Source of the DNA: Candidatus Bathyarchaeum sp.
GTDB lineage: Archaea; Thermoproteota; Bathyarchaeia; Bathyarchaeales; Bathyarchaeaceae
Direction: 5' to 3'
Length of the DNA stretch: 64,000 nucleotides
NCBI GenBank assembly: GCA_026014565.1
Contig: JAOZIB010000043.1
Location: 5,854 to 69,853, forward strand
Shown here piece after piece: positions 1 to 64,000 of the stretch. The notes under the pieces are model-generated. The model was not told where the DNA came from. It worked only from the letters and a program-made list of their open reading frames with translations, and did no database searches. A program made the translations under genes and the position numbers. Numbering within the stretch: the first letter of the stretch is position 1; the number at the start of each line of letters is the position of its first letter.

Positions 1-756
1 AAAAAACAGCCAATGAAAGCCAAAGAATCTCTTGGAGTAGTTCCTCAAGACATTGTGCTGTACGACTATCTTAACGCTAAAGAAAACCTTTCATTTTATG
101 GCAGAATTTATGGGCTGTCAGGAAAAAAGCTCAAAACCAGAATAGAGGAGTTACTAAAGTTCACACAACTAGAAGAAAAGGCAGTTAAACGCCACGTTTC
201 CAAATACTCCGGAGGAATGAAACGACGAGTAAACATTGCCGCTGCCTTGTTGCATGAACCAGAAGTTATTTTGCTTGACGAGCCAACTGCAGGTCTTGAC
301 CCACAAAACAAACTTGCTCTTTGGGAAATTATTCAATCTTTGAAAGAACAAGGAAAAACAATCGTTCTAACCACCCATATGATGGAAGAAGCAGAAGAAC
401 TGTGCGAAAGAGTTGCAATAATGGATCATGGAAAAATTATTGCACTGGGCAGTCCTAAGGAATTAGTTAAAAAAGTCAAAATGGAAAATACAATAACTGT
501 TGTTCCCGACAAGATTACCTCTAAACTGATAGAGGACATAAAAACAATTGCTGGAATCAAAAATGTGTACAGTGTAATGAATGAAACCGAACAAATTGAA
601 ACTCTAAAAGTAATAACAGATTGCCCTGATGACATTCTTCCAGAAATTGTTTCAACCATCGTAAAAGATGGAACTAAAGTCTTGTCGATTCAATTATCAC
701 GGGTAACACTAGAAGACGTATTCATTGCCCTTACGGGAAGGAGCTTACGGGAGTAA
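1..756 (+). CDS. ABC transporter ATP-binding protein (5' end lies upstream of the window)
   Basis: Frame 1 is open from base 1. ABC signature YSGGMKRR, Walker B ILLDEPTAGLD, H-loop TTHMMEEA. Stop lies 5 nt before the permease gene. Confidence 0.9.
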   Translation, partial: KKQPMKAKESLGVVPQDIVLYDYLNAKENLSFYGRIYGLSGKKLKTRIEELLKFTQLEEKAVKRHVSKYSGGMKRRVNIAAALLHEPEVILLDEPTAGLDPQNKLALWEIIQSLKEQGKTIVLTTHMMEEAEELCERVAIMDHGKIIALGSPKELVKKVKMENTITVVPDKITSKLIEDIKTIAGIKNVYSVMNETEQIETLKVITDCPDDILPEIVSTIVKDGTKVLSIQLSRVTLEDVFIALTGRSLRE

Positions 757-761
757 CAACA

Positions 762-2024
762 ATGAAAATCAAAAGAGCAATAAACCAAATAGCAGCAGTT
801 GCAAAAACAGATTTTCTAGGAGTTCTCAGAAACAAAACTGCAATATTTTTCACGTTACTTTTCCCATTGTTTTTCATGGTAATTATTGGTTTCACTTTTG
901 GACAATCAGGAACAAGTTCTGCAAGCAACATTGTTGTTGGCGTAGTTAATCTAGATGACCAATTAATCAACATAAATGGTGCTACATCAGTAAACAGCAC
1001 GATTGGTGACACATTCATCGAGGCCCTTGAAACTACAAACTTTACCGTTTACAGTTATGACCAATACGGTGACAGAGACACCAACGCAACAGCAGCCTAC
1101 GCAATAAGCCGAGGCTATTTAGATGCAATTGTGGTAATTCCCGCCAATTTCACTGAGACACTGTCATTCCAGTATCTAAATGAGACAGGAATGCCCCGTC
1201 CCACACAAGCCAGCATTGAACTGTTTGTTGACCCAACAGACACAACAGGAGCCATGATAACCCAACAAAGTGTCCTTGGATTTATTTCTGGATTCGTTAA
1301 AGAGTATCAAAAAATTATTATCGATTATACACCTTCTGAAATGAAAGGTTTTGTTGAAGTTCTTGCCGACCCCATCAACGTGACCACTAGCAATGCAGAA
1401 GTAACAGAAAACGAACTGCAATGGATAGACTACATGATTCCCGGAACCCTCGGTCTCGTGCTTTTGTGGAGTGGACTAAATCATGCTTCAATGACCATCG
1501 CAACCGAACGCACCAAAGGAACATTCCAAAGAATGATTATCGCGCCGGTTTCACCAACTGTTGTTCTGATTGGAAAATTCCTCTCAAACTTGGCTCTAGT
1601 TTACATGTCTGGTTTTATTATGCTGGTCAGCGGAATACTGCTGTTTCAAGTCAATCTTTACTGGAACATTCCAGTAATCATCCTAGCCATGTTTTTGGGT
1701 TCTCTTTCTGCCATTGGGATTGGTCTTATCATTTCTTCAGTAGCAAAAAATGAAGAAGCAGCCAACTCGATCGCAGTAATCATCAGCGTTCCGTTACAGT
1801 TCTTTATTGGTGCATTTTTCCCCTTGGAAATGATGCCCCAAGCAGCCCAAGCATTCGGGCGAGCATTACCGTTTACAAAGATGGTTGATGCAATGACGGA
1901 TATAATGACAAGAAACCTAGGAATAGAAGCAATTCTTCCGGAATTGTTGTACCTAACTGTTTCGGGAATAGTACTGATTGCACTAGGAACAATTGCATAC
2001 AGAATTTCATTGAAGCGCCTGTAA
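762..2024 (+). CDS. ABC-2 type transporter permease
   Basis: 420 aa. N-terminal TM helix, large extracytoplasmic loop, then a cluster of C-terminal TM helices. Tightly coupled to the upstream ATPase. Confidence 0.85.
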   Translation: MKIKRAINQIAAVAKTDFLGVLRNKTAIFFTLLFPLFFMVIIGFTFGQSGTSSASNIVVGVVNLDDQLININGATSVNSTIGDTFIEALETTNFTVYSYDQYGDRDTNATAAYAISRGYLDAIVVIPANFTETLSFQYLNETGMPRPTQASIELFVDPTDTTGAMITQQSVLGFISGFVKEYQKIIIDYTPSEMKGFVEVLADPINVTTSNAEVTENELQWIDYMIPGTLGLVLLWSGLNHASMTIATERTKGTFQRMIIAPVSPTVVLIGKFLSNLALVYMSGFIMLVSGILLFQVNLYWNIPVIILAMFLGSLSAIGIGLIISSVAKNEEAANSIAVIISVPLQFFIGAFFPLEMMPQAAQAFGRALPFTKMVDAMTDIMTRNLGIEAILPELLYLTVSGIVLIALGTIAYRISLKRL

Positions 2025-2079
2025 GAAACAGATAGCTTATTATCACTCCAACCCTACTTATTTTGTTAGGGGATATTTT

Positions 2080-2313
2080 ATGGTTAAATCTATCAAAGAA
2101 CAAGTTGCACAATGCCTAGAAGAAGTTAGACCACAACTACAAGCAGACGGCGGAGACATAGAACTAGTAGACGTAGTAAAGGACACAGCAAAAGTCAAAC
2201 TCAAAGGCGCATGCAACGGATGCCCAATGTCAGCAATGACCATGCAATGGGGCGTAGAAAACTGCATCAAAAAACGAGTACCAGAAATAAAGAAAGTAGA
2301 AGTTGTCCAATAA
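2080..2313 (+). CDS. NifU-like (Nfu) Fe-S cluster domain protein
   Basis: 77 aa with DGGDIELV ... LKGACNGCPMS, the NifU C-terminal domain pattern. Confidence 0.8.
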   Translation: MVKSIKEQVAQCLEEVRPQLQADGGDIELVDVVKDTAKVKLKGACNGCPMSAMTMQWGVENCIKKRVPEIKKVEVVQ

Positions 2314-2598
2314 AGTCTGCATAATTCACTCAAAGTTTAAAAGAATAAAAAGTTCAGCTTCAAATAAGTTGAAAAATTGACTCGTCACAAAATAAAGCAA
2401 TAATCAACTTGTTTGAGCGTAAATATTTTTTGAAAAATAAAAAAATTCTAATTTTTCAAAGTAAAACAACGAACCGATCAAACAGAATACAAAATACGCA
2501 AAGAATAATTGAGTTTCTACGGCTCCAAACTGCTCATTGAGATGAGTGCGTAAAATTCACTCTGCAAACTGAACTAAAGGGAGAGTTTTTACTAGTTT

Positions 2599-2925
2599 TT
2601 AGCTGCGAGTCTTGTTTAGGTGACATTTTCCGCCGGTGGGGCAGAATTTTTTGGCGTGATTTTCAACTGTTTTGAAAAGGGCTCCAACGGTTTCTTTGTT
2701 TACAGAGTAGATTCGTTTTTTTCCGTCGGGTTCGCTGTACACGAAGTTGCATTCAAGAAGGGGTTTGAGGTTGTGTGAAACCATGCTTTGCTCTTGTTCG
2801 ATTGCGTCAGCGAGTTCGTTTACGCTCATTGGTTTTTTCATCAGTTGTTCTAGTATTGCTAACCGGGCAGGATTTGCCAAGTTAACAAAGAACCTGTAGC
2901 ATATTTCACTTAACCCTTTTTTCAT
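2599..2925 (-). CDS. ArsR/SmtB-family winged-helix regulator
   Basis: LANPARLAILEQLMKKPMSVNELA HTH region and a C-terminal Cys pair. Lies 20 nt downstream of hcp on the same strand. Confidence 0.8.
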   Translation of the reverse strand: MKKGLSEICYRFFVNLANPARLAILEQLMKKPMSVNELADAIEQEQSMVSHNLKPLLECNFVYSEPDGKKRIYSVNKETVGALFKTVENHAKKFCPTGGKCHLNKTRS

Positions 2926-2945
2926 TGGTAATCAGACTTCTGTAT

Positions 2946-4586
2946 TTATCCTAGTATTGCTTTAAGGTCTTTCTCTGCAGTAGTTGTCGGCATTATGTTA
3001 AAGTTTTTCACCAAAACATCCAAAACATTAGGAGTAATGAAAGCAGGCAAACTAGGACCTAAACGGATGTTTTTGATTCCCAGATACAGCAAAGTCAACA
3101 GAATGGCAACAGCCTTTTGTTCATACCATGATAACACCATCGACAAAGGCAGTTCATTAACTCCTACACCAAACACTTCAGCAAGGGCAACTGCTACTTT
3201 GATAGCAGAATAGGCATCATTGCATTGTCCAACATCCAAGAGGCGAGGCAAATCTCCCAGAGTCCCAAGGTCCTTGTCAAAGAATCTGAATTTACCACAG
3301 GCCAAGGTTAGAACAATGGTGTCAGGGGGAGTCATTTCAACCAGTTCAGTGAAGTAGTTTCGTCCAGGCTTTGCACCATCACAGCCTCCAACCAGCAAAA
3401 TGTGCCTAAGTTCTTTGGTTTTAACTGCATCAACAACTTTGTCAGCTACACTAAGGATGGCGTTTCGTGCAAATCCCACTATTACAGTTTTTCCGGGTTG
3501 ATCTTCAGTGAAACCTTCCAGTTCTAGAGCTTTCTTTATTACTGGAGTGAAGTCTTTGTTTTCTATGTGGATTATATTTTCCCAGCCTACTAGACCAGTT
3601 GTGAAAATGTTGTCGGCATAACTTCCTGCAGGGCGTTGAAGACAGTTTGTGGTCATCAAGATTGCTCCGGGAAAAGCTTTGAATTCTTTTTGTTGGTTTT
3701 GCCACGCAGTTCCATAATGACCATAGAAATGAGAGTACTTCTTTAGTTCTGGATACCCGTGGGCGGGAAGCATTTCTCCATGAGTGTAGACGTTGATTCC
3801 TTTGCCTTCTGATTGTTTGAGAATTTCTTCCAAATCTTTCAGGTCATGACCCGAAACAAGAATAGCCTTGCCTTTTTTCGCGCCAAGAGGGACATTTGTT
3901 GGAACCGGATGACCATAAGTTCCCGTGTTTGCCGCATCTAGAAGTTCCATTGCACGCAAGTTGATTTTTCCACATTTCAAAACTAAGCCAACAAGATCAT
4001 CGACAGTAAGAGAATTATTCAAAGTAGCTACAAGGGCTTCATATATGAAGGTGTACACTTCAGGATCATTTTGTCCCAGAATTTCGGCATGATCTGCGTA
4101 TGCTGCTACTCCTTTGATTCCGTATGTCAGAATTTGTCTGAGGGACTGAATGGCTGGATCAAGTGCTGGATTAGAAAGTATTCCAACTGTTTTTCCTTGT
4201 TCAACCAACTGGGATACAGTGTCTTTCGGAATAAAATTTGCAACTTCATCATAAGAAATTATTAAACCACATTTTTTGATTTCCTGTTTTAGGGAGTCGC
4301 GTAATTGTGCAGTTTTTTTGATTAAGGTTTCAAAGCGGGAAGGGTCAAAATTTACGTTTGTTAAAGTTGAAAAAAGAGCTTTACAAGTAAATATGTCTGC
4401 TTCGTCAGTTGGTATATTTTGTTTTTTTGCTTCAAGGGCAACCTGTGAAAGACCCTTTAAAGCATAAACTAGAAGATCCTGCAGAGCAGCCACCTCTGGG
4501 CTTTTTCCACAAACCCCATGTTGGGTACAGCCTTTTTCGTTGGCAGTTTGTTCGCATTGGTAACAAAACATTTTTTGGTTTGACAT
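2946..4586 (-). CDS. hcp: hybrid-cluster protein / hydroxylamine reductase
   Basis: N-terminal CYQCEQTA..GVCGK cysteine cluster, then GGCDG, LACGKFRF and GQCNDAYS motifs. Start taken at MSNQKMFCYQCEQ (GTGA-like SD upstream); the ORF is open to 4619. Confidence 0.9.
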   Translation of the reverse strand: MSNQKMFCYQCEQTANEKGCTQHGVCGKSPEVAALQDLLVYALKGLSQVALEAKKQNIPTDEADIFTCKALFSTLTNVNFDPSRFETLIKKTAQLRDSLKQEIKKCGLIISYDEVANFIPKDTVSQLVEQGKTVGILSNPALDPAIQSLRQILTYGIKGVAAYADHAEILGQNDPEVYTFIYEALVATLNNSLTVDDLVGLVLKCGKINLRAMELLDAANTGTYGHPVPTNVPLGAKKGKAILVSGHDLKDLEEILKQSEGKGINVYTHGEMLPAHGYPELKKYSHFYGHYGTAWQNQQKEFKAFPGAILMTTNCLQRPAGSYADNIFTTGLVGWENIIHIENKDFTPVIKKALELEGFTEDQPGKTVIVGFARNAILSVADKVVDAVKTKELRHILLVGGCDGAKPGRNYFTELVEMTPPDTIVLTLACGKFRFFDKDLGTLGDLPRLLDVGQCNDAYSAIKVAVALAEVFGVGVNELPLSMVLSWYEQKAVAILLTLLYLGIKNIRLGPSLPAFITPNVLDVLVKNFNIMPTTTAEKDLKAILG

Positions 4587-4728
4587 GACACTCACACACT
4601 TTAATGAATAATTTTTCATATGTATTATCCTTCATATAAAATCTTTGGTTACACTAAGAGATTACATACGAGAACCAAAACAAATGGAAAAAAGGATAGA
4701 CAACCAAAAAGAACTGCTTTGAACCGCG

Positions 4729-6510
4729 CTACAAGTACGCCTCAGACGCGTATCTGCGCATCATCCTATGACTGTTGAAATAGTAGGCAACTTTACCGAT
4801 GGAATTTTTCATCAATTTTATCCACTCATCCCTGTTCTTATAAAAAGTGGGAATGATCAAGTAATCCAATTTATCATAAAGCTGAGTTATTTCAAGGCGC
4901 CTTCGTTCTGCATCATCCATTTCTTCTTTTGGCGAGGGACCAATAGCCCACCCAGTTACACCTTCGATGCACCCTTCTACCCACCAACCGTCCAAAACAC
5001 TGAAGTTAATTACCCCATTATGGGCCGCTTTCATTCCACTTGTTCCAGAAGCCTCAAAAGGAGGAATTGGCGTGTTCAACCAAACGTCCACGCCAGAGGT
5101 ATACATAGAAGCCATTTCAAGCCCATAATTTTCCAAATAAACAATTTTCATTGTGTCATTGAGTTTTTCCTTAAGGTCATTAATTTCTTCAATTAACCGT
5201 TTTCCCATCCAGTCTTTTGGGTGAGCTTTTCCAGCAAAAACTACTTGAATTTTTCCAATTTTGTTGATTTCTTCCAAGCGCTTTAGGTTAGAAAACAGTA
5301 AAGTTGCACGTTTATATCCCGTAAATCTGCGAGCAAAACCTAAAGTAAGAACGTCAGGATTTAATTGAACCCCTGAGTGCTCACGGACATATCGTATCAA
5401 ATTTTCTTTTGCTTCCACATGGGCACGCCAGATTTCTTCGTCGGGTATGCTGTCTACTCTAACCAAAAGTTCAGGTTCATTTGCCCATCCAGGCAAATAC
5501 TTGTCAAAAAGAGTTCTGAAGCATTTGCAAGTCCAACTAAAGGAATGAACTCCGTTAGTAATAGCAGAAATGTTGTATCCGGGAAAAAGGGTTAGAGAAA
5601 ATTCTGTGTGTCGTTTTGCAACTCCATTCACATATTTACTAGTGTTAAGTGCTAAACGAGTCATGTTTAGTTGATCGTTGCCAGCAAGTTTTTTTAGGGT
5701 TTCAATAGAAACCAAATCGCCGAGCATATTTTGGATAAGCTCATAAGAGAATTTGTCATGTCCCGCCTCCACTGGAGTGTGGGTCGTGAATATGCAAAGG
5801 TCTCGGACGTTGTCAATCTCTTTGCCGTTTTCCGCAAGTAACTGAAGGGTCAATAGACTTGAATGCCCCTCGTTCATGTGATATTTTCCAACATTAAAGC
5901 CCGCGGCAGCAAGCATTTTTACGCCACCCACTCCCAAAATGATTTCCTGTTTTAAGCGATATTCCCTATCGCCTCCATACAAAAAGGAAGTTATTTCCCG
6001 ATCTTCCGGGGCATTGCCTTCAACGTCGGTGTCAAGAAACAAAACAGAAACCAAGCCACCTGAAGGGCTTTGATAGTCGTACATCCAAGCTTTGACTTTA
6101 ACTGTTCGGTTTTGAATTTTTACTTCAACGTGAGCAGGTATTTCAGTCATTACCGCAAAAGGTGTCCAATCGTCTGGGTGCTCAATTTGTTTTCCATCTT
6201 TGATTTCTTGTTTTAAGTATCCTTTTCGACTAACAAGGGTTACTCCAACTAAAGGAATCTTAAGATCAGCACTGGATTTGATAACATCTCCGGCGAGAAC
6301 GCCTAATCCTCCGCTGTAGGTGTGAATGTTTTGGTCTAAACCTATTTCCATAGAAAAATATGCAATTTTTTTTCCTCGTAAAAATGAGCGCTTACAGTAT
6401 TCTCCGCAAAAATAGTATGTTCGACCCCGCACTTCCGCCTTGAACTCATCTTTAGGTTCAATCAAAGGCAATCCACAAACGGGGTCTCTTAACATTTTTT
6501 TCACGGCCAC
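4729..6510 (-). CDS. glgP: alpha-glucan phosphorylase (GT35) with N-terminal YHS/TRASH-like Cys motif
   Basis: YSGGLGVLAGD and the PLP-lysine region GTSGMKAAHNG. Residues 8-45 read DPVCG...YYFCGEYCKRSF. Confidence 0.85.
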   Translation of the reverse strand: MAVKKMLRDPVCGLPLIEPKDEFKAEVRGRTYYFCGEYCKRSFLRGKKIAYFSMEIGLDQNIHTYSGGLGVLAGDVIKSSADLKIPLVGVTLVSRKGYLKQEIKDGKQIEHPDDWTPFAVMTEIPAHVEVKIQNRTVKVKAWMYDYQSPSGGLVSVLFLDTDVEGNAPEDREITSFLYGGDREYRLKQEIILGVGGVKMLAAAGFNVGKYHMNEGHSSLLTLQLLAENGKEIDNVRDLCIFTTHTPVEAGHDKFSYELIQNMLGDLVSIETLKKLAGNDQLNMTRLALNTSKYVNGVAKRHTEFSLTLFPGYNISAITNGVHSFSWTCKCFRTLFDKYLPGWANEPELLVRVDSIPDEEIWRAHVEAKENLIRYVREHSGVQLNPDVLTLGFARRFTGYKRATLLFSNLKRLEEINKIGKIQVVFAGKAHPKDWMGKRLIEEINDLKEKLNDTMKIVYLENYGLEMASMYTSGVDVWLNTPIPPFEASGTSGMKAAHNGVINFSVLDGWWVEGCIEGVTGWAIGPSPKEEMDDAERRRLEITQLYDKLDYLIIPTFYKNRDEWIKLMKNSIGKVAYYFNSHRMMRRYASEAYL

Positions 6511-6537
6511 CTATAATTAATTTAAGATGTATCATAG

Positions 6538-8148
6538 TCACTTTTTCTGCTTCTTTAAGGTTACAGATTTTGGGGCAGAAATTTTTTTCAGGTTGTTTAA
6601 TCTGTTTCCAAGGATAAACAATAGTTTCTTGCGTAATTTTTCACCATGCAGTTTCCTTTTCAAGGAACCCACTTGGCTTATCTCACAGGCTAGTTTGTCG
6701 TCGCCCACTACTTGGTTTATCCAGCGTTCAAAATCTCCTTGTTCCATGTGAAATTCAATGGCGCGGAGATTTATGGTTTTTAGTTCATCATAAAATTCTT
6801 GAAGACTGTGCACAGTTAACCCAGAAGACAACGGGAACTCATAAGAAAACTTGAATCCCATGCCAGAGGGCAATCTGCGGAGAATCATTTTGGCGGCTAG
6901 TTCAGGTTTTTCTAGTTCCAGGCGAATTCTTGCTTCTAGGTCGGATAGAATTCTGGAATAAACGGCAAAGGCTTCTACTGGGCTGCCCATGGAACTAAAA
7001 TAATTATGAACGTCTCCAGGTCCGCCACCTTTCATAGACAAATAATACAGGTGGTCGCTTTGTTGCAGGTATCTCCACAACCAAGTTAGTTCTTTGTCTG
7101 CGATTCCTTTGATTAAGGGCTCAAGCTCTTTGAGGGACTCGTAACAGATGTTTTGAATCGGATTACCAATCCATGCGCTGGTGTCGCGTTCTATGTCCGC
7201 CCACGAAACGGTGTTGTATTCGTGGATGTCCACTTCTCCAACGGGTTCGTGCCGTGTGATTACTTCAGTTGGAGTTCGCCAGTTAAGGTGATGCCATTTG
7301 TTGACTTCGTGGGGCAGAGCTTTCAAGAATTCGTGAATTCCGGTTTCGGGCCAGTGGTGTTCCCCAAAGGTTTCGTAATCAACAAAAACTACAATTACCT
7401 GTCCTTGGGTTCCAGCCAACCATCGAGCATATTTGGTGGCGGTTAAGGGGTATTCGTTCCACCAATGGGAAGAAAACCGAAAACCAATATCATCAGAAAG
7501 GTTATAGTTGCGCAACAAAACCGGAAGACCAGAACCCTTAGCCAGGTAAACATAGTTTGGGCTTCTTCCATGAAGGGTGCTTTCTATTCCTTCGGTTATG
7601 GTTCCTTTGTAGCCCATTTTTTTCATAGTTTCTGCGATAGAGTTATTGAATAAAAGTTCAGTATTTTCAATAAAAGTTGGCATATAACCAATCAGTTCAG
7701 TCATGAGTTTTCTATGCATTTTGATTTGTTCAATAAACTCTGACCGCTCATTGTCGTACAAGCTGGCTAAAGAGTGAAAATAGGTTTCTTCCAAAAATTC
7801 TACGCAATCTGTTTTGGCAAGTTCCTTGAAAGATTCAATGAGTTCAGGCTGATATAGTTCGCACTGTTCAAGAAACACTCCAGACATTCCATATGCTACT
7901 TTGAAGGGTTTGCCAGCGTCTTTAGTTTGGTTGATTTGTTCAAGGATTATGTTATTTGCGGGCAGGTAACATTTTCGCGCAGCGCGCTCAAAAACAAAAC
8001 GGTTCAAGCCGTTGTCAAAATACAGGTCAAAAAGGTCTTGTTTGGTTAGTTTACCTTTAACAAGCAGATCGGAATGAAAGTTTCTGTTCAGCCTAAAAGG
8101 TTGATGAACCTCGAACATTAAACAAACGTCAGTCATGGTTAACCACAA
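6538..8148 (-). CDS. glycoside hydrolase family 57 enzyme with C-terminal extension
   Basis: FEVHQPFRLN and DYETFGEHHWPE motifs typical of GH57. Lies 27 nt downstream of the phosphorylase gene... sorry, upstream of it on the minus strand, so a likely operon. Confidence 0.8.
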   Translation of the reverse strand: MWLTMTDVCLMFEVHQPFRLNRNFHSDLLVKGKLTKQDLFDLYFDNGLNRFVFERAARKCYLPANNIILEQINQTKDAGKPFKVAYGMSGVFLEQCELYQPELIESFKELAKTDCVEFLEETYFHSLASLYDNERSEFIEQIKMHRKLMTELIGYMPTFIENTELLFNNSIAETMKKMGYKGTITEGIESTLHGRSPNYVYLAKGSGLPVLLRNYNLSDDIGFRFSSHWWNEYPLTATKYARWLAGTQGQVIVVFVDYETFGEHHWPETGIHEFLKALPHEVNKWHHLNWRTPTEVITRHEPVGEVDIHEYNTVSWADIERDTSAWIGNPIQNICYESLKELEPLIKGIADKELTWLWRYLQQSDHLYYLSMKGGGPGDVHNYFSSMGSPVEAFAVYSRILSDLEARIRLELEKPELAAKMILRRLPSGMGFKFSYEFPLSSGLTVHSLQEFYDELKTINLRAIEFHMEQGDFERWINQVVGDDKLACEISQVGSLKRKLHGEKLRKKLLFILGNRLNNLKKISAPKSVTLKKQKK

Positions 8149-8349
8149 AGCACAAACAAAGACACAAACAAAAAAACCAACAACCCTTTTTATAATTTCT
8201 TATTCATCAGCAAACCGTCAGATGACTATAGGCGATAACAATTGTGAGGTTTTGTGTTGATTTTTCCCAAAAAAGGTTGTCTTCAACATTCCAGTTCTAT
8301 TAGTGTGTACTAATATGTTCATGAAATATGAGGGAACAAAGGTCTGCAG

Positions 8350-9144
8350 TTATTTTTTGGGTTTTCTTCGCAATAACACAAGTAATACCACAATGATTAC
8401 TATCGCAGCCACTGATACGCCAAGGATAATTGGGGTTAAGTCTTGTTCGGGTTCGATGTAGTTTTCTTCTTCGTTTTGTGCTTGCTCTAAATACATAGAG
8501 GTACTTTGCAGTGCTGAAATAGCGTCTTCCCAGTTTTGTTGGGCAGCATGGCCTAAAGCGGCAGAATACGAGTTTTGGGCTTGTTCCAAATAAGATTGAG
8601 CCTCAGGGCTTTTGTAGGTTACATTTTCTGCAACTAAAATGTTGTGAGCGATTTCGTCAAGTAAGTCGTTATATGTGTCTTGCCAAAGATCTTGAATAAC
8701 TATTACCTCTGAGGGTGAATCCCATGAAAAACTTTCGCTTTGACCTTCTTCGAATGCATCCATGCCAACAAAATAACTATGGGAACCTACAGAAACATCA
8801 GAAGGAATTTCCACAACTATTGTTGAAAAAGTGTAAGACCCCCCTGCAGGAATAGTCACAGGGTCTTCTGACAAGTCGGGACCGACAAACCGAGCTGATT
8901 CCATCCAATCAAAGTGAAGACCAAAATAATAGACTTCAATTTGTTTTGAGCCTAGGTTTGTAAATAGCACATTAATTACAATATTACTGCCTTGTGCAGG
9001 AGTTTCATCAGAAAAAGTTACAGTTACTGCCCCATCATTTGTATCAAACCCAAAAACGACTCCACTGGAAAGGCTCCAAAAAAGGCAAAAACAAGTTACA
9101 AACATAATCAACCGAGAAAATTTCATCAAATTTTCACCTGTCAT
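8350..9144 (-). CDS. predicted surface protein (signal peptide, beta-rich domain, helical region, C-terminal TM anchor)
   Basis: N-terminal hydrophobic leader MKFSRLIMFVTCFCLFWSLSSG. C-terminal ILGVSVAAIVIIVVLLVLL followed by RRKPKK. Confidence 0.55.
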   Translation of the reverse strand: MTGENLMKFSRLIMFVTCFCLFWSLSSGVVFGFDTNDGAVTVTFSDETPAQGSNIVINVLFTNLGSKQIEVYYFGLHFDWMESARFVGPDLSEDPVTIPAGGSYTFSTIVVEIPSDVSVGSHSYFVGMDAFEEGQSESFSWDSPSEVIVIQDLWQDTYNDLLDEIAHNILVAENVTYKSPEAQSYLEQAQNSYSAALGHAAQQNWEDAISALQSTSMYLEQAQNEEENYIEPEQDLTPIILGVSVAAIVIIVVLLVLLRRKPKK

Positions 9145-9269
9145 CCAATATTTGCAGACTTAAAGAATATAATTTTTGGCTAACGTTGCCAAGGAAAAGG
9201 GTGTTAGGTTTTCCCAAATTTATAAAAACCTAAACAGGTTATTGATGTTAAAACAACAAATAGGAGTAA

Positions 9270-10364
9270 TTGCTCGTGAAAAAAACATTAGTTATCGGTT
9301 CTACAACCCACGAGCAAGCAGAAACCATCCAATGGACCCAACGCTTTGGGGATAATTTCGAAAAATATGAGCGCCTGATTATTGATTTGACTTCTTTTCC
9401 GAAAGATTACCCCCGAACTCTTTTTACAAACATTGGCATACTAAAACGAACTTCTAAGGTTTTCATGCGTGATAACAAAGAAATTTTTTGTATCATGGAC
9501 AAGCCTTTCAAAATTTTGTTTAAAGAAATTCCGTTAAATTTTGCTTGGATGCCTTTTCCCCAAAATCTAACGGTTAATCCAATGCTTTTAGGAAGAACAA
9601 TAAAAGTAGTAAATGAAACCTTTGCTGATTACTTCAAAAACGTTCTGCAATGGGATAACGAACTCTACTGGCAAGAAACCGACAACATCAGCTTTGAAAC
9701 CATCGCCACAAACAAAGACAACAATCCAATAGCAGTAACAATAACTATGCTAGGGCGAGGAAAAATCCATTTTCTTCCCAAAACAACCAAATCAAGCCGT
9801 TCAGACGCAATAAAATTACTGATTGACATTTCAACAAAAAACCAAACAAATGAAGCTCAAGAACAAAAACACACACAAACACAAGTTTATGAGTTCCCCA
9901 ACACTAGTGATGAATCAGATAAAGACCACCACAATCTATTTTCTGCAGATTTGGGAAAAATCATGGGTGCAGTTTTTCAGATTCTGGAAGATTGGGGAGT
10001 AGCAGCCACGACCATTTATGATATACCCAATCCAATGGGGGTTCAGGTTCATGTGGTTTCGTTGAAAGGAAAAGCTGAAGCAAAAGACCCCAACATTAGC
10101 AGGATAATTAATCTAATCGAGAATCAAAAATATAAAACAAAGAATTTGGTTGTAGCAAACACATACGAAGAACACTGTCCAGAAAACAAAAAGAATATGG
10201 CACAAATTGATGTAGTTACAAAGCTTTTCTTTGAAACCAATAACACCTTGTTTATGAGCACTCAGAGCGTGTGCAATCTTTGGAAAAAGGTCACAAAAAA
10301 AGAAATCAGCACTCAAGAAGCAGCTTCGTTAGTTTTGAATCAAATTGGAGAAGTGCAAATTTAA
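9270..10364 (+). CDS. hypothetical two-domain protein (orphan)
   Basis: 364-aa ORF with TTG/GTG start. TATA-like TTTATAAAA about 45 nt upstream. A low-complexity Q/T/E/D linker separates the N- and C-terminal halves. No TM segment. Confidence 0.55.
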   Translation: MLVKKTLVIGSTTHEQAETIQWTQRFGDNFEKYERLIIDLTSFPKDYPRTLFTNIGILKRTSKVFMRDNKEIFCIMDKPFKILFKEIPLNFAWMPFPQNLTVNPMLLGRTIKVVNETFADYFKNVLQWDNELYWQETDNISFETIATNKDNNPIAVTITMLGRGKIHFLPKTTKSSRSDAIKLLIDISTKNQTNEAQEQKHTQTQVYEFPNTSDESDKDHHNLFSADLGKIMGAVFQILEDWGVAATTIYDIPNPMGVQVHVVSLKGKAEAKDPNISRIINLIENQKYKTKNLVVANTYEEHCPENKKNMAQIDVVTKLFFETNNTLFMSTQSVCNLWKKVTKKEISTQEAASLVLNQIGEVQI

Positions 10365-10379
10365 TCCATAAAAAGATTT

Positions 10380-10430
10380 AGTCAAACTATTTTGACTTAA
10401 AAAACTCAGGTTTAGTCAATATTTCTTGAC
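10380..10430. promoter_or_regulatory. two related palindromes (TTTAGTCAA-N-TTGAC) between the orphan gene and the propeller gene
   Basis: AGTCAAA-CTAT-TTTGACT (10380-10397, 7-bp arms) and GTCAA-TATTTC-TTGAC (within 10411-10430). Both are preceded by TTTA. Confidence 0.3.
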
Positions 10431-10475
10431 AAAAAATGGTTTATGCAACATTTTTGATAATGAACATCCGAAGAA

Positions 10476-11780
10476 ATGAAGATGCAGCACAGACTTTGGG
10501 CGGTTTCATGTTTACTATTTTTTGTTTCTAGTTTTTCGTTAATTAATTTGGTTAATGCTTCTTCATTAATGTGGAACCAGACATACGGGGGAGAAGCTGC
10601 AGATTTTGTTCGGTCATTAATTCAAACTTCTGATGGGGGATACGCTATGGCAGGATGGACTGAATCTTATGGAGCAGGAGGAACAGACTATTGGTTAGTA
10701 AAAACGGATTCACAAGGAAACACCCAATGGAGCCAAACATATGGAGGTACGGGCAGTGAGAATGCACACGCTGTAGTTCAGACAACTGATGAAGGATATG
10801 CTCTAGTGGGTTACAGGCAACTGAGAAGTGGTATGGAGCGCACTTGTTGGTTAGTAAAAACTGATTCGGAAGGAAACATGAAATGGAACCAAACTTTTTC
10901 GGGATCGGAAAATTATGTGGCATCCTCTCTGGTGGAGACTTCTGACGGAGGATTGATAATAGCTGGAACAAGCTTCTCGTCTGACGTTGGAAATTACGAT
11001 TTGTGGATAATAAAAACTGATGCTACAGGAGAACAACAGTGGAACAAAACATTTGGAGGTAATGGATTTGAAGAAGCATCATCAGTGATTGAAACTTCAG
11101 ATGGAAATTTTGTAATAGCAGGGTATACTACTTCCTTTGGTTCAGGAAATTATGATGGCTGGTTAATAAAAACAGACTCTGATGGGAACATGCAATGGAA
11201 CCAAACTTATGGCGGGGCAAACTGGGATGAACTATGCTCTGTTGTTCAAACAATTGACGGAGGATATGCCATGTGTGGAATGACTGCATCGTATAATGGC
11301 ACATCTAACGATTTTTGGTTGGTTAAAACAGATGCAGATGGAAACATGGTGTGGAATCAAACATACGACACGGGATATTATGAAAAAGCTCACGCCATAG
11401 TTGAAACATCTGATGGGGGATTAGGGATAGCAGGTTACATTTCTTATTCGACATTTAAAAACGATTTTTGGCTAATCAAAACTGACAGCACTGGAAACAT
11501 ACACTGGAATCAAACCTACGGCACAAAAGAAGATTGGGACATAGCCTATTCTTTAATTCAAACAGCTGATGGAGGATACGCTCTTGTTGGCGAAACATTA
11601 TCCACTGATGATAAAGTAGACTGGTGGTTAATCAAAACCGATGGGCAAGGAATTATTCCAGAATTTCCAAAATGGACCATACTGCCCTTAGTTGTTGGAG
11701 CTACAATGATTTTTTCAATTATCAAAAAACAATTAAAAAATAAATTCCCTAACAGGGCAAAACTAGATGTAGATATTTAA
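10476..11780 (+). CDS. secreted 7-repeat (beta-propeller-like) protein with PEF-CTERM-type sorting signal
   Basis: Signal peptide, then seven ~51-52 aa repeats (WNQTYGG..TSDGGY..G.T.S.G..D.WLIKTD..GN). C-terminal PEFP + TM helix + basic tail. Confidence 0.8.
   Translation: MKMQHRLWAVSCLLFFVSSFSLINLVNASSLMWNQTYGGEAADFVRSLIQTSDGGYAMAGWTESYGAGGTDYWLVKTDSQGNTQWSQTYGGTGSENAHAVVQTTDEGYALVGYRQLRSGMERTCWLVKTDSEGNMKWNQTFSGSENYVASSLVETSDGGLIIAGTSFSSDVGNYDLWIIKTDATGEQQWNKTFGGNGFEEASSVIETSDGNFVIAGYTTSFGSGNYDGWLIKTDSDGNMQWNQTYGGANWDELCSVVQTIDGGYAMCGMTASYNGTSNDFWLVKTDADGNMVWNQTYDTGYYEKAHAIVETSDGGLGIAGYISYSTFKNDFWLIKTDSTGNIHWNQTYGTKEDWDIAYSLIQTADGGYALVGETLSTDDKVDWWLIKTDGQGIIPEFPKWTILPLVVGATMIFSIIKKQLKNKFPNRAKLDVDI
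10566..11661 (+). repeat. seven diverged tandem coding repeats (~153-156 nt each) inside the propeller gene
   Basis: Protein-level periodicity read directly from the translation; the repeats are diverged at the DNA level. Confidence 0.75.
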
Positions 11781-11792
11781 GTTGTTTTCGAT

Positions 11793-11918
11793 TTAGCTGG
11801 CTATGAAATTTCTACAGATATTATTTTCAGTAGTTGTTTGTTTGATAATAGGACAGTACAATTTGCCTTTACGCTTTTTGAGGTGTCCACAGGTTTTGCA
11901 GTTTCTTTCAGCACTCAT
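11793..11918 (-). CDS. small Cys-rich (zinc-ribbon-like) protein, 41 aa
   Basis: MSAERNCKTCGHLKKRKGKLYCPIIKQTTTENNICRNFIAS. AGGAG lies 9 nt upstream of the ATG. Below the 60-aa cutoff of the ORF track. Confidence 0.35.
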   Translation of the reverse strand: MSAERNCKTCGHLKKRKGKLYCPIIKQTTTENNICRNFIAS

Positions 11919-12000
11919 TTTTAATGCTCCTTAAATTACTTCTAATACGGGGTATCGGTAACTTATTAGTCTATAAACTCTAAAAAATCGAAATGAATTC

Positions 12001-14094
12001 TTATTTGCCGCCAGTTAATATCTCCAGAACTTGTTTCTCATGCAGGGGACGATTGAATTCCACGTCTTCAACATAAGCTCGCAGGGGTTCTGCTACGCTC
12101 CATGCCTGAGAAACACATCCCCTAGGATAGTGAGGTGCGTCGCCGTCAAAGATTTCGCTGACTGTTCCTAATCCGGCTTGATAAAGGTGCTCATGAAAAA
12201 GGGACTCTAAGAAGTTTTTTTGGGCAAAACGTCGCCAAGGAGCCTCATATCCACGAGTTTTGGTGAACGCTGTAATGAATGGACCTAAAAGCCAAGCCCA
12301 CACTGTTCCATTGTGATAAGCATTGTCACGATGTGACCAGCCCCCCATGTAGGTTCCATGGTAATTTGGGTTTGTTTCTGGAAGTGTTTTTAGGCCATAT
12401 TTGCCCCACAATCGTTTCCATGCAACATCAACAACTCGTAACTGTTTTTCAGGTTCAAGAACTGGAAAATCTAAAGATACAGCAATCAACTGATTAGGAC
12501 GTAACGTTGAATCTGAAGCTTCATCGTTTATTACATCAAAAAGGTATCCTCCAGTTTGGTTCCAAAACTTTTCTGCAAAACTAAGTCTGGATTTTCGAGC
12601 CATCTGAGAATAAGTTCGCCGTTTCTCATCTAGTTCAAATCGAGTGGCCAAAAGCTGCATAGTTTTCAGGGCATTGTACCATAAGGCTTGGATTTCTACT
12701 GCTTTTCCATTTCTTGGAGTAATAAAACCATCAAAGGTAGCAACATCCATCCAAGTAAGCTGAGGACCATGGGCAAGCAAACCATCCTCATCCATGTGTA
12801 TGCCATAAATTGTTCCGTCTACATGGTTTTCGACAATTTTGATCAAGGTTTGCCACAAGTTTTTTTGAACAAACTCAAAATCTCCAGTGTATTTGAGGTA
12901 CTGCAAAACTGCATTAAAAAACCACAAACTAGCATCCACAGTGTTATACAAGGGGATGTTCCCTGCCTTATCCGAAAAACGGTTAGGAACAACTCCATTT
13001 TTACAGTAATGTGCAAAGGTTAACAAAATTTCTTTAGCGTCATCAAAGCGTCCAGTAACCAAAGTTAAACCGGGCAAAGAAATTAACGCATCTCTTCCCC
13101 AGTCATCAAACCATGGATAACCAGCGATTACGGATTTTGTGCCATTTGAAGCTCGTTTTACAACAAAACTGTCAGCAGCTTGAACAAGCCATTTCAAATA
13201 ATCTTTAAAATCTATGCTAGAATTTTGTTTCTCAAATTTTTCCAGCAAACTTTCATGTCGAGCTAACTGTTCTTGATACAATAACTCAATGTCAGAGGTC
13301 CGTTTTCCAAAATACGAAAACAGGCTCTGGGCATCAGCATCTGTTTTTGCAGCGACCGCAAGAACATGAAAGTGCTTTGTTTCCTTAGGTGCCACATTGA
13401 AACGGAAATACCCTGGTCGATAGTTGTCTTCTAAACTGTTGTCATCTCGGGAAGAGTCAACCCTGTAAAACAGGTTTTCTACCCACCAAGGTTCTTGCAC
13501 AAAAGAGCCATCAGCACAAGACAAAACAAGAGAAGAAATAGACGAATCAGGTTGAATTGTAACAGTGTCTTCTTGGCTTTGAACTAAATTCCAGTTTATC
13601 TTATTTTTGTCTGTAATATTATAGATGTGACGAGAATTAACAAAAGCAGAAACAAAAACAGACACGTTTTCGTTTGTTGAGTTGTGAACGTTGTAGATTG
13701 CTACAGTTGCGTTTTTTTGGTAAGGCATAAAAACTGTTTTTTCTAAAGTTACTCCATGAACAGAATACGTAAACGTAGGAAAAGGTGAAACAGAAAAAGT
13801 TGAAAGAAACACGTGACCTTTGGGATGAAAGGTGTCTTGGAATTCGTTGGCGGCTAGGTCATAGTTTTTATTTCCAATTTGAAGAGTTTCATCAAGTTTT
13901 GTCAAAGTAATCCAACGATTTATGGGAGGATTAAAAGCAGCTACAAGCAAACCATGATACTTACGGGTGTTAACCCCCAAAACTGTTGAAGAAGCGTAGC
14001 CCCCTAGCCCATTGGTTACAAGCCATTCTCTAGTTAACGCATCATCAACGTTAGACAGAATGTTACGTCCCAGACTGATTTTGGGCAACACCAA
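12001..14094 (-). CDS. glycogen debranching enzyme (amylo-alpha-1,6-glucosidase family)
   Basis: 697 aa. GYPWFDDWGRDALISLPGL and a C-terminal (alpha/alpha)6-type region, with the N-terminal domain typical of archaeal GDE. Confidence 0.85.
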   Translation of the reverse strand: MVLPKISLGRNILSNVDDALTREWLVTNGLGGYASSTVLGVNTRKYHGLLVAAFNPPINRWITLTKLDETLQIGNKNYDLAANEFQDTFHPKGHVFLSTFSVSPFPTFTYSVHGVTLEKTVFMPYQKNATVAIYNVHNSTNENVSVFVSAFVNSRHIYNITDKNKINWNLVQSQEDTVTIQPDSSISSLVLSCADGSFVQEPWWVENLFYRVDSSRDDNSLEDNYRPGYFRFNVAPKETKHFHVLAVAAKTDADAQSLFSYFGKRTSDIELLYQEQLARHESLLEKFEKQNSSIDFKDYLKWLVQAADSFVVKRASNGTKSVIAGYPWFDDWGRDALISLPGLTLVTGRFDDAKEILLTFAHYCKNGVVPNRFSDKAGNIPLYNTVDASLWFFNAVLQYLKYTGDFEFVQKNLWQTLIKIVENHVDGTIYGIHMDEDGLLAHGPQLTWMDVATFDGFITPRNGKAVEIQALWYNALKTMQLLATRFELDEKRRTYSQMARKSRLSFAEKFWNQTGGYLFDVINDEASDSTLRPNQLIAVSLDFPVLEPEKQLRVVDVAWKRLWGKYGLKTLPETNPNYHGTYMGGWSHRDNAYHNGTVWAWLLGPFITAFTKTRGYEAPWRRFAQKNFLESLFHEHLYQAGLGTVSEIFDGDAPHYPRGCVSQAWSVAEPLRAYVEDVEFNRPLHEKQVLEILTGGK

Positions 14095-14115
14095 GTTAAG
14101 TACCCCATTAGTAGG

Positions 14116-14997
14116 TTAATTGAGCAACTTGGCTATGTTTTTTCCTGTCTGTACTCCAAAATGTTTCGCCACAGTGCTACATTTGCTACGCAACAACAAA
14201 GCATGAGCAACAGGTAACTCAACCCCAGTAAGAGTTTCAGCATGACCCATACCCTTGGCAACAACAAAATCCACAGAACGATAAAGATCTAAAAACTCTT
14301 TTGAACACTCAGAAGTAAACAAACCAACCGAGTCTGCACCCGTAGTCATTACTCTATCGGCTATTTTGTCCATTCCAACGGCTTTAGCATCCTCCAGCAA
14401 GGCATCATTAAGCACAGGTCCAGCCTTAACTGCCACAATAACTTTTGCACCAAGATTTTTCAGCTCTTTTACTAGCAATGTATCTAAAGCGATTTCACCA
14501 GCGTTATCAGTCAAGTACAAAATTTGTTTAGAGTTCTTTGCTTTTTGATAAATCTGTGAAATGTCATCTATTGCTAGGTCGTCTTCGGCTTGTTGAATCA
14601 AACATTTTAGGTCAGAAAACTTGAAAGGATTATCCGGCAAATCAAACTCCATAATGTTCCCCACAATTGCAGAAAGACAAGCCTTACGAAAACGCAACTC
14701 AGGAGAAGCTTCCGCGGAAACAATATCCTGAGCAACAGACAATGCCTCCAAAGCTTTTTGGTTACTAAGTTTCTTTTTTTGTTCGTAAACATCATACGCA
14801 TTGGTCATTTTACGAATCAAACGGTCACGTTTTGTTCCCAAATCCGCAGGATTAGCCATTGGACTAAATTCTTCATTTAAGAAACGCAAAACTTCAGACA
14901 AAACCTTAAACTGCAAATCCTTATCATCCGTAGATTCTTGAATCTGCAAATACCCACGATTCAAAATACAAGAAATACACCGAAGCTGAACGTTCAA
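14116..14997 (-). CDS. DUF89 / ARMT1-like damage-control phosphatase
   Basis: CISCILNRG, LTDNAGEIALD and VAKGMGHAETL motifs. Confidence 0.8.
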   Translation of the reverse strand: MNVQLRCISCILNRGYLQIQESTDDKDLQFKVLSEVLRFLNEEFSPMANPADLGTKRDRLIRKMTNAYDVYEQKKKLSNQKALEALSVAQDIVSAEASPELRFRKACLSAIVGNIMEFDLPDNPFKFSDLKCLIQQAEDDLAIDDISQIYQKAKNSKQILYLTDNAGEIALDTLLVKELKNLGAKVIVAVKAGPVLNDALLEDAKAVGMDKIADRVMTTGADSVGLFTSECSKEFLDLYRSVDFVVAKGMGHAETLTGVELPVAHALLLRSKCSTVAKHFGVQTGKNIAKLLN

Positions 14998-15098
14998 TAT
15001 CCAAATCTCCTTAACATAAACAGGTTATGTTAACAACTCACTAGAACATAAATTCGTTATTATTGCAAAAAATGAAAAGTAAGAATCCAAAAAGACTC

Positions 15099-15833
<735 letters not shown>

Positions 15834-15910
15834 TTAGCCTAAACCTGAAGAGAAAAATCTTTTCTAACCCAAAAGGCTACTGTTACGTTTAGGTTTTCGG
15901 CGGAATTATA

Positions 15911-17308
15911 ATGAGGCGACTAACTGGAGGAAAAAGAAACGGCAAAATCATCAGACCACCAAAAAAGCCAAAACAATCCTCCAGTGACAACAAGTGGATT
16001 CGCCAACTTTTGAATAACAACAACATCGCCATAGACCTTAACTACAACGAAAAACAGCTCATAACCAAAGCCAGCAAATCCAATCTGTGTGCAGTCTGCA
16101 AAGGAGGAAAGTTTTTGTGTGGAAAAACTAGATGCCCCTTGGTTGTTAGGTTCAGCTCTTATTTTAGCTCTGCACCTCTTTTACAAAGCACAGACTTAGA
16201 TGGAGCATGTCCCCCAGGAGTTTTTGTGGGCAGAATTGGATATCCTTACGTTTATGCAGGTCCGTTGGTTCCCCCCATTCATGAAGACACAAGTAGCTAC
16301 GACCAACCCGAAGCATGGTTTGGAAAAAGCATTGATGAAATTGTAGGTTTTCGCTCCTTACTGGTAAGGGGAAAACACCGAGTGCATGTGAAAAAGTTTG
16401 AAGAATCAGGAAAAATCATGGATCAAACCATAGATTTGGCTTTGTCTGTTAAACCTGTCGACGTAGAACTTAATCTGAAAAAGAAACCCGCCAGTGCATT
16501 AGTGATCGATGACCAAGTTCAGCCCTTTGGGCCCTCCGCTCCAATGAAAAAGATGCAAATATCAAACCCAAAATGGGATCAACAAATACAGAAAGCATAC
16601 TTTGATGATGATTTGCATGCCTCCGATGCAGTAACAACTCTATTTCAGAAAGGAACAATGGTTACAAAAATTCAGCGAGCCTTCAGCGTCGGAGCTTTCG
16701 GAATGAAAAAACAGCGGCGATTGGTTCCGACTCGTTGGAGCATAACAGCTGTAGATAGCATAATTTCAAAACAGATGATGGAAAAAATCAAAACTTTTCC
16801 AGAAATTAACGAGTGCCGGGTTTACGAGTCGTGTTATTTGGATAATGTTTTTGAGATTTTGATGATTCCGCGAGAATGGAGTTACGAAGCTATGGAAGCA
16901 TGGTATCCAGGTACCGCATGGAATCAAACGGGAGATAATGTTCTATTGTTTTCGGACTGGGAAGGCTACGACGGACGAACAACTTATGCCAGTATCGGGG
17001 GTTGCTATTATGCAGCACGTTTAGCGGTAGGGGAACTGCTCCTTAAAGAACGACGACAAGCCGCCGTAATTGTTTTACGGGAAGCTCATCCAGGCTACAT
17101 TATGCCTGTGGGGGTTTGGCAGGTGCGAGAAAACGTTAGAAACGCAGTTCAACAACCCGCTCTAAAATTTAACACATTAAAAGAGGCGTTAGAACAAATT
17201 AGCAGCAAGTTTGAGATTCCCTTAAAGAACTGGATAGAAAAAAGCACCTTGCTACAAAGGGCTTTGTTCCAAAAAAGAATCACAGATTACTTCAAAATAA
17301 AAAATTAG
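15911..17308 (+). CDS. nreA: archaeal Nre-family DNA repair protein
   Basis: CAVCKGGKFLCGKTRCPL zinc motif, PTRWSITAVD, and the length and architecture of the Nre (DUF650/DUF651) family. Confidence 0.75.
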   Translation: MRRLTGGKRNGKIIRPPKKPKQSSSDNKWIRQLLNNNNIAIDLNYNEKQLITKASKSNLCAVCKGGKFLCGKTRCPLVVRFSSYFSSAPLLQSTDLDGACPPGVFVGRIGYPYVYAGPLVPPIHEDTSSYDQPEAWFGKSIDEIVGFRSLLVRGKHRVHVKKFEESGKIMDQTIDLALSVKPVDVELNLKKKPASALVIDDQVQPFGPSAPMKKMQISNPKWDQQIQKAYFDDDLHASDAVTTLFQKGTMVTKIQRAFSVGAFGMKKQRRLVPTRWSITAVDSIISKQMMEKIKTFPEINECRVYESCYLDNVFEILMIPREWSYEAMEAWYPGTAWNQTGDNVLLFSDWEGYDGRTTYASIGGCYYAARLAVGELLLKERRQAAVIVLREAHPGYIMPVGVWQVRENVRNAVQQPALKFNTLKEALEQISSKFEIPLKNWIEKSTLLQRALFQKRITDYFKIKN

Positions 17309-17610
17309 AGGCGTTGCCGTTCACGGTTGTTAACCAATTGTATGAATTCGTTGATTTCCATTGCAGGTAGGCTTATGATTTCTATGGTTCCTCGGGCGCC
17401 TAATTCTATGGATATTCGGGTTATTACTTCGTTGTTTGGAGCTTCTACAATGTTAAGAAAATCATATGGCCCAAGCAAAGAATACTGTTGAAGAACCTTA
17501 GCACCCCAAGATTTGATCTCTATGTTAACTTCTTTTATTCGTTTAGGCTTTTCACGGATGGTTTTTCTTCCTTCAGAAGTAAGCTTTGATAAAAGAATGT
17601 AAATCGGCAC
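17305..17610 (-). CDS. GYD domain protein
   Basis: 101 aa, LGPYDFLNIVEAPNNEV pattern of the GYD family. Overlaps the nreA stop by 4 nt (convergent). Confidence 0.8.
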   Translation of the reverse strand: MPIYILLSKLTSEGRKTIREKPKRIKEVNIEIKSWGAKVLQQYSLLGPYDFLNIVEAPNNEVITRISIELGARGTIEIISLPAMEINEFIQLVNNRERQRL

Positions 17611-17745
17611 AATTATTCACAAACTACATTTTTATCTGCTAACGATTTTAAGGATTGTCATACAATCGGCTAGATGATAAAAAGACTGAAAAAAACATCA
17701 TCTAAGAAGTTAAAAAACTGAAGACAATTTTATAAAAAAAATAAT

Positions 17746-17974
17746 GTAAAATCGGTAGCAAAAATTTCGTGAGCGACAGCAAAAGGGATTAACAAAACCG
17801 AAATCATTAGCAGATGCAACTTAGATGAGATGTCACCTGAAAGTTATTTGGCAACATTATCTGAGCTTAGTTTGCTTAACGTAGAAGACGATAACCAGAG
17901 TATTGTTATACGACAAAAAAAGAATGTGGTTTTATGACAGGTTTCCTAGACTCAGACGGCTATTGTTAGGGTAA
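17746..17974 (+). pseudogene. decayed paralog of the downstream wHTH (HTH_45-like) gene
   Basis: Translation VAKIS*ATAKGINKTEIISRCNLDEMSPESYLATLSELSLLNVEDDNQSIV parallels VAQILRVAALGSKESEIMVGCELD... of the 18153 gene. In-frame TGA at 17770-17772, no start codon. A +1 frame change at the A7 run (17915-17921) continues as KKRMWFYDRFPRLRRLLLG, matching TDKGLEFLRFYHGLRWLIWG. Confidence 0.45.
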
Positions 17975-18152
17975 AGACAAAGATTTGCTGGTGATGAGCT
18001 TCTTAAAAATAAAGCACAAAGAAGAATCTTAATTCAATGTGAGTTAAAAATAAACATCAATAACTAATTATCAAAGATTGAAATGATATTTTTCAAAAAA
18101 GAATAAGTTATTGGAAAACTAAAGATATAGAGTCTAGGCGGTGGACATTCAG

Positions 18153-18476
18153 ATGGCAGAACAAAAAAAAGATTTTGAAGTGGTAGCACAAATTTTGCGA
18201 GTTGCAGCTTTAGGTTCTAAAGAGTCTGAAATTATGGTTGGATGTGAACTTGACCGCAACATCCTAGAGAAGTACATGCCCGCAATGATGCTAATGAAAC
18301 TGATAACAGTAAACAAAGAAAACGAAAACATATACAAAACCACCGACAAAGGTCTTGAATTTTTACGCTTCTATCACGGATTACGATGGCTAATATGGGG
18401 CAAAGACATGGACTATGTTTTAGCAGAAACCATGAAAAAACTAGAAAGCAACAAAAAACCATACTACGTCAGATAA
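18153..18476 (+). CDS. small winged-helix DNA-binding protein (HTH_45-like)
   Basis: About 107 aa, with the pattern ..EIMVGCELD...LEKYMPAMMLMKLI....YKTTDKGLEFLRFY. SD-like GGCGGTG upstream of the ATG at 18153 (ORF open from GTG 18141). Confidence 0.7.
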   Translation: MAEQKKDFEVVAQILRVAALGSKESEIMVGCELDRNILEKYMPAMMLMKLITVNKENENIYKTTDKGLEFLRFYHGLRWLIWGKDMDYVLAETMKKLESNKKPYYVR

Positions 18477-18487
18477 ACACCATAAGT

Positions 18488-19267
18488 TTAGTTAAAGAAA
18501 TCCTCAAGCTTTTTCGTTTCAGATTGCTGCAAAATGTCAGCACATACTTTTGGGTCCAAAGACTTAAACTCTAACCCAAGACCAACCAAAATAGTTTGAA
18601 CACCTCTTGCTAAGCGAGGGGCAACTAGAACTCCACGTAGTTGACGATTTGTTACAGTTTTTATGCAATCAACATACTTAGCAAGTTGCAAAGCCGCATC
18701 ACGCCCTGCAGTTCTTCGTTTAAGCTCCACCACAACCAAGTTTCCTTTGTGGTCAAGGCCGTAAACATCAACAAATCCAGGTTCAACTTTCTTTTCATAA
18801 GAAATTGGCTCAAACCCTTCTTCAAAAATGGATGGTTTAATCAGAATCGCTTTTTGCATATCGGATTCGCTGGCGTGTAATGAAAATTCGCCGTTGTCAA
18901 TAAGCTTCATTGCAGAAACAACAAAAATAACATCAAAATACACGCTAAGAGATTCCACGGGCTTGCGTCGGGTAGCTCGAATCCGTACAGTTTCGTCTTT
19001 ATTTCGGACTTGAAAGGTGCATCCTGCAGGTTGCCAGTTAACAGGAACATATCCAGTGGGGCGATGAATTAAAACAGAGCCATCTTCTTTGATTATTACC
19101 ATGCGTTCTCCGGGTTCTAGTTTTGAGCTTGCTCGTCCTTTGTAGTTCACCCAACATGTTCCTACCACGATTACTGCTTTGTGTTCTGCAACAGCACTTT
19201 TTATGAATTCTGTTGCCTGTTGTATAGTTGGGTTTTCTAAGCTAGCCACAGGGTTTCGTTTGGACAT
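18488..19267 (-). CDS. nucS: endonuclease NucS (EndoMS)
   Basis: N-terminal beta-barrel half and a C-terminal PD-(D/E)xK half (GNLVVVELKRR). C-terminal KKLEDFF is PIP-box-like. Start taken at MSKRNPVAS; the longer ORF to 19372 would overlap the divergent methyltransferase gene. Confidence 0.85.
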   Translation of the reverse strand: MSKRNPVASLENPTIQQATEFIKSAVAEHKAVIVVGTCWVNYKGRASSKLEPGERMVIIKEDGSVLIHRPTGYVPVNWQPAGCTFQVRNKDETVRIRATRRKPVESLSVYFDVIFVVSAMKLIDNGEFSLHASESDMQKAILIKPSIFEEGFEPISYEKKVEPGFVDVYGLDHKGNLVVVELKRRTAGRDAALQLAKYVDCIKTVTNRQLRGVLVAPRLARGVQTILVGLGLEFKSLDPKVCADILQQSETKKLEDFFN

Positions 19268-19321
19268 GTTCAGCGCCGACAATCTAAAGAAGAACAAAGA
19301 TAGATAAAACTTCTGAGAACT

Positions 19322-19879
19322 ATGCAAAACTGGAAACAAAAACGTAGCAACATGCAACATTATGACCTCCAAGCGGAAATCTACGATTTACAGTATATTG
19401 GGGAACAGGACAAAAAAATAGAAACAATGTTAGAAAGCATAAATTTTGGTTCAAAGGATTTGGTCTTAGATTTAGGATGTGGAACAGGTTTTTTATTTAA
19501 ACACATTGTCAAAAAATCTAAATTGATTGTGGGAGTAGATCTTTCCAAGAAAGCCTTAGTTCAGGCAAAAAAAAGAGCAGAAAACAGCTCTAACGTGGAG
19601 TTGATCTGTGCAGATGCAGATAATACACCTTTTGCTGATTACTTGTTTGACAAAGTTTTTGCTGTAACAGTTTTGCAGAACATGCCTGATGCAACAAAAA
19701 CAATTCAAGAAATGAAACGCACCGGAAAATCTGAGGCAGTGTTTGCAGTAACAGGTTTGAAAAAGAAGTTTTCAGCCGAAAGCTTTTTTGAACTATTGAA
19801 GAATGTAGAGTTAAAAGTTGTTAAGTTCAATGATGATGAGCAACTGAAGGGTTATGTTGCAGTTTGCGTCAATAGCTGA
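19322..19879 (+). CDS. class I SAM-dependent methyltransferase
   Basis: Motif I VLDLGCGTGFLF; acidic loop VGVDLS; ADADNTPF. The real start may be the ATG at 19352. Confidence 0.85.
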   Translation: MQNWKQKRSNMQHYDLQAEIYDLQYIGEQDKKIETMLESINFGSKDLVLDLGCGTGFLFKHIVKKSKLIVGVDLSKKALVQAKKRAENSSNVELICADADNTPFADYLFDKVFAVTVLQNMPDATKTIQEMKRTGKSEAVFAVTGLKKKFSAESFFELLKNVELKVVKFNDDEQLKGYVAVCVNS

Positions 19880-19925
19880 TTAAAAACTTAGGCTTTATTT
19901 GACAGATTTTGTGCATGTTCAGTAG

Positions 19926-21524
19926 ATGAAACCTATGAGCTCTGAGGCGTACCGGGAAATTATTCAGCAGTTGTTAGAACTTCCCAGTCCAACAAAGAAA
20001 GAGTTAGAAAGCCTCAAAATGAAAATTGCAAGGAAATACTGTTTAAACATAGTTCCATCTAACGCGGATATAATTCAGCACCTTAAACCTGAAGAAAACC
20101 TTAAACTAATTCCGATTTTGAGACGAAAAGTCGTTCGCAGTATCTCTGGAGTAACTGTGGTTGCGGTGATGACCAAACCGTTACCCTGTCCCCAAGAAAC
20201 TCCTTGTGCCTACTGTCCGGGGGGTCCAAATTTGGGGTCGCCACAAAGTTATACAGGTCACGAACCTGCCGCCTTAAGAGGCTCACAAAACGATTACAAT
20301 CCGTACAATCAGGTTAGAAACCGCATTGAACAACTTGAAAACATAGGACACAAGGTTGACAAAGTTGAACTAATTATAATGGGGGGCACATTTCCGAGCA
20401 CACCTGAAGAGTACCAAGAAGATTTTGTTAAACAGTGCATAGACGCAATTACCAAAAACAAATCCAGCTCCTTGGATGAAGCAAAAAAGTTTGCAGAAAC
20501 AAGCAAGGTTCGTAACGTTGGAATAACAGTAGAAACCCGACCCGACTGGGCAAAACAAGAACAAGTCAACCAAATGTTAAAGATGGGGGTAACCCGTGTG
20601 GAAATGGGGGTTCAAAACATCTATGACGACATCTACGAGAAAGTTAACCGGGGACACCAAATAAAAGATGTAATCCAAGCCACCCAAATCATGAAAGATT
20701 CAGGATTAAAACTGGTTTATCATCTTATGCCTGGGTTGCCGGGCTCAAGTTTTGAGCGTGACCTTGAAGGATTCAAACAAGTTTTTGTTAACCCGAATTT
20801 TAAGCCCGACATGATAAAGTTGTATCCGTGCTTGGTTGTGGAAGGAACCAAAGTTTACGACTGGTGGAAAAAAGGAGACTACAAACCTTACACCACAGAA
20901 CAAGCCGCAGAGTTAATTGCTGAAGTGAAAAAGTTTGTTCCTCCTTGGGTTCGGATAATGCGAGTTCAACGGGATATACCTGCAAGGTTGATCGAAGCAG
21001 GAGTAAAACTGAGTAATCTAAGGCAGATAGCCGCAGAAAAACTTGAAGAACAAGGGGGAAGATGCCAATGTATCCGTTGTAGGGAAGTTGGTCACCGCTG
21101 GTTAAAGGATAAAGTGAAACCGGACCCAAACAATATTAAAATTCAGACCATAAAAGAGACAGCTTCAGGAGGAACTGAACTGTTTATTTCTGCTGAAGAC
21201 CCCGTCAACGACGTTTTGTTGGGGTATGTTCGGTTGCGGATTCCTTCTGAGAAGGCGTTTCGTCCAGAAATTGCTGCTCAAAACGCTGCTTTGGTTCGGG
21301 AGCTTAGAGTTTATGGTCCCTTGGTTCCAGTTGGTAAACATTTTGTGGGAGCATGGCAGCACAAGGGATATGGTAACATACTGCTTTCTGAGGCAGAAAG
21401 GGCAGCAGTTGAGGATTTTGACCGAAGAAAGGTTGTTGTGATTAGCGCCCTTGGAACAAAACCGTATTACAAGCAGTTGGGTTATGGTTATGATGGCCCA
21501 TATGTTTCTAAGCGGGTTAACTGA
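19926..21524 (+). CDS. elp3: Elp3-type radical SAM / GNAT tRNA-modification enzyme
   Basis: Radical SAM Cys cluster (CPQETPCAYCPGG), an Elp3 TIM-barrel region and a C-terminal GNAT motif QHKGYGNILL. Confidence 0.9.
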   Translation: MKPMSSEAYREIIQQLLELPSPTKKELESLKMKIARKYCLNIVPSNADIIQHLKPEENLKLIPILRRKVVRSISGVTVVAVMTKPLPCPQETPCAYCPGGPNLGSPQSYTGHEPAALRGSQNDYNPYNQVRNRIEQLENIGHKVDKVELIIMGGTFPSTPEEYQEDFVKQCIDAITKNKSSSLDEAKKFAETSKVRNVGITVETRPDWAKQEQVNQMLKMGVTRVEMGVQNIYDDIYEKVNRGHQIKDVIQATQIMKDSGLKLVYHLMPGLPGSSFERDLEGFKQVFVNPNFKPDMIKLYPCLVVEGTKVYDWWKKGDYKPYTTEQAAELIAEVKKFVPPWVRIMRVQRDIPARLIEAGVKLSNLRQIAAEKLEEQGGRCQCIRCREVGHRWLKDKVKPDPNNIKIQTIKETASGGTELFISAEDPVNDVLLGYVRLRIPSEKAFRPEIAAQNAALVRELRVYGPLVPVGKHFVGAWQHKGYGNILLSEAERAAVEDFDRRKVVVISALGTKPYYKQLGYGYDGPYVSKRVN

Positions 21525-21604
21525 ATCTTTTAATAAACGGGTTTGCAATGGAAAGATGTTTTCAGCACCTTAGTTGAGAGCATAAGAAACGGGAGAAATC
21601 TGGC

Positions 21605-22936
21605 TTGAGTGAGGAATTTACAGGTTACAGGGGACAGACTTTAGAACAGTTAAAGAAAATAGGCGCCGAAATTGGTGATGTCATCCGCGTAACCAAAGGG
21701 GACGAGAACTGGGAAGGGATCTTGATTCCCCACTCAGAAATTGGCGACGAGTTTCACGTTGTAATCAAGATGAAAAGCGGCTACAACGTTGGAGTTCACA
21801 TTGACTCTTCAGCGAAACTAGAAAAAATAGGTGAAGGCGCCAAACCCACATTTACTCCGCCCCCTCTTCCTGAACAAAATAGCAAACTCCCTCGAATAGC
21901 AATAGTAAGCACAGGAGGAACAATCGCTAGCCGAGTAGACTACAGAACAGGAGGAGTAAGAGCTGCAATGTCTGCAAGCGAACTGTACAGTGTTGTTCCA
22001 GAACTTTCTGAACTTGCAGTTATAGAAACAGAAATATTGTACAGCATTTTCAGCGAAAACATAACTTCTGAGCACTGGATTGGAACCGCAAAAGCAGTAG
22101 CCAAACACATCAAAAACGGAGTAGACGGCGTAGTCGTTGCCCACGGAACCGACACACTAGGATACAGCGCAGCTGCACTAAGCTTTGCACTACAAGATTT
22201 ACCAGTTCCTGTAATTATGGTTGCTTCCCAAAGGTCTGCAGACCGTCCAAGCTCTGATGCAGCGACTAACTTGATTGGAGCAGTTAAAGCAGCAGTTTCT
22301 GCACCCTTTGCAGAAGTTGTTATCGCCATGCATGAAACAGTTTCTGATACTTCAATTGTTTTTCATCGGGGAACCAAAGCAAGAAAATGCCACACCAGCC
22401 GCAGAGACACTTTCAAGTCAGTAAATGCTCTGCCCATTGCACGATTGGTTGATGGCAAATTGGATATATTAACTAAAAATTACAGGAAACGGGATGTTTC
22501 ACGGAAACTAAAACTAGACACCAATTTTGACGACAAGGTTGCTTTAGTTAAAGCGTATCCTGATGTGAATCCAGAAATTATTGACTGGTACGTCAATAAG
22601 GGATACCGTGGAATCATTTTAGAAGGAACAGGATTAGGTCATGTTGGAGATTACCTGTTTTCTGCCATCAAAAACGCTGTAGAAAAGGACGTAGTGGTTT
22701 GCATGACGTCCCAGTGTTTGTGGGGTAGATTGAACATGAACGTTTACGACCAAGGTCGGGACCTTCTGGCGTTGGGCGTTGTTTCTATGGATGACATATT
22801 ACCTGAAACAGCTTATGTGAAGCTTCGGTGGGTTTTGGGTCAAACAAAAGACACAGAAGAAGCAAAGAAGCTTCTCAAAATAAACTATTCCTACGAGTAC
22901 TCATCCAGAATACTTTACGACGAGGCAAAAATCTAA
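21605..22936 (+). CDS. gatD: Glu-tRNA(Gln) amidotransferase subunit D
   Basis: Asparaginase-type motifs IVSTGGTIAS and HGTDTL. TTG start. Followed immediately by gatE. Confidence 0.9.
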   Translation: MSEEFTGYRGQTLEQLKKIGAEIGDVIRVTKGDENWEGILIPHSEIGDEFHVVIKMKSGYNVGVHIDSSAKLEKIGEGAKPTFTPPPLPEQNSKLPRIAIVSTGGTIASRVDYRTGGVRAAMSASELYSVVPELSELAVIETEILYSIFSENITSEHWIGTAKAVAKHIKNGVDGVVVAHGTDTLGYSAAALSFALQDLPVPVIMVASQRSADRPSSDAATNLIGAVKAAVSAPFAEVVIAMHETVSDTSIVFHRGTKARKCHTSRRDTFKSVNALPIARLVDGKLDILTKNYRKRDVSRKLKLDTNFDDKVALVKAYPDVNPEIIDWYVNKGYRGIILEGTGLGHVGDYLFSAIKNAVEKDVVVCMTSQCLWGRLNMNVYDQGRDLLALGVVSMDDILPETAYVKLRWVLGQTKDTEEAKKLLKINYSYEYSSRILYDEAKI

Positions 22937-22950
22937 AGGAGAAAACACTG

Positions 22951-24843
22951 ATGGGCAACAAATATTCTAAAATTGGGTTTAAATCGGGACTTGAAATTCA
23001 TCAGCAACTGAACAGTAAAGAGAAGCTGTTCTGTTCTTGTGAACCAGAACTTTTCAAAGAAGACCCACAGTACACGTTTTTGCGAAAGTTGCGCCCTGCC
23101 CAGAGCGAGTTAGGCAAGGTTGATGACGCGGCTTTGTTTGAGTTCCAAAAAGAAAAACAGATACTATACGAAGCAAACAACGACACTGCATGCCTCGTAG
23201 AAATGGATGAAGAACCCCCTCACGACCTGAACAGTGAAGCTGTTGAAATTACTTTATTGACTTCCCTTATGATGAACATGAAGCCCGTGGATGAGGTTCA
23301 TGTTATGCGTAAAATGGTTATTGACGGCTCAAACACCACGGGTTTTCAGCGAACCTGCGTTGTTGCATTGAATGGTGCAATTGATGTTAAAGGAAAAAAT
23401 GTAGAAATTTCCCAAGTAAGCCTAGAAGAAGATGCTGCCCGAAAAATGGGAACCGAAGGTCAACTGATTCGTTACCGTATTGACCGCCTAGGAATTCCCT
23501 TAATTGAAATTACTACTGCACCGGTGCTTTACACGCCCCAAGAAGCTCAAGATGCCGCCGCAACCATCGGAAGAATACTTCGGGCAACCCGCAGAGTAAA
23601 ACGAGGCTTAGGAACAATCCGCCAAGACGTGAATGTTTCCATACGAGATGGTGCACTGATTGAGATTAAGGGCGTTCAGGAGCTTGATTTGGTTTCTCAG
23701 GTAATCGAAAATGAGGTTCAACGCCAATTAAGCTTGTTAGAGCTGAAAGATGAACTGAAAAACAGGGGAGTAACTGAATCAGATCTTACAGAGGATTTTG
23801 TTGACGTCACCAATGTATTCAAGAACACAAAATCCAAGGTTTTAGCAAAGGCAATTAAACAGAAAAATCCTGTTTTAGCAGTAAAATTACCATGTTTTGA
23901 TGGACTCTTAAAAAAAGAACTAGCATCAGGAATGCGCCTAGGTTCTGAATTAGCAGGCATGGCAAGGTTTTGGGGAAAAGTAGGCGGCATTTTTCACACA
24001 GATGAAATGCCAGCATATGGGGTTACCCAAGAAGAAATGGATGAGCTTGCAAAGATTCTAAAAAGACAGCCCCAAGATGCTCTAGTGTTTGTTGCTGATA
24101 CAAAACAAAACGCAACTGATGCCTTAAAAGCAGTTGTTGAACGGGCAAAAGTAGCCTTAAAATGCGTTCCTGAAGAAACCCGTGCAGCAAATCCTGATGG
24201 CACAACAAAGTATATGCGTCCACGACCGGGAGCAGCTCGTATGTATCCAGAAACTGATGTCCCGCCAATTCAGTTAACTGAAGATTATCTGGATGAGTTG
24301 AAGTCTCGTCTTCCGGAGTTGCCTGAACAATTAATGAAACGGTTGATGAAAGATTATGACATTAATCAAAAGCTGGTTAAACAGTTGCTAGATTCTGAGT
24401 ATCTGGAACTGTTTGAGTGTCTGGCATCCCAAACAAAAGTTTCTTCGACTGTGATTGCTGTTGCTTTGACCGAGACCATGAAGGCACTTAAACGGGATGG
24501 AGTGACGGTTGAATCTGTTACTGATGAACAGTTTAAACAATTGTGCAATTCAATCGACACAGGCAAAACCGCAAAAGAAAGCATCCCCGAAGTTTTGACA
24601 TGGCTTGCAAAAAATGAAGGCTCCACGGTGCAAGAGGCTCTGGATAGTTTGGGCCTTTCGATGATGTCTCACAAAGAACTGGTTGCGTTGGTGGATGAGG
24701 TCTTGGAACAAAATTCAGAATTTATCGAGCATCGAGGAAAAGGCGCTTTTGGTGCAGTAATGGGAATTATCATGAAAAAGGCTCGAGGCCGCGTTAAACC
24801 AAAGGACGTTAATGAGATACTAAAGGATAAACTCGTTAACTAA
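22951..24843 (+). CDS. gatE: Glu-tRNA(Gln) amidotransferase subunit E
   Basis: GLEIHQQL N-terminal motif and a GatB/E-type core. Start at MGNKYSKIGF with GGAG upstream; the ORF-track extension to 22828 overlaps gatD. Confidence 0.9.
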   Translation: MGNKYSKIGFKSGLEIHQQLNSKEKLFCSCEPELFKEDPQYTFLRKLRPAQSELGKVDDAALFEFQKEKQILYEANNDTACLVEMDEEPPHDLNSEAVEITLLTSLMMNMKPVDEVHVMRKMVIDGSNTTGFQRTCVVALNGAIDVKGKNVEISQVSLEEDAARKMGTEGQLIRYRIDRLGIPLIEITTAPVLYTPQEAQDAAATIGRILRATRRVKRGLGTIRQDVNVSIRDGALIEIKGVQELDLVSQVIENEVQRQLSLLELKDELKNRGVTESDLTEDFVDVTNVFKNTKSKVLAKAIKQKNPVLAVKLPCFDGLLKKELASGMRLGSELAGMARFWGKVGGIFHTDEMPAYGVTQEEMDELAKILKRQPQDALVFVADTKQNATDALKAVVERAKVALKCVPEETRAANPDGTTKYMRPRPGAARMYPETDVPPIQLTEDYLDELKSRLPELPEQLMKRLMKDYDINQKLVKQLLDSEYLELFECLASQTKVSSTVIAVALTETMKALKRDGVTVESVTDEQFKQLCNSIDTGKTAKESIPEVLTWLAKNEGSTVQEALDSLGLSMMSHKELVALVDEVLEQNSEFIEHRGKGAFGAVMGIIMKKARGRVKPKDVNEILKDKLVN

Positions 24844-24908
24844 GTTTGTTTTTCGCGGTGTGGAAACCTTATCTGTTCATTAAATAAAATACATTCGAGG
24901 AGCAGGTA

Positions 24909-25838
24909 TTGGCTGATGCCCTGATTGGCACTGCGGTTCCCATTTTGTTGTTGATGGGAATTGGGTTTTTGTCCAGAAAATTTGATTTACTAAAATCGGG
25001 GGACGAACGGGTACTCAGCTCGTATGTTTACTATTTTGCGTTGCCTGCCCGATTTATTGTCGACATGGCACAAACAACCTTTGTTACAGAAACACTAGTT
25101 TTCATCTTTGCGGGGATTATTCCCATTTTTTTGGTCGTAGCAATTTTTAGTTTACTTTATGTGACAGTTAGGTTTTCAAGAAACACGTTTTATCTTCTCA
25201 CATTAAGCACAATTTTCGGAAACACAGCATTTTTTGGGATTCCTTTTGTTACTTTTGCGTTTCCGTCAACCCAAACTGAACAAACTGCTACCCTCTCAGC
25301 TGCAACAATTGGAATTGCAGCCATTGCGGTGTCTGTTGCATTGTTGGAGTTTTATCGTCTGGAAAAAATTTCAAAAATACAGGGTTTAAAGTATGTTGGT
25401 AGCCGGTTACTGAAAAATCCGTTGATAGTTTCAATTTTTGTTGGCATCATAATTTCTTTAGTTGGAATAGAGATTCCCTTACCTCTGGCTACGGTTTTAG
25501 ATATGATAGGAGGCACCACCTCTGCAGTTGCAATTTTTATGTTGGGGGCGTTTTTGTATGGAAAAAAATACACCAATCTAAAAGTTGGATTTGGATTGAG
25601 CCTTTTGCGGATAATTTTGTTGCCGTTGATTGCTTTGGCTACTTTGATGCTGTTTGAGTTGCCCATAATGGAAGAATCAGTAATTGTGCTAATGCACGCT
25701 ATGCCCGTTGCGGTCGCATTATCTGTTTTGAGTGAGCGTTACAATTTCCATCGAGAAACAATTGCTTCCCTGACATTGGTTTCCTCTGTGGGGGCAATCG
25801 TTTATCTTAACCTTTGGTTAGCCCTGCTAGGTGTTTAA
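24909..25838 (+). CDS. AEC (auxin efflux carrier) family membrane transporter
   Basis: 309 aa, about 10 TM helices arranged 5+5. TTG start. Confidence 0.75.
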   Translation: MADALIGTAVPILLLMGIGFLSRKFDLLKSGDERVLSSYVYYFALPARFIVDMAQTTFVTETLVFIFAGIIPIFLVVAIFSLLYVTVRFSRNTFYLLTLSTIFGNTAFFGIPFVTFAFPSTQTEQTATLSAATIGIAAIAVSVALLEFYRLEKISKIQGLKYVGSRLLKNPLIVSIFVGIIISLVGIEIPLPLATVLDMIGGTTSAVAIFMLGAFLYGKKYTNLKVGFGLSLLRIILLPLIALATLMLFELPIMEESVIVLMHAMPVAVALSVLSERYNFHRETIASLTLVSSVGAIVYLNLWLALLGV

Positions 25839-26069
25839 GTCAAAAAGGCAAGAAAGGATTGCGCAAAAACATTTTTGAGGTTTATTGCTCGTGTGAAACT
25901 TGCAGATTAGTTGTGTGTAGCGCAGAAAAAATCAGAAAATAATCTGTTTTTCAACATTCTACTACTATTAGACCAGTAATATGCCACACTAAAGTGTAAA
26001 TTACTAACTTTGCTATAGAGAAACTAAAAGATTGATAAACTCATGTGTATTTTTAGTTTATAGGTTGCT

Positions 26070-26561
26070 GTGATTATGGGAAGAATTCGTGTGAGGGTTA
26101 AGGCTTCTTTTGGGGAAGTTGTTATTGAAGATGAAACCGCTGAAGAGATTTTAAACACTTTGAAAACTTTGCCGCCACAGTTTGTGAATGAAGTAAGCAG
26201 TCTGATTTCGTCTAATTTGACGCCCTCATTGCAGTCTCATCTTGATGGAGTTATCGAAGTTACAACTGAAGGACCTATAATAACAACTCGAGTAAAACTC
26301 ACTCATTATGAAGCAATTGGTCTTGTTTTGTTTGCTTCAAAAAACAACACCAGCACTGCCAGTCAAATCAAAGAGTTACTGGCGTTAAGCGGAATAAAAT
26401 CCATGGTTCCAGCCCGCCTGAATGAAATGACTAAACGTGGATTTACTTTTAAGCCTGACCCGATACAGCCAGACTACAAGTTAACCACAAAAGGGGAACG
26501 CTGGATAAAAGAAACCATCTTGCCAAAAATTAAAAACAAAATGCAAAAACAACAAAGCTAA
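26070..26561 (+). CDS. hypothetical protein with C-terminal wHTH-like region
   Basis: 163-aa ORF. SQIKELLALSGIKSMVPARLNEMTKRGF resembles a winged-helix. Overlaps the endA stop by 4 nt (convergent). Confidence 0.5.
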   Translation: MIMGRIRVRVKASFGEVVIEDETAEEILNTLKTLPPQFVNEVSSLISSNLTPSLQSHLDGVIEVTTEGPIITTRVKLTHYEAIGLVLFASKNNTSTASQIKELLALSGIKSMVPARLNEMTKRGFTFKPDPIQPDYKLTTKGERWIKETILPKIKNKMQKQQS

Positions 26562-27118
26562 GCTTTGAACCACTTGAAAATAAGGTACCTGACCGAATCA
26601 GCGTCTAGATCAGGTATTGCTACAATGAATCGTTTTCTTACAGTTGTTGCAAGGCGCCCAGCTTTCACTACATCAGTTGCAGTTATTTCCTCACTGGCTT
26701 TTTTTACAGTAATCATGTAAGGTGCATGGTCTATTCCGGGACCATGCTGATAAACTGCAAAATCACAACCAAACTTCATTCCGGGAGTAACAATTAGTTT
26801 TTGACCCCGCAAATCACGGTAGACCGCATATTTTGCCTCAAAGTTCTCATACAGTTTCCGGGCTTTTTTTCGAAGCTTAGAAAAACTCACGGATGCTTTT
26901 TCTGGTCCGCCATGAATAACACTGATTTTTTTTGTTTCCAGAAGGTAAACCCCTTCCATGAGGTCAAGAATCAATGGAACATCAAATTCAGGAATTTTGG
27001 GCTTAGCAATACCCACAGGCTTGCCGTAGTAACCCATTTTGTAAAGATTGGAACCTTCTTCTGGATTCCAGACTATCAAAAAATTGTCCAGAAGCTCAGT
27101 TTCAATCTTTTCTGGCAT
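26558..27118 (-). CDS. endA: tRNA-splicing endonuclease
   Basis: 186 aa. C-terminal catalytic region CDFAVYQHGPGIDHAPYMITV, typical of archaeal EndA. Confidence 0.85.
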   Translation of the reverse strand: MPEKIETELLDNFLIVWNPEEGSNLYKMGYYGKPVGIAKPKIPEFDVPLILDLMEGVYLLETKKISVIHGGPEKASVSFSKLRKKARKLYENFEAKYAVYRDLRGQKLIVTPGMKFGCDFAVYQHGPGIDHAPYMITVKKASEEITATDVVKAGRLATTVRKRFIVAIPDLDADSVRYLIFKWFKA

Positions 27119-27132
27119 ACAAACGTCACACT

Positions 27133-27807
27133 TTAAACCGTGAGAGCCAGTATGCTTGCAGCATCAGACGCCGCCTTGGCTTTATCTGCAGCTTCCTCTA
27201 GATGCTGAACCACAGTCCACAACAACAGCATCAACGGAAAATCCATTTTACTATCAATCAAAGTAATCTCCAACTGACGATAAAGATCATCAACAACACG
27301 TTCTGCGGCATCAACTTCACGGGCTTTTTCCATAGCTTTGTTGGTGCCATAATTGAGGGTCATTGCGGTTTCTCGCAGTTTAAAGATGGTATCAAACACC
27401 GCATCAGAAAGTTTTGCGAGGTCTTCTTTAATTTGGTTGGGAACTTTCCAGCCTTTTTCCATAATTTGAAGCAAACGAAAAGCGATGCCTTCACAATAAT
27501 CGGCAATGTCGCCCGAAAGGTTAGTGAAACGCAAAAAGTCTTCACGACTCATCAGGATGGCGCCAATTTCTGCAAGTTCTCGGGAAACATTGCGTTGTGC
27601 AATATCAACATTGTTTTGGCGAGTTTTTATGTCTTCATACAATTTTTTTACTGAGTCTTTGTCGCCTTCTACAAAAGATGACACTAGCTGAGAAATTTTG
27701 CGAGAAACGTCAATTACTTCTCGAAGATGGTCTCGAGAAACGTCAAGTGCCTTCCGCTTTACCCGTTCTTCTGTCTCTACAGGAAATACCATACCGTCGC
27801 ACCACAA
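27133..27807 (-). CDS. DUF47 / PhoU-like phosphate-transport-regulator family protein
   Basis: All-helical, ~220 aa, with the two-repeat pattern of the DUF47 family. Confidence 0.75.
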   Translation of the reverse strand: MWCDGMVFPVETEERVKRKALDVSRDHLREVIDVSRKISQLVSSFVEGDKDSVKKLYEDIKTRQNNVDIAQRNVSRELAEIGAILMSREDFLRFTNLSGDIADYCEGIAFRLLQIMEKGWKVPNQIKEDLAKLSDAVFDTIFKLRETAMTLNYGTNKAMEKAREVDAAERVVDDLYRQLEITLIDSKMDFPLMLLLWTVVQHLEEAADKAKAASDAASILALTV

Positions 27808-27881
27808 CTATTTTGCTATAAACAATCTAAGTACCAGAGAGTCTCTTAAAAACACTTAGCTTTTCAGTTCTAGAACATTTT

Positions 27882-29426
27882 TTAGCGTTCAATTATTTGT
27901 CCCAAATCTTCAAAGTTCAATTTGTTATGGAAGTAATCATGCAACAAAGCAGGAAGCTCAGAAAGGTTGCTACGCACTTGTTTCCAGCTATCGCGATCAC
28001 GCAAAGTTACCGTATCATTTTCAACGGTATCATAATCAACAGTTAGCCCCAACAGGTTACCGGCCTCATCTCCGCGAGCATATCGACGTCCAATAGAACC
28101 CGAAACGTCTTTAGTTACAGCAAAGCCTTCGTCCAGAAGCATGCGATAAACGGCTTCCGCTTTTTCAGGTAAGCCATCTTTGTTTACCAAGGGAAAAACG
28201 CTGATTTGAATAGGAGAAAGGTCACGCGGCAAACGCAACACTTTTCGTTTTCCTTTTGCAGTGTAAGCATACTCTAAAGCAACATACACCAGACGATCTA
28301 GTCCAAAACTTGGCTCTATAACATGGGGAATAAAGCGTCTGCCACCATCGTCAGACTCTTTGAAGGCAGTCAAGTCTACTCCACTTGCCTGCATATGCCT
28401 GCTGAGGTCAAAGTCAGTTCGATAGTTATGACCTGAAACTTCTGTCCAGCCCCAACGGTCCAAGTAGACTTCTTGGTCAAATCCTTCTTGAGAATAATGA
28501 GCTCGTTCATAATCCAGTTTTTCAATAAAGCGTTGCTTGTCTTCGGGAACACCCATTTCCACAAGAAAACGCTTAGCTTGAGCCATGAAATATGCTAGCC
28601 ATTCCTCTTTGATGATTCCCTGTGCCAGCGCATCTTTGATTTTAATTTCTACGGGCTCAGTAATTCCTTTGACCTTATTTTCTGCAAGTAGAAAACGCAA
28701 AGTTTCTTCGTGTACATCATTTAGTAACGGACACTTTTTGTCCTCAGGGTCCAAAAAGAATTCAATATCAATTATGGTAAATTCTCGCAGCCGCACTGGA
28801 CCCTGCCTAGGAGAAATCTCGTTACGAAGTGCACGTCCGATCTGGGCAACACCCAAAGGCAAACGATTTCGTGAACTTTCAAAGATTCGTTTAAATTCCA
28901 CAAAGATTCCCTGAGCAGCTTCAGGTCGACCGTAACCAATAGAGTCAGAGTAAGGTCCAATAGTTGTTTGGAACATGGTCATGATTTGTTCTGCTTTACT
29001 AAAAGTTCCCCCACATTCGGGGCATTTGATTTTGTAGTTTTCAATTTCGGTTACAACATTTTGTAGCGTTAATTTCTCAGTTTGGGTGTCTGTCATATTA
29101 GCAAATTCTTGCAACAAATGGTCAGCACGGAACTTGTTTTTGCATTTTTCACACTCTACAGTGGGTTCTTTGAAGTTTTCTACATGACCAGAAGCTTCCA
29201 AAACGTTTGCAGGCATGATAACTGGAGAATCAATTTCGACAATTCCAGAAGGTTGAAGATAGAATCGTCTGAATTTTTCTTCTAATCGTCGTTTAAGTAA
29301 AGAACCAAGAGGACCATAAGTAATGAATCCTCCAGAGCCTCCATATATTTCGTAGGAAGGCCAGAAATATCCCCGGCGTTTTCCCATTTCGCTTATTATT
29401 TCGTATTTATCTTTTGGGGGTTTCAT
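27882..29426 (-). CDS. glyS: glycine--tRNA ligase (archaeal/eukaryotic type)
   Basis: Class II motif 2 FRNEISPRQGPVRLREF and motif 3 region GLDRL. CxxC...CxxC insertion and a C-terminal anticodon-binding domain. Confidence 0.9.
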   Translation of the reverse strand: MKPPKDKYEIISEMGKRRGYFWPSYEIYGGSGGFITYGPLGSLLKRRLEEKFRRFYLQPSGIVEIDSPVIMPANVLEASGHVENFKEPTVECEKCKNKFRADHLLQEFANMTDTQTEKLTLQNVVTEIENYKIKCPECGGTFSKAEQIMTMFQTTIGPYSDSIGYGRPEAAQGIFVEFKRIFESSRNRLPLGVAQIGRALRNEISPRQGPVRLREFTIIDIEFFLDPEDKKCPLLNDVHEETLRFLLAENKVKGITEPVEIKIKDALAQGIIKEEWLAYFMAQAKRFLVEMGVPEDKQRFIEKLDYERAHYSQEGFDQEVYLDRWGWTEVSGHNYRTDFDLSRHMQASGVDLTAFKESDDGGRRFIPHVIEPSFGLDRLVYVALEYAYTAKGKRKVLRLPRDLSPIQISVFPLVNKDGLPEKAEAVYRMLLDEGFAVTKDVSGSIGRRYARGDEAGNLLGLTVDYDTVENDTVTLRDRDSWKQVRSNLSELPALLHDYFHNKLNFEDLGQIIER

Positions 29427-29490
29427 CTATTTGCGCTCCGCACATAATTAGGAATCTATAACGTTACAGTATTACAGAAATAAAAACTGT

Positions 29491-30597
29491 TCATTCCAAC
29501 TTAGCCAACTCAGCCTCAAAGCGTTCCTTCATGTGATTTTTCTTGGCTAACTCGGCTTTCACCTTGTCAATTATTTTTACTGGTGTGGGATCTTTGTTCT
29601 GTAGAAGCGCAAGATACACGCTAACATAATCCCCAAGACACAAAACAGAAAACATTTTTGCTAGTTTGCTTTGCCCTTTTGCGGTTATTTCTGTAGCACT
29701 TTTTGCTTTATTGAAAACCAACTCAGCAGTAGTTTCGATTCGATTTTTTATTTCCGGAGGTTCATCAGGGTCACGAATAAGAAAAACTGAAAGCTTTTCT
29801 AGCAAATCCGTTGGGGCGTCGTAACCTACAGTTTCATTATGGTTTAGCTCAGGAAAAGTTTCAGATTTACTGGGAACTTTACTGTTCTCGTTGAACTGAG
29901 CTTTGATCCGATGGGCAACACTATTGTATTGTCTGAACCCGTAGATCACAGGAATTGTATTCAGAATGTTTTGGGCGATTGTTTTTGCTTTATTGTCTTT
30001 AATGGGCAGTTCTAACCCATTTTCTTGGGATATTGTAGCAATTATTTCAATTGTCTCTTCCAATTCTGTTTCAACATTTGAAATGACCCCAATTTTCTCC
30101 AAGAGAACTGCAAACGGAAAAAACAAGTAAGGAAGTGCAGCACGAGGTTGAAGACCAGTGGGTACCAAAACATGGGGCACATTATGTTTTTTGCAAAACT
30201 CACCTAATAACCCACCAGAAGTTATTGCAAGAATTGTGCATTTTTTTTGCTTTGCAGACAAAAAGGCAGTCAGCGTTTCTTCGGTGTTTCCAGAATAACT
30301 ATTTGCAACAACTAACGTGTTATTATTCACGTAAGCGGGAAGAACGTAATCTCGGCACACTTCAATAGAAATCGGGATTTTGTCACTTAACCAATCTTTA
30401 AGGAGCTCTCCACCAATGGCCGAACCCCCCATGCCGACAACAACAATATTTTGCGGTTTAACATTCTTGGAAACTGTTACTTGCTTTGCCCGTTTTATGG
30501 CGTCTTTACAGTAATCAGAGGTTTTTAGCAAATCACCAAGCATGTCACTTTTGTCAATTCTACGAATTTTAGTTGGATCATCTAAAACAGTAACCAC
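29491..30597 (-). CDS. bifunctional phosphoglucose/phosphomannose isomerase (SIS domain)
   Basis: VVVGMGGSAIGG and SYSGNTEET SIS motifs. Length about 368 aa. Confidence 0.8.
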   Translation of the reverse strand: MVTVLDDPTKIRRIDKSDMLGDLLKTSDYCKDAIKRAKQVTVSKNVKPQNIVVVGMGGSAIGGELLKDWLSDKIPISIEVCRDYVLPAYVNNNTLVVANSYSGNTEETLTAFLSAKQKKCTILAITSGGLLGEFCKKHNVPHVLVPTGLQPRAALPYLFFPFAVLLEKIGVISNVETELEETIEIIATISQENGLELPIKDNKAKTIAQNILNTIPVIYGFRQYNSVAHRIKAQFNENSKVPSKSETFPELNHNETVGYDAPTDLLEKLSVFLIRDPDEPPEIKNRIETTAELVFNKAKSATEITAKGQSKLAKMFSVLCLGDYVSVYLALLQNKDPTPVKIIDKVKAELAKKNHMKERFEAELAKLE

Positions 30598-30664
30598 ACA
30601 AGCTCACCTCAAATTGAACAACATGATTCAATGGAAAAAGGGTTCTTTGCTTAAATTAGGTTTC

Positions 30665-32251
30665 CTACGGGTTATCGTTTTTTTGTTGGGATTTAGCAAT
30701 CTTTTCTATTGGATAAAACAAAACATCAAAAATAATAGCCAGATGACCAAGACTTTTCACGGCGTCTTTTAGAATTTTTATGTCAACATAGTTTATTGCA
30801 CCTACCAATGGGGCAACAATAACATAAGTTCCCAGAAAAATGGGAATACCAACCAACAAACCAACCCAACTTGTAAGATTTAATTGACTATTCACAAAAT
30901 ACGTTATAAATGCTGAAAATGCAGAAATCCCCAAAATTTTAATTGCTGAAACCCAATCTACTGTTGCATTGTAATTTTTGTTTATCCACCATAACGAAAT
31001 AATTATTCCAGGCAATCCAGAAAACACATGGGCAGCCAGTAACCCAAAAACATGAAAAGTAGGAACCAAAACTAAGCATAAAACAACACCAAGTATGAAA
31101 GTTAATATTGTGATTTTCATGTTAACTTGAGTTTTTCCTTGACTATTTATCAAAGAACCCACACTGAGATTTCCAATTGCAGAATACAAGAAAATCAACA
31201 CATACAACGACAAAAACATCGGAGTGAACTCAAATCTATCCTGAAACAGCGATTCTACTCCAGGAGCAGATAACGCAATTACAGCAAATACTAAGGGCAC
31301 AATCAGAAGTGAAGAGTATTTAACAGAGTACTGAAACACATTACGAATTGTTTGGGGTTCATATTGACCTTGAATTTTTGAAAAAGTCGGAAACATTATA
31401 GTGACAACTGAACTTGCAAAAACGGAAACCAACATCCCAAACTTGATTGCCATATCATAGTTGCTTATCATCAGGTCACTTGTATAAATGGCAGTAAGAA
31501 AAACAAAAAATTGAGCCAAAATCCCAGTCAGCATTGTTGATATTGAAAGGGGCAAACCAAAAGTCACCAAGGTTTTTATCGTGGATAAAAACTCGACGTG
31601 ATAGTTTTGGTTTCGAAGTTTCGTTAGAATTGTTAAATAAAAAAGTGCTACACTGACCAAAGCAGCAGCAATATAACCAATTATTTGTCCGATTACTGCG
31701 CCATATGCTCCAAAACGCAAAACAACTAAAAGAACCATCACAAAAGTCTTCAATATGGCTTGAATTACCAAAGTTAGACTGCGTAGCGCCATTTTTTCAT
31801 AGCCCATAAACACAGATTGAACCGTTTTAAGAAGACCGTCTGCAAGTATCATAAGTGACGCTATCTGAATTAGGGGCACTATAGTTGGTCTGCCCAGTAT
31901 GTTTGCCATTACTCCAGACAGAAGAAAAGAAGCTACCGTGAAAACTACTCCAAGTATGAGTTCAAACCTTATTCCAACAACAATTAAATTCTTTAATTTT
32001 TCAGTCCGATTTTCTGTACGGAATTGTGTTGCATACTTTACTAGGGCATCGTTAATACCTAAATCTCGAATGAAGGTAATCATTGTTGGGCCACTAAGAG
32101 CAATTGAAACCAGACCCACATCATCTTGAGAAAGAGTATTTCCAATAATTACAGTTGAAACTGCACTGATGATTGCAGAAAGAACCATACCCCAAAGTAT
32201 GTTAAATCCACCTCGTGCTGAACTTTGGGCTAGGTTTGATGATTTACTCAA
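30665..32251 (-). CDS. MOP-superfamily flippase (Wzx-like polysaccharide/oligosaccharide transporter)
   Basis: 528 aa, about 14 TM helices, with the pattern of the polysaccharide-biosynthesis-protein family. Confidence 0.75.
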   Translation of the reverse strand: MSKSSNLAQSSARGGFNILWGMVLSAIISAVSTVIIGNTLSQDDVGLVSIALSGPTMITFIRDLGINDALVKYATQFRTENRTEKLKNLIVVGIRFELILGVVFTVASFLLSGVMANILGRPTIVPLIQIASLMILADGLLKTVQSVFMGYEKMALRSLTLVIQAILKTFVMVLLVVLRFGAYGAVIGQIIGYIAAALVSVALFYLTILTKLRNQNYHVEFLSTIKTLVTFGLPLSISTMLTGILAQFFVFLTAIYTSDLMISNYDMAIKFGMLVSVFASSVVTIMFPTFSKIQGQYEPQTIRNVFQYSVKYSSLLIVPLVFAVIALSAPGVESLFQDRFEFTPMFLSLYVLIFLYSAIGNLSVGSLINSQGKTQVNMKITILTFILGVVLCLVLVPTFHVFGLLAAHVFSGLPGIIISLWWINKNYNATVDWVSAIKILGISAFSAFITYFVNSQLNLTSWVGLLVGIPIFLGTYVIVAPLVGAINYVDIKILKDAVKSLGHLAIIFDVLFYPIEKIAKSQQKNDNP

Positions 32252-32342
32252 TAAGTTTATCGTCCAGTTAAAAGTTGATGACTGGTCAAATGAAATGATT
32301 TATAATGGTAGTTCTCACAAATATATTTACCAATAATTCTCC

Positions 32343-33188
32343 TTATTTTTTTGAGTTTAGAAGTTCAAGAATTTGTTTTCTTGCCTGACCGATAGTAAGG
32401 GGAAGTGTCCTATCAATTGGAAGTTTATCTTCGCTACGCAAGATTTCAAAAAGATGGGTAAGGCGAGGTGAGCGCAAATTTACATCTCGAATCAGTTTAG
32501 CATTAGAAAAGATTTCGTTAGGTGAGCCTTCAACCACAATTTTGCTTTTACTAAGAATACAAACTTTATTTGCAAACAAAGGTACCATGTCCACATCATG
32601 GGTTGCCATTATCAACGTTATTCCAGATTCTTTGTTTAGCTTCAAAAGCAAATGCAGTATCTCACTGGAGGCCCGGGGATCCAAATTGGAGGTGGGTTCA
32701 TCCATTACAATTACTTCAGGATGCATAGCAAGAACCCCCGCCAAAGCAACTCGTTTTTTTTGACCTAAACTCAGAAAATGGGGCGGTTTATCAACAAACT
32801 TGGTCATGCCTACAATCTCTAGGGCTTCGTTAACTGAAGCTTTTATCTCATCAGGAGGCATTCCAAGGTTTAGTGGCCCAAAAGCTACGTCTTGTTTTAC
32901 TGTTGGAGCAAAGAGTTGGTCGTTGGGGTCTTGAAAAACGTATCCAACTCGTTTTCGGAGGCTACGTAAGGAATCAGATTTGTAGTCTAGGGGTTTATCT
33001 TCAAAGTAAACTGTTCCTGAAGTTGGTTCCAGTATGCCGTTCAAGTGTAAAAGAAGCGTAGTTTTTCCGGAACCATTGGTACCTAGAAGGGCTGTTCGAT
33101 CTCCTTTAGCGAAACAAGTTGTTGCGTTGTTGAGGGCAAGGGTTCCGTCATCGTATTTGTGGGAAACATGTTCTAAACGGAACGACAT
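32343..33188 (-). CDS. cbiO: ECF transporter ATPase (cobalt)
   Basis: Walker A GTNGSGKTT, signature LSLGQKKRVA, Walker B IVMDEPTSNLD. Last gene of cbiMNQO. Confidence 0.85.
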   Translation of the reverse strand: MSFRLEHVSHKYDDGTLALNNATTCFAKGDRTALLGTNGSGKTTLLLHLNGILEPTSGTVYFEDKPLDYKSDSLRSLRKRVGYVFQDPNDQLFAPTVKQDVAFGPLNLGMPPDEIKASVNEALEIVGMTKFVDKPPHFLSLGQKKRVALAGVLAMHPEVIVMDEPTSNLDPRASSEILHLLLKLNKESGITLIMATHDVDMVPLFANKVCILSKSKIVVEGSPNEIFSNAKLIRDVNLRSPRLTHLFEILRSEDKLPIDRTLPLTIGQARKQILELLNSKK

Positions 33189-33189
33189 T

Positions 33190-33993
33190 TTATGTTAACA
33201 AACTCCATTGTGATGGTAATAAGACTGAGACCAGTATCAACAGGACATCAAAAAAAAGGATTCCGATAATCAACTCAAATCGTGGATGCGGCAAATCGTC
33301 GAGAGTTCTGATTTCGCCGTCATATCCTCTTGCACTCATTGCGGTGAAGGTCCGTTCGCCTTGTTCAAGGGTTCTAATAAACAAGTTTCCAGCAAGTAAG
33401 GCTGTTGATTTTATTTTGATTATCCAGTTTGTGTTTCCCAGGCGCATGTCTTGAGCGGTGTTCATTTGTGATGCAATTTCTAACAAAACAAAAATGTAAC
33501 GATATATCAGCAGCGACATTTCAACTAAAATCAAAGGAACGTGAAGTCTTCGTAAAGTAATCAACATGTCAGTTACTGGAGTTGTTAAAACAAGAAAATA
33601 CAGACAAGAAAGCCCTCCAGCTACGCGCAAAAAGGTCGAAACAGCCATTGCAACGCCACTTTTGAAAATTGTCCAAGTAAACCAAGGAGTGGAGATTTCT
33701 GTTAGGGGTTCTCCGTAACCAAAGAAAAGAGCAATTAGTACACAACTTAACAGGGCTGTTGCAAGGGGGTACAACAACATTTTCCAGTAAAACTTAGCAG
33801 AAATTTTTGCGTACACTAAAAGTAATGTAGTGTTCATGAAAAAAACAAAAAAAGGTACTATTTGGGATTGTGCCGCTACACAGATCACAAGCACAGATAG
33901 GGCAAACAAGAGTTTAGTTGCTGCTGATGTGTTAGCTAGATTGTTAGTATACGCGTATCTGTCTACACGTGCACCAATTTGACCGAAGGGCAT
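33190..33993 (-). CDS. cbiQ: ECF transporter T component
   Basis: Multi-TM protein with the conserved SARGYDG motif. Ends 2 nt before the cbiO start. Confidence 0.8.
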   Translation of the reverse strand: MPFGQIGARVDRYAYTNNLANTSAATKLLFALSVLVICVAAQSQIVPFFVFFMNTTLLLVYAKISAKFYWKMLLYPLATALLSCVLIALFFGYGEPLTEISTPWFTWTIFKSGVAMAVSTFLRVAGGLSCLYFLVLTTPVTDMLITLRRLHVPLILVEMSLLIYRYIFVLLEIASQMNTAQDMRLGNTNWIIKIKSTALLAGNLFIRTLEQGERTFTAMSARGYDGEIRTLDDLPHPRFELIIGILFFDVLLILVSVLLPSQWSLLT

Positions 33994-34019
33994 ATGTTGT
34001 ATTCTCTAGTTGCAGATAT

Positions 34020-34301
34020 TTAATCTGTGTCTTCTCGTGGGGCTCGTTTCCCTTTTTCGTACCCAATAAAGTAACCAATAATAATTGCACCAATTGCTGC
34101 TTGGGATACGAACAACAGGCTTTCAATTTCTCCGCTGGGGGGTTCCCAAATGGATTCAAACCATGGTTCATAACCTGTTTCAGAGATCAGGTCTTCTGCT
34201 GCGCCGTCTGCACCACCATATTCTGCATCAGGAACCAAAACTAAAGGCAACAGAACCAACACAAGAACTGCTGCCAACAGTATAATGTGTTTAGTTTCCA
34301 T
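34020..34301 (-). CDS. cbiN: cobalt transport protein CbiN
   Basis: 93 aa, two TM helices flanking an acidic loop (EYGGADG...EPWF). Confidence 0.8.
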   Translation of the reverse strand: METKHIILLAAVLVLVLLPLVLVPDAEYGGADGAAEDLISETGYEPWFESIWEPPSGEIESLLFVSQAAIGAIIIGYFIGYEKGKRAPREDTD

Positions 34302-34304
34302 TTT

Positions 34305-34988
34305 CTAGTCACCTCGTTTCAGAGCTGAAGGCAAATTAATCGTCCCGATTGTGCTCAGAAGTTTTCCTTTATACTTTACCAAGAAATCAAATAAGAACAC
34401 TGCCAAGATTCCTTCTGCAATTGCCAGAGGAATTTGTGTTACAGCAAATACTGTTCCAAATTTTGCGAAAGCATCAATAAAACCAGCAGATGTTGGAAAC
34501 GCCAAAGCAAGCTGTACTGAAGTAGCAACATAGGTTAACAAGTCGCCTAGCGCAACTGCAAGAAACACACCAAAGGAACTGTTTACTTTTGCTTTTTTAC
34601 AGATTGTCCAAGTTCCATATGCTACGATGGGACCTACAATTCCCATTGATACAACGTTAGCTCCCAAGGTGGTTAAACCGCCGTGTGCCAGAAGCAGGGC
34701 TTGAAAAACTAATACTATCATTGATAGAACTGCAGCGATTGCAGGTCCAAAGATTACAGCTGCAAGACCAGAACCTGTTGGGTGTGAACAACTACCCGTT
34801 ACGGACGGGAGTTTCAAAGCAGATAACACAAAGATGAATGCGCCAACTAGTGCAAGAAGTGGTTTTGTTTTGGGATTATTTTTTGTGACAAAAGAGATTC
34901 GGTAAATCCCATAGATTTCTATGGGTATCATTATTGCCATCCAAAGTTCCCACCAAGGGCTTGGCAGGAATCCTTCCATTATATGCAT
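34305..34988 (-). CDS. cbiM: cobalt ECF substrate-capture component CbiM
   Basis: Begins MHIMEGFLP, the CbiM/NikM N-terminal metal-binding motif. 7 TM helices. Confidence 0.9.
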   Translation of the reverse strand: MHIMEGFLPSPWWELWMAIMIPIEIYGIYRISFVTKNNPKTKPLLALVGAFIFVLSALKLPSVTGSCSHPTGSGLAAVIFGPAIAAVLSMIVLVFQALLLAHGGLTTLGANVVSMGIVGPIVAYGTWTICKKAKVNSSFGVFLAVALGDLLTYVATSVQLALAFPTSAGFIDAFAKFGTVFAVTQIPLAIAEGILAVFLFDFLVKYKGKLLSTIGTINLPSALKRGD

Positions 34989-35037
34989 AAGTTAATCACT
35001 ATTTTGGATAAGCCATCCAATTATTTATAACATTTTT

Positions 35038-35053
35038 TTCAACTAAAGTTGAA
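35038..35053. promoter_or_regulatory. palindrome TTCAAC-TAAA-GTTGAA upstream of the cbiM TATA-like box
   Basis: 6-bp perfect arms. A TATA-like TTATAAATAA (minus sense, 35021-35030) lies between it and the cbiM ATG at 34988. Confidence 0.3.
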
Positions 35054-35121
35054 TAGGGGTTGATTTAAGTTGGCTTTTGAAATATTAATTATTTTCAATT
35101 AATATACATAATCTCATGATT

Positions 35122-35538
35122 CTACAACGATTTTGCTAAGTTCGCTACCTTACTTTTTATTCTGTCGAACTCTTTTGAGGCTTGTTTGTAAGGAAGTTTG
35201 TAAGGGTCGTTGATGTGCCAAACTACAACTTTTTCAGTGCATTCCGGAGATTGGTTCACGATAGCTTTTTCGTGTTCTTCTTCCATTGCTACGATAAGAT
35301 TATAGTCAGGCAAGTTCTTGGAGGCAATTCCATCGGGAACTTTTTTCAAAAAGTCTGTTACTCCTTCTTGTTCTGCGTATCGGCGAGTTAAATCTACAAC
35401 TTTATAGTAAGGATAGGTTCCAGCAGAATCAACTTCAACATCAGGTCGCAGTTTTTTCAATAAAGCATCCGCCAAGGGACTTCTGCAAGCATTTCCAGAA
35501 CAAACAAACAGTATTTTCACACTATGCACCGTCAACAT
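35122..35538 (-). CDS. low-molecular-weight phosphotyrosine phosphatase / ArsC-like
   Basis: P-loop CSGNACRS (C-X5-R-S) near the N-terminus. About 138 aa. Confidence 0.8.
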   Translation of the reverse strand: MLTVHSVKILFVCSGNACRSPLADALLKKLRPDVEVDSAGTYPYYKVVDLTRRYAEQEGVTDFLKKVPDGIASKNLPDYNLIVAMEEEHEKAIVNQSPECTEKVVVWHINDPYKLPYKQASKEFDRIKSKVANLAKSL

Positions 35539-35583
35539 TCCAGATTGTAAGCTACGCAGAATCTAATAAACCATGATTTTTGA

Positions 35584-36321
35584 TTAGGGAAATACTAAAT
35601 TGAAGTTGTTTGTTTGGTCTATTTCGATGGTGCCATTTTCTAAGGTGAACTCTAACAAGTGTCCACCCGCAGAAAAATCATCAGTTATTAAATGCAAATG
35701 AAATCCCGCAAAGTCAACGCCGTCCATGCTGTTTGGGAACCAAAAACCCACTGCAGTAGCAGAAACATTGTTCAAATTAAAAACTGACTGGTTTTTTACG
35801 ACTTCTTCGATTGAGGGATAGGGCTTAGTTTGTGCGGGAACACTTCGAGTTGTTGCGGTAACGTAGTTTCCGCTTATTTTTATTGCATATATGGCATTCT
35901 CTGTTGACATAAGGTTTTGAATTAATGGTTGAACATCAGAATAGTTGACTGGACCAGTTAGAGTTTCAGTGGTATCTGCTTCAAAAAAAGTAACCGTTGC
36001 ATAAGGAGCAGTCATACTGGCGTCAACTTTTTTTGGGTTTCCATCAAAAGGAATCTGATAAAAAACGCCGTCTAATGCAATCATTTCGCCATCCAATTTA
36101 TCGAACGTACCGATGCCAAAGTCTCCATGTTCAGCTAGTTCCTTGTAAGTCATATATCCGTCATAATTTCCCATAGAAAAAGTGTTAAAGGTTTCAAGTT
36201 GAAACAAAGTTTCTGTATCAGCGTTGCTGTTTGGTTGATTGGACCAAAGAACATAGAAAGCGCTAGAAAAAATTACAGTTACAAGAACTAAACATACAAC
36301 AAAAAGCCATCTGTTTTTCAA
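35584..36321 (-). CDS. alpha-acetolactate decarboxylase family protein with N-terminal TM/signal anchor
   Basis: LFQLETFNTFSMGNYDG...GDFGIGTFDKLDGEMIALDGVFYQI matches the ALDC family pattern. The N-terminus WLFVVCLVLVTVIFSSAFYVLW is hydrophobic. Confidence 0.7.
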   Translation of the reverse strand: MKNRWLFVVCLVLVTVIFSSAFYVLWSNQPNSNADTETLFQLETFNTFSMGNYDGYMTYKELAEHGDFGIGTFDKLDGEMIALDGVFYQIPFDGNPKKVDASMTAPYATVTFFEADTTETLTGPVNYSDVQPLIQNLMSTENAIYAIKISGNYVTATTRSVPAQTKPYPSIEEVVKNQSVFNLNNVSATAVGFWFPNSMDGVDFAGFHLHLITDDFSAGGHLLEFTLENGTIEIDQTNNFNLVFP

Positions 36322-36439
36322 TTAACCTTGCCCTCAAATTCAATGTTTTGTTTGAAGAAATATATTTCTTTTTGTGCTAAAAAAATGAATGATATATTAA
36401 CCTAGTTTACAACTATACTAGATAACTTGGTGAACATCA

Positions 36440-37603
36440 ATGAAAGTGGGCACGCTAACCTGGGAATACCCTCCAAGAGTAGTTGGAGGAATCGCCCGCC
36501 ACTGTGAAGGTTTAGCAAAAGCCCTTGTTAAACAAAAGCATGATGTTCACTTGTTTACCCTTGATTTTCCTGGTGCACCTAATTACGAAGAAATGGACGG
36601 CATCAAAGTATACCGAGCCTCCACAGAATTGGGTCACCCGAACTTTTTGACATGGGTTTTGATGTTTAACCACTTTTTGTCAAAACGAATGGCTGATGTT
36701 ACCAAAACTGTTGACTTTGACGTAATGCATGTCCACGACTGGCTTGCAGCATTTTCTGGAATTTCCTTCAAACATTACATGAAAAAACCCACCATACTAA
36801 CAATGCACAGCACTGAAGTCGGCAGAGCACAAGGACTCCATAGCCCTGACTCATTTTCCATCAACGGAATAGAATGGTGGGCAACCTACGAAGCCGACCG
36901 CGTAATAGTTTGCAGCCATTCCATGAAAGACGAAATCTGCAACCATTTTAACCTGCCCCGAGAGAAAGTGGATATCATCCCCAACGCCATTGACGCATCA
37001 AAGTATGATATTCCTGTTGACAAGGGTGAAATAAGGCAACGTTATGGAGTGGATTGGGGCGAAAAGCTAATTCTGTGTGTGGGACGTTTAGTTCCACAAA
37101 AAGGAGTGGAATACTTTATTCGCTCAATCCCTCTTATTGCTAAAAAGTATCCCGAAGCAAAATTCATCATAGTTGGTGAGGGTTGGTCACGGGATCTGCT
37201 AGAAGAAGAAGCACGTTCCAGTGGACATGCAAACAAGATTACTTTTACAGGGTTCGCTTCCGATAAACAAGTAATCGAATTAATGACCAGCGCCGATGTG
37301 TTGGTTGTGCCTTCTATTTATGAGCCCTTTGGAATAGTGGCATTAGAAGGAATGGCAACAGGAGTTCCAGTTGTTGCGAGCCAAGTTGGTGGTTTAGCAG
37401 AAGTAATAGACCACGACAAAACTGGAGTTTTTGTTTATCCCAGAAGTCCAGAATCACTTGCTTGGGGGATTGATAAAGTGCTTTATGACCCCGACCATGC
37501 CAAGTTTTTAACGAAAAACGCTAAAGAGAAGCTCCACAAGGCTTATAGTTGGGAAGCAGTAGCTATGAAAACTGTTGAGGTTTACAAAAAGGTGGTGGAA
37601 TAA
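36440..37603 (+). CDS. GT4-type glycosyltransferase (glycogen-synthase-like)
   Basis: N-terminal YPPRVVGGIARHCEGLA and C-terminal EPFGIVALEGMATGVPVV. GGTGA SD 8 nt upstream. Confidence 0.8.
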   Translation: MKVGTLTWEYPPRVVGGIARHCEGLAKALVKQKHDVHLFTLDFPGAPNYEEMDGIKVYRASTELGHPNFLTWVLMFNHFLSKRMADVTKTVDFDVMHVHDWLAAFSGISFKHYMKKPTILTMHSTEVGRAQGLHSPDSFSINGIEWWATYEADRVIVCSHSMKDEICNHFNLPREKVDIIPNAIDASKYDIPVDKGEIRQRYGVDWGEKLILCVGRLVPQKGVEYFIRSIPLIAKKYPEAKFIIVGEGWSRDLLEEEARSSGHANKITFTGFASDKQVIELMTSADVLVVPSIYEPFGIVALEGMATGVPVVASQVGGLAEVIDHDKTGVFVYPRSPESLAWGIDKVLYDPDHAKFLTKNAKEKLHKAYSWEAVAMKTVEVYKKVVE

Positions 37604-37879
37604 ATGGGCGAAAACCATTCTTTTCGGTCACAAGCAGACGAGCAGCCCAATCAACTACGCCTTCTGATTATGCTTCATAACATAGGTGCAACTGAAGAAA
37701 AAAAGGCATTAGCCTTAAATCAAATTGCTGAATGGACACGTATGGACACCAACGAACTGCAAGGTCACATTCAAAAACTCATTGAACTCGGATATGCTCA
37801 ATGTTTCCATTGGGATGAAACTGATAAGTACTACCTAACAACTGACGGTATTAGAAAAGTCTTAAGCTTATACAGCTAA
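37604..37879 (+). CDS. small wHTH protein, translationally coupled to the upstream glycosyltransferase
   Basis: The ATG immediately follows the TAA of the upstream gene. LNQIAEWTRMDTNELQGHIQKLIELGY...YYLTTDG has a winged-helix pattern. Confidence 0.55.
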   Translation: MGENHSFRSQADEQPNQLRLLIMLHNIGATEEKKALALNQIAEWTRMDTNELQGHIQKLIELGYAQCFHWDETDKYYLTTDGIRKVLSLYS

Positions 37880-37921
37880 AAGTCAAATCTGAATAACTAA
37901 ACCAACAAATCGATTCAGCAG

Positions 37922-37957
37922 ATGAACATTTCATGTTCATAGATTGTCATGTTTTTT
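37922..37957. terminator. hairpin plus T-run between convergent genes
   Basis: ATGAACAT-TTC-ATGTTCAT (8-bp perfect stem), followed by a T6 run at 37952-37957. Confidence 0.45.
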
Positions 37958-37968
37958 CCGAGTACATG

Positions 37969-39255
37969 TTAGACAGAAGGAACAGCATCACGTTTTTCGG
38001 CTAAAAGTTCCAGATACCTATCAGTTGTTGATTTTGCGGCTTCTTCCCAACTGAACATTTCCAAAACTCGTTTTCTGCCATTTTTGCCTAACTGAATTCG
38101 TTTATTTGGGTCTTCAAGTGCGCTAACAACTCCCCATGCAATATCAGAGGGGTCATTGGGGTTAATGTGAAAACCACAATGGTCATGCCCGTTTATGCTT
38201 ACTATTTCACGCATTCCACTGGTTCCTGCTGCACCGACAACTACGGGTTTTTCCATGCTCATGGCTTCTAAGGTAACAATTCCGAAGGGCTCATACAAAC
38301 TAGGGAAAGCTGCTACATCACATGCAGCGTAATGGGCGATCCGTTCTTCTTCAGGTATGAACTCGAAACGGAATTTCACTACATCTTCAAGATGTAAGTT
38401 ACGAACAAGGCCTTCCAGATAGTCCCGCATGTCTCCAAGCCCAAGAACCACCAATTTTGCGTTTGGAATCTTTTGTTGAACTTTGGGCATGGCTCGAATA
38501 AGTTTATCAACTCCCTTAATCCACACAAGGCGCCCAACAAAAAGAATCATTGTATCGTTGTCGTTTAAGCCATACTTGCTTTTGATTTCTTTTATTCGTT
38601 CTTGACTTACTTGTTTAGGGTCATACTTTTTGGGGTCCACACCATTATAACAAACCCTGATTTTTTCTGCGGGAAAGCCTGCTTGTATTAGCTCATCTTG
38701 CATAGCATAAGAAACTGTAATGACCATGTCTGCCATTTTACCTGCACGGTTTTCCATACTGGTTACTACAGCTGAACCATTTCCGAGGGTGCGTCCGTGT
38801 TCATTAGAATGAACATGAAACGCCAAAGGGATACCTAGTTCTTTTTTTATGGTGATGCCTGCAATAGTAGAAAGCCAATCGTGGGCTACGACTAGATCAA
38901 ATTTGAAGTCTTCTTCTCGGACTAGCTCGTTAATCATTTTTGCTGCGCTTAAGTAGTTATACATCAAAATTTTTGAGAAGAACCTAATACCCCGTCCCCA
39001 TTTTTTAACGTCATCAGCCAAAACATCAGGCAACGAGTCCGAAACATCAATGTGAACTGGTCGATGGATTTCAATTCCCCTGAAAAGTTCGCGGGTGGGT
39101 AAACTTCCTTGATCGTCGTTCATTGTAAAAACGGTAACATCATGACCCAACAAAACAAATTTTCGGGTAATTTCTGCAGCATATGTTCCTAAGCCACCAA
39201 CAATTTTAGGAGGATACTCGTAAACTAAAACAGCAATTTTCATTGTTACCACCAA
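37969..39255 (-). CDS. GT4-type glycosyltransferase (glycogen-synthase-like), paralog of 36440..37603
   Basis: YPPKIVGGLGTYAAEIT and EPFGIVTLEAMSMEKPVV motifs. 428 aa. Confidence 0.8.
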   Translation of the reverse strand: MVVTMKIAVLVYEYPPKIVGGLGTYAAEITRKFVLLGHDVTVFTMNDDQGSLPTRELFRGIEIHRPVHIDVSDSLPDVLADDVKKWGRGIRFFSKILMYNYLSAAKMINELVREEDFKFDLVVAHDWLSTIAGITIKKELGIPLAFHVHSNEHGRTLGNGSAVVTSMENRAGKMADMVITVSYAMQDELIQAGFPAEKIRVCYNGVDPKKYDPKQVSQERIKEIKSKYGLNDNDTMILFVGRLVWIKGVDKLIRAMPKVQQKIPNAKLVVLGLGDMRDYLEGLVRNLHLEDVVKFRFEFIPEEERIAHYAACDVAAFPSLYEPFGIVTLEAMSMEKPVVVGAAGTSGMREIVSINGHDHCGFHINPNDPSDIAWGVVSALEDPNKRIQLGKNGRKRVLEMFSWEEAAKSTTDRYLELLAEKRDAVPSV

Positions 39256-39630
39256 TTTATCCGTTTTGACAATTAATCAGACGAAAGCTTAGTTCAGTGT
39301 GCGAAGAAGCGTTATTTAACGGTTACTTCACTGACGTAAAGACACAAATTTCATCTTTATTCAAAAAATCGTTCAACATAATTTGAATAATGAGTTTGAT
39401 CTCCATAAGTGCCTTACATAGTTTTGTTCAAACATCAACTAAAGAGAAACATAAGGGGAAAAACAAATGAAAAGGGCGCGCTTCTAAAAATATCAAAAAT
39501 AGTCGCATTTTCAGTTTTGGTTGACATTTGGCTTACTGGATGGACAGTATACTCTAACAACCCCAAGGCTCAGGTGTCAGATGAAAAATGGAAAATGATA
39601 ATTATTCCACGTGAAAATTACAAAAAATAG

Positions 39631-39671
39631 TCTAAAAATAAAAAATGTGGATAGCGTTTTTCAGCGTATCC
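39631..39671 (-). terminator. imperfect hairpin plus T-run downstream of the DEAD-box gene
   Basis: Minus strand reads GGATACGCTGAAAAACGCTATCC, followed by ACATTTTTTATTTTTAG. Confidence 0.4.
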
Positions 39672-39679
39672 TTAGTTGT

Positions 39680-40810
39680 TTAGCAGTATTGTGGGTTCAA
39701 TGATTCAATTTCTTCGATGTGCGTATTTGTTAGGTTTTTGATTTTATTTAGGTCAGGAATTTCTCCATAGCCCACTAGAGTTATTGCGGTTCCTTCGCCG
39801 CCGTTTCGGGCTGTTCTACCGATTCGGTGGAAATACACGGGCGCTTCTACGGGCACATCAAAATTGATTATATGAGTTATTCCTTGGATGTCTAATCCTC
39901 GTGCAGCGACATCAGTTGCAACAAGAAAATCAAATTTTCCCTCACGGAAAGCTCTGGTTACGCGTTCCCGTTGAGCCTGAGTGAAACCAGCATGCAATGA
40001 CCTAGCAGAGTATCGATTTTTGTGTAGTTTGTTTGCTAACCAATCGCATCCACGGCGTGTGTTGCAAAATATGATTGCCTTCTCAAAATCTTGTTGTTTA
40101 AGGATTCTAAGAAGATGATCAAGTTTTTGACGTGAATTTACTACCATGTAATACTGGTTTAATTGTTCAAGAGCGATTTCGTCCTTGCTGACCAGTACTT
40201 CCTCGGGGTCGTTCATATAGCTGTGGCAAATTTCCATTACAGATTTGTCCATTGTTGCAGAAAATAGGCTTAATTGCCGTTCTTCTGGCACACGGGACAA
40301 AATGAATTTGATGTCATCAATGAATCCCATGTCTAGCATTCTGTCTGCTTCGTCAAGAACAACCATTTTGGTTTCTGAAAGCTTAAGAGTTCCACGTTTC
40401 AGGTGGTCAATTATTCTACCGGGAGTTCCAACTACAATGTGCACGCCTTTTTGTAGGGCGCGTATTTGTTTGTTGATGGATTCTCCGCCATAAACTGGCA
40501 AAATTTTCAGTTTTGTGTATTTACTGAATCTTTTCATGCGGGTTGCAACTTGTATTGCAAGTTCACGAGTTGGAGCTAGTACTAGTCCTTGTACTCTTTT
40601 GTTCATTGGATCGACGCATTCAACCATGGGTATTCCAAAAGCTGCGGTTTTTCCGGTTCCGGTTTGTGCTTGCCCTATGACGTCTTTTCCTTCAAGTAAT
40701 GGGACAATTGCTTGAGCCTGTATGGGAAAAAGTTCTGTGAATCCAAGCTCGGTTATCCCTTTCATGACTTCACTAGTTAAGGGTAAGTCTTCAAAATATT
40801 TCATTTGCAT
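39680..40810 (-). CDS. DEAD-box ATP-dependent RNA helicase
   Basis: Q motif, AQTGTGKT, VLDEADRMLD, SAT and HRIGRTAR motifs. Confidence 0.92.
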   Translation of the reverse strand: MQMKYFEDLPLTSEVMKGITELGFTELFPIQAQAIVPLLEGKDVIGQAQTGTGKTAAFGIPMVECVDPMNKRVQGLVLAPTRELAIQVATRMKRFSKYTKLKILPVYGGESINKQIRALQKGVHIVVGTPGRIIDHLKRGTLKLSETKMVVLDEADRMLDMGFIDDIKFILSRVPEERQLSLFSATMDKSVMEICHSYMNDPEEVLVSKDEIALEQLNQYYMVVNSRQKLDHLLRILKQQDFEKAIIFCNTRRGCDWLANKLHKNRYSARSLHAGFTQAQRERVTRAFREGKFDFLVATDVAARGLDIQGITHIINFDVPVEAPVYFHRIGRTARNGGEGTAITLVGYGEIPDLNKIKNLTNTHIEEIESLNPQYC

Positions 40811-41094
40811 ATGTTATATTCTCCTGTCACGTATTTTATACACGCGATCTTCAAAATTCTTCAAAAGTCTTTCATTGTCGGTATATGTATTCTCAAAAGT
40901 CTTCTAAAGCTTCTCGAGTAAGCATGAATCTAAGTGACGATACAATCCAACAACAAATGCACATATAAAAACCTTGTCTTTTTCGTAAAATACGTTTCGA
41001 ACACCATTTTATAACAAAACAAAAAAGAAAAAGGCAAGAAACTGGCACGTCGCCGCATCAATGAACTTGTTTTGACGCATTGGTGTTGCAGTTT

Positions 41095-41820
41095 TTACCT
41101 ATTTTTTAGCAAGTCTCGAATTTCACGCAAAGTAACCAGTATTTCATCGTCTAGTCCTTCAGTTTCGGGCACGGGCTTTTCTGCTCGCGGGACAACTTCT
41201 GTTCCAGTTACGTATGGCGCTTTGAAGTTTCTTAGTTCATTTAGGATAAAGTCTCGAACTTCTTCGTAGAAGACAATACCGTCCAGTTGGACTTCGGGTC
41301 CTGTTTGGTTGCTTCCTGAGTACCCTGCAGTTTCAATTTGAACAGAACCAATACCAAACAAACGATCAAATAGACCGGCTTTGCTGGATATGTTTGTGAT
41401 TGTTCGGAAGGGCACATGTTTTCGGGTTATTGTTACTACGCCGCGTTTTACGTAGATTTCGGGCATTGTTTCTCCTGTTTCGGCTTTGACGGAGTATTCG
41501 ATGTTTCTATACTCAAATGGAGCATAAATCAAAGCAGGTATAGTCCATATCAAATTGAGGGCAATAGTCCAAAAACTAACAGGTAGAATCCATGCTTCGA
41601 TGTGAACAATGGCATTTGGGATTGCTTCGGGTTCCATTATTTCTCCCAGAAATGATCCGACAACTAAGCAAAGCACTACAACTAGACAGAAAATAAAAAA
41701 CATAAACAAGATCTGAAAGATGTTTTTGTGCAGAAATGCTTTTGAAGGTTTGAATATTTTTCCGCTAGTTACTTTCTTTAGTGGGGGTTTGATTATTTTT
41801 TCTCTCATTTCTTTTTCCAT
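41095..41820 (-). CDS. membrane protein with bacterial-type PH (bPH_2/YdbS-like) domain
   Basis: Two TM helices, then ITRKHVPFRTITNISSKAGLFDRLFGIGSVQIETAG, the bPH_2 pattern. Confidence 0.6.
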   Translation of the reverse strand: MEKEMREKIIKPPLKKVTSGKIFKPSKAFLHKNIFQILFMFFIFCLVVVLCLVVGSFLGEIMEPEAIPNAIVHIEAWILPVSFWTIALNLIWTIPALIYAPFEYRNIEYSVKAETGETMPEIYVKRGVVTITRKHVPFRTITNISSKAGLFDRLFGIGSVQIETAGYSGSNQTGPEVQLDGIVFYEEVRDFILNELRNFKAPYVTGTEVVPRAEKPVPETEGLDDEILVTLREIRDLLKNR

Positions 41821-41822
41821 AT

Positions 41823-42326
41823 TTATCCACCTTCATTTTTTCGTTTATATCGGGGTGTTTGTTTTGCTGCGAGTTTGTTCAGGACAGTTATGGATTGCTG
41901 AACCATCAAAAGCTGTTTTTCATCGGGACGAAGTTTCAGATCATATTCTGTTATGATTGTATCTAATAGTGTTCTGCACTCAGATTCTTTTGGACAATCA
42001 GGGCACAGTTTTCCGGCGTATGAGTCGTGTTTATACCACACAATTATTCCAAGGGCTTGGGTGAAAATGATGTATACCGGCGCATTGGCCTGGTAATCAA
42101 AGCCCATAAGCAAACCTTTGTAGTCAAGCAACGTTTCAACGTCAAGTCGGTGGCTTTTTGCGTGTTCTTGAAGGGCTTTTGCGATTTTTTTTCTTGTTCG
42201 ATTCAGCACTCTGGAAACATACGCTGAGCTCCAGTTTTCTTTGCTGGTTTTGGCGATCTCTGTGGTTGGTTTTCCTTTTTGAAACTGTTTCCATACTGTT
42301 GATTCATGTGATGAAAGCAGCCCCAT
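41823..42326 (-). CDS. HTH (sigma-70 region 4 / Tfx-like) DNA-binding protein with C-terminal Cys motif
   Basis: ESTVWKQFQKGKPTTEIAK....YVSRVLNRTRKKIAKAL resembles r4/LuxR-type HTH. CPDCPKESEC occurs later. Start taken at MGLLSS (ORF open to 42353). Stop lies 2 nt before the bPH gene start. Confidence 0.5.
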   Translation of the reverse strand: MGLLSSHESTVWKQFQKGKPTTEIAKTSKENWSSAYVSRVLNRTRKKIAKALQEHAKSHRLDVETLLDYKGLLMGFDYQANAPVYIIFTQALGIIVWYKHDSYAGKLCPDCPKESECRTLLDTIITEYDLKLRPDEKQLLMVQQSITVLNKLAAKQTPRYKRKNEGG

Positions 42327-42440
42327 GTAACATCCCCGAAATATATTTACCAAAATATTGTAAACATTTACTAATAAATTTTCTGGTGTAATGCAACAAT
42401 TCTTAAATCACAAAAACTGTTTGTTAGTAATGGGGAGTAA

Positions 42441-42815
42441 ATGATGAGTTTAAGTTGGGAAAAACCGGTAATTGTTTTTTATAAAGAACGAGAAAAACCT
42501 CGGGAAAAAAGAGCTCTTGTAGCAGTTAAAGCCCATAAGATCATTGTTTCCGAAAAAACGGATAAACACAAACTTCAAGGTTCAATTAAAGACTTTTTCC
42601 CACTGATAGGAGATTTTGAGTATCTTTCTACTGATGAAGGAAAAACAGACAACTATGTTTTGTGTTGGTTTGATGATGCAAAAGATGACTTCAGTACAGC
42701 TTTTAGGCGCTTAACTGGTGTTGTTTTTCCACAAGGAATCCAATGTGAAATCAACGACAAAGGCAAAAAAGTCTGCAATGCAATATTTTCCGCAAAACAA
42801 GGAAAACTAGAATAG
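42441..42815 (+). CDS. hypothetical protein
   Basis: 124-aa ORF with a strong SD (GGGGAG) 3-4 nt upstream of ATGATG. No recognisable motif. Confidence 0.5.
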   Translation: MMSLSWEKPVIVFYKEREKPREKRALVAVKAHKIIVSEKTDKHKLQGSIKDFFPLIGDFEYLSTDEGKTDNYVLCWFDDAKDDFSTAFRRLTGVVFPQGIQCEINDKGKKVCNAIFSAKQGKLE

Positions 42816-42827
42816 AACTTTAACAGT

Positions 42828-43376
42828 TTATTGCCTTGTTTTGCTTAGTTCAATTGCATCAAATAGCGGCTCTAAAAGATTTTTCCTAACAAATTTTTCA
42901 TCCAAAACTTTTCCTTCAGGATCATTTAGTCCTAAACAACAAGGAATCAGCTGTAAAGCGATACGGTCAGATTCTAACAGTTCGAAAGTAAAGGGATAAA
43001 GCTTACAAAGGGATGGCCGTGAATTGTATATGCTGCAGTTGTGTAAGTTTTGGGTTTTATCATAGTTCAGAAATATGCATGAACCATCTGTTCTAGTTTT
43101 GAGGCAGCCCGACAAATGTTCAGCATTAGTTTTGAAGAGCTCAAGAAAATCATCAGTTGAATATCCTGCAAGTTTTATTTTGTTGATGTCGTTTTCGGTG
43201 AGGATTGGCCCTCCGAGTTTGCAGCAAAGGCTTGCATTTCGTTTGCATTTGAATTTGAACTGTTTTTGGGTGATTTGTATGCCTAGAATTGAGTGGTTTT
43301 GTGTGTCCAACGTAAGGATTGCTAAGGTGTTGTTCATGGTTTGCTGAGCACCAAATAGGGGAAGAATTCGTTGCAA
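42828..43376 (-). CDS. YkgJ-family (CxxCxxCC) Fe/Zn cysteine-cluster protein
   Basis: CKRNASLCCKLGGP ... CIFL ... CSIYNSRPSLCKLYPF, the UPF0153/YkgJ pattern. Confidence 0.7.
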   Translation of the reverse strand: MQRILPLFGAQQTMNNTLAILTLDTQNHSILGIQITQKQFKFKCKRNASLCCKLGGPILTENDINKIKLAGYSTDDFLELFKTNAEHLSGCLKTRTDGSCIFLNYDKTQNLHNCSIYNSRPSLCKLYPFTFELLESDRIALQLIPCCLGLNDPEGKVLDEKFVRKNLLEPLFDAIELSKTRQ

Positions 43377-43469
43377 TTGCTTGAGGTCAGCTATAAATGT
43401 TTAGGTCACGAACAAAAACTATTAATTATGAGAAAAAGGGTTATGTCAGAACACCTTGGGGTATAGGTT

Positions 43470-43748
43470 ATGGCAAATCATCGAGGGGCCGATGCCCAAA
43501 AAATGCTCACTTCTATTGCTACGCTTCTTAGGAATACCACGTGGAAGTGCGGAAAGATCGAACGACGAGTCGTAAATTATTTGCAGCGTCGAGGACAAAG
43601 GTCTGGAAGCGCTCAGACAGCAGTTAAAGACATGATGCAAGACTTTGAGTTAAGCGGAAAACAAAAAAGCGAATTTCTTGAAGCAATCCGCCGCCTAGAA
43701 AGACGCAACATAATCAAAATAACGCTGCCTGGAACAACTGGAATGTGA
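43470..43748 (+). CDS. small hypothetical wHTH-like protein
   Basis: 92-aa ORF with ATG start and a GGGGT SD-like motif. C-terminal FLEAIRRLERRNIIKI is wing-helix-like. Confidence 0.45.
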   Translation: MANHRGADAQKMLTSIATLLRNTTWKCGKIERRVVNYLQRRGQRSGSAQTAVKDMMQDFELSGKQKSEFLEAIRRLERRNIIKITLPGTTGM

Positions 43749-43866
43749 ACAACAAGTTAAACAATCTGTCAGTTACGGCAAATGTTACACGTTTGACCGT
43801 AAACTACCACATTTTTTGAACCAACAATTTTTATGGTTAACCAAATAATAATACATAGGGGTAATT

Positions 43867-44289
43867 TTGGTAAGAAAAGACATTCTAGCAGTATCAATAT
43901 TTGTTCTTGCAGTTGTTATTGCTTCTGGGTTTTTAGTTTACTGGAACGATTTACATCAACAACCCAAAACAAAACATGAGACAAACCGCTGGGCAGTAAT
44001 AACAGATTCAAAAGGAGAAATCATTACGGTGGAAACCACCAGTTTGGCTGTTTGGAATGATCTTAAAAATCTTGAAGAAAACCAAATTCAACTATGGATA
44101 GGTGGAAGCATAGAAGAATACGACAATTACTGGGGATTTCGATTTAACCCCGACACTATCATAACAGCAGAAATAACAATCGAAGGCGCACAAGCCACCA
44201 TCCAATCCATAAGCGACGACCTAAACTACTGGATAAATACATGGCAAAACGAAGTCTACGTTTTCGCCCAAGTAACAGAAATCCACTAA
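43867..44289 (+). CDS. hypothetical membrane-anchored protein
   Basis: N-terminal TM helix ILAVSIFVLAVVIASGFLVYW, then a ~110-aa soluble domain. TTG start. Confidence 0.5.
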   Translation: MVRKDILAVSIFVLAVVIASGFLVYWNDLHQQPKTKHETNRWAVITDSKGEIITVETTSLAVWNDLKNLEENQIQLWIGGSIEEYDNYWGFRFNPDTIITAEITIEGAQATIQSISDDLNYWINTWQNEVYVFAQVTEIH

Positions 44290-44508
44290 TGAAATTCTAA
44301 AAAAAGAACCAATAACAAAATTAAGTTATGATATTATTAAAAGTAAACAGCAACATGAGATTATCAGGATGTACGGCGTTACAGTTCCACTTTTAGGTTA
44401 TTAAATAACATCAGGTTTTGACGGTTAATCAATGTTATAGATGTTTTTCTTCAGTCACAGCATCATGTTTACAATATTCATATTAGACTGGAATGCAGTT
44501 TTTTCTTT

Positions 44509-44574
44509 GGGGAATGATGTAGCCGTCCCAGACCGACCGTAACTGGAATGAAGACTACAAGGCTGGCAGACCCC
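44509..44574 (+). ncRNA. candidate C/D-box sRNA (degenerate boxes)
   Basis: GGGG-AAUGAUGU(C)-12 nt-CCGA(D')-10 nt-AAUGAAGA(C')-12 nt-CAGA(D)-CCCC. All four boxes keep the GA dinucleotide, both guides are exactly 12 nt, and there is a 4-bp terminal stem. An AT-rich TATA-like box lies ~30 nt upstream and T-runs follow. Confidence 0.4.
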
Positions 44575-44598
44575 TTTATTTGACCTTGGTGGGTTTTT

Positions 44599-44859
44599 TT
44601 ATTTTTTAAGTTCGTTTGGTTCCATTGCTATTGCTTTTTCTAGTTTTTTGTCCACAAAGAAAAATATGACCCAAACTACGATGCCGTAGATTAGTCCGTT
44701 TGTTGTGGCTGCAATGTAAACTAGGTATTCTGTTATTTCAGATAGGGGGTTTTGAATTAACATGGTTATGGCGCTTTCGGGGAACAAAGGGATTGGAACT
44801 GCGAGGGAAGCCAAAGTGAATAGTAAGAAAAATGTGAAAAAGATTGGGGGTGCGTTCAT
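44599..44859 (-). CDS. small membrane protein (3 predicted TM helices)
   Basis: 86 aa, strongly hydrophobic segments, ATG start. Confidence 0.5.
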   Translation of the reverse strand: MNAPPIFFTFFLLFTLASLAVPIPLFPESAITMLIQNPLSEITEYLVYIAATTNGLIYGIVVWVIFFFVDKKLEKAIAMEPNELKK

Positions 44860-44997
44860 TTTGTTTTTTCACCAATAGTTATAGTAAATCTTAATTCAGA
44901 ATAAACCTTATTGTGTTTTTGTTCAACACAAACACACAACAAAACAACTAAAACATACAGAACATTCACATATCCAGACCCCCCTTTTCAGGTAGTC

Positions 44998-45621
44998 ATG
45001 GATCTAATTAACTTCGCAGCCACAGTAATCATCTTAACAATTTCAGGAGCCCTAGCCCCGGGACCACTATTTTTTGTAACCATATCACACGGAACAAAAT
45101 CTGGAGCAAAAAGCGGATTACTGTTTTCAATATCTCATACAATAATCGAGTTTACTCTAGTTATGCTCCTAGCCTTAGGACTTCTAACCGTTGCAAATGA
45201 ACCAACAGTGCGATTTGCAGTAGGAACCATCGGAGGAGTTGCCCTCATAGTTTTTGGTTTATTGCAAATACGTAGCTCATTAAATGAAAAGAAACAAACA
45301 AATCCAACAAATAGTTCCAACAAAAACTTGTTACTGATTGGTTTAGCCTTAACAGGATTGAATCCGTATTTCATAATCTGGTGGCTGACCATTGGAGCAA
45401 ACCTAATTCTGATTTCGTTAGAGCTTGCAGGCTTACTAGGAGTGGTTTTTATGTATATATGCCACGTTTGGGTAGATTATGCATGGCTCACGTTGGTTGC
45501 GGGATTTGCCAAAAAAGGAGCCAAACTGTTACAACAAAAATGGTACAGGTTCATGATTGCGGGGTTTGGAGCAGTGTTAATCTATTTTGGTGCAACATTT
45601 TTAGTTGATGCCCTATTTTGA
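44998..45621 (+). CDS. LysE/RhtB-family amino-acid exporter
   Basis: MDLINFAATVIILTISGALAPGPLFF start pattern, 6 TM helices. The ORF-track extension to 44911 is low-complexity and unlikely to be coding. Confidence 0.8.
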   Translation: MDLINFAATVIILTISGALAPGPLFFVTISHGTKSGAKSGLLFSISHTIIEFTLVMLLALGLLTVANEPTVRFAVGTIGGVALIVFGLLQIRSSLNEKKQTNPTNSSNKNLLLIGLALTGLNPYFIIWWLTIGANLILISLELAGLLGVVFMYICHVWVDYAWLTLVAGFAKKGAKLLQQKWYRFMIAGFGAVLIYFGATFLVDALF

Positions 45622-45725
45622 AGGTTTTGAAGGAACCGAAATTCATTTAATTGTGCTTCTTGGGAACAAACTGATTTTAAATAATTACCATAAATTCTGA
45701 ACCGTTAAATCTGAGTCAACCAAAG

Positions 45726-45831
45726 AGGGTGTTAGTGAAGAGCGCACAGTTTTCACCACTACAAAAGGAAAGGGAATAACTCCAAGACTAGTTTTGCCCT
45801 TTACTTATGTGTGCGCTCTTCAACACACCCT
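45726..45831. repeat. 106-bp element bounded by 23-nt imperfect inverted repeats (structured RNA or MITE-like)
   Basis: AGGGTGT/ACACCCT (7 bp) + small internal loop + TGAAGAGCGCACA/TGTGCGCTCTTCA (13 bp perfect), enclosing 61 nt that contain an inner AAAGGG/CCCTTT stem. Confidence 0.6.
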
Positions 45832-45889
45832 GCATAAATTTTGAAAGGTTTAATCTGTTAGGTGTCTTATTTTTCCACATACACATTGT

Positions 45890-46909
45890 TCAGCAAAATT
45901 CACCATCAATTTTTGCTCCACAAAATGGACAACTGGAATCCTGAATCATATTTTCGTTAATGCAATAACCAATCCGGTGAATCAAGTTTTTTCCACATTT
46001 TGGACAAAACGTGCTTTCCCCGTTTTCGCCTGGAACATTGCCCACATAAACATACTTCAAACCTGTTTGTAGCCCAATTTGTCTAGCCTTTTGCAAGGTC
46101 TCAACAGGTGTAGAAGCGACATCCAATAGCTTGTACATGGGATGAAAACCACTCACATGCCAAGGAGTTTCTGGTCCTACTTCATCGTTGATGAATGCTG
46201 CAATCTGTTTTAACTCTTTTTCGGAATCATTCAAGGTTGGGATAATCAAAGTCGTTAATTCAACCCAAATTCCTAATTTTTTGTGCAGTTTAATACAGTC
46301 CAAAACAGGTTGCAAACGCGCTCCACAGGTTTTATGATAAAAAGCGTCACTAAAACTTTTCAAGTCAATGTTTGATGCATCCAAATAGGGAGCAATTTCA
46401 CGCAAGGCTTCTTCGGTGATATATCCGTTAGTTACGAAAACATTCTCGAGGCCTTCTTTTTTTGCTAGTTTTGCAACATCCAAGGCATACTCAAAAAAGA
46501 TTGTTGGCTCGGTGTAGGTGTACGCTATGCTTTTGCAACCGTTTTGTTTAGCCGCCAAAACAACAGCTTCTGGAGGTGTTTCCCGTCCAATTATTACTTC
46601 GCGTTCTGTGGGCATTTGAGATATGTCAAAGTTTTGGCAGTTATCACAACGAAAATTGCAGCCAACAGTGGAAATGGAATAAGACAAAGACCCCGGGAAA
46701 AAATGAAACAAGGGCTTTTTTTCAATAGGGTCAACTGAGCGGGCAACAAGTCGTGCATAAACTAAACTGAAAAGTTTACCATTAATGTTTTCTCGCACCC
46801 CACAAAGGCCTCTTTGTGATTCGCCAATGTTTCTGCAACGGTGATTGCACAGGCTACAGTTAACATGGTTGTCGTCTGATTTTTCGTAAAACATTGCTTC
46901 TTTCAACAT
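45890..46909 (-). CDS. amrS: AmmeMemoRadiSam-system radical SAM enzyme
   Basis: N-terminal CSLCNHRC..GLCGVRE zinc-type motif, radical SAM CNFRCDNCQN, C-terminal CPKCG...CPFCG. ATG at MLKEAMFYEK preferred over the upstream TTG at 46933. Confidence 0.8.
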   Translation of the reverse strand: MLKEAMFYEKSDDNHVNCSLCNHRCRNIGESQRGLCGVRENINGKLFSLVYARLVARSVDPIEKKPLFHFFPGSLSYSISTVGCNFRCDNCQNFDISQMPTEREVIIGRETPPEAVVLAAKQNGCKSIAYTYTEPTIFFEYALDVAKLAKKEGLENVFVTNGYITEEALREIAPYLDASNIDLKSFSDAFYHKTCGARLQPVLDCIKLHKKLGIWVELTTLIIPTLNDSEKELKQIAAFINDEVGPETPWHVSGFHPMYKLLDVASTPVETLQKARQIGLQTGLKYVYVGNVPGENGESTFCPKCGKNLIHRIGYCINENMIQDSSCPFCGAKIDGEFC

Positions 46910-47021
46910 GGTGCCCCCATTCAAGATATACAAGAGAACATGGCACTTAAACTTTCAAATTTTGAGAAAAATTAGTAAACAATATAGCCTGTGAATTCCA
47001 TCTTGTATTGCAGGTGTTTTT

Positions 47022-47267
47022 ATGGTCAAATTTCGAGTGGAAATAAACCACAATGCTTGTCAGGGTTTTGGGGCGTGTGTAGAATTGTGTTCAGATTTTG
47101 ATATTTCTGACGAAACTGGAAAATCCCACATGAGTGATGCAACAAAAAGCGAAAAGGGAGAAACAAAAGAGCTAACTGATCTAGGTTGTTACGAAAAAGC
47201 TGCAAAAGCTTGTCCCTTTAACGCCATTCATATTATCAATTTAGAAACTAACGAAAAAATCTTGTAA
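47022..47267 (+). CDS. small ferredoxin (4Fe-4S)
   Basis: CQGFGACVELC ... CPFNAI cysteine pattern. Immediately upstream of the oxidoreductase genes. Confidence 0.7.
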   Translation: MVKFRVEINHNACQGFGACVELCSDFDISDETGKSHMSDATKSEKGETKELTDLGCYEKAAKACPFNAIHIINLETNEKIL

Positions 47268-47281
47268 GCTTTGGTGCCATA

Positions 47282-49027
47282 ATGATACGTAACAAAATTT
47301 CGATGCTAGTTGGTGGAGAAGCCGGAGCAGGAATAAGCCGTTCAGGTTTATTATTTGCAAAATCTTGCCTAAGAGGAGGATTGTGCGTTTTTGGTGCTAA
47401 CGATTATCAATCCCTTATTCGAGGGGGGCACAACTTTTACACCGTCCGAGCTTGTGAAGAAGAAATCTACTCACAGGCAGACAAAACTGACCTTCTTATC
47501 GCCCTAAACAAAGAAACAGTTCTTTTGCACAAGAATGAACTAGTTTCTGGTGCAGGAATAATCTATGATAAAGAAGAATTCAGTATAAATCCAGAAGATG
47601 TGGAAAGCAAGGACGTGAAACTGTATCATGTACCTCTCAGAAAAATTGCTAAAGAACTCACAGGTCCACAGATAATGGAGAACACTGTTGCCTTAGGCGC
47701 TGCAACTGCTCTGTTGGATTACGATCTTACAATTTTAAATGAAGTATTGCAGGATACTTTCAAAGAAAAAGTTGCTCAACAAAACATGGAAGCAGCAAAA
47801 CGCGGATTTAATTATGTTAAAGAAAATTATGGAGATAATTTTGGTTACAAGCTTGAAAAAACAAAATTAGCAGGAAGCAAAAGAATTTTTCTAACAGGAA
47901 ACGAGGCCATTGGTCTTGGGGCTTTGAATGCTGGATGTAAATTTTATGCTGCATATCCGATGACTCCTGCTACTACTATTCTTCATTTTCTTGCGCCCTT
48001 GGACAGAGAATACAAAATGGTAGTAATCCAAACCGAGAGCGAAATCGCTGCAATAAACATGGTTACAGGGGCCTCGTACGCAGGAGTAAGGGCAATGACT
48101 GCAACATCAGGGGGAGGTTTTTCCCTAATGGCAGAAGCCATAGGAATGGCAGGTATGACAGAAACATCACCGGTTATAGTTTTGGTTCAACGGCCCGGAC
48201 CCAGCACAGGACTGCCCACATATAGTTCCCAAACAGACATAAGATTTGCAATTCACGTATCCCAAGGAGAATTTCCAAGAATAGTAATTGCTCCCGGAGA
48301 CGTACATGAATGCTTTTACAGCACAGTAGAAGCTTTCAATTTAGCAGAAAAGTTTCAGATGCCTGTGATTATTATTTCTGACAAGTATTTATCTGAAAGT
48401 AATGCAACCGCCGAACAGTTTGATCAAAACAGAATTGGGATCGATCGTGGGCAGCTAATAACAGAACAAGAATACAGACAAGAAGAAGAGTATATGCGAC
48501 ACAGAATTACCGAAACTGGAGTTTCAGTTAGAGCAATTCCAGGCATTAGAGGAGCAATTGTGCGAACCAATGCTGATGAACATAATGAGTTAGGTTATAC
48601 TACAGAAGATCCTGTTTTGACAAAAAAGATGAACGATAAACGGTTTAGGAAAATGGATGAATTAATTAAGGAAATGGAAAACTACGAAACCGTCAAACTT
48701 TATGGCCCAAAAAATGCAGATGTAACTATTGTTGGGTGGGGATCCACTAAAGGTCCAATTAGAGAAGCAATGAAAATCATAAACAAAAATGGAAAGTGTG
48801 TTAACTTTTTGCAGATTGTGTATTTGTGTCCTTTTCCCACAAACAAAATTGAAGAACAACTGAAGTCTGCAAAAATGACGATTGCAGTTGAGAATAACAA
48901 GACTTCACAGTTGTCGGGACTAATTCAAGAAAATCTCCTAATGACTGTTGACCATAAAATTTTGAAATACGACGGTAGGCCTTTTGATCCGGAAGCTCTT
49001 GCCAAACAAATAATGGAGGTGCTTTAG
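47282..49027 (+). CDS. 2-oxoacid:ferredoxin oxidoreductase, fused gamma-alpha subunit
   Basis: N-terminal gamma-type domain (GGEAGAGISRSG), then an alpha domain GNEAIGLGALNAGCKFYAAYPMTPAT. Substrate specificity is not assignable from the sequence. Confidence 0.85.
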   Translation: MIRNKISMLVGGEAGAGISRSGLLFAKSCLRGGLCVFGANDYQSLIRGGHNFYTVRACEEEIYSQADKTDLLIALNKETVLLHKNELVSGAGIIYDKEEFSINPEDVESKDVKLYHVPLRKIAKELTGPQIMENTVALGAATALLDYDLTILNEVLQDTFKEKVAQQNMEAAKRGFNYVKENYGDNFGYKLEKTKLAGSKRIFLTGNEAIGLGALNAGCKFYAAYPMTPATTILHFLAPLDREYKMVVIQTESEIAAINMVTGASYAGVRAMTATSGGGFSLMAEAIGMAGMTETSPVIVLVQRPGPSTGLPTYSSQTDIRFAIHVSQGEFPRIVIAPGDVHECFYSTVEAFNLAEKFQMPVIIISDKYLSESNATAEQFDQNRIGIDRGQLITEQEYRQEEEYMRHRITETGVSVRAIPGIRGAIVRTNADEHNELGYTTEDPVLTKKMNDKRFRKMDELIKEMENYETVKLYGPKNADVTIVGWGSTKGPIREAMKIINKNGKCVNFLQIVYLCPFPTNKIEEQLKSAKMTIAVENNKTSQLSGLIQENLLMTVDHKILKYDGRPFDPEALAKQIMEVL

Positions 49028-49028
49028 T

Positions 49029-49886
49029 TTGGTGTCTCTTAATGATTTAAGAACGCCCAAAACGAACACATGGTGTCCGGGATGCGGGAACTTTGGAATT
49101 TTAATGGCATTCAAAAAAGCTTTGATCGAAACAGGCATAGAACGTGAAGACGCAGTTATGGTTTCAGGAATCGGCTGCCACGGAAAAATTGTCAACTACG
49201 TAAACATTAATGGTTTTCATGGAATTCATGGCAGAGTTTTACCTACCGCACAGGGAATAAAACTTGCAAATCCAGACTTAACAGTAATCGGTTTTGCTGG
49301 AGACTCCGACCAATACAACGAAGGCTGGGGTCATTTTGCTCATGCAGTAAGAGCAAACGTGGATATGACTTTGATTGTCCACGATAACATGGTTTTGGGT
49401 TTAACCACGGGCCAAGCAACTCCAACAAGCCAACAAGGATTCAAATCCAAATCAACTCCCTTTGGCGTTATTCCACCGATGTTAAATCCGATAGCACACG
49501 CCTTAGTTAGTGACGCAACTTTTGTTGCCAGGGGATATTCAGGGGATATGTTCCATCTGAAAAACCTAATAGTAGAGGCAATTAAACACCGGGGCTTTGC
49601 CTTCATTGACGTGTTTCAACCTTGTGTGTCTTTTAATTATCTGAACACCTATGCTTGGTTTAGTAAACGAGTGTACAAGCTTGAAGACGAAAACCACGAT
49701 GTAACAGACCATAAAAAGGCGTTAAAAAAAGCTTTAGAATGGGGCGATAAAATTCCCATTGGAATATTTTACAAAAAAGAACGGCCCATCTATAGTGACA
49801 GCCTTTCCCAGGTTAAAGATGAAAACTTGACAAAACTGTCCAAACAAAATATTGACATAACTTCAGCAATGAAAGAAATGATGTAA
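49029..49886 (+). CDS. 2-oxoacid:ferredoxin oxidoreductase, beta (TPP-binding) subunit
   Basis: WCPGCGNFGIL, GIGCHG and GDSDQYNEG motifs. Start is 1 nt after the alpha-subunit stop. Confidence 0.9.
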   Translation: MVSLNDLRTPKTNTWCPGCGNFGILMAFKKALIETGIEREDAVMVSGIGCHGKIVNYVNINGFHGIHGRVLPTAQGIKLANPDLTVIGFAGDSDQYNEGWGHFAHAVRANVDMTLIVHDNMVLGLTTGQATPTSQQGFKSKSTPFGVIPPMLNPIAHALVSDATFVARGYSGDMFHLKNLIVEAIKHRGFAFIDVFQPCVSFNYLNTYAWFSKRVYKLEDENHDVTDHKKALKKALEWGDKIPIGIFYKKERPIYSDSLSQVKDENLTKLSKQNIDITSAMKEMM

Positions 49887-49906
49887 CCAAAACTAGCTCT
49901 AACGCT

Positions 49907-50539
49907 TTATGGATTCATGCTTTGGGCGTCAGTCATTAGTTTCAATCGGATTAGAGGAGCTTTTCGTTCTGAGAGCTTCTTTACTTGTGGAGATACATTT
50001 TGGAAAACGTCCCAGGCTTCCAACACAATGAAGTTGTCAGCGACTTTTCGGTCAATCATTCGCATACGTGTCGTTAACTCTTCAATAATCAAGTTTTCTG
50101 CAATTAATTCGGGCATGCAAACTTCGCCCTTTTCAATTAGCTTTTGCACAATCATCTCTTTGAGTTCGTCGCCCTGTTCCATTTCCTTAAAGTGTTTTGT
50201 GGCTTTTTTTCGAAATTTTATTTGTGACATAGAAAATTGGGGCATTTTCTGGCAGAAAGTAACCCTTTCGCGCCATTTTTCTAGCCATTGCGGGGTCCAA
50301 ACCTTCAAAAAGCATCTTACTTCATCGTGGCGAGTTTGATCCTTGATAATTTGATCGATATCAACTTTTTTGTCTTGGTCCCGTGTGGTTAGACAAATCT
50401 GCAGGTCTTGGTATGCAAAATCTAGTAGTTTGCGTTCTGATCCGAAAATGTCCACATCAGGAATTTCAGATTCTAGAATGTCCGCTAACCAGCACATAAG
50501 CAGATTCTTTGAGGCTCGAAGAGTTCTCTTGGATGACAT
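49907..50539 (-). CDS. hypothetical all-helical protein
   Basis: 210-aa ORF, ATG start, with GGGGGT 9 nt upstream. No recognisable motif. Confidence 0.5.
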   Translation of the reverse strand: MSSKRTLRASKNLLMCWLADILESEIPDVDIFGSERKLLDFAYQDLQICLTTRDQDKKVDIDQIIKDQTRHDEVRCFLKVWTPQWLEKWRERVTFCQKMPQFSMSQIKFRKKATKHFKEMEQGDELKEMIVQKLIEKGEVCMPELIAENLIIEELTTRMRMIDRKVADNFIVLEAWDVFQNVSPQVKKLSERKAPLIRLKLMTDAQSMNP

Positions 50540-50847
50540 TTACTTGAACCCCCCAGGAGGAACATATAACCTGTGCTTTCTGGAAGTATATGAGGTTTTC
50601 CAATTTATGTGTGAAAGCATAAATCAACCACAAATAAATGAGAAAAAACAACAAAACAATCAAACTGTATGAGGTAAAACAGTATTAATTGGGATAATAT
50701 TCAGATGCCATCGATCAAAAACCGATTTTTTTAAATAATGATAAAATAAAATTTTTACAAGAAACGAGCAGGGTGGGTAATCTTTAATAAATAGCATTTG
50801 CCCATTCTGTTAACGTCACGAGAAATGCGTAGGAGAGAAAAAAGCGC

Positions 50848-51258
50848 TTGGCAAAATTCAAAGTAATTGTATCAGATCCAGCAGATGGAACATCCAAAGC
50901 AGTAGAATTAGAAGGACCACAAGCCGTTCCATTAATCGGAAGAAAAATTGGAGAAGAACTTGACGGAACCGCACTTAAACTGTCAGGATTCAAACTAAAA
51001 ATCACTGGCGGCTCAGACAAAGATGGTTTCCCCATGCGACCAAACATTCATGGAGGAATTCGTATCGGTGCCATTCTAAGCGAGGGCGTAGGTTTTCATG
51101 CAACCCGCAAAGGCGACCGCAAACGCAAAACCCTTCGAGGCAATGTCATAACTGATGCAATCGTTCAAGTGAACATGAAAGTTACCGACAAGCCGAAGGG
51201 CAAAAAACTCAAAGAAGATGCTCCAGCAGAAACCGAAGCTGAAGCAGCCGAACAATAA
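50848..51258 (+). CDS. rps6e: 30S ribosomal protein S6e
   Basis: AKFKVIVSDP..., GGSDKDGFPMR motif. TTG start with GGAG upstream and TATA-like TTTAATAAATA about 50 nt upstream. Confidence 0.9.
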   Translation: MAKFKVIVSDPADGTSKAVELEGPQAVPLIGRKIGEELDGTALKLSGFKLKITGGSDKDGFPMRPNIHGGIRIGAILSEGVGFHATRKGDRKRKTLRGNVITDAIVQVNMKVTDKPKGKKLKEDAPAETEAEAAEQ

Positions 51259-51282
51259 TTCTTAATCAGTTTTTAGGTTTGT

Positions 51283-51308
51283 GGGCAATTTTTGCCCAAC
51301 ATTTTTTG
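51283..51308 (+). terminator. hairpin GGGCAA-TTT-TTGCCC followed by a T6 run after rps6e
   Basis: 6-bp GC-rich stem 51283-51297, then ATTTTTTG. Confidence 0.5.
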
Positions 51309-51423
51309 AAGTAAGCAGACTTTATTGCGTTTTTGAGTATAAGGCTTGTGTTTTCGGTTTAATGGAATAGCTTTTTTAATAGTTTAGTTGTTGTTTTACT
51401 CGTTAAAATGGAGTGTTTAGTCG

Positions 51424-51708
51424 TTGTTGACCGAAATTTTAAGTGACCAACAATTGATTGATTTGTATAATGAAGGTGGTTGTTTGATTTACGTTGATTA
51501 CCCCAAACAAGAAATCAAATTTCACACAGTTGATTGTATGCTAGCAGACCCAATCAGCACAGTTGGAGTCAAACCCTCAAAGGCAAAAGAAAACCAGTCC
51601 GGAGAAGTTTGGTATTCCAAAGAACGTGATGAAGTTCTCGCCAAGGCAGACGAAATCGTCAAAGAGAAAGGCTACACTTTAGAAATTTGTGCTATCTGCG
51701 ACCGCTAA
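51424..51708 (+). CDS. hypothetical protein (94 aa)
   Basis: TTG start with GGAG ~11 nt upstream. Contains C..C at the C-terminus (CAICDR). No recognisable family. Confidence 0.4.
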   Translation: MLTEILSDQQLIDLYNEGGCLIYVDYPKQEIKFHTVDCMLADPISTVGVKPSKAKENQSGEVWYSKERDEVLAKADEIVKEKGYTLEICAICDR

Positions 51709-51722
51709 TAACTGTTTTTGCT

Positions 51723-52136
51723 TCAAGGGTTATCTTGAAGTTTTTGTTTTCTTTTTTTGTATTCATTGTACATGTTTTCGACTTGTCTTCTGCTGACGTA
51801 TCCTTTGTGAGGTCTAAACCCGCCTTTGAATCCATGGGGAATGTGCATTAATTCGTGAAGTACTGTGCGTTCTTTGTCTTCTTGGCTTAGTTTGTCATAG
51901 CGTTCGCTTAAAACTTCAATAACATATGCAGGAGGCAGCCCAAGGGCTTGTTGCCAAATTTTTCCGAATCCATGAATCCTAGCAATTATGCGTCTGGATT
52001 TTGAGCCTTCACTGCGAAAACAGTGAACGTCTTCTGGAACTACATGGGTGAACTGTAGTTGTTGAATGATTTCGTCTGCCAGTTTTTTGACATCTGGCGC
52101 TTCGTAGTACTTCAGTGGCAATTTTGTTTCACCCAA
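51723..52136 (-). CDS. predicted zinc metallopeptidase (HExxH, SprT/COG4900-like)
   Basis: HELMHIPHGFKGGFRPH near the C-terminus, ARIHGFGKIWQQAL upstream. Start uncertain: the ORF is open to 52301, which would overlap the divergent gene at 52222. A TTG at 52136 gives the ~138-aa size usual for this family. Confidence 0.6.
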   Translation of the reverse strand: MGETKLPLKYYEAPDVKKLADEIIQQLQFTHVVPEDVHCFRSEGSKSRRIIARIHGFGKIWQQALGLPPAYVIEVLSERYDKLSQEDKERTVLHELMHIPHGFKGGFRPHKGYVSRRQVENMYNEYKKRKQKLQDNP

Positions 52137-52221
52137 ACTAGCTGAGCAAATAAGGTTAATGTTTAATATAAATTGGTAACATTTCACTACTAGAGGAGTA
52201 AAATTTGGGGAAAAGTACAAC

Positions 52222-52455
52222 ATGCTATTAAAAGAGGCAATTGTTGAAGCCCTTAAATCTCTTGGAGGTTCCGGTTCGATATCAGAAGTCACTGCATACA
52301 TTCATGCAAAATATGGACGAGAACGATGGAAAGATATCGGCACAGAAATGGCGGATATGTGTCCTGAAAGTGAATCATCACTGACACCAGTAAGTGAAAG
52401 ATTTCTAAAGAGAATTGGACGAAGAGAATACGTTTTAGTTGGCTTCAATCCTTAA
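52222..52455 (+). CDS. small HARE-HTH / Mrr-N-like winged-helix protein
   Basis: MLLKEAIVEALKSLGGSGSISEVTAYIHAKYG...EYVLVG matches the N-terminal wHTH of Mrr-type proteins. Stand-alone, 77 aa. Confidence 0.55.
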   Translation: MLLKEAIVEALKSLGGSGSISEVTAYIHAKYGRERWKDIGTEMADMCPESESSLTPVSERFLKRIGRREYVLVGFNP

Positions 52456-52539
52456 TTATCATCAACATGAAATTTCATTCTATAACAAACTTCCAGAAAT
52501 ATTAAATCACGTTTTGGTGTATGAGATAAGGAAGGAAAT

Positions 52540-52630
52540 GGTATCAAGCTCATGAAGGAATGAGGTACTCCCCTACCTCATACGGTATTTTAGCTGTGAA
52601 ACCTTTTGTTATTTTATACTTGTTAAGGCA
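52540..52630 (+). repeat. hairpin-bearing unit A (candidate sRNA)
   Basis: ATGAGGTA-CTCCCC-TACCTCAT perfect 8-bp hairpin at 52560-52581. Ends CTTGTTAAGGCA. T5 run at 52654-52658. Confidence 0.5.
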
Positions 52631-52711
52631 GAATCATTATCGGTGCTCAACTGTTTTTATTTCCTAAAACAGGGAAGATGAAAATGAAAAACAGTAGAAG
52701 CAGGTGATTGG

Positions 52712-52737
52712 ACTGAAGGTGCTTCCCTGCCCACTAC
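52712..52737 (+). repeat. degenerate middle copy of the unit core
   Basis: ACTGAAGG-TGCTTCCCTGCCCACTAC aligns with CATGAAGG...TACTCCCCTACCTCATAC of unit A (12 of 18 core positions identical). T5 run at 52746-52750. Confidence 0.35.
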
Positions 52738-52870
52738 AAAACAGCTTTTTCTTGATTTGGATATTCTATAATTACTAATTCAAAATCAATATTTGTAAAT
52801 AAGTAAACAAAAATCGAGTGAAAATGTCGAAAGAAAGCAGGAATACGTAGTGACACTGAATAGGAGTGAA

Positions 52871-52951
52871 GTTATATCAAAGTGAGGGACTACCCGACCT
52901 CATTCCACATTTGCATATTGAAGTGTTTTATTATTTGAGACTTGTTAAGCA
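52871..52951 (+). repeat. hairpin-bearing unit B (candidate sRNA)
   Basis: TGAGG-GACTACCCGA-CCTCA hairpin at 52883-52902. The tail aligns with unit A at about two thirds identity and ends CTTGTTAAGCA. Confidence 0.5.
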
Positions 52952-52993
52952 ATTACCAGTAGGTCAACTAACTAAAATCATTCAACTCGAAAG

Positions 52994-53005
52994 TTTTAAT
53001 ATATA
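52994..53005 (+). promoter_or_regulatory. TATA-like box for the aIF2-gamma gene
   Basis: TTTTAATATATA centred ~40 nt upstream of the ATG at 53042. Confidence 0.35.
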
Positions 53006-53041
53006 GTCTATTTTCTATGTTGCTAAGGATTATTGATTACC

Positions 53042-54313
53042 ATGGCATCAACTGATACACCTAAACGCAAGAAAGCTTTGGCGTTACCTAAACAACCCGA
53101 GGTCAACATTGGCACTATTGGTCACGTAGACCATGGAAAAACCACTCTGGTTGAAGCAATAACAGGAGTATGGGCAGCAAAACACAGCGAAGAACTCCGA
53201 CGAGGCATCACCATCAAACTAGGATATGCAGATGCCCCGATCTTCAAATGCCCGAAATGCGATGAACCCCAATGCTACACGTCAAACACTACTTGTTCCA
53301 ATTGTGGCTCAGACGCAGAATTTGTAAGAGCCATTAGCTTTGTTGATGCCCCAGGACATGAAGCCCTCATGGCAACTATGCTTTCAGGAGCAACAGTCAT
53401 GGACGGCGCATTACTAATAATCGCAGCCAACGAAAAATGTCCCCAACCCCAAACCAGAGAACACCTCGCAGCCATTGAACTGGCCGGAATAACAAACATC
53501 ATTATCGTTCAAAACAAAATAGACATCGTAGACCAAAAAAAAGCCATGGAAAGCTACAAAGAAATACAAGACTTTGTAAAAGGCACAGTCGCAGAAGGAA
53601 AACCAATCATTCCTGTTTCTGCCCAGCACATGGCAAACGTTGATGCTGTTTTACAAGCAATAGAAAAATTCATACCAACACCCAAACGTGACCCAACCAA
53701 ACCCCCAAGAATGTTTGTTGTGCGCTCCTTTGACGTTAACAAACCTGGAGACACAATCGACGAAATCGACGGCGGAGTAATTGGAGGGAGCATTTTCCAA
53801 GGAACATTCAAAGTAGGCGACGAAGTAGAAATCCGCCCAGGAATCAAGGTAAACAAACAAGGAAAAACATTCTACGAGCCAATCTTCACCCAGATCACAA
53901 GCTTAAGTGCAGGAGGAAAACAAGTCGACGAAGCCCAAAGCGGAGGATTAGTAGGAATAGGAACATACCTAGACCCTTCAATGACCAAAGCTGACGGTCT
54001 TACTGGAAACATGGTGGGAAAACCTGATTTGTTACCTGCTACACGGTCTGAGATTGCTGTGGGAACTCATCTTTTGAAGCGTGCCATTGGAACTAAAGAG
54101 CTAGTTGAAGTTTCTAACATAATCAAGGGTGAAAAACTGTTGTTGGATGTTGGAACCACTATCACTATTGGAGTTGTATCCTCCTCAAAGAAAGACAGCG
54201 CTAAACTTACCCTTGCCCGACCAATCTGTGCCGAAGACGGAGCAAGAGCAGCCATCAGCAGAAAAATTGGCGGGCGATGGCGCCTGATTGGGTATGGAAT
54301 AATCCAAAGCTAG
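53042..54313 (+). CDS. eif2g: translation initiation factor aIF2 gamma subunit
   Basis: G1 GHVDHGKTTL, G3 DAPGHE, G4 NKID. Zinc-ribbon insertion CPKC...CSNCG. Domains II/III follow. Confidence 0.93.
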   Translation: MASTDTPKRKKALALPKQPEVNIGTIGHVDHGKTTLVEAITGVWAAKHSEELRRGITIKLGYADAPIFKCPKCDEPQCYTSNTTCSNCGSDAEFVRAISFVDAPGHEALMATMLSGATVMDGALLIIAANEKCPQPQTREHLAAIELAGITNIIIVQNKIDIVDQKKAMESYKEIQDFVKGTVAEGKPIIPVSAQHMANVDAVLQAIEKFIPTPKRDPTKPPRMFVVRSFDVNKPGDTIDEIDGGVIGGSIFQGTFKVGDEVEIRPGIKVNKQGKTFYEPIFTQITSLSAGGKQVDEAQSGGLVGIGTYLDPSMTKADGLTGNMVGKPDLLPATRSEIAVGTHLLKRAIGTKELVEVSNIIKGEKLLLDVGTTITIGVVSSSKKDSAKLTLARPICAEDGARAAISRKIGGRWRLIGYGIIQS

Positions 54314-54324
54314 ATTACTAGTTT

Positions 54325-54350
54325 TGGGTGCATCACACCCATTTCTGTTG
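54325..54350 (+). terminator. hairpin TGGGTG-CATCA-CACCCA plus a T-rich tract after aIF2-gamma
   Basis: 6-bp stem starting 12 nt after the stop, followed by TTTCTGTTGTTT. Confidence 0.45.
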
Positions 54351-54605
54351 TTTAAGGCCTGATGCAAAAGGAGGATAGTTTGCGTTTTTTTAGTCTTTTA
54401 GGTTTAGATTTGGTGATTGGTTTTATTACGTCATCAAAGAAATCATCAGCCACTTAAAAGTGCCCTTCAAAAACCTTTTCTCATATGTCATTACTTAATA
54501 TTTAAGTTTTGTTTCGTATTAAAAATATGAACCGAAAAACTGCAGACTGGAATCAAAAAGCTTACGTAGACAAATACAATATAAAGATAATGAAAGGAGA
54601 TTGAA

Positions 54606-55910
54606 ATGTCAGACTCAGGCGAAGAAACATATTCAACGATGTTCGCTTCCTTGAAACATCCTGCCCGCAGAAGAATTCTTCGAATGCTTGCCGAAAAACC
54701 AAAAAATTTCTCAAGAATTCTAGATGAATTAGGAATTTCAAGCTCACATCTTACTTATCATCTGGAAAACCTTGGAGAACTAGTAACCAAACTGGACGAC
54801 GGACGATACCGCCTTTCCAGCTTCGGTAAAGCAGCAGTACTAACAATGAAAGGAGTGGAAGAAGCCCCCGAAGTTCAACCAAAAAGTGTTTTTGCGTTAC
54901 CAAAGCAATGGCAAGTAGTTTTTGGCGCCATGATGATTGTTATTGTGGTTTTGGCAGGTTTTTCTTATGTACAGTTTTCGGCGGTAAATGATTTGTCTGA
55001 GAAACAAGCGCAATTACAAAATGATTTTGACCAGCTATCTAGTGACCATGACCGTTTATTGTCATGGGGAATATCCACTGATAGTGTTATTAACTTTTTA
55101 CAGGACGTAATTCAGCTCGACATGACCAAATATAACGCAGAATTAGAACGACACACAGTTGGTTACCGAGAGGACTTAGGAGGAACAATTGAAGAGCATT
55201 TGACATATCGTCTTACATCCTTTGAAAATGAATTATCAATAGATTTTAGGTTTAGAAACCAGGTCCTGTCTCGTTACTATCTTACGGTAATTGAGGGAAC
55301 TCCCATCTATTCTGTTCCTCAATCCACTAATTTGATTGGTTTTACTCAGGACCTTCTTCAAAGGTATCAAAACTATGCTGGCGGTTCCTATTTAGATGAG
55401 ATGCGAAACATGTTAGCTTCAGTTACTCAAGTAGAAAACACAGAAAAAATTGAAGATGACCTAAAGCTCACCATAACAACTGAAGGAAATGACGCAGAAA
55501 TCAGATGGGCAAAAACAACAAACGGTATAGATTATCAAGCCAAAGGAGTGATTCTTACTTTTGATGATGGAATATTAGAATCACTTACTGACGGTTGGTT
55601 GTTGTTTAATGTGGGTAGCACCGAAGTCAACATTTCAGAGCAAGAAGCAATCCAACTCGCCCTTGAACAAGCAAAGGAATACTCGTGGATAGTAGACAAT
55701 GTGGAAATCACTGATTTTGTTGTAATTGAACAGCCCGTTTCAGTTAATCTGTGGCCCCACATCAGGGATGAACCCTTAGATTTGATTCCTTACTGGTATG
55801 TTGTTTTCCGGTTGGACAAAGTTTATCCAGGAAACGTTAACAGCATCGGAGTTGGGATATGGGCAGATACAGGAAAAGTTAGTGGTTACCAAACGTCATA
55901 CATAGGATAA
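54606..55910 (+). CDS. membrane-tethered ArsR-type wHTH protein with large extracytoplasmic domain
   Basis: N-terminal MFASLKHPARRRILRMLAEKPKNFSRILDELGISSSHLTYHLENL, one TM helix (WQVVFGAMMIVIVVLAGFSYV), then a ~300-aa domain. GGAG SD. Confidence 0.7.
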   Translation: MSDSGEETYSTMFASLKHPARRRILRMLAEKPKNFSRILDELGISSSHLTYHLENLGELVTKLDDGRYRLSSFGKAAVLTMKGVEEAPEVQPKSVFALPKQWQVVFGAMMIVIVVLAGFSYVQFSAVNDLSEKQAQLQNDFDQLSSDHDRLLSWGISTDSVINFLQDVIQLDMTKYNAELERHTVGYREDLGGTIEEHLTYRLTSFENELSIDFRFRNQVLSRYYLTVIEGTPIYSVPQSTNLIGFTQDLLQRYQNYAGGSYLDEMRNMLASVTQVENTEKIEDDLKLTITTEGNDAEIRWAKTTNGIDYQAKGVILTFDDGILESLTDGWLLFNVGSTEVNISEQEAIQLALEQAKEYSWIVDNVEITDFVVIEQPVSVNLWPHIRDEPLDLIPYWYVVFRLDKVYPGNVNSIGVGIWADTGKVSGYQTSYIG

Positions 55911-55941
55911 AACAGGTGTACATTCTGGAGAAACATTCAAT

Positions 55942-56355
55942 TTGGCACGCCCAAAACCCGAAGCAACAAAGATAATCATTGACGCCAACTTCTTTTTCAT
56001 TCCGCTCCAATTTCGGTTAGACATATTTGAAGAACTGACAAACTTGTTGAATAAACGGTATGAACCCATTCTCTTATCTTCAACAAAAATGGAGCTTGAG
56101 GGTCTTGCCCAGTCAAACCCTAAGATTCAAAATCAAGCCTTGTTGGCCCTTAAGTTTGCAGAAAAATGCAGGTTTGTAAGCGTTGAAAAAAGGCCAAATG
56201 AAACTTATGATGATGTCGTAGTTAGAGTGGCTGCAGAATGGAAGTGTCCTGTTGCTACCAATGATAAAGAAATGAAACAGAGACTAAGAGAAAAGGGTGT
56301 TGCAACTATTTTTTTGCGGCAAAAACAACGTTTAGCCATGGAAGGGACGGTATAG
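55942..56355 (+). CDS. PIN-domain protein (Fcf1/Utp24-like, COG1412-type)
   Basis: IIIDANFFF N-terminal acidic motif and VATNDKEMKQRLREKG near the C-terminus. Holds the conserved position before rpo7. TTG start. Confidence 0.75.
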   Translation: MARPKPEATKIIIDANFFFIPLQFRLDIFEELTNLLNKRYEPILLSSTKMELEGLAQSNPKIQNQALLALKFAEKCRFVSVEKRPNETYDDVVVRVAAEWKCPVATNDKEMKQRLREKGVATIFLRQKQRLAMEGTV

Positions 56356-56451
56356 GCTTATAAATGGGTCTGTCTTTTATTTGGAAACGAAAGCTATTCT
56401 ATGAGACTTTCATGTAAATATATCATCAAATTCAAGATTAGGTGAAATTGA

Positions 56452-57048
56452 GTGTTCAAACTAGTAACTGTGGAAGACGCGATTCGTATACCGCCAAACA
56501 AGTTTGGAGAAGACATAAACAACGTCGGTTACGACCAACTGAAAATGAAATATGACGGCATGGTAGACGAAGAATTAGGTTATGTAATAGCAGTCACAAA
56601 AATTAGTGTTAATCCGTGTGGAAAAATCATCCCCGGAGACGGCGCAACATTCCACAAGGTTCAATTTTCTTTGCTTACTTTCTACCCCAAAATCCAAGAA
56701 GTAATCGAGGGAGAAGTAGTAGAAATCGCAGAGTTCGGCGCCTTCGTTCGTATCGGACCTGTAGATGCCCTTTTGCACGTTTCTCAATTAATGGATGATT
56801 ACATCTCTTATGATGAACGCCAAGGAGTACTGATGGGCAAAGAAACCCAAAGAAAACTCCAAACCGGCGACAAAGTGCGTGTTCGCATAACAGCAGTATC
56901 CTTGGGACGAAGTGGGGGTTCAGGAAAAATTGGTGTTACTGCCCGACAGCCCTACCTTGGAAAACTTGAGTGGATTCAACAAGAAATCGCAAAAGAAGAA
57001 GGTACAGTTGAAGAGGCTACAAGCGGGTCAGAACCAGCAGGAGAATAA
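56452..57048 (+). CDS. rpo7: DNA-directed RNA polymerase subunit Rpo7 (E')
   Basis: N-terminal Rpb7-like domain plus an S1 domain (GEVVEIAEFGAFVRIGPVDALLHVSQ). GTG start. Confidence 0.88.
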   Translation: MFKLVTVEDAIRIPPNKFGEDINNVGYDQLKMKYDGMVDEELGYVIAVTKISVNPCGKIIPGDGATFHKVQFSLLTFYPKIQEVIEGEVVEIAEFGAFVRIGPVDALLHVSQLMDDYISYDERQGVLMGKETQRKLQTGDKVRVRITAVSLGRSGGSGKIGVTARQPYLGKLEWIQQEIAKEEGTVEEATSGSEPAGE

Positions 57049-57053
57049 ACGAA

Positions 57054-57239
57054 ATGACAGATAAAGCGTGTAGAATTTGCCATTTCATTTCCAGTGGTTC
57101 TATATGTCCAAATTGTAACGAATCGGATTTGAGTGATGACTTTTCAGGTGTAGTTGTTATCATTGATCCTGAAGGCTCAGCAGTTGCTAAGGCAATGAAG
57201 GTCAAAAAGAAAGGCCATTATGCCCTTCGAGTAAGGTAG
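57054..57239 (+). CDS. spt4: transcription elongation factor Spt4 (RpoE'')
   Basis: 61 aa, CRICHF...CPNC zinc ribbon. Follows rpo7 by 5 nt. Confidence 0.85.
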   Translation: MTDKACRICHFISSGSICPNCNESDLSDDFSGVVVIIDPEGSAVAKAMKVKKKGHYALRVR

Positions 57240-57269
57240 GTCACCATTATACGCATCATAACTGATGAA

Positions 57270-57770
57270 TTGCGTAAAGAACTAAAAGAACCACAGGGGA
57301 TTTTGATTAAAGGTCCCTTTGAGGAAACAATGAACAAACTTAAAGAATATGTAGCAAAAGAAAAACCCTCAACAATTATTTCTGTTGGCGATGTTGTTTC
57401 TCAAAACCTTGTTGAGTCAGGAATTTCTGTAGACATTTTAATTGTAGACAACAAAACTATGCGAAAAGCAATCCAACCCATAACTGCCATTGCTCAGCGG
57501 ACTTTGTATACAAAAAATCCTGCGGGAACCATAACTGATGAAGCGTGGGATACAATCAAAGAAGCGTTACGACTCAAGGCAAAAACCAAGATAATTGTTG
57601 AAGGCGAAGAGGATTTGCTTACGTTGGTTACTGTTTTGTCCGCGCCCGAGGATACTTTTGTTATTTATGGACAGCCCAAAGTTGGGATTGTTTTGGTTAA
57701 AGTTAATGACGGAAGTAGGAAAAATATGCGTCGTATTGTTGATTTGATGCCTAATTCTTCGAAAAGCTAA
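57270..57770 (+). CDS. DUF359 protein (archaeal GTP-dependent dephospho-CoA kinase family)
   Basis: VGDVVSQN, IVDNKTMR and EGEEDLLTL motifs, in the conserved position after spt4. TTG start. Confidence 0.75.
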   Translation: MRKELKEPQGILIKGPFEETMNKLKEYVAKEKPSTIISVGDVVSQNLVESGISVDILIVDNKTMRKAIQPITAIAQRTLYTKNPAGTITDEAWDTIKEALRLKAKTKIIVEGEEDLLTLVTVLSAPEDTFVIYGQPKVGIVLVKVNDGSRKNMRRIVDLMPNSSKS

Positions 57771-57816
57771 AGTACGGGAGTTGTGTCAATTCATCAACAA
57801 CTACGGAAGTGTAGCA

Positions 57817-58161
57817 ATGAAGATTGATATCACCTCTAAACAGCAAAATAATCTGATGAAAAGGCAAGAAGTGGCATTTTGTGTTGACCACTCGGATATT
57901 GGTGGCACTCCAGCACGTGCTGAAGTAAGTAAGCAACTTGCATCATTATTGAAAGCAAAACGTGAATTAGTATACATTACAAACATGCAAACCAAAACAG
58001 GAACAATGACCACAATTGGATGTGCAAATGTTTACGATTCAGTTGAACAAGCCAAAAGTCTGGAACCAAAACACATAATTGCCCGAAATGCAGTTCCAGA
58101 AAAAGCTGAAGAACCAGCTAAAGAAGAATCAGCCCCTGAAGAATCTCAGGAGGAAGAATAA
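57817..58161 (+). CDS. rps24e: 30S ribosomal protein S24e
   Basis: MKIDITSKQQNNLMKRQEVAF... and an acidic C-terminal tail. ATG at 57817 preferred over the TTG at 57781. Confidence 0.88.
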   Translation: MKIDITSKQQNNLMKRQEVAFCVDHSDIGGTPARAEVSKQLASLLKAKRELVYITNMQTKTGTMTTIGCANVYDSVEQAKSLEPKHIIARNAVPEKAEEPAKEESAPEESQEEE

Positions 58162-58163
58162 TC

Positions 58164-58361
58164 ATGCCCAAAAAAGATGCAAAACAAAAGTCTCAAAAGC
58201 CTGAAAAGAAAAGCCATGAATTCTACAAAATTGAAGGCCAAGAAGTTAAACGCCTACGCCCCAGCTGTGAACGCTGTGGACCCGGATATTTCATGGCAGA
58301 TCATGGCAACCGTTACACATGCGGTGCTTGTGGCTTAACAAGATACAAACAACAGTCATAA
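58164..58361 (+). CDS. rps27ae: 30S ribosomal protein S27ae
   Basis: CERCGPGYFMADHGNRYTCGACG zinc ribbon. Begins 2 nt after the rps24e stop. Confidence 0.9.
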   Translation: MPKKDAKQKSQKPEKKSHEFYKIEGQEVKRLRPSCERCGPGYFMADHGNRYTCGACGLTRYKQQS

Positions 58362-58390
58362 ATCCCAATTTTATGGGTTGATGGGTTAAA

Positions 58391-58813
58391 ATGGTTAATG
58401 TCCGAGTTTTTTTAAAAAATATTTCGGCAGAAAATTACTGGGAAATCGGTAGACCCATCCCACCAGTAAAAATCGCCACCAACCTCAACGTTGTTGGAGT
58501 CAACAAAAAAAGTGACGAACTACTTGAAGTTCCTTTTGTATTCACAATAAACTACAACCCAGCAGTAGCCCACATAACCTTCAAAGGAACAAGCCAGGTT
58601 TCAGGCAACCCGGAAGAACTTGAACAAATCATCAAAAACCACAAAGACAAAAAACCTCCCTCACCAGTTGTTCTTCAGTCAATATCTAACATCGTCTTTT
58701 TAGAGTCAGTAATTTTGTGTAGAACTCTAAATATTCCACCACCAATTCCGCTTCCAAAAATTGGTGCTCCCGGCCCACAAAAGAAACGGGCTGAACCTAC
58801 ATACAGAGCATAA
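58391..58813 (+). CDS. hypothetical protein, SecB-like by eye
   Basis: 140 aa. VRVFLKNISAE..., EVPFVFTINYNPAVAHITFKGTSQVSG and NIVFLESVILCRTLNIPPPIPLP parallel the E. coli SecB segments IQRIYTKDISFE, YEVVLRVTV...GGIFSIAG and [27 protein letters not shown] (SecB recalled from memory). Confidence 0.45.
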   Translation: MVNVRVFLKNISAENYWEIGRPIPPVKIATNLNVVGVNKKSDELLEVPFVFTINYNPAVAHITFKGTSQVSGNPEELEQIIKNHKDKKPPSPVVLQSISNIVFLESVILCRTLNIPPPIPLPKIGAPGPQKKRAEPTYRA

Positions 58814-58918
58814 ACTAAGCTCATTTTTTTGAAAAAAAATATTGACCCAGACACTGTGGGTCAGGTTTTTCGAATAAAAAAGAAAAATAAAAGAAATTAT
58901 TGGGTATGAGCCAAACTC

Positions 58919-59326
58919 TTACTTGAGCGGCACATACATTGATGACCGGGACGCACCGATACCTGGTTGACCGTGTCGCACAGGTTTGTTGGTTATGGCA
59001 AATTCGCCTAGGTAACATCCCATCATTTCGGGGGTGATGTCAACGGGTATGAATTCTTTTCCGTTGTGAATCAACAAGGTAGCACCCACCATTTCAGGGA
59101 GCACTATCATGTCACGAGCGTGAGTTTTAACAGACGCTTTTGCGTCACCTTTTTGATTAAGTTTGGCAACTCGGATGTTTTCTAGAAGCGTCCTTTGTGT
59201 TTGACTAAGCCCACGTTGCAGACTTCGGCGTTGCCGGGAAGGAAGCAACTTTATGAATTCGTCCATGGACATGCGTTGCAGTTCCTCTATTGAATGACCG
59301 CGATACATGAATATTTTCTTCGGCAT
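58919..59326 (-). CDS. rps19: 30S ribosomal protein uS19 (S19p/S15e)
   Basis: [33 protein letters not shown] ... HNGKEF.PV.I.PEM.G.YLGEFA.T.KPV.HG.PGIGA. Confidence 0.9.
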
Positions 59327-59329
59327 ATT

Positions 59330-59356
59330 TTACGCACTCACCCCCTTTTTGCGTAA
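59330..59356 (-). promoter_or_regulatory. hairpin presenting the uS19 Shine-Dalgarno sequence in its loop
   Basis: Minus strand reads TTACGCA-AAAAGGGGGTGAG-TGCGTAA-AAT-ATG, with 7-bp perfect arms. Confidence 0.3.
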
Positions 59357-59479
59357 CTGGATTTATTAAACATTTCTAAGAAGCAACACTAAACAGCAGT
59401 TCCTTAGGCGCACAAACATATAGGGATACTAATAGGAATTCTATGATGTAAACAACCTTTTTACAGAAAAATAAAACCC

Positions 59480-60418
59480 CTAAAAAAACACCTGTTTGCT
59501 TTTCGGTTTTGGGGGATCAGAAACAACCCACGAACCATCACAAACCTCAGAATTTAAGTTAAAGTTTTCTCGACAACAGCCAAACTTCAAACCTTGTCTC
59601 TCCACCAAATCTTTTGCTTGTTTCATCAAACTGAAACGAAAAGGTTCAGGCAAATAGGTTGAACCCGAAATTCGCTCGCCATTACTGAAATAATGCGGTT
59701 TTAGTTTTTTTGTCACATCAGGAAAAACTGCACTAAAACGTTTCCAATTGTCAGGTTTAACCTTATAAGTTGAACACGTAACGTGGGAAACATCTAATTC
59801 TGCAACTGCTTTTGCAATTGAACTTAAATCGTCATTAAGAAAGGGGATAATTGGATCGATCCTAACGGTAGTTGAAATGTTACGGTCAACAAGTTTTTTT
59901 ATTGCAGATAATCGCTTTGATGAGACCGGAGCCCCAGGTTCAAGCTTTTTACAAAGTGAATCATCCAAAGTTAAAATAGTTACAGAAACCACACAAGGAA
60001 TTGTTTGTAGAATGTCGATGTCTCGCGTTACAAGGTCAGATTTTGTGATTATCTGAAGCTTGCAATTGTTGTTGGCCAATATTTGTAGACATTTACGGGT
60101 CAAACCAAGTTTTTGTTCAAGCCGAGGGTAAGGATCAGAAGAGTTAGACATAGAAACCAACTGTCCATCGAGCATGGCGGCTTCTCGGTTTAGTCGGGTT
60201 AATAAGTTCTTTTTTGGTCGACATTCATGAAAATGCGGGATATACGAAGATGCATAACAATACAAACAGCCATGATCACATCCAGTGTAAGGATTAAAAG
60301 TTAATTTAGGTGGACACGTGCACATTGGAGATTTCCAGGGGTCAAAGGCAGTTAGCAACATGATATCTGACCCAACAAAACAGTTAGGGAATAAGAAGCT
60401 TATTTGAGATTCGTCCAC
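59480..60418 (-). CDS. radical SAM protein (SplB/COG1533-like 'DNA repair photolyase' family)
   Basis: NPYTGCDHGCLYCYASSY radical SAM cluster motif. The start could instead be MLLTAFDPW (60358). Confidence 0.7.
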   Translation of the reverse strand: MDESQISFLFPNCFVGSDIMLLTAFDPWKSPMCTCPPKLTFNPYTGCDHGCLYCYASSYIPHFHECRPKKNLLTRLNREAAMLDGQLVSMSNSSDPYPRLEQKLGLTRKCLQILANNNCKLQIITKSDLVTRDIDILQTIPCVVSVTILTLDDSLCKKLEPGAPVSSKRLSAIKKLVDRNISTTVRIDPIIPFLNDDLSSIAKAVAELDVSHVTCSTYKVKPDNWKRFSAVFPDVTKKLKPHYFSNGERISGSTYLPEPFRFSLMKQAKDLVERQGLKFGCCRENFNLNSEVCDGSWVVSDPPKPKSKQVFF

Positions 60419-60436
60419 AGAATTAAAATGAAAAAA

Positions 60437-61531
60437 TTAGGCTACACCAATGGTGTTGCCTACACCAACGATCATTATTTTGTCGCCTACTTTTGTTCGT
60501 TCGCTGATAAGGCGCTTGATTCGTTTAATTACTTCATCAACAGAACCTCTTACAGCATCAGTCATTGGAGCCAAAGCCTCTTTCAAAGATTGACGAACAA
60601 CAATAGCAAACAATGGAATCTTGTGTTTAGTTGCAATTTCTTCAATTTTGAATTGCTCAATCCCTACTCCGCCAATGGCAGCTCCGACGCCTTCCATAAC
60701 TGTGCCAGATGTTTCGCCTTCCAGTTTAAGTCCAGCGTCAACCATAACAATCATTGAAAACTGTTCTTTTTGTTCTTCGACAAGCTTGCTTACGGCGTCT
60801 CCTGCTTTTCCACAAGTTCCTCCAGGTCCTTGAGCACGGGTAACAATTATTTTTCGGTCATCCAAGGTTATCTCTGCTGCTATGGTTTCTTCTGCAACAG
60901 AATGAACAGGGGTATCAGCAATTAATGTAGAAGCAACCAAAGGACCGATTCCATCGCCAATGGGGTTTTCATTTTTGAAAGCATCAATAAAGGAGAAGTA
61001 GGCTTCGGCTTCTTCCATTATCATGGGCAGCTCCATTTGGATTTGGGTCATAGTATAGATGCTTCCGCCCTTTTTTCCTGTTAGATAGTGGTGACGGACG
61101 GTTCGATACAAGGAATTCAAACCATGGGCAGTTTCTACAAGGTTTCCCAAGTTCTGTAACTGTTTTTCGTCTGCAGAAGGAGCTAACAACTTGATTTCGT
61201 CTTTAAACCGGTTATCAGCAGAATTAACTAGATGTTCTAGTCTTTGGACTATTCCTTTTGGGTCCATTTTATTTGGAGAGATCGAAAAGAACTGAAGCAG
61301 GGAGTCTAACCTCGACTTTGGGTCAATCTCAGGTTTTCCTAGCTTGTTAATTGCGGAAATGGCTTCTTCTTTGGCTTTGTCGCGCATTTTTTCTAGCTTA
61401 TTTAATGATTTGGATATTTTGCCAAGGGCGATGTTTACTTGTAGTTTTTGAGAGAAAAATGAAAAACCAAAAATGAACACCAAGTAAACAATGTTGAAAA
61501 TGTAACTCAAAATGTTAGTATCGAAATCCAT
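60437..61531 (-). CDS. archaeal DUF1512-like membrane-anchored protein
   Basis: N-terminal TM helix, long helical region, C-terminal alpha/beta domain with GPGGTCGKAGD. Family name recalled from memory. Confidence 0.5.
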   Translation of the reverse strand: MDFDTNILSYIFNIVYLVFIFGFSFFSQKLQVNIALGKISKSLNKLEKMRDKAKEEAISAINKLGKPEIDPKSRLDSLLQFFSISPNKMDPKGIVQRLEHLVNSADNRFKDEIKLLAPSADEKQLQNLGNLVETAHGLNSLYRTVRHHYLTGKKGGSIYTMTQIQMELPMIMEEAEAYFSFIDAFKNENPIGDGIGPLVASTLIADTPVHSVAEETIAAEITLDDRKIIVTRAQGPGGTCGKAGDAVSKLVEEQKEQFSMIVMVDAGLKLEGETSGTVMEGVGAAIGGVGIEQFKIEEIATKHKIPLFAIVVRQSLKEALAPMTDAVRGSVDEVIKRIKRLISERTKVGDKIMIVGVGNTIGVA

Positions 61532-61536
61532 GATGG

Positions 61537-62154
61537 TTAGGTCTCCTCTTTTGTTTTTTGCCGTTCATTTGGAGTGCATCCCTTATGATTAATGTTCTGT
61601 TTTTCTTTACTAAAAGCAGCTAGGCGTTTATCCACAGTCTTCAACTCTTCTTGCAACTGTTTAATCATGCTTTGAATGTGCTTTCGTTTCAATTCAAGAG
61701 CTTCAGTTCTGCTTTTTGACTCTTTCTCAAGAAACGGAGAAAAAAAGTTTGGAAACGCTGGAATAGACAATCCACTAGGCTCAAAATCAAATACACTTCG
61801 AACATATTCTTCAAGAAGACTGTTCATGCTCTCTGCAATACGACTGTGCTTCAAAAGAGCCCGGTCAAGTATCCGTTTACCATCTTCAGTTATGTAATAA
61901 ATTTTCCTTTTCCTTTTCTGATGACCCCATTCACCTTTTATGTATCCTGCTTGTTCCAAATGTTGAAGTAGAGGGTAAACGCCTCCAGCAGTAGGTTTCC
62001 AAAAACCTTCTGTGCGGTCTTCGACTTCTTTCATTAGTTCATAACCGTGATACGGTTTTTTACTTAACAGTAACAGAAAGGCAATGCGCATGTAACCTTT
62101 TTGAGATTCTTTGGTCCATTTTGAAGCTGTTTGTTCGTCTAGGCCATGATGCAT
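61537..62154 (-). CDS. PadR-family transcriptional regulator with long helical C-terminal extension
   Basis: PYHGYELMKEVEDRT...GGVYPLLQHLEQAGYIKGEW...RKIYYITEDGKRIL. Confidence 0.8.
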   Translation of the reverse strand: MHHGLDEQTASKWTKESQKGYMRIAFLLLLSKKPYHGYELMKEVEDRTEGFWKPTAGGVYPLLQHLEQAGYIKGEWGHQKRKRKIYYITEDGKRILDRALLKHSRIAESMNSLLEEYVRSVFDFEPSGLSIPAFPNFFSPFLEKESKSRTEALELKRKHIQSMIKQLQEELKTVDKRLAAFSKEKQNINHKGCTPNERQKTKEET

Positions 62155-62197
62155 TTTTATTCAAGACTCTTATGTAAAAGTAATATTTATATTTTGG

Positions 62198-62211
62198 TGC
62201 AATATATTGCA
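62198..62211. promoter_or_regulatory. perfect 14-bp palindrome TGCAATA|TATTGCA in the padR / ABC divergent intergenic region
   Basis: Read directly from the sequence. Lies 44 nt from the padR start and 29 nt from the ABC ATPase start. Confidence 0.45.
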
Positions 62212-62239
62212 ACTAAATATATTAGCAGGTGTTTAACCA

Positions 62240-63265
62240 ATGGAAAACAACATAATAATAGAAGTGAATAACCTCACAAAGAAGTTCAATGACTTCACCG
62301 CAGTAGACCACATATCATTTGATGTAAAAAAAAGCGAAATATTTGGTTTACTAGGACCAAACGGTGCTGGAAAAAGCACAACAATAAGAATGCTAACCAC
62401 GCTAGCTCGCCCCACTGAAGGCACAGCTAAAATTGGCGGATACGACATAGTAAAACAAGACAGCAAAGTCAGGCAACAGATTGGTCTTGTTTCGGAAAAA
62501 ATGATAATGTACGACCGTCTAACCGCCAAAGAAAACCTGAGGTTTTTTGGAAAACTCTACAACATGCCAAAAGACATGCTAGAAGCTAAAATTGATGAAC
62601 TGTTAGAAATGCTTCAGTTAAGTAAATGGAAAAACACGAAAGTTGGCACATTCTCCACAGGCATGAGACAAAGAATGAATGTAATACGAGCTTTACTAAA
62701 CACGCCCAAAGTGCTGTTTCTTGACGAACCTACACTGGGACTGGACCCTCATTCTACAGTTGAAATCAGAGAATTTATAAAAAAACTCAACGTTGAACAC
62801 AAAACTACAATCATTCTCACTACTCACATGATGAACGAAGCAGACATCCTCTGTGACCGAATCGGCATTATAGACCAAGGCAAAATTGTTGCCCTTGACA
62901 CTTCAACAAATCTTAAAAAAATGATTTCAGGCAACGATGCGACAATTCTGAAGCTTGAGATTCCAAACATTACCACTAAATTGCTTAGTAAAATACAGTC
63001 CATTGAATGTGTTAATACAGTCTCCCAAGAAAACAATTCACATATCAAAGTTCACGCAACAGGAGACAGCGCCTTTGACAAGATAATTGACACTGTACGA
63101 AAAGAAAATGCGAAAATAAATTCCATGGAAAAACTGCAACCCACCCTTGAGGATGTCTTTTTGCACATAACTGGTCGTAAAGTCAGAGACGAAGCAACAA
63201 ACAAAATACCAATGAAACACGGTCCTAGATCAAGACGGCTTAGACCTAAACAGAGAGGCAGATGA
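62240..63265 (+). CDS. ABC transporter ATP-binding protein (ABC-2 exporter type)
   Basis: Walker A GPNGAGKST, signature FSTGMRQRMN, Walker B LFLDEPTLGLD, H-loop TTHMMNEA. Paralog of the gene at the window start. Confidence 0.9.
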   Translation: MENNIIIEVNNLTKKFNDFTAVDHISFDVKKSEIFGLLGPNGAGKSTTIRMLTTLARPTEGTAKIGGYDIVKQDSKVRQQIGLVSEKMIMYDRLTAKENLRFFGKLYNMPKDMLEAKIDELLEMLQLSKWKNTKVGTFSTGMRQRMNVIRALLNTPKVLFLDEPTLGLDPHSTVEIREFIKKLNVEHKTTIILTTHMMNEADILCDRIGIIDQGKIVALDTSTNLKKMISGNDATILKLEIPNITTKLLSKIQSIECVNTVSQENNSHIKVHATGDSAFDKIIDTVRKENAKINSMEKLQPTLEDVFLHITGRKVRDEATNKIPMKHGPRSRRLRPKQRGR

Positions 63266-63270
63266 TAAAA

Positions 63271-64000
63271 ATGGGAGCTAAGAACATTTTATCTCATAGT
63301 CTGAGAATTGCTTGGAAAGACCTACTAGAAGTTTTCAGGAACCGCTTGGGACTGGTCATGTTGATACTGATGCCAGTTTTTATGATGGTAATGGTTGGTT
63401 ACATTTATCCTTCTGGAAACTCTATGACCGACGTAAATGTTGCCTTGGTCAATGAAGACATTGGATATAATGGATACACCAATGCTAGTTTAGCATTAAC
63501 GGGCATCTTAGAAACCACAAGCAACAACATAGAAGGAATGAGCCTCACGTACGCATCAAGTTTTGATGATTTACGTGAAATGATTCAGCGAGGAGACGTA
63601 GATGCAGGAATCGTAATAGCAAAAAATTTCAGTTCAAGCGTAATGAATGGACAACAAGGAACTATCACATTAGTTACTGATCAGTCAAATATGCAGATGT
63701 CTTCGATGTTAGAAGCTGTTCTACAGGAAGTATTCGATCAATTGGGGACAATGTTAGCTCAACAGAACGTTCAAATGTTGGGTGTTGACCCAAACAATTC
63801 GTTAGCAATAGTACAGCCATACAATATCGAAACAGCTGGAGCTATAGAAGGCGAATTTAGTTATTTCGATTTCGTAGCACCTGGAATCATAGCAATGACC
63901 GTAATGATGAGCGTCATGACGGGACTTCCAGTAGCAATTTCAGAAGAAAGAGAAAGCGGCACACTTGACGGGATGATGGTAGCCCCCATCAATAGACTCT
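63271..64000 (+). CDS. ABC-2 type transporter permease (3' end beyond the window)
   Basis: ATG at 63271 and open to the window end. MGAKNILSHSLRIAWKDLLEVFRNRLGLVMLILMPVFMM parallels the 762..2024 permease. Absent from the ORF track because there is no stop in the window. Confidence 0.8.
   Translation, partial: MGAKNILSHSLRIAWKDLLEVFRNRLGLVMLILMPVFMMVMVGYIYPSGNSMTDVNVALVNEDIGYNGYTNASLALTGILETTSNNIEGMSLTYASSFDDLREMIQRGDVDAGIVIAKNFSSSVMNGQQGTITLVTDQSNMQMSSMLEAVLQEVFDQLGTMLAQQNVQMLGVDPNNSLAIVQPYNIETAGAIEGEFSYFDFVAPGIIAMTVMMSVMTGLPVAISEERESGTLDGMMVAPINRL

What the first reader, a model, noticed from the sequence alone, without database searches (positions are those of the whole stretch)
52456..53041. 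Tandem array of three units with a conserved C-rich core in a 577-bp ORF-free gap just upstream of aIF2-gamma
No ORF of 60 aa or more exists in any frame between 52456 and 53032.

The repeats:
- Two ~80-90 nt segments (52540-52630 and 52871-52951) align by eye at roughly two thirds identity. Both end in CTTGTTAAG(G)CA.
- Each carries a hairpin with a C-rich loop at the same relative position. Unit A: ATGAGGTA-CTCCCC-TACCTCAT, 8 bp perfect. Unit B: TGAGG-GACTACCCGA-CCTCA.
- A degenerate copy of the core lies midway at 52712-52737 (TGCTTCCCTGCCCACTAC versus TACTCCCCTACCTCATAC). It lacks the A/B-type hairpin; only a weak 5-bp GCAGG/CCTGC pairing is possible there.
- The three cores are therefore ~155 and ~167 bp apart, all in the same orientation.

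Signs of separate transcription:
- A TATA-like AAATATTAAAT (52497-52507) sits ~25-30 nt before unit A.
- T5 runs follow unit A (52654-52658) and the middle unit (52746-52750).
- aIF2-gamma has its own TATA-like box at 52994-53005.
- The units therefore look like separate small transcripts or protein-binding modules, not its 5' UTR.

In unit A, ATGAG (52560-52564) can pair either with upstream CTCAT (52549-52553) or with the downstream arm, giving alternative folds.

I do not recognise the motif as any known RNA family. From my recollection of the conserved archaeal gene order, S6e and aIF2-gamma are usually adjacent. Here 1.8 kb of accessory material lies between them: a 94-aa orphan, a metallopeptidase, a HARE-HTH protein and this array.
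Basis: partly seen in the sequence, partly recalled or inferred. Interest (0 to 1): 0.65.

Follow-up and report, generated by a model that had tools for sequence, protein, structure and literature searches.

The report
Tandem hairpin-RNA modules upstream of aIF2-gamma
The gene-free gap in front of the translation factor aIF2-gamma holds three diverged tandem copies of a module found only in one Bathyarchaeum lineage, whose conserved feature is a 16-bp RNA hairpin readable only on the opposite strand, so it is most likely a small new family of non-coding RNA genes of unknown function.

Summary
The repeat is real. Three homologous units of about 125-130 nt lie at 52515-52640, 52667-52794 and 52843-52963, and no ORF of 60 aa or more lies in the gap.

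The conserved feature is a 16-bp long-range helix (unit A: 52519-52534 with 52568-52583).

Across ten unit copies from six organisms the helix has compensatory changes. Nearly all its non-Watson-Crick cells are A·C on the + strand, which is G·U on the - strand (25 against 2). RNAalifold gives -12.0 kcal/mol on the - strand and -2.7 on the + strand.

On the - strand each hairpin follows a conserved dyad, a TATA-like box and a fixed 18-19 nt spacer.

The module occurs only in one Bathyarchaeum subclade, upstream of aIF2-gamma, in one to three copies. One diverged copy lies upstream of uS19 in one contig.

It matches no Rfam family and fails the H/ACA, C/D and mobile-element tests. No copy was found elsewhere in the window, in 83 related and pattern-matched loci, or in phage and plasmid collections.

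Best reading: a lineage-specific array of small hairpin-RNA genes, transcribed divergently from aIF2-gamma. Transcription and function are untested. Interest is moderate to low.

The parts
52478..52657 (-). Unit A, the whole conserved block: promoter-like module, hairpin and conserved tail.
   Evidence: It is 85-86% identical to L001 and L002, against 58-69% identity at four-fold sites of aIF2-gamma. nhmmer E = 3e-32. CM R1 scores 118 bits on the minus strand.
52519..52583 (-). Hairpin A: 16-bp helix (52519-52534 with 52568-52583) and a 33-nt C/U-rich loop on the minus strand.
   Evidence: On the minus strand it has 13 Watson-Crick and 3 G·U pairs. On the plus strand the same three cells are A·C mismatches. 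It is the minus-strand MFE structure. Covariation is shown.
52560..52581 (.). It competes with the long helix for the same 3' arm.
   Evidence: It is present in the sequence. It is 60-65% paired across units with no covariation (helix 6), and is absent from M-type and L017-type units.
52587..52637 (-). Promoter-like module of unit A, read on the minus strand. Dyad TTGTT-N8-ATCAT lies at 52620-52637, the TATA-like GTATAAAATA at 52619-52610, and the initiator-like CTAAAAT at 52593-52587.
   Evidence: The motifs and an 18-19 nt TATA-to-CT(A/G) spacing are conserved in 10 of the 12 units aligned, although the spacer sequences differ; the two very diverged L079 units do not align there. A crude home-made BRE/TATA matrix scores it only 5.5 bits, which is not significant.
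52660..52800 (-). Unit M (middle unit). Its hairpin pairs 52667-52677 with 52722-52732: 8 Watson-Crick pairs plus 3 G·U on the minus strand. Its promoter-like module has TATA-like 52772-52763 and dyad 52772-52789.
   Evidence: nhmmer E = 1e-18. CM R1 scores 69 bits on the minus strand. It has orthologous units in L001 and L002.
52815..52965 (-). Unit B, a degenerate copy. It has a weak long helix (52829-52844 with 52891-52906), a local hairpin (TGAGG 52883-87 with CCTCA 52898-902), and dyad TTGTT-N8-ACCAG at 52942-52959.
   Evidence: The weak helix has 7 Watson-Crick pairs and 5 G·U out of 16 on the minus strand. CM R1 scores 37 bits on the minus strand. nhmmer E = 2e-22. It is 76% identical to the L001 B unit.
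52988..53032 (+). The proximal promoter and short leader of aIF2-gamma itself (CGAAAG-TTTTAATATATA). This is not part of the repeat family.
   Evidence: It is 90-93% identical in L001 and L002, and the core is invariant. It is the best hit of the home-made promoter matrix in the gap, at 9.8 bits.

Best explanation
The gap holds three tandem, diverged copies of a small gene-like module that is read on the minus strand, divergently from aIF2-gamma.

Each module consists of:
- an operator-like dyad (TTGAT-N8-AACAA on the minus strand) abutting a TATA-like box (ATAAAATA);
- a fixed 18-19 nt spacer to an initiator-like CT(A/G);
- 3-9 nt further on, a hairpin of about 62-80 nt with a 16-bp stem rich in G·U pairs and a 30-47 nt pyrimidine-rich loop (conserved motif CAUUCCUUCA in the A lineage).

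Shown: the homology of the units, their restriction to one lineage, and the helix with its covariation and strand asymmetry.

Inferred: each module is transcribed into a small non-coding hairpin RNA. The array grew from one to two to three copies by recent tandem duplication. Unit A is the best-kept copy and unit B is decaying.

Speculative: the pyrimidine-rich loop and 3' arm pair with purine-rich sequences in trans, such as Shine-Dalgarno-like sites, or bind a protein.
For: Homology of the three units:
- nhmmer and CM hits are.

Same module in relatives:
- It lies at the same position in L001, L058 and L064 (3 units), L002 Ca. Bathyarchaeum tardum (2), L078 (1), L079 (2) and the L017, L057, L061, L063 and L082 type (1).

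Helix and strand:
- On the minus strand 90% of cells pair, against 41-58% when the partner is slid. Five pairs show double changes, and the covariation score is 0.346 with 0 of 500 shuffles reaching it.
- On the plus strand only 76% of cells pair and the covariation score is 0.150.
- RNAalifold gives -12.0 kcal/mol on the minus strand and -2.7 on the plus strand.
- Over ten units the cells are 119 Watson-Crick, 25 G·U, 2 A·C and 14 other on the minus strand.
- Most G·U pairs arose by T-to-C changes in the plus-strand pyrimidine arm. That runs against the AT mutational bias, while the opposite class is almost absent.

Compensatory examples:
- GAGG/CCTC changes to GAAA/TTTC in the L061 second copy and to GAAG/CTTC in L079.
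- T-A changes to C-G in L017.
- L079 keeps 16- and 17-bp hairpins (one perfect, one 94% complementary) although the loops, and one pair of arms, are unrelated in sequence.

Other support:
- The promoter-module geometry is constant in 10 of the 12 units aligned while loop length varies.
- Unit A is far better conserved than synonymous sites.
Against: - There are no expression data, so transcription, the start site and the 3' end are all inferred.
- Single-sequence folding energies are not exceptional (z about -1.8 for unit A and positive for M and B).
- A BRE/TATA matrix learned from this window does not score the putative minus-strand promoters significantly (5.5 bits).
- No clear oligo-T terminator follows hairpin A.
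- The sample is phylogenetically shallow: about six organisms, with paralogues that may undergo gene conversion. The covariation counts therefore overstate the number of independent events; I count roughly 8-10.
- Other intergenic regions are also 75-87% conserved between these genomes.
- No convincing target was found. aIF2-gamma's own 5' region ranks 35th to 52nd of 54 for the three whole-unit RNAs (23rd for unit A's loop and 3' arm alone).
Confidence: 0.55

Rival explanations
1. The hairpins are leader or attenuator elements of a longer minus-strand transcript, not free-standing small RNAs. One candidate is a distal-promoter mRNA isoform of the divergent metallopeptidase gene. Another is an upstream antisense transcript fired from the bidirectional aIF2-gamma promoter. 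In either case the hairpins would act in cis, by stabilising, pausing or terminating the transcript.
For: - The strand evidence is the same as for the best explanation.
- In L001, L017 and L078 the metallopeptidase gene lies directly downstream on the minus strand.
- In L079 a 65-aa hydrophobic minus-strand ORF follows the hairpins.
- A promoter-like block (TTATAGAA with TTCTGGAA) follows hairpin A.
- The aIF2-gamma TATA also scores on the minus strand, at 6.6 bits.
Against: - The gene downstream on the minus strand is not constant. It is the metallopeptidase in some genomes, the antisense of a 77-aa ORF in the window and L002, the antisense of a 168-aa gene at the L061 second site, and a different ORF in L079.
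- The metallopeptidase has its own proximal TATA in L001 (sequence).
- The metallopeptidase exists without any unit in L004, L011, L012, L014, L016 and L053.
Confidence: 0.17
2. The units work at the DNA level. They would be tandemly duplicated protein-binding or promoter modules that tune transcription of aIF2-gamma (and of uS19 in L061). The dyad TTGTT-N8-ATCAA and the long inverted repeat would be operator sites.
For: - The only constant neighbour of the units is the promoter of a translation gene on the plus strand. This holds at the L061 second site and in the rearranged L079.
- The dyad is conserved with fixed internal spacing.
- The 3' part of unit A resembles the real aIF2-gamma promoter and 5' end in the window and L001 (p about 0.01).
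Against: - A DNA site gives no reason for a 25-to-2 excess of one wobble class, or for whole-arm compensatory turnover.
- The distance from the dyad to the plus-strand TATA varies from 17 to about 95 nt. Its distance to the minus-strand TATA is fixed (sequences).
- Arms of 16 bp separated by 23-47 nt are atypical for operator sites.
- The similarity to the real promoter is not significant for units M and B or for L002 and L017.
Confidence: 0.13
3. This is the first reader's model: plus-strand small transcripts. Each would start at an upstream TATA-like box, contain the hairpin, and end at the T-run that follows it.
For: - TTCTATAA (52478-85) is invariant in the window, L001, L002 and L017, and lies about 25 nt before the block.
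- A T4 run (ATTTTAG) follows the hairpin in A-type, L017-type and L079 units.
- A T5 run marks the end of the conserved block (52654-58).
Against: - On the plus strand the helix carries 1-4 A·C mismatches per unit, at positions that differ between units.
- The plus-strand consensus fold scores only -2.7 kcal/mol.
- The plus-strand MFE fold shows no covariation: 65% of cells pair and shuffles do as well.
- The sequence upstream of TTCTATAA is neither purine-rich nor conserved.
Confidence: 0.08
4. The units are a decaying miniature mobile or palindromic repeat (MITE/REP-like) with no present function. It would have landed upstream of aIF2-gamma and been amplified locally.
For: - A diverged copy sits at a second site in one contig only (L061:3325-3470).
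- Copy number varies from 0 to 3 between close relatives.
- Unit B is degenerating.
Against: - There are no further copies in the 64-kb window, even with filters off.
- There are none in about 660 kb of related and viral loci.
- The metagenome pattern scan found only the same locus, and nothing turned up in phages or plasmids.
- No target-site duplication or terminal inverted repeats could be defined.
- Unit A is under constraint, and hairpins are maintained by compensation.
Confidence: 0.07

Closest known systems
Archaeal intergenic small non-coding RNA genes (for example the sRNAs of Methanosarcina mazei or Haloferax volcanii; named from my own knowledge, not tested here)
   Same: - Each unit looks like a short stand-alone gene in an intergenic region.
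- It has its own BRE/TATA-type promoter and a stable stem-loop.
- It has a pyrimidine-rich single-stranded segment that could mask purine-rich ribosome-binding sites.
   Different: - There is no sequence or Rfam relation to any described family.
- The units form a tandem array of diverged paralogues.
- Expression and targets are unknown.
Archaeal H/ACA guide sRNAs
   Same: - It is a single hairpin of about 65-75 nt.
- In A-type and L017-type units the stem is followed by ACA on the minus strand.
   Different: - The stem is continuous over 16 bp, with no pseudouridylation pocket.
- There is no conserved K-turn or K-loop.
- ACA is absent in M units, the L061 second copy and L079.
Tandem antitoxin RNA repeats of type III toxin-antitoxin systems (ToxI)
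   Same: It is a tandem array of structured RNA repeats placed upstream of a gene.
   Different: - The units are 150-175 nt with their own promoters, not 36-nt processed repeats.
- The gene downstream on the same strand is not constant.
- No endoribonuclease toxin is present.
Tandemly repeated promoter units upstream of haloarchaeal rRNA operons (from my own knowledge)
   Same: These are direct repeats of about 150 bp that carry promoter-like boxes upstream of a highly expressed translation-apparatus gene.
   Different: - Here the promoter geometry and the RNA helix point away from the gene.
- aIF2-gamma keeps a separate, invariant proximal promoter.

Membership tests
Any Rfam 15 family | Covariance-model score at or above the family's gathering threshold. 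| tested here: not met
   No hits at gathering thresholds in the whole window. In E-value mode only generic hairpin, miRNA-precursor or snoRNA models appear, at 12-20 bits against thresholds of 44-117.
Archaeal H/ACA sRNA | An internal loop (pseudouridylation pocket) between a lower and an upper stem. | tested here: not met
   The consensus helix is 16 continuous base pairs. The putative upper stem of unit A (CUCAU/AUGAG) is not kept in L001, L002 or L017.
Archaeal H/ACA sRNA | A K-turn or K-loop (tandem G·A) in the upper stem, and an ACA box 3' of the hairpin. | tested here: not met
   The L017-type loop has no GA dinucleotide pair motif. ACA follows the stem only in A, L017 and L078 units; M units, the L061 second copy (AAA) and L079 (ACU) lack it.
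Archaeal C/D box sRNA | C (RUGAUGA) and D (CUGA) boxes with a terminal stem or K-turn. | tested here: not met
   No conserved C or D boxes appear on either strand of the unit alignments. The only snoRNA-like Rfam hits have E = 2.9-9.4.
MITE / REP-like mobile repeat | Many dispersed copies with terminal inverted repeats and target-site duplications. | tested here: not met
   Copies occur at one locus, plus one second site in one contig. The CM with filters off finds nothing else in 64 kb, nor in the other loci. No target-site duplication could be defined. Complete genomes could not be scanned.
cis-regulatory 5' leader of aIF2-gamma | Lies in the transcribed 5' UTR on the gene's strand, with a conserved structure on that strand. 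| tested here: not met
   An invariant proximal BRE/TATA lies about 30-40 nt before the start codon. The plus-strand structure has no support.
Type III toxin-antitoxin RNA array | Short tandem repeats directly upstream of, and co-oriented with, an endoribonuclease toxin gene. | tested here: not met
   The downstream co-oriented gene varies or is absent. The metallopeptidase occurs without units in many relatives.
Archaeal replication origin (ORB repeats) | Inverted ORB elements flanking an AT-rich unwinding element, next to orc1/cdc6, with a skew shift. | tested here: inconclusive
   The units are direct repeats, not inverted ones, and show no resemblance to ORB elements. Cumulative GC skew rises smoothly through 48-57 kb. 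No Orc1/Cdc6 domain is found in the seven neighbouring genes scanned. The rest of the window was not annotated.
Stand-alone archaeal sRNA gene (generic kind) | Own promoter, a discrete transcript, and a conserved structure on the transcribed strand. | tested here: inconclusive
   The structure and strand are supported. The promoter-like module is conserved with fixed geometry but is not significant with a crude matrix. The transcript cannot be tested with these tools.

The most novel reading that the evidence does not exclude
The array encodes a new class of archaeal riboregulator placed next to translation-apparatus genes. Each unit would be a regulator-controlled small hairpin RNA whose long C/U-rich loop and 3' arm act as a decoy or mask for purine-rich Shine-Dalgarno-type sequences, or for a purine-binding translation factor. 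The competing short and long helices of unit A would act as a switch that exposes or hides that segment. Copy number (0-3) would tune the dose between close species.
Probability: 0.08. Interest if true: 0.65.

Novelty: new member of a known kind. Interest (0 to 1): 0.36.

Why it matters
Almost nothing is known about non-coding RNAs in Bathyarchaeia, a very abundant sediment lineage with only one enrichment culture.

This is a structurally supported, strand-resolved candidate sRNA family. It has a clear promoter-like module, varies in copy number between close relatives, and sits next to translation genes. That gives a concrete target for the first transcript mapping in Ca. Bathyarchaeum tardum.

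It is also a useful caution. The hairpin that catches the eye on the gene's strand is not the conserved structure.

If the RNAs prove to be untranscribed, or the family stays confined to a handful of genomes, the finding is a local curiosity.

Tried and rejected
- **Plus-strand extended MFE fold of unit A** (5' region pairing with the TATA-like 3' region). No covariation: 65% of cells pair and shuffles do as well.
- **Coding potential.** The 35-aa ORF in unit A has an in-frame TAA in L001. The mini-ORFs after the AAGGAAGGAAATG motif differ in every unit.
- **Array as duplications of the aIF2-gamma promoter and 5' end.** Significant only for unit A in the window and L001 (p about 0.01), not for M, B, L002, L017 or L061. 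Left as a side note.
- **Mimicry of the 16S rRNA 3' end** (h45 and anti-SD, with the 16S sequence taken from memory). Local alignment p = 0.02-0.05 before correction for multiple tests, and the matching segment is not conserved in orthologous units. Rejected.
- **Trans-target search with RNAduplex against 54 gene starts.** aIF2-gamma ranks 35th to 52nd for the three whole-unit RNAs and 23rd for unit A's loop plus 3' arm alone. One strong hit, unit M against the gene at 24909, involves a non-conserved loop segment.
- **The loop motif TGAAGGAATG.** Not enriched in the window.
- **Home-made BRE/TATA matrix.** It recovers the real aIF2-gamma promoter but does not separate the unit boxes from background.
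- **Viral, phage and plasmid searches.** Chance matches only, or nothing.
- **Literature searches on Bathyarchaeia sRNAs.** Nothing relevant was found.
- **Insertion boundaries of the L061 second copy.** The flanks do not align with L017.

Full report
**What is in the sequence**

The 586-nt gap between the 77-aa ORF (ends 52455) and aIF2-gamma (TTG 53033 or ATG 42) has no ORF longer than 46 aa.

It covers 67 nt at 72% identity with an offset of 322 nt. The core motif occurs twice, against 0.05 expected.

A profile built from the units recovers three copies in the window:

| Unit | Coordinates | nhmmer E-value |
|---|---|---|
| A | 52515-52640 | 3e-32 |
| M | 52667-52794 | 1e-18 |
| B | 52843-52963 | 2e-22 |

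The 'degenerate middle core' is therefore a full unit. Tandem Repeats Finder misses the array because the copies are too diverged. Rfam finds nothing on either strand.

**Where else it occurs**

The aIF2-gamma protein places the window in Bathyarchaeum. It is 95% identical to MAG Spart_084 (L001) and 92% identical to Ca. Bathyarchaeum tardum (L002).

The gene order S6e, 94-aa ORF, PhageMetallopep-family gene (minus strand), aIF2-gamma is general in the genus. In many members the metallopeptidase start lies only 55-110 nt from aIF2-gamma, and no unit is present there (L004, L011, L012, L014, L016, L053; also L080, L081 and L083).

Units are found only in two sub-lineages, always just upstream of aIF2-gamma and in the same orientation:

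| Copies | Loci |
|---|---|
| 3 | window; L001, L058, L064 |
| 2 | L002; L079 |
| 1 | L078; the L017, L057, L061, L063, L082 type |

One contig (L061) has an extra diverged copy immediately upstream of the strongly conserved uS19 promoter. That copy is absent at this site in seven other genomes, including this window.

No other copy was found in any of the following:
- the window, even with CM filters off;
- about 660 kb of fetched loci;
- a metagenome-wide pattern scan, which returned only this locus plus three chance hits;
- viral contigs, phages and plasmids.

**The conserved structure and its strand**

What all A-, M- and L017-type units share is a long-range 16-bp helix. In unit A it pairs GTATGAGATAAGGAAG (52519-34) with CTCCCCTACCTCATAC (52568-83). 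In unit M it pairs CAGGGAAG with CTTCCCTG, plus three further pairs.

On the plus strand every unit carries one to four A·C mismatches, at positions that differ between units. On the minus strand those same cells are G·U pairs.

Over ten units the minus-strand cells are 119 Watson-Crick, 25 G·U, 2 A·C and 14 other. Most G·U pairs arose by T-to-C changes in the plus-strand pyrimidine arm. That direction runs against the AT mutational bias, whereas the mutationally favoured opposite class is almost absent. Strand-blind DNA-level constraint therefore does not explain the pattern.

| Measure | Minus strand | Plus strand |
|---|---|---|
| RNAalifold consensus | -12.0 kcal/mol, 14 pairs | -2.7 kcal/mol, 8 pairs |
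| Cells paired | 90% | 76% |
| Covariation score | 0.346 | 0.150 |

On the minus strand, slid controls pair only 41-58% of cells, five pairs show double changes, and no shuffle of 500 reaches the observed score.

Double compensations:
- GAGG/CCTC changes to GAAA/TTTC in the L061 second copy.
- GAGG/CCTC changes to GAAG/CTTC in L079.
- T-A changes to C-G in L017.

L079 keeps 16- and 17-bp hairpins, one perfect and one 94% complementary. Its loops, and one whole pair of arms, have no detectable sequence similarity to the window.

Caveat: the sample is about six organisms plus paralogues. I count roughly 8-10 independent events, not 25.

**The rest of the module**

Read on the minus strand, each hairpin is preceded by a conserved block, AATATTGATTTTGAATTAACAAG-TATAAAATA. 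It contains a dyad TTGAT-N8-AACAA that abuts a TATA-like box.

A spacer follows whose sequence differs between lineages but whose length is fixed at 18-19 nt. Next comes CT(A/G), and 3-9 nt later the stem begins. Loop length, by contrast, varies from 23 to 47 nt.

The A-rich, BRE-like flank lies on the correct side for minus-strand initiation. The distance from the dyad to the plus-strand aIF2-gamma or uS19 TATA varies from 17 to about 95 nt. The dyad therefore belongs with the minus-strand box.

This geometry is my main argument for separate promoters, but it is an inference. A crude BRE/TATA matrix learned from this window recovers the real aIF2-gamma promoter (9.8 bits) and gives the unit boxes only about 5.5 bits, which is background level.

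**Constraint**

Four-fold degenerate sites of aIF2-gamma are 58.5% identical to L001 and 68.6% identical to L002.

Unit A (52478-52657) is 85-86% identical to both. Unit M is 84% and 75% identical. Unit B is 76% identical to L001.

Some other intergenic regions are similarly conserved, and the semi-global method has a noise floor near 65-70%. Only unit A is clearly constrained. Unit B looks like a decaying copy: 7 Watson-Crick pairs and 5 G·U out of 16, and a CM score of 37 bits.

**What it most likely is**

The best reading is a lineage-specific family of small hairpin-RNA genes, transcribed divergently from aIF2-gamma and expanded by recent tandem duplication from one to two to three copies.

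The RNA would be about 70-110 nt. It would have a G-rich 5' arm, a long C/U-rich loop (CAUUCCUUCA is conserved across the A lineage, L078 and L017) and a C/U-rich 3' arm.

How it acts is unknown. A pyrimidine-rich RNA next to translation genes suggests masking of purine-rich ribosome-binding sites, or protein sequestration. However, aIF2-gamma's own leader is not a good partner: it ranks 35th to 52nd of 54 for the three whole-unit RNAs and 23rd for unit A's loop plus 3' arm. The one strong predicted duplex, unit M against the gene start at 24909, uses a non-conserved loop segment.

The main rival that keeps the same strand is that the hairpins sit in a longer minus-strand transcript, either a distal metallopeptidase leader or promoter-upstream antisense RNA. 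Against it, the gene downstream on the minus strand is not constant.

DNA-level operator arrays, plus-strand sRNAs and a dead mobile repeat are each disfavoured by specific tests. These are listed under rival explanations and membership tests.

**Comparison with known kinds**

It is not a member of any Rfam family.

- It fails H/ACA criteria: no pocket, no K-turn, and ACA is not conserved.
- It fails C/D criteria: no boxes.
- It fails the 5'-leader criterion: wrong strand, and it lies upstream of an invariant proximal promoter.
- It fails the type III antitoxin-array pattern: no constant co-oriented toxin gene.
- It fails the MITE pattern: no dispersed copies and no target-site duplication.

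It resembles ordinary archaeal intergenic sRNA genes in kind. The tandem paralogous arrangement and the operator-like dyad are its distinctive points.

**Verdict**

These are separate structured modules rather than a 5' UTR, but they lie on the opposite strand and have a different helix.

This is a candidate new sRNA family with a narrow distribution. Its function is unknown and transcription is unverified. Interest is moderate to low unless expression and a role in translation control are demonstrated.

Noticed in passing
L061:3325-3470: A diverged full copy of the unit (CM 87 bits) sits about 35 nt upstream of the strongly conserved uS19 promoter (TTAGAAATGTTTAATAAATCC), in the same orientation relative to the gene. 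It is absent at that site in L017, L057, L063, L007, L008, L016 and this window (59326-59700, minus strand).
   Followed up: partly
window 52697-52716 (minus-strand RNA of unit M) against window 24874-24933: The loop of unit M is complementary over about 19 bp, with one bulge, to the Shine-Dalgarno site and TTG start of the gene at 24909-25838. RNAduplex gives -39.9, about the 5th-6th best of 4264 windows. The loop segment is not conserved in the L001 and L002 M units, so this is probably chance.
   Followed up: partly
window 51723-52301 (-) and 52222-52455 (+): The 192-aa metallopeptidase ORF is over-extended at its 5' end. Orthologues start about 45-57 codons later (136 aa in L001, 146 aa in L017), so the apparent 80-nt overlap with the 77-aa ORF is not real. 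The 77-aa 'HARE-HTH' ORF has no Pfam hit at E <= 0.01 and is present only in the window and L002.
   Followed up: partly
window 52575-52665 against 52976-53075: The 3' part of unit A (TATTTTATACTTGTTAAGGCAGAATCATTATCGGTGCTCAACTG) resembles the real aIF2-gamma TSS region, leader and first codons (TATTTTCTATGTTGCTAAGGATTATTGATTACCATGGCATCAACTG). The similarity has p about 0.01 in the window and L001 and is not significant for other units or genomes. It may be a trace of how the array arose.
   Followed up: partly
window 52478-52507: The block TTCTATAA-N6-TTCCAGAA-N4-TTAAAT at the left edge of unit A is conserved in the window, L001, L002 and L017 whichever gene lies to its left. Read on the minus strand it looks like a further promoter-type module (GGAAnTTnnTTATAGAA) with no hairpin of its own.
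   Followed up: no
L079:1971-3001: In this close relative (aIF2-gamma 92% identical) the upstream context is rearranged, with a PAS histidine kinase 1 kb away. A 65-aa hydrophobic minus-strand ORF (2340-2537) follows the two hairpin units. One hairpin (2642-2657 with 2681-2696) is a perfect 16-bp repeat with arms unrelated in sequence to the other units.
   Followed up: partly
window 52430-52516 (-): A weak Rfam hit to a C/D-box snoRNA model (plasmodium_snoR28, 20 bits, E = 2.9) overlaps the stop codon of the 77-aa ORF and contains UGAUGA. It is far below the gathering score and I treated it as noise.
   Followed up: no
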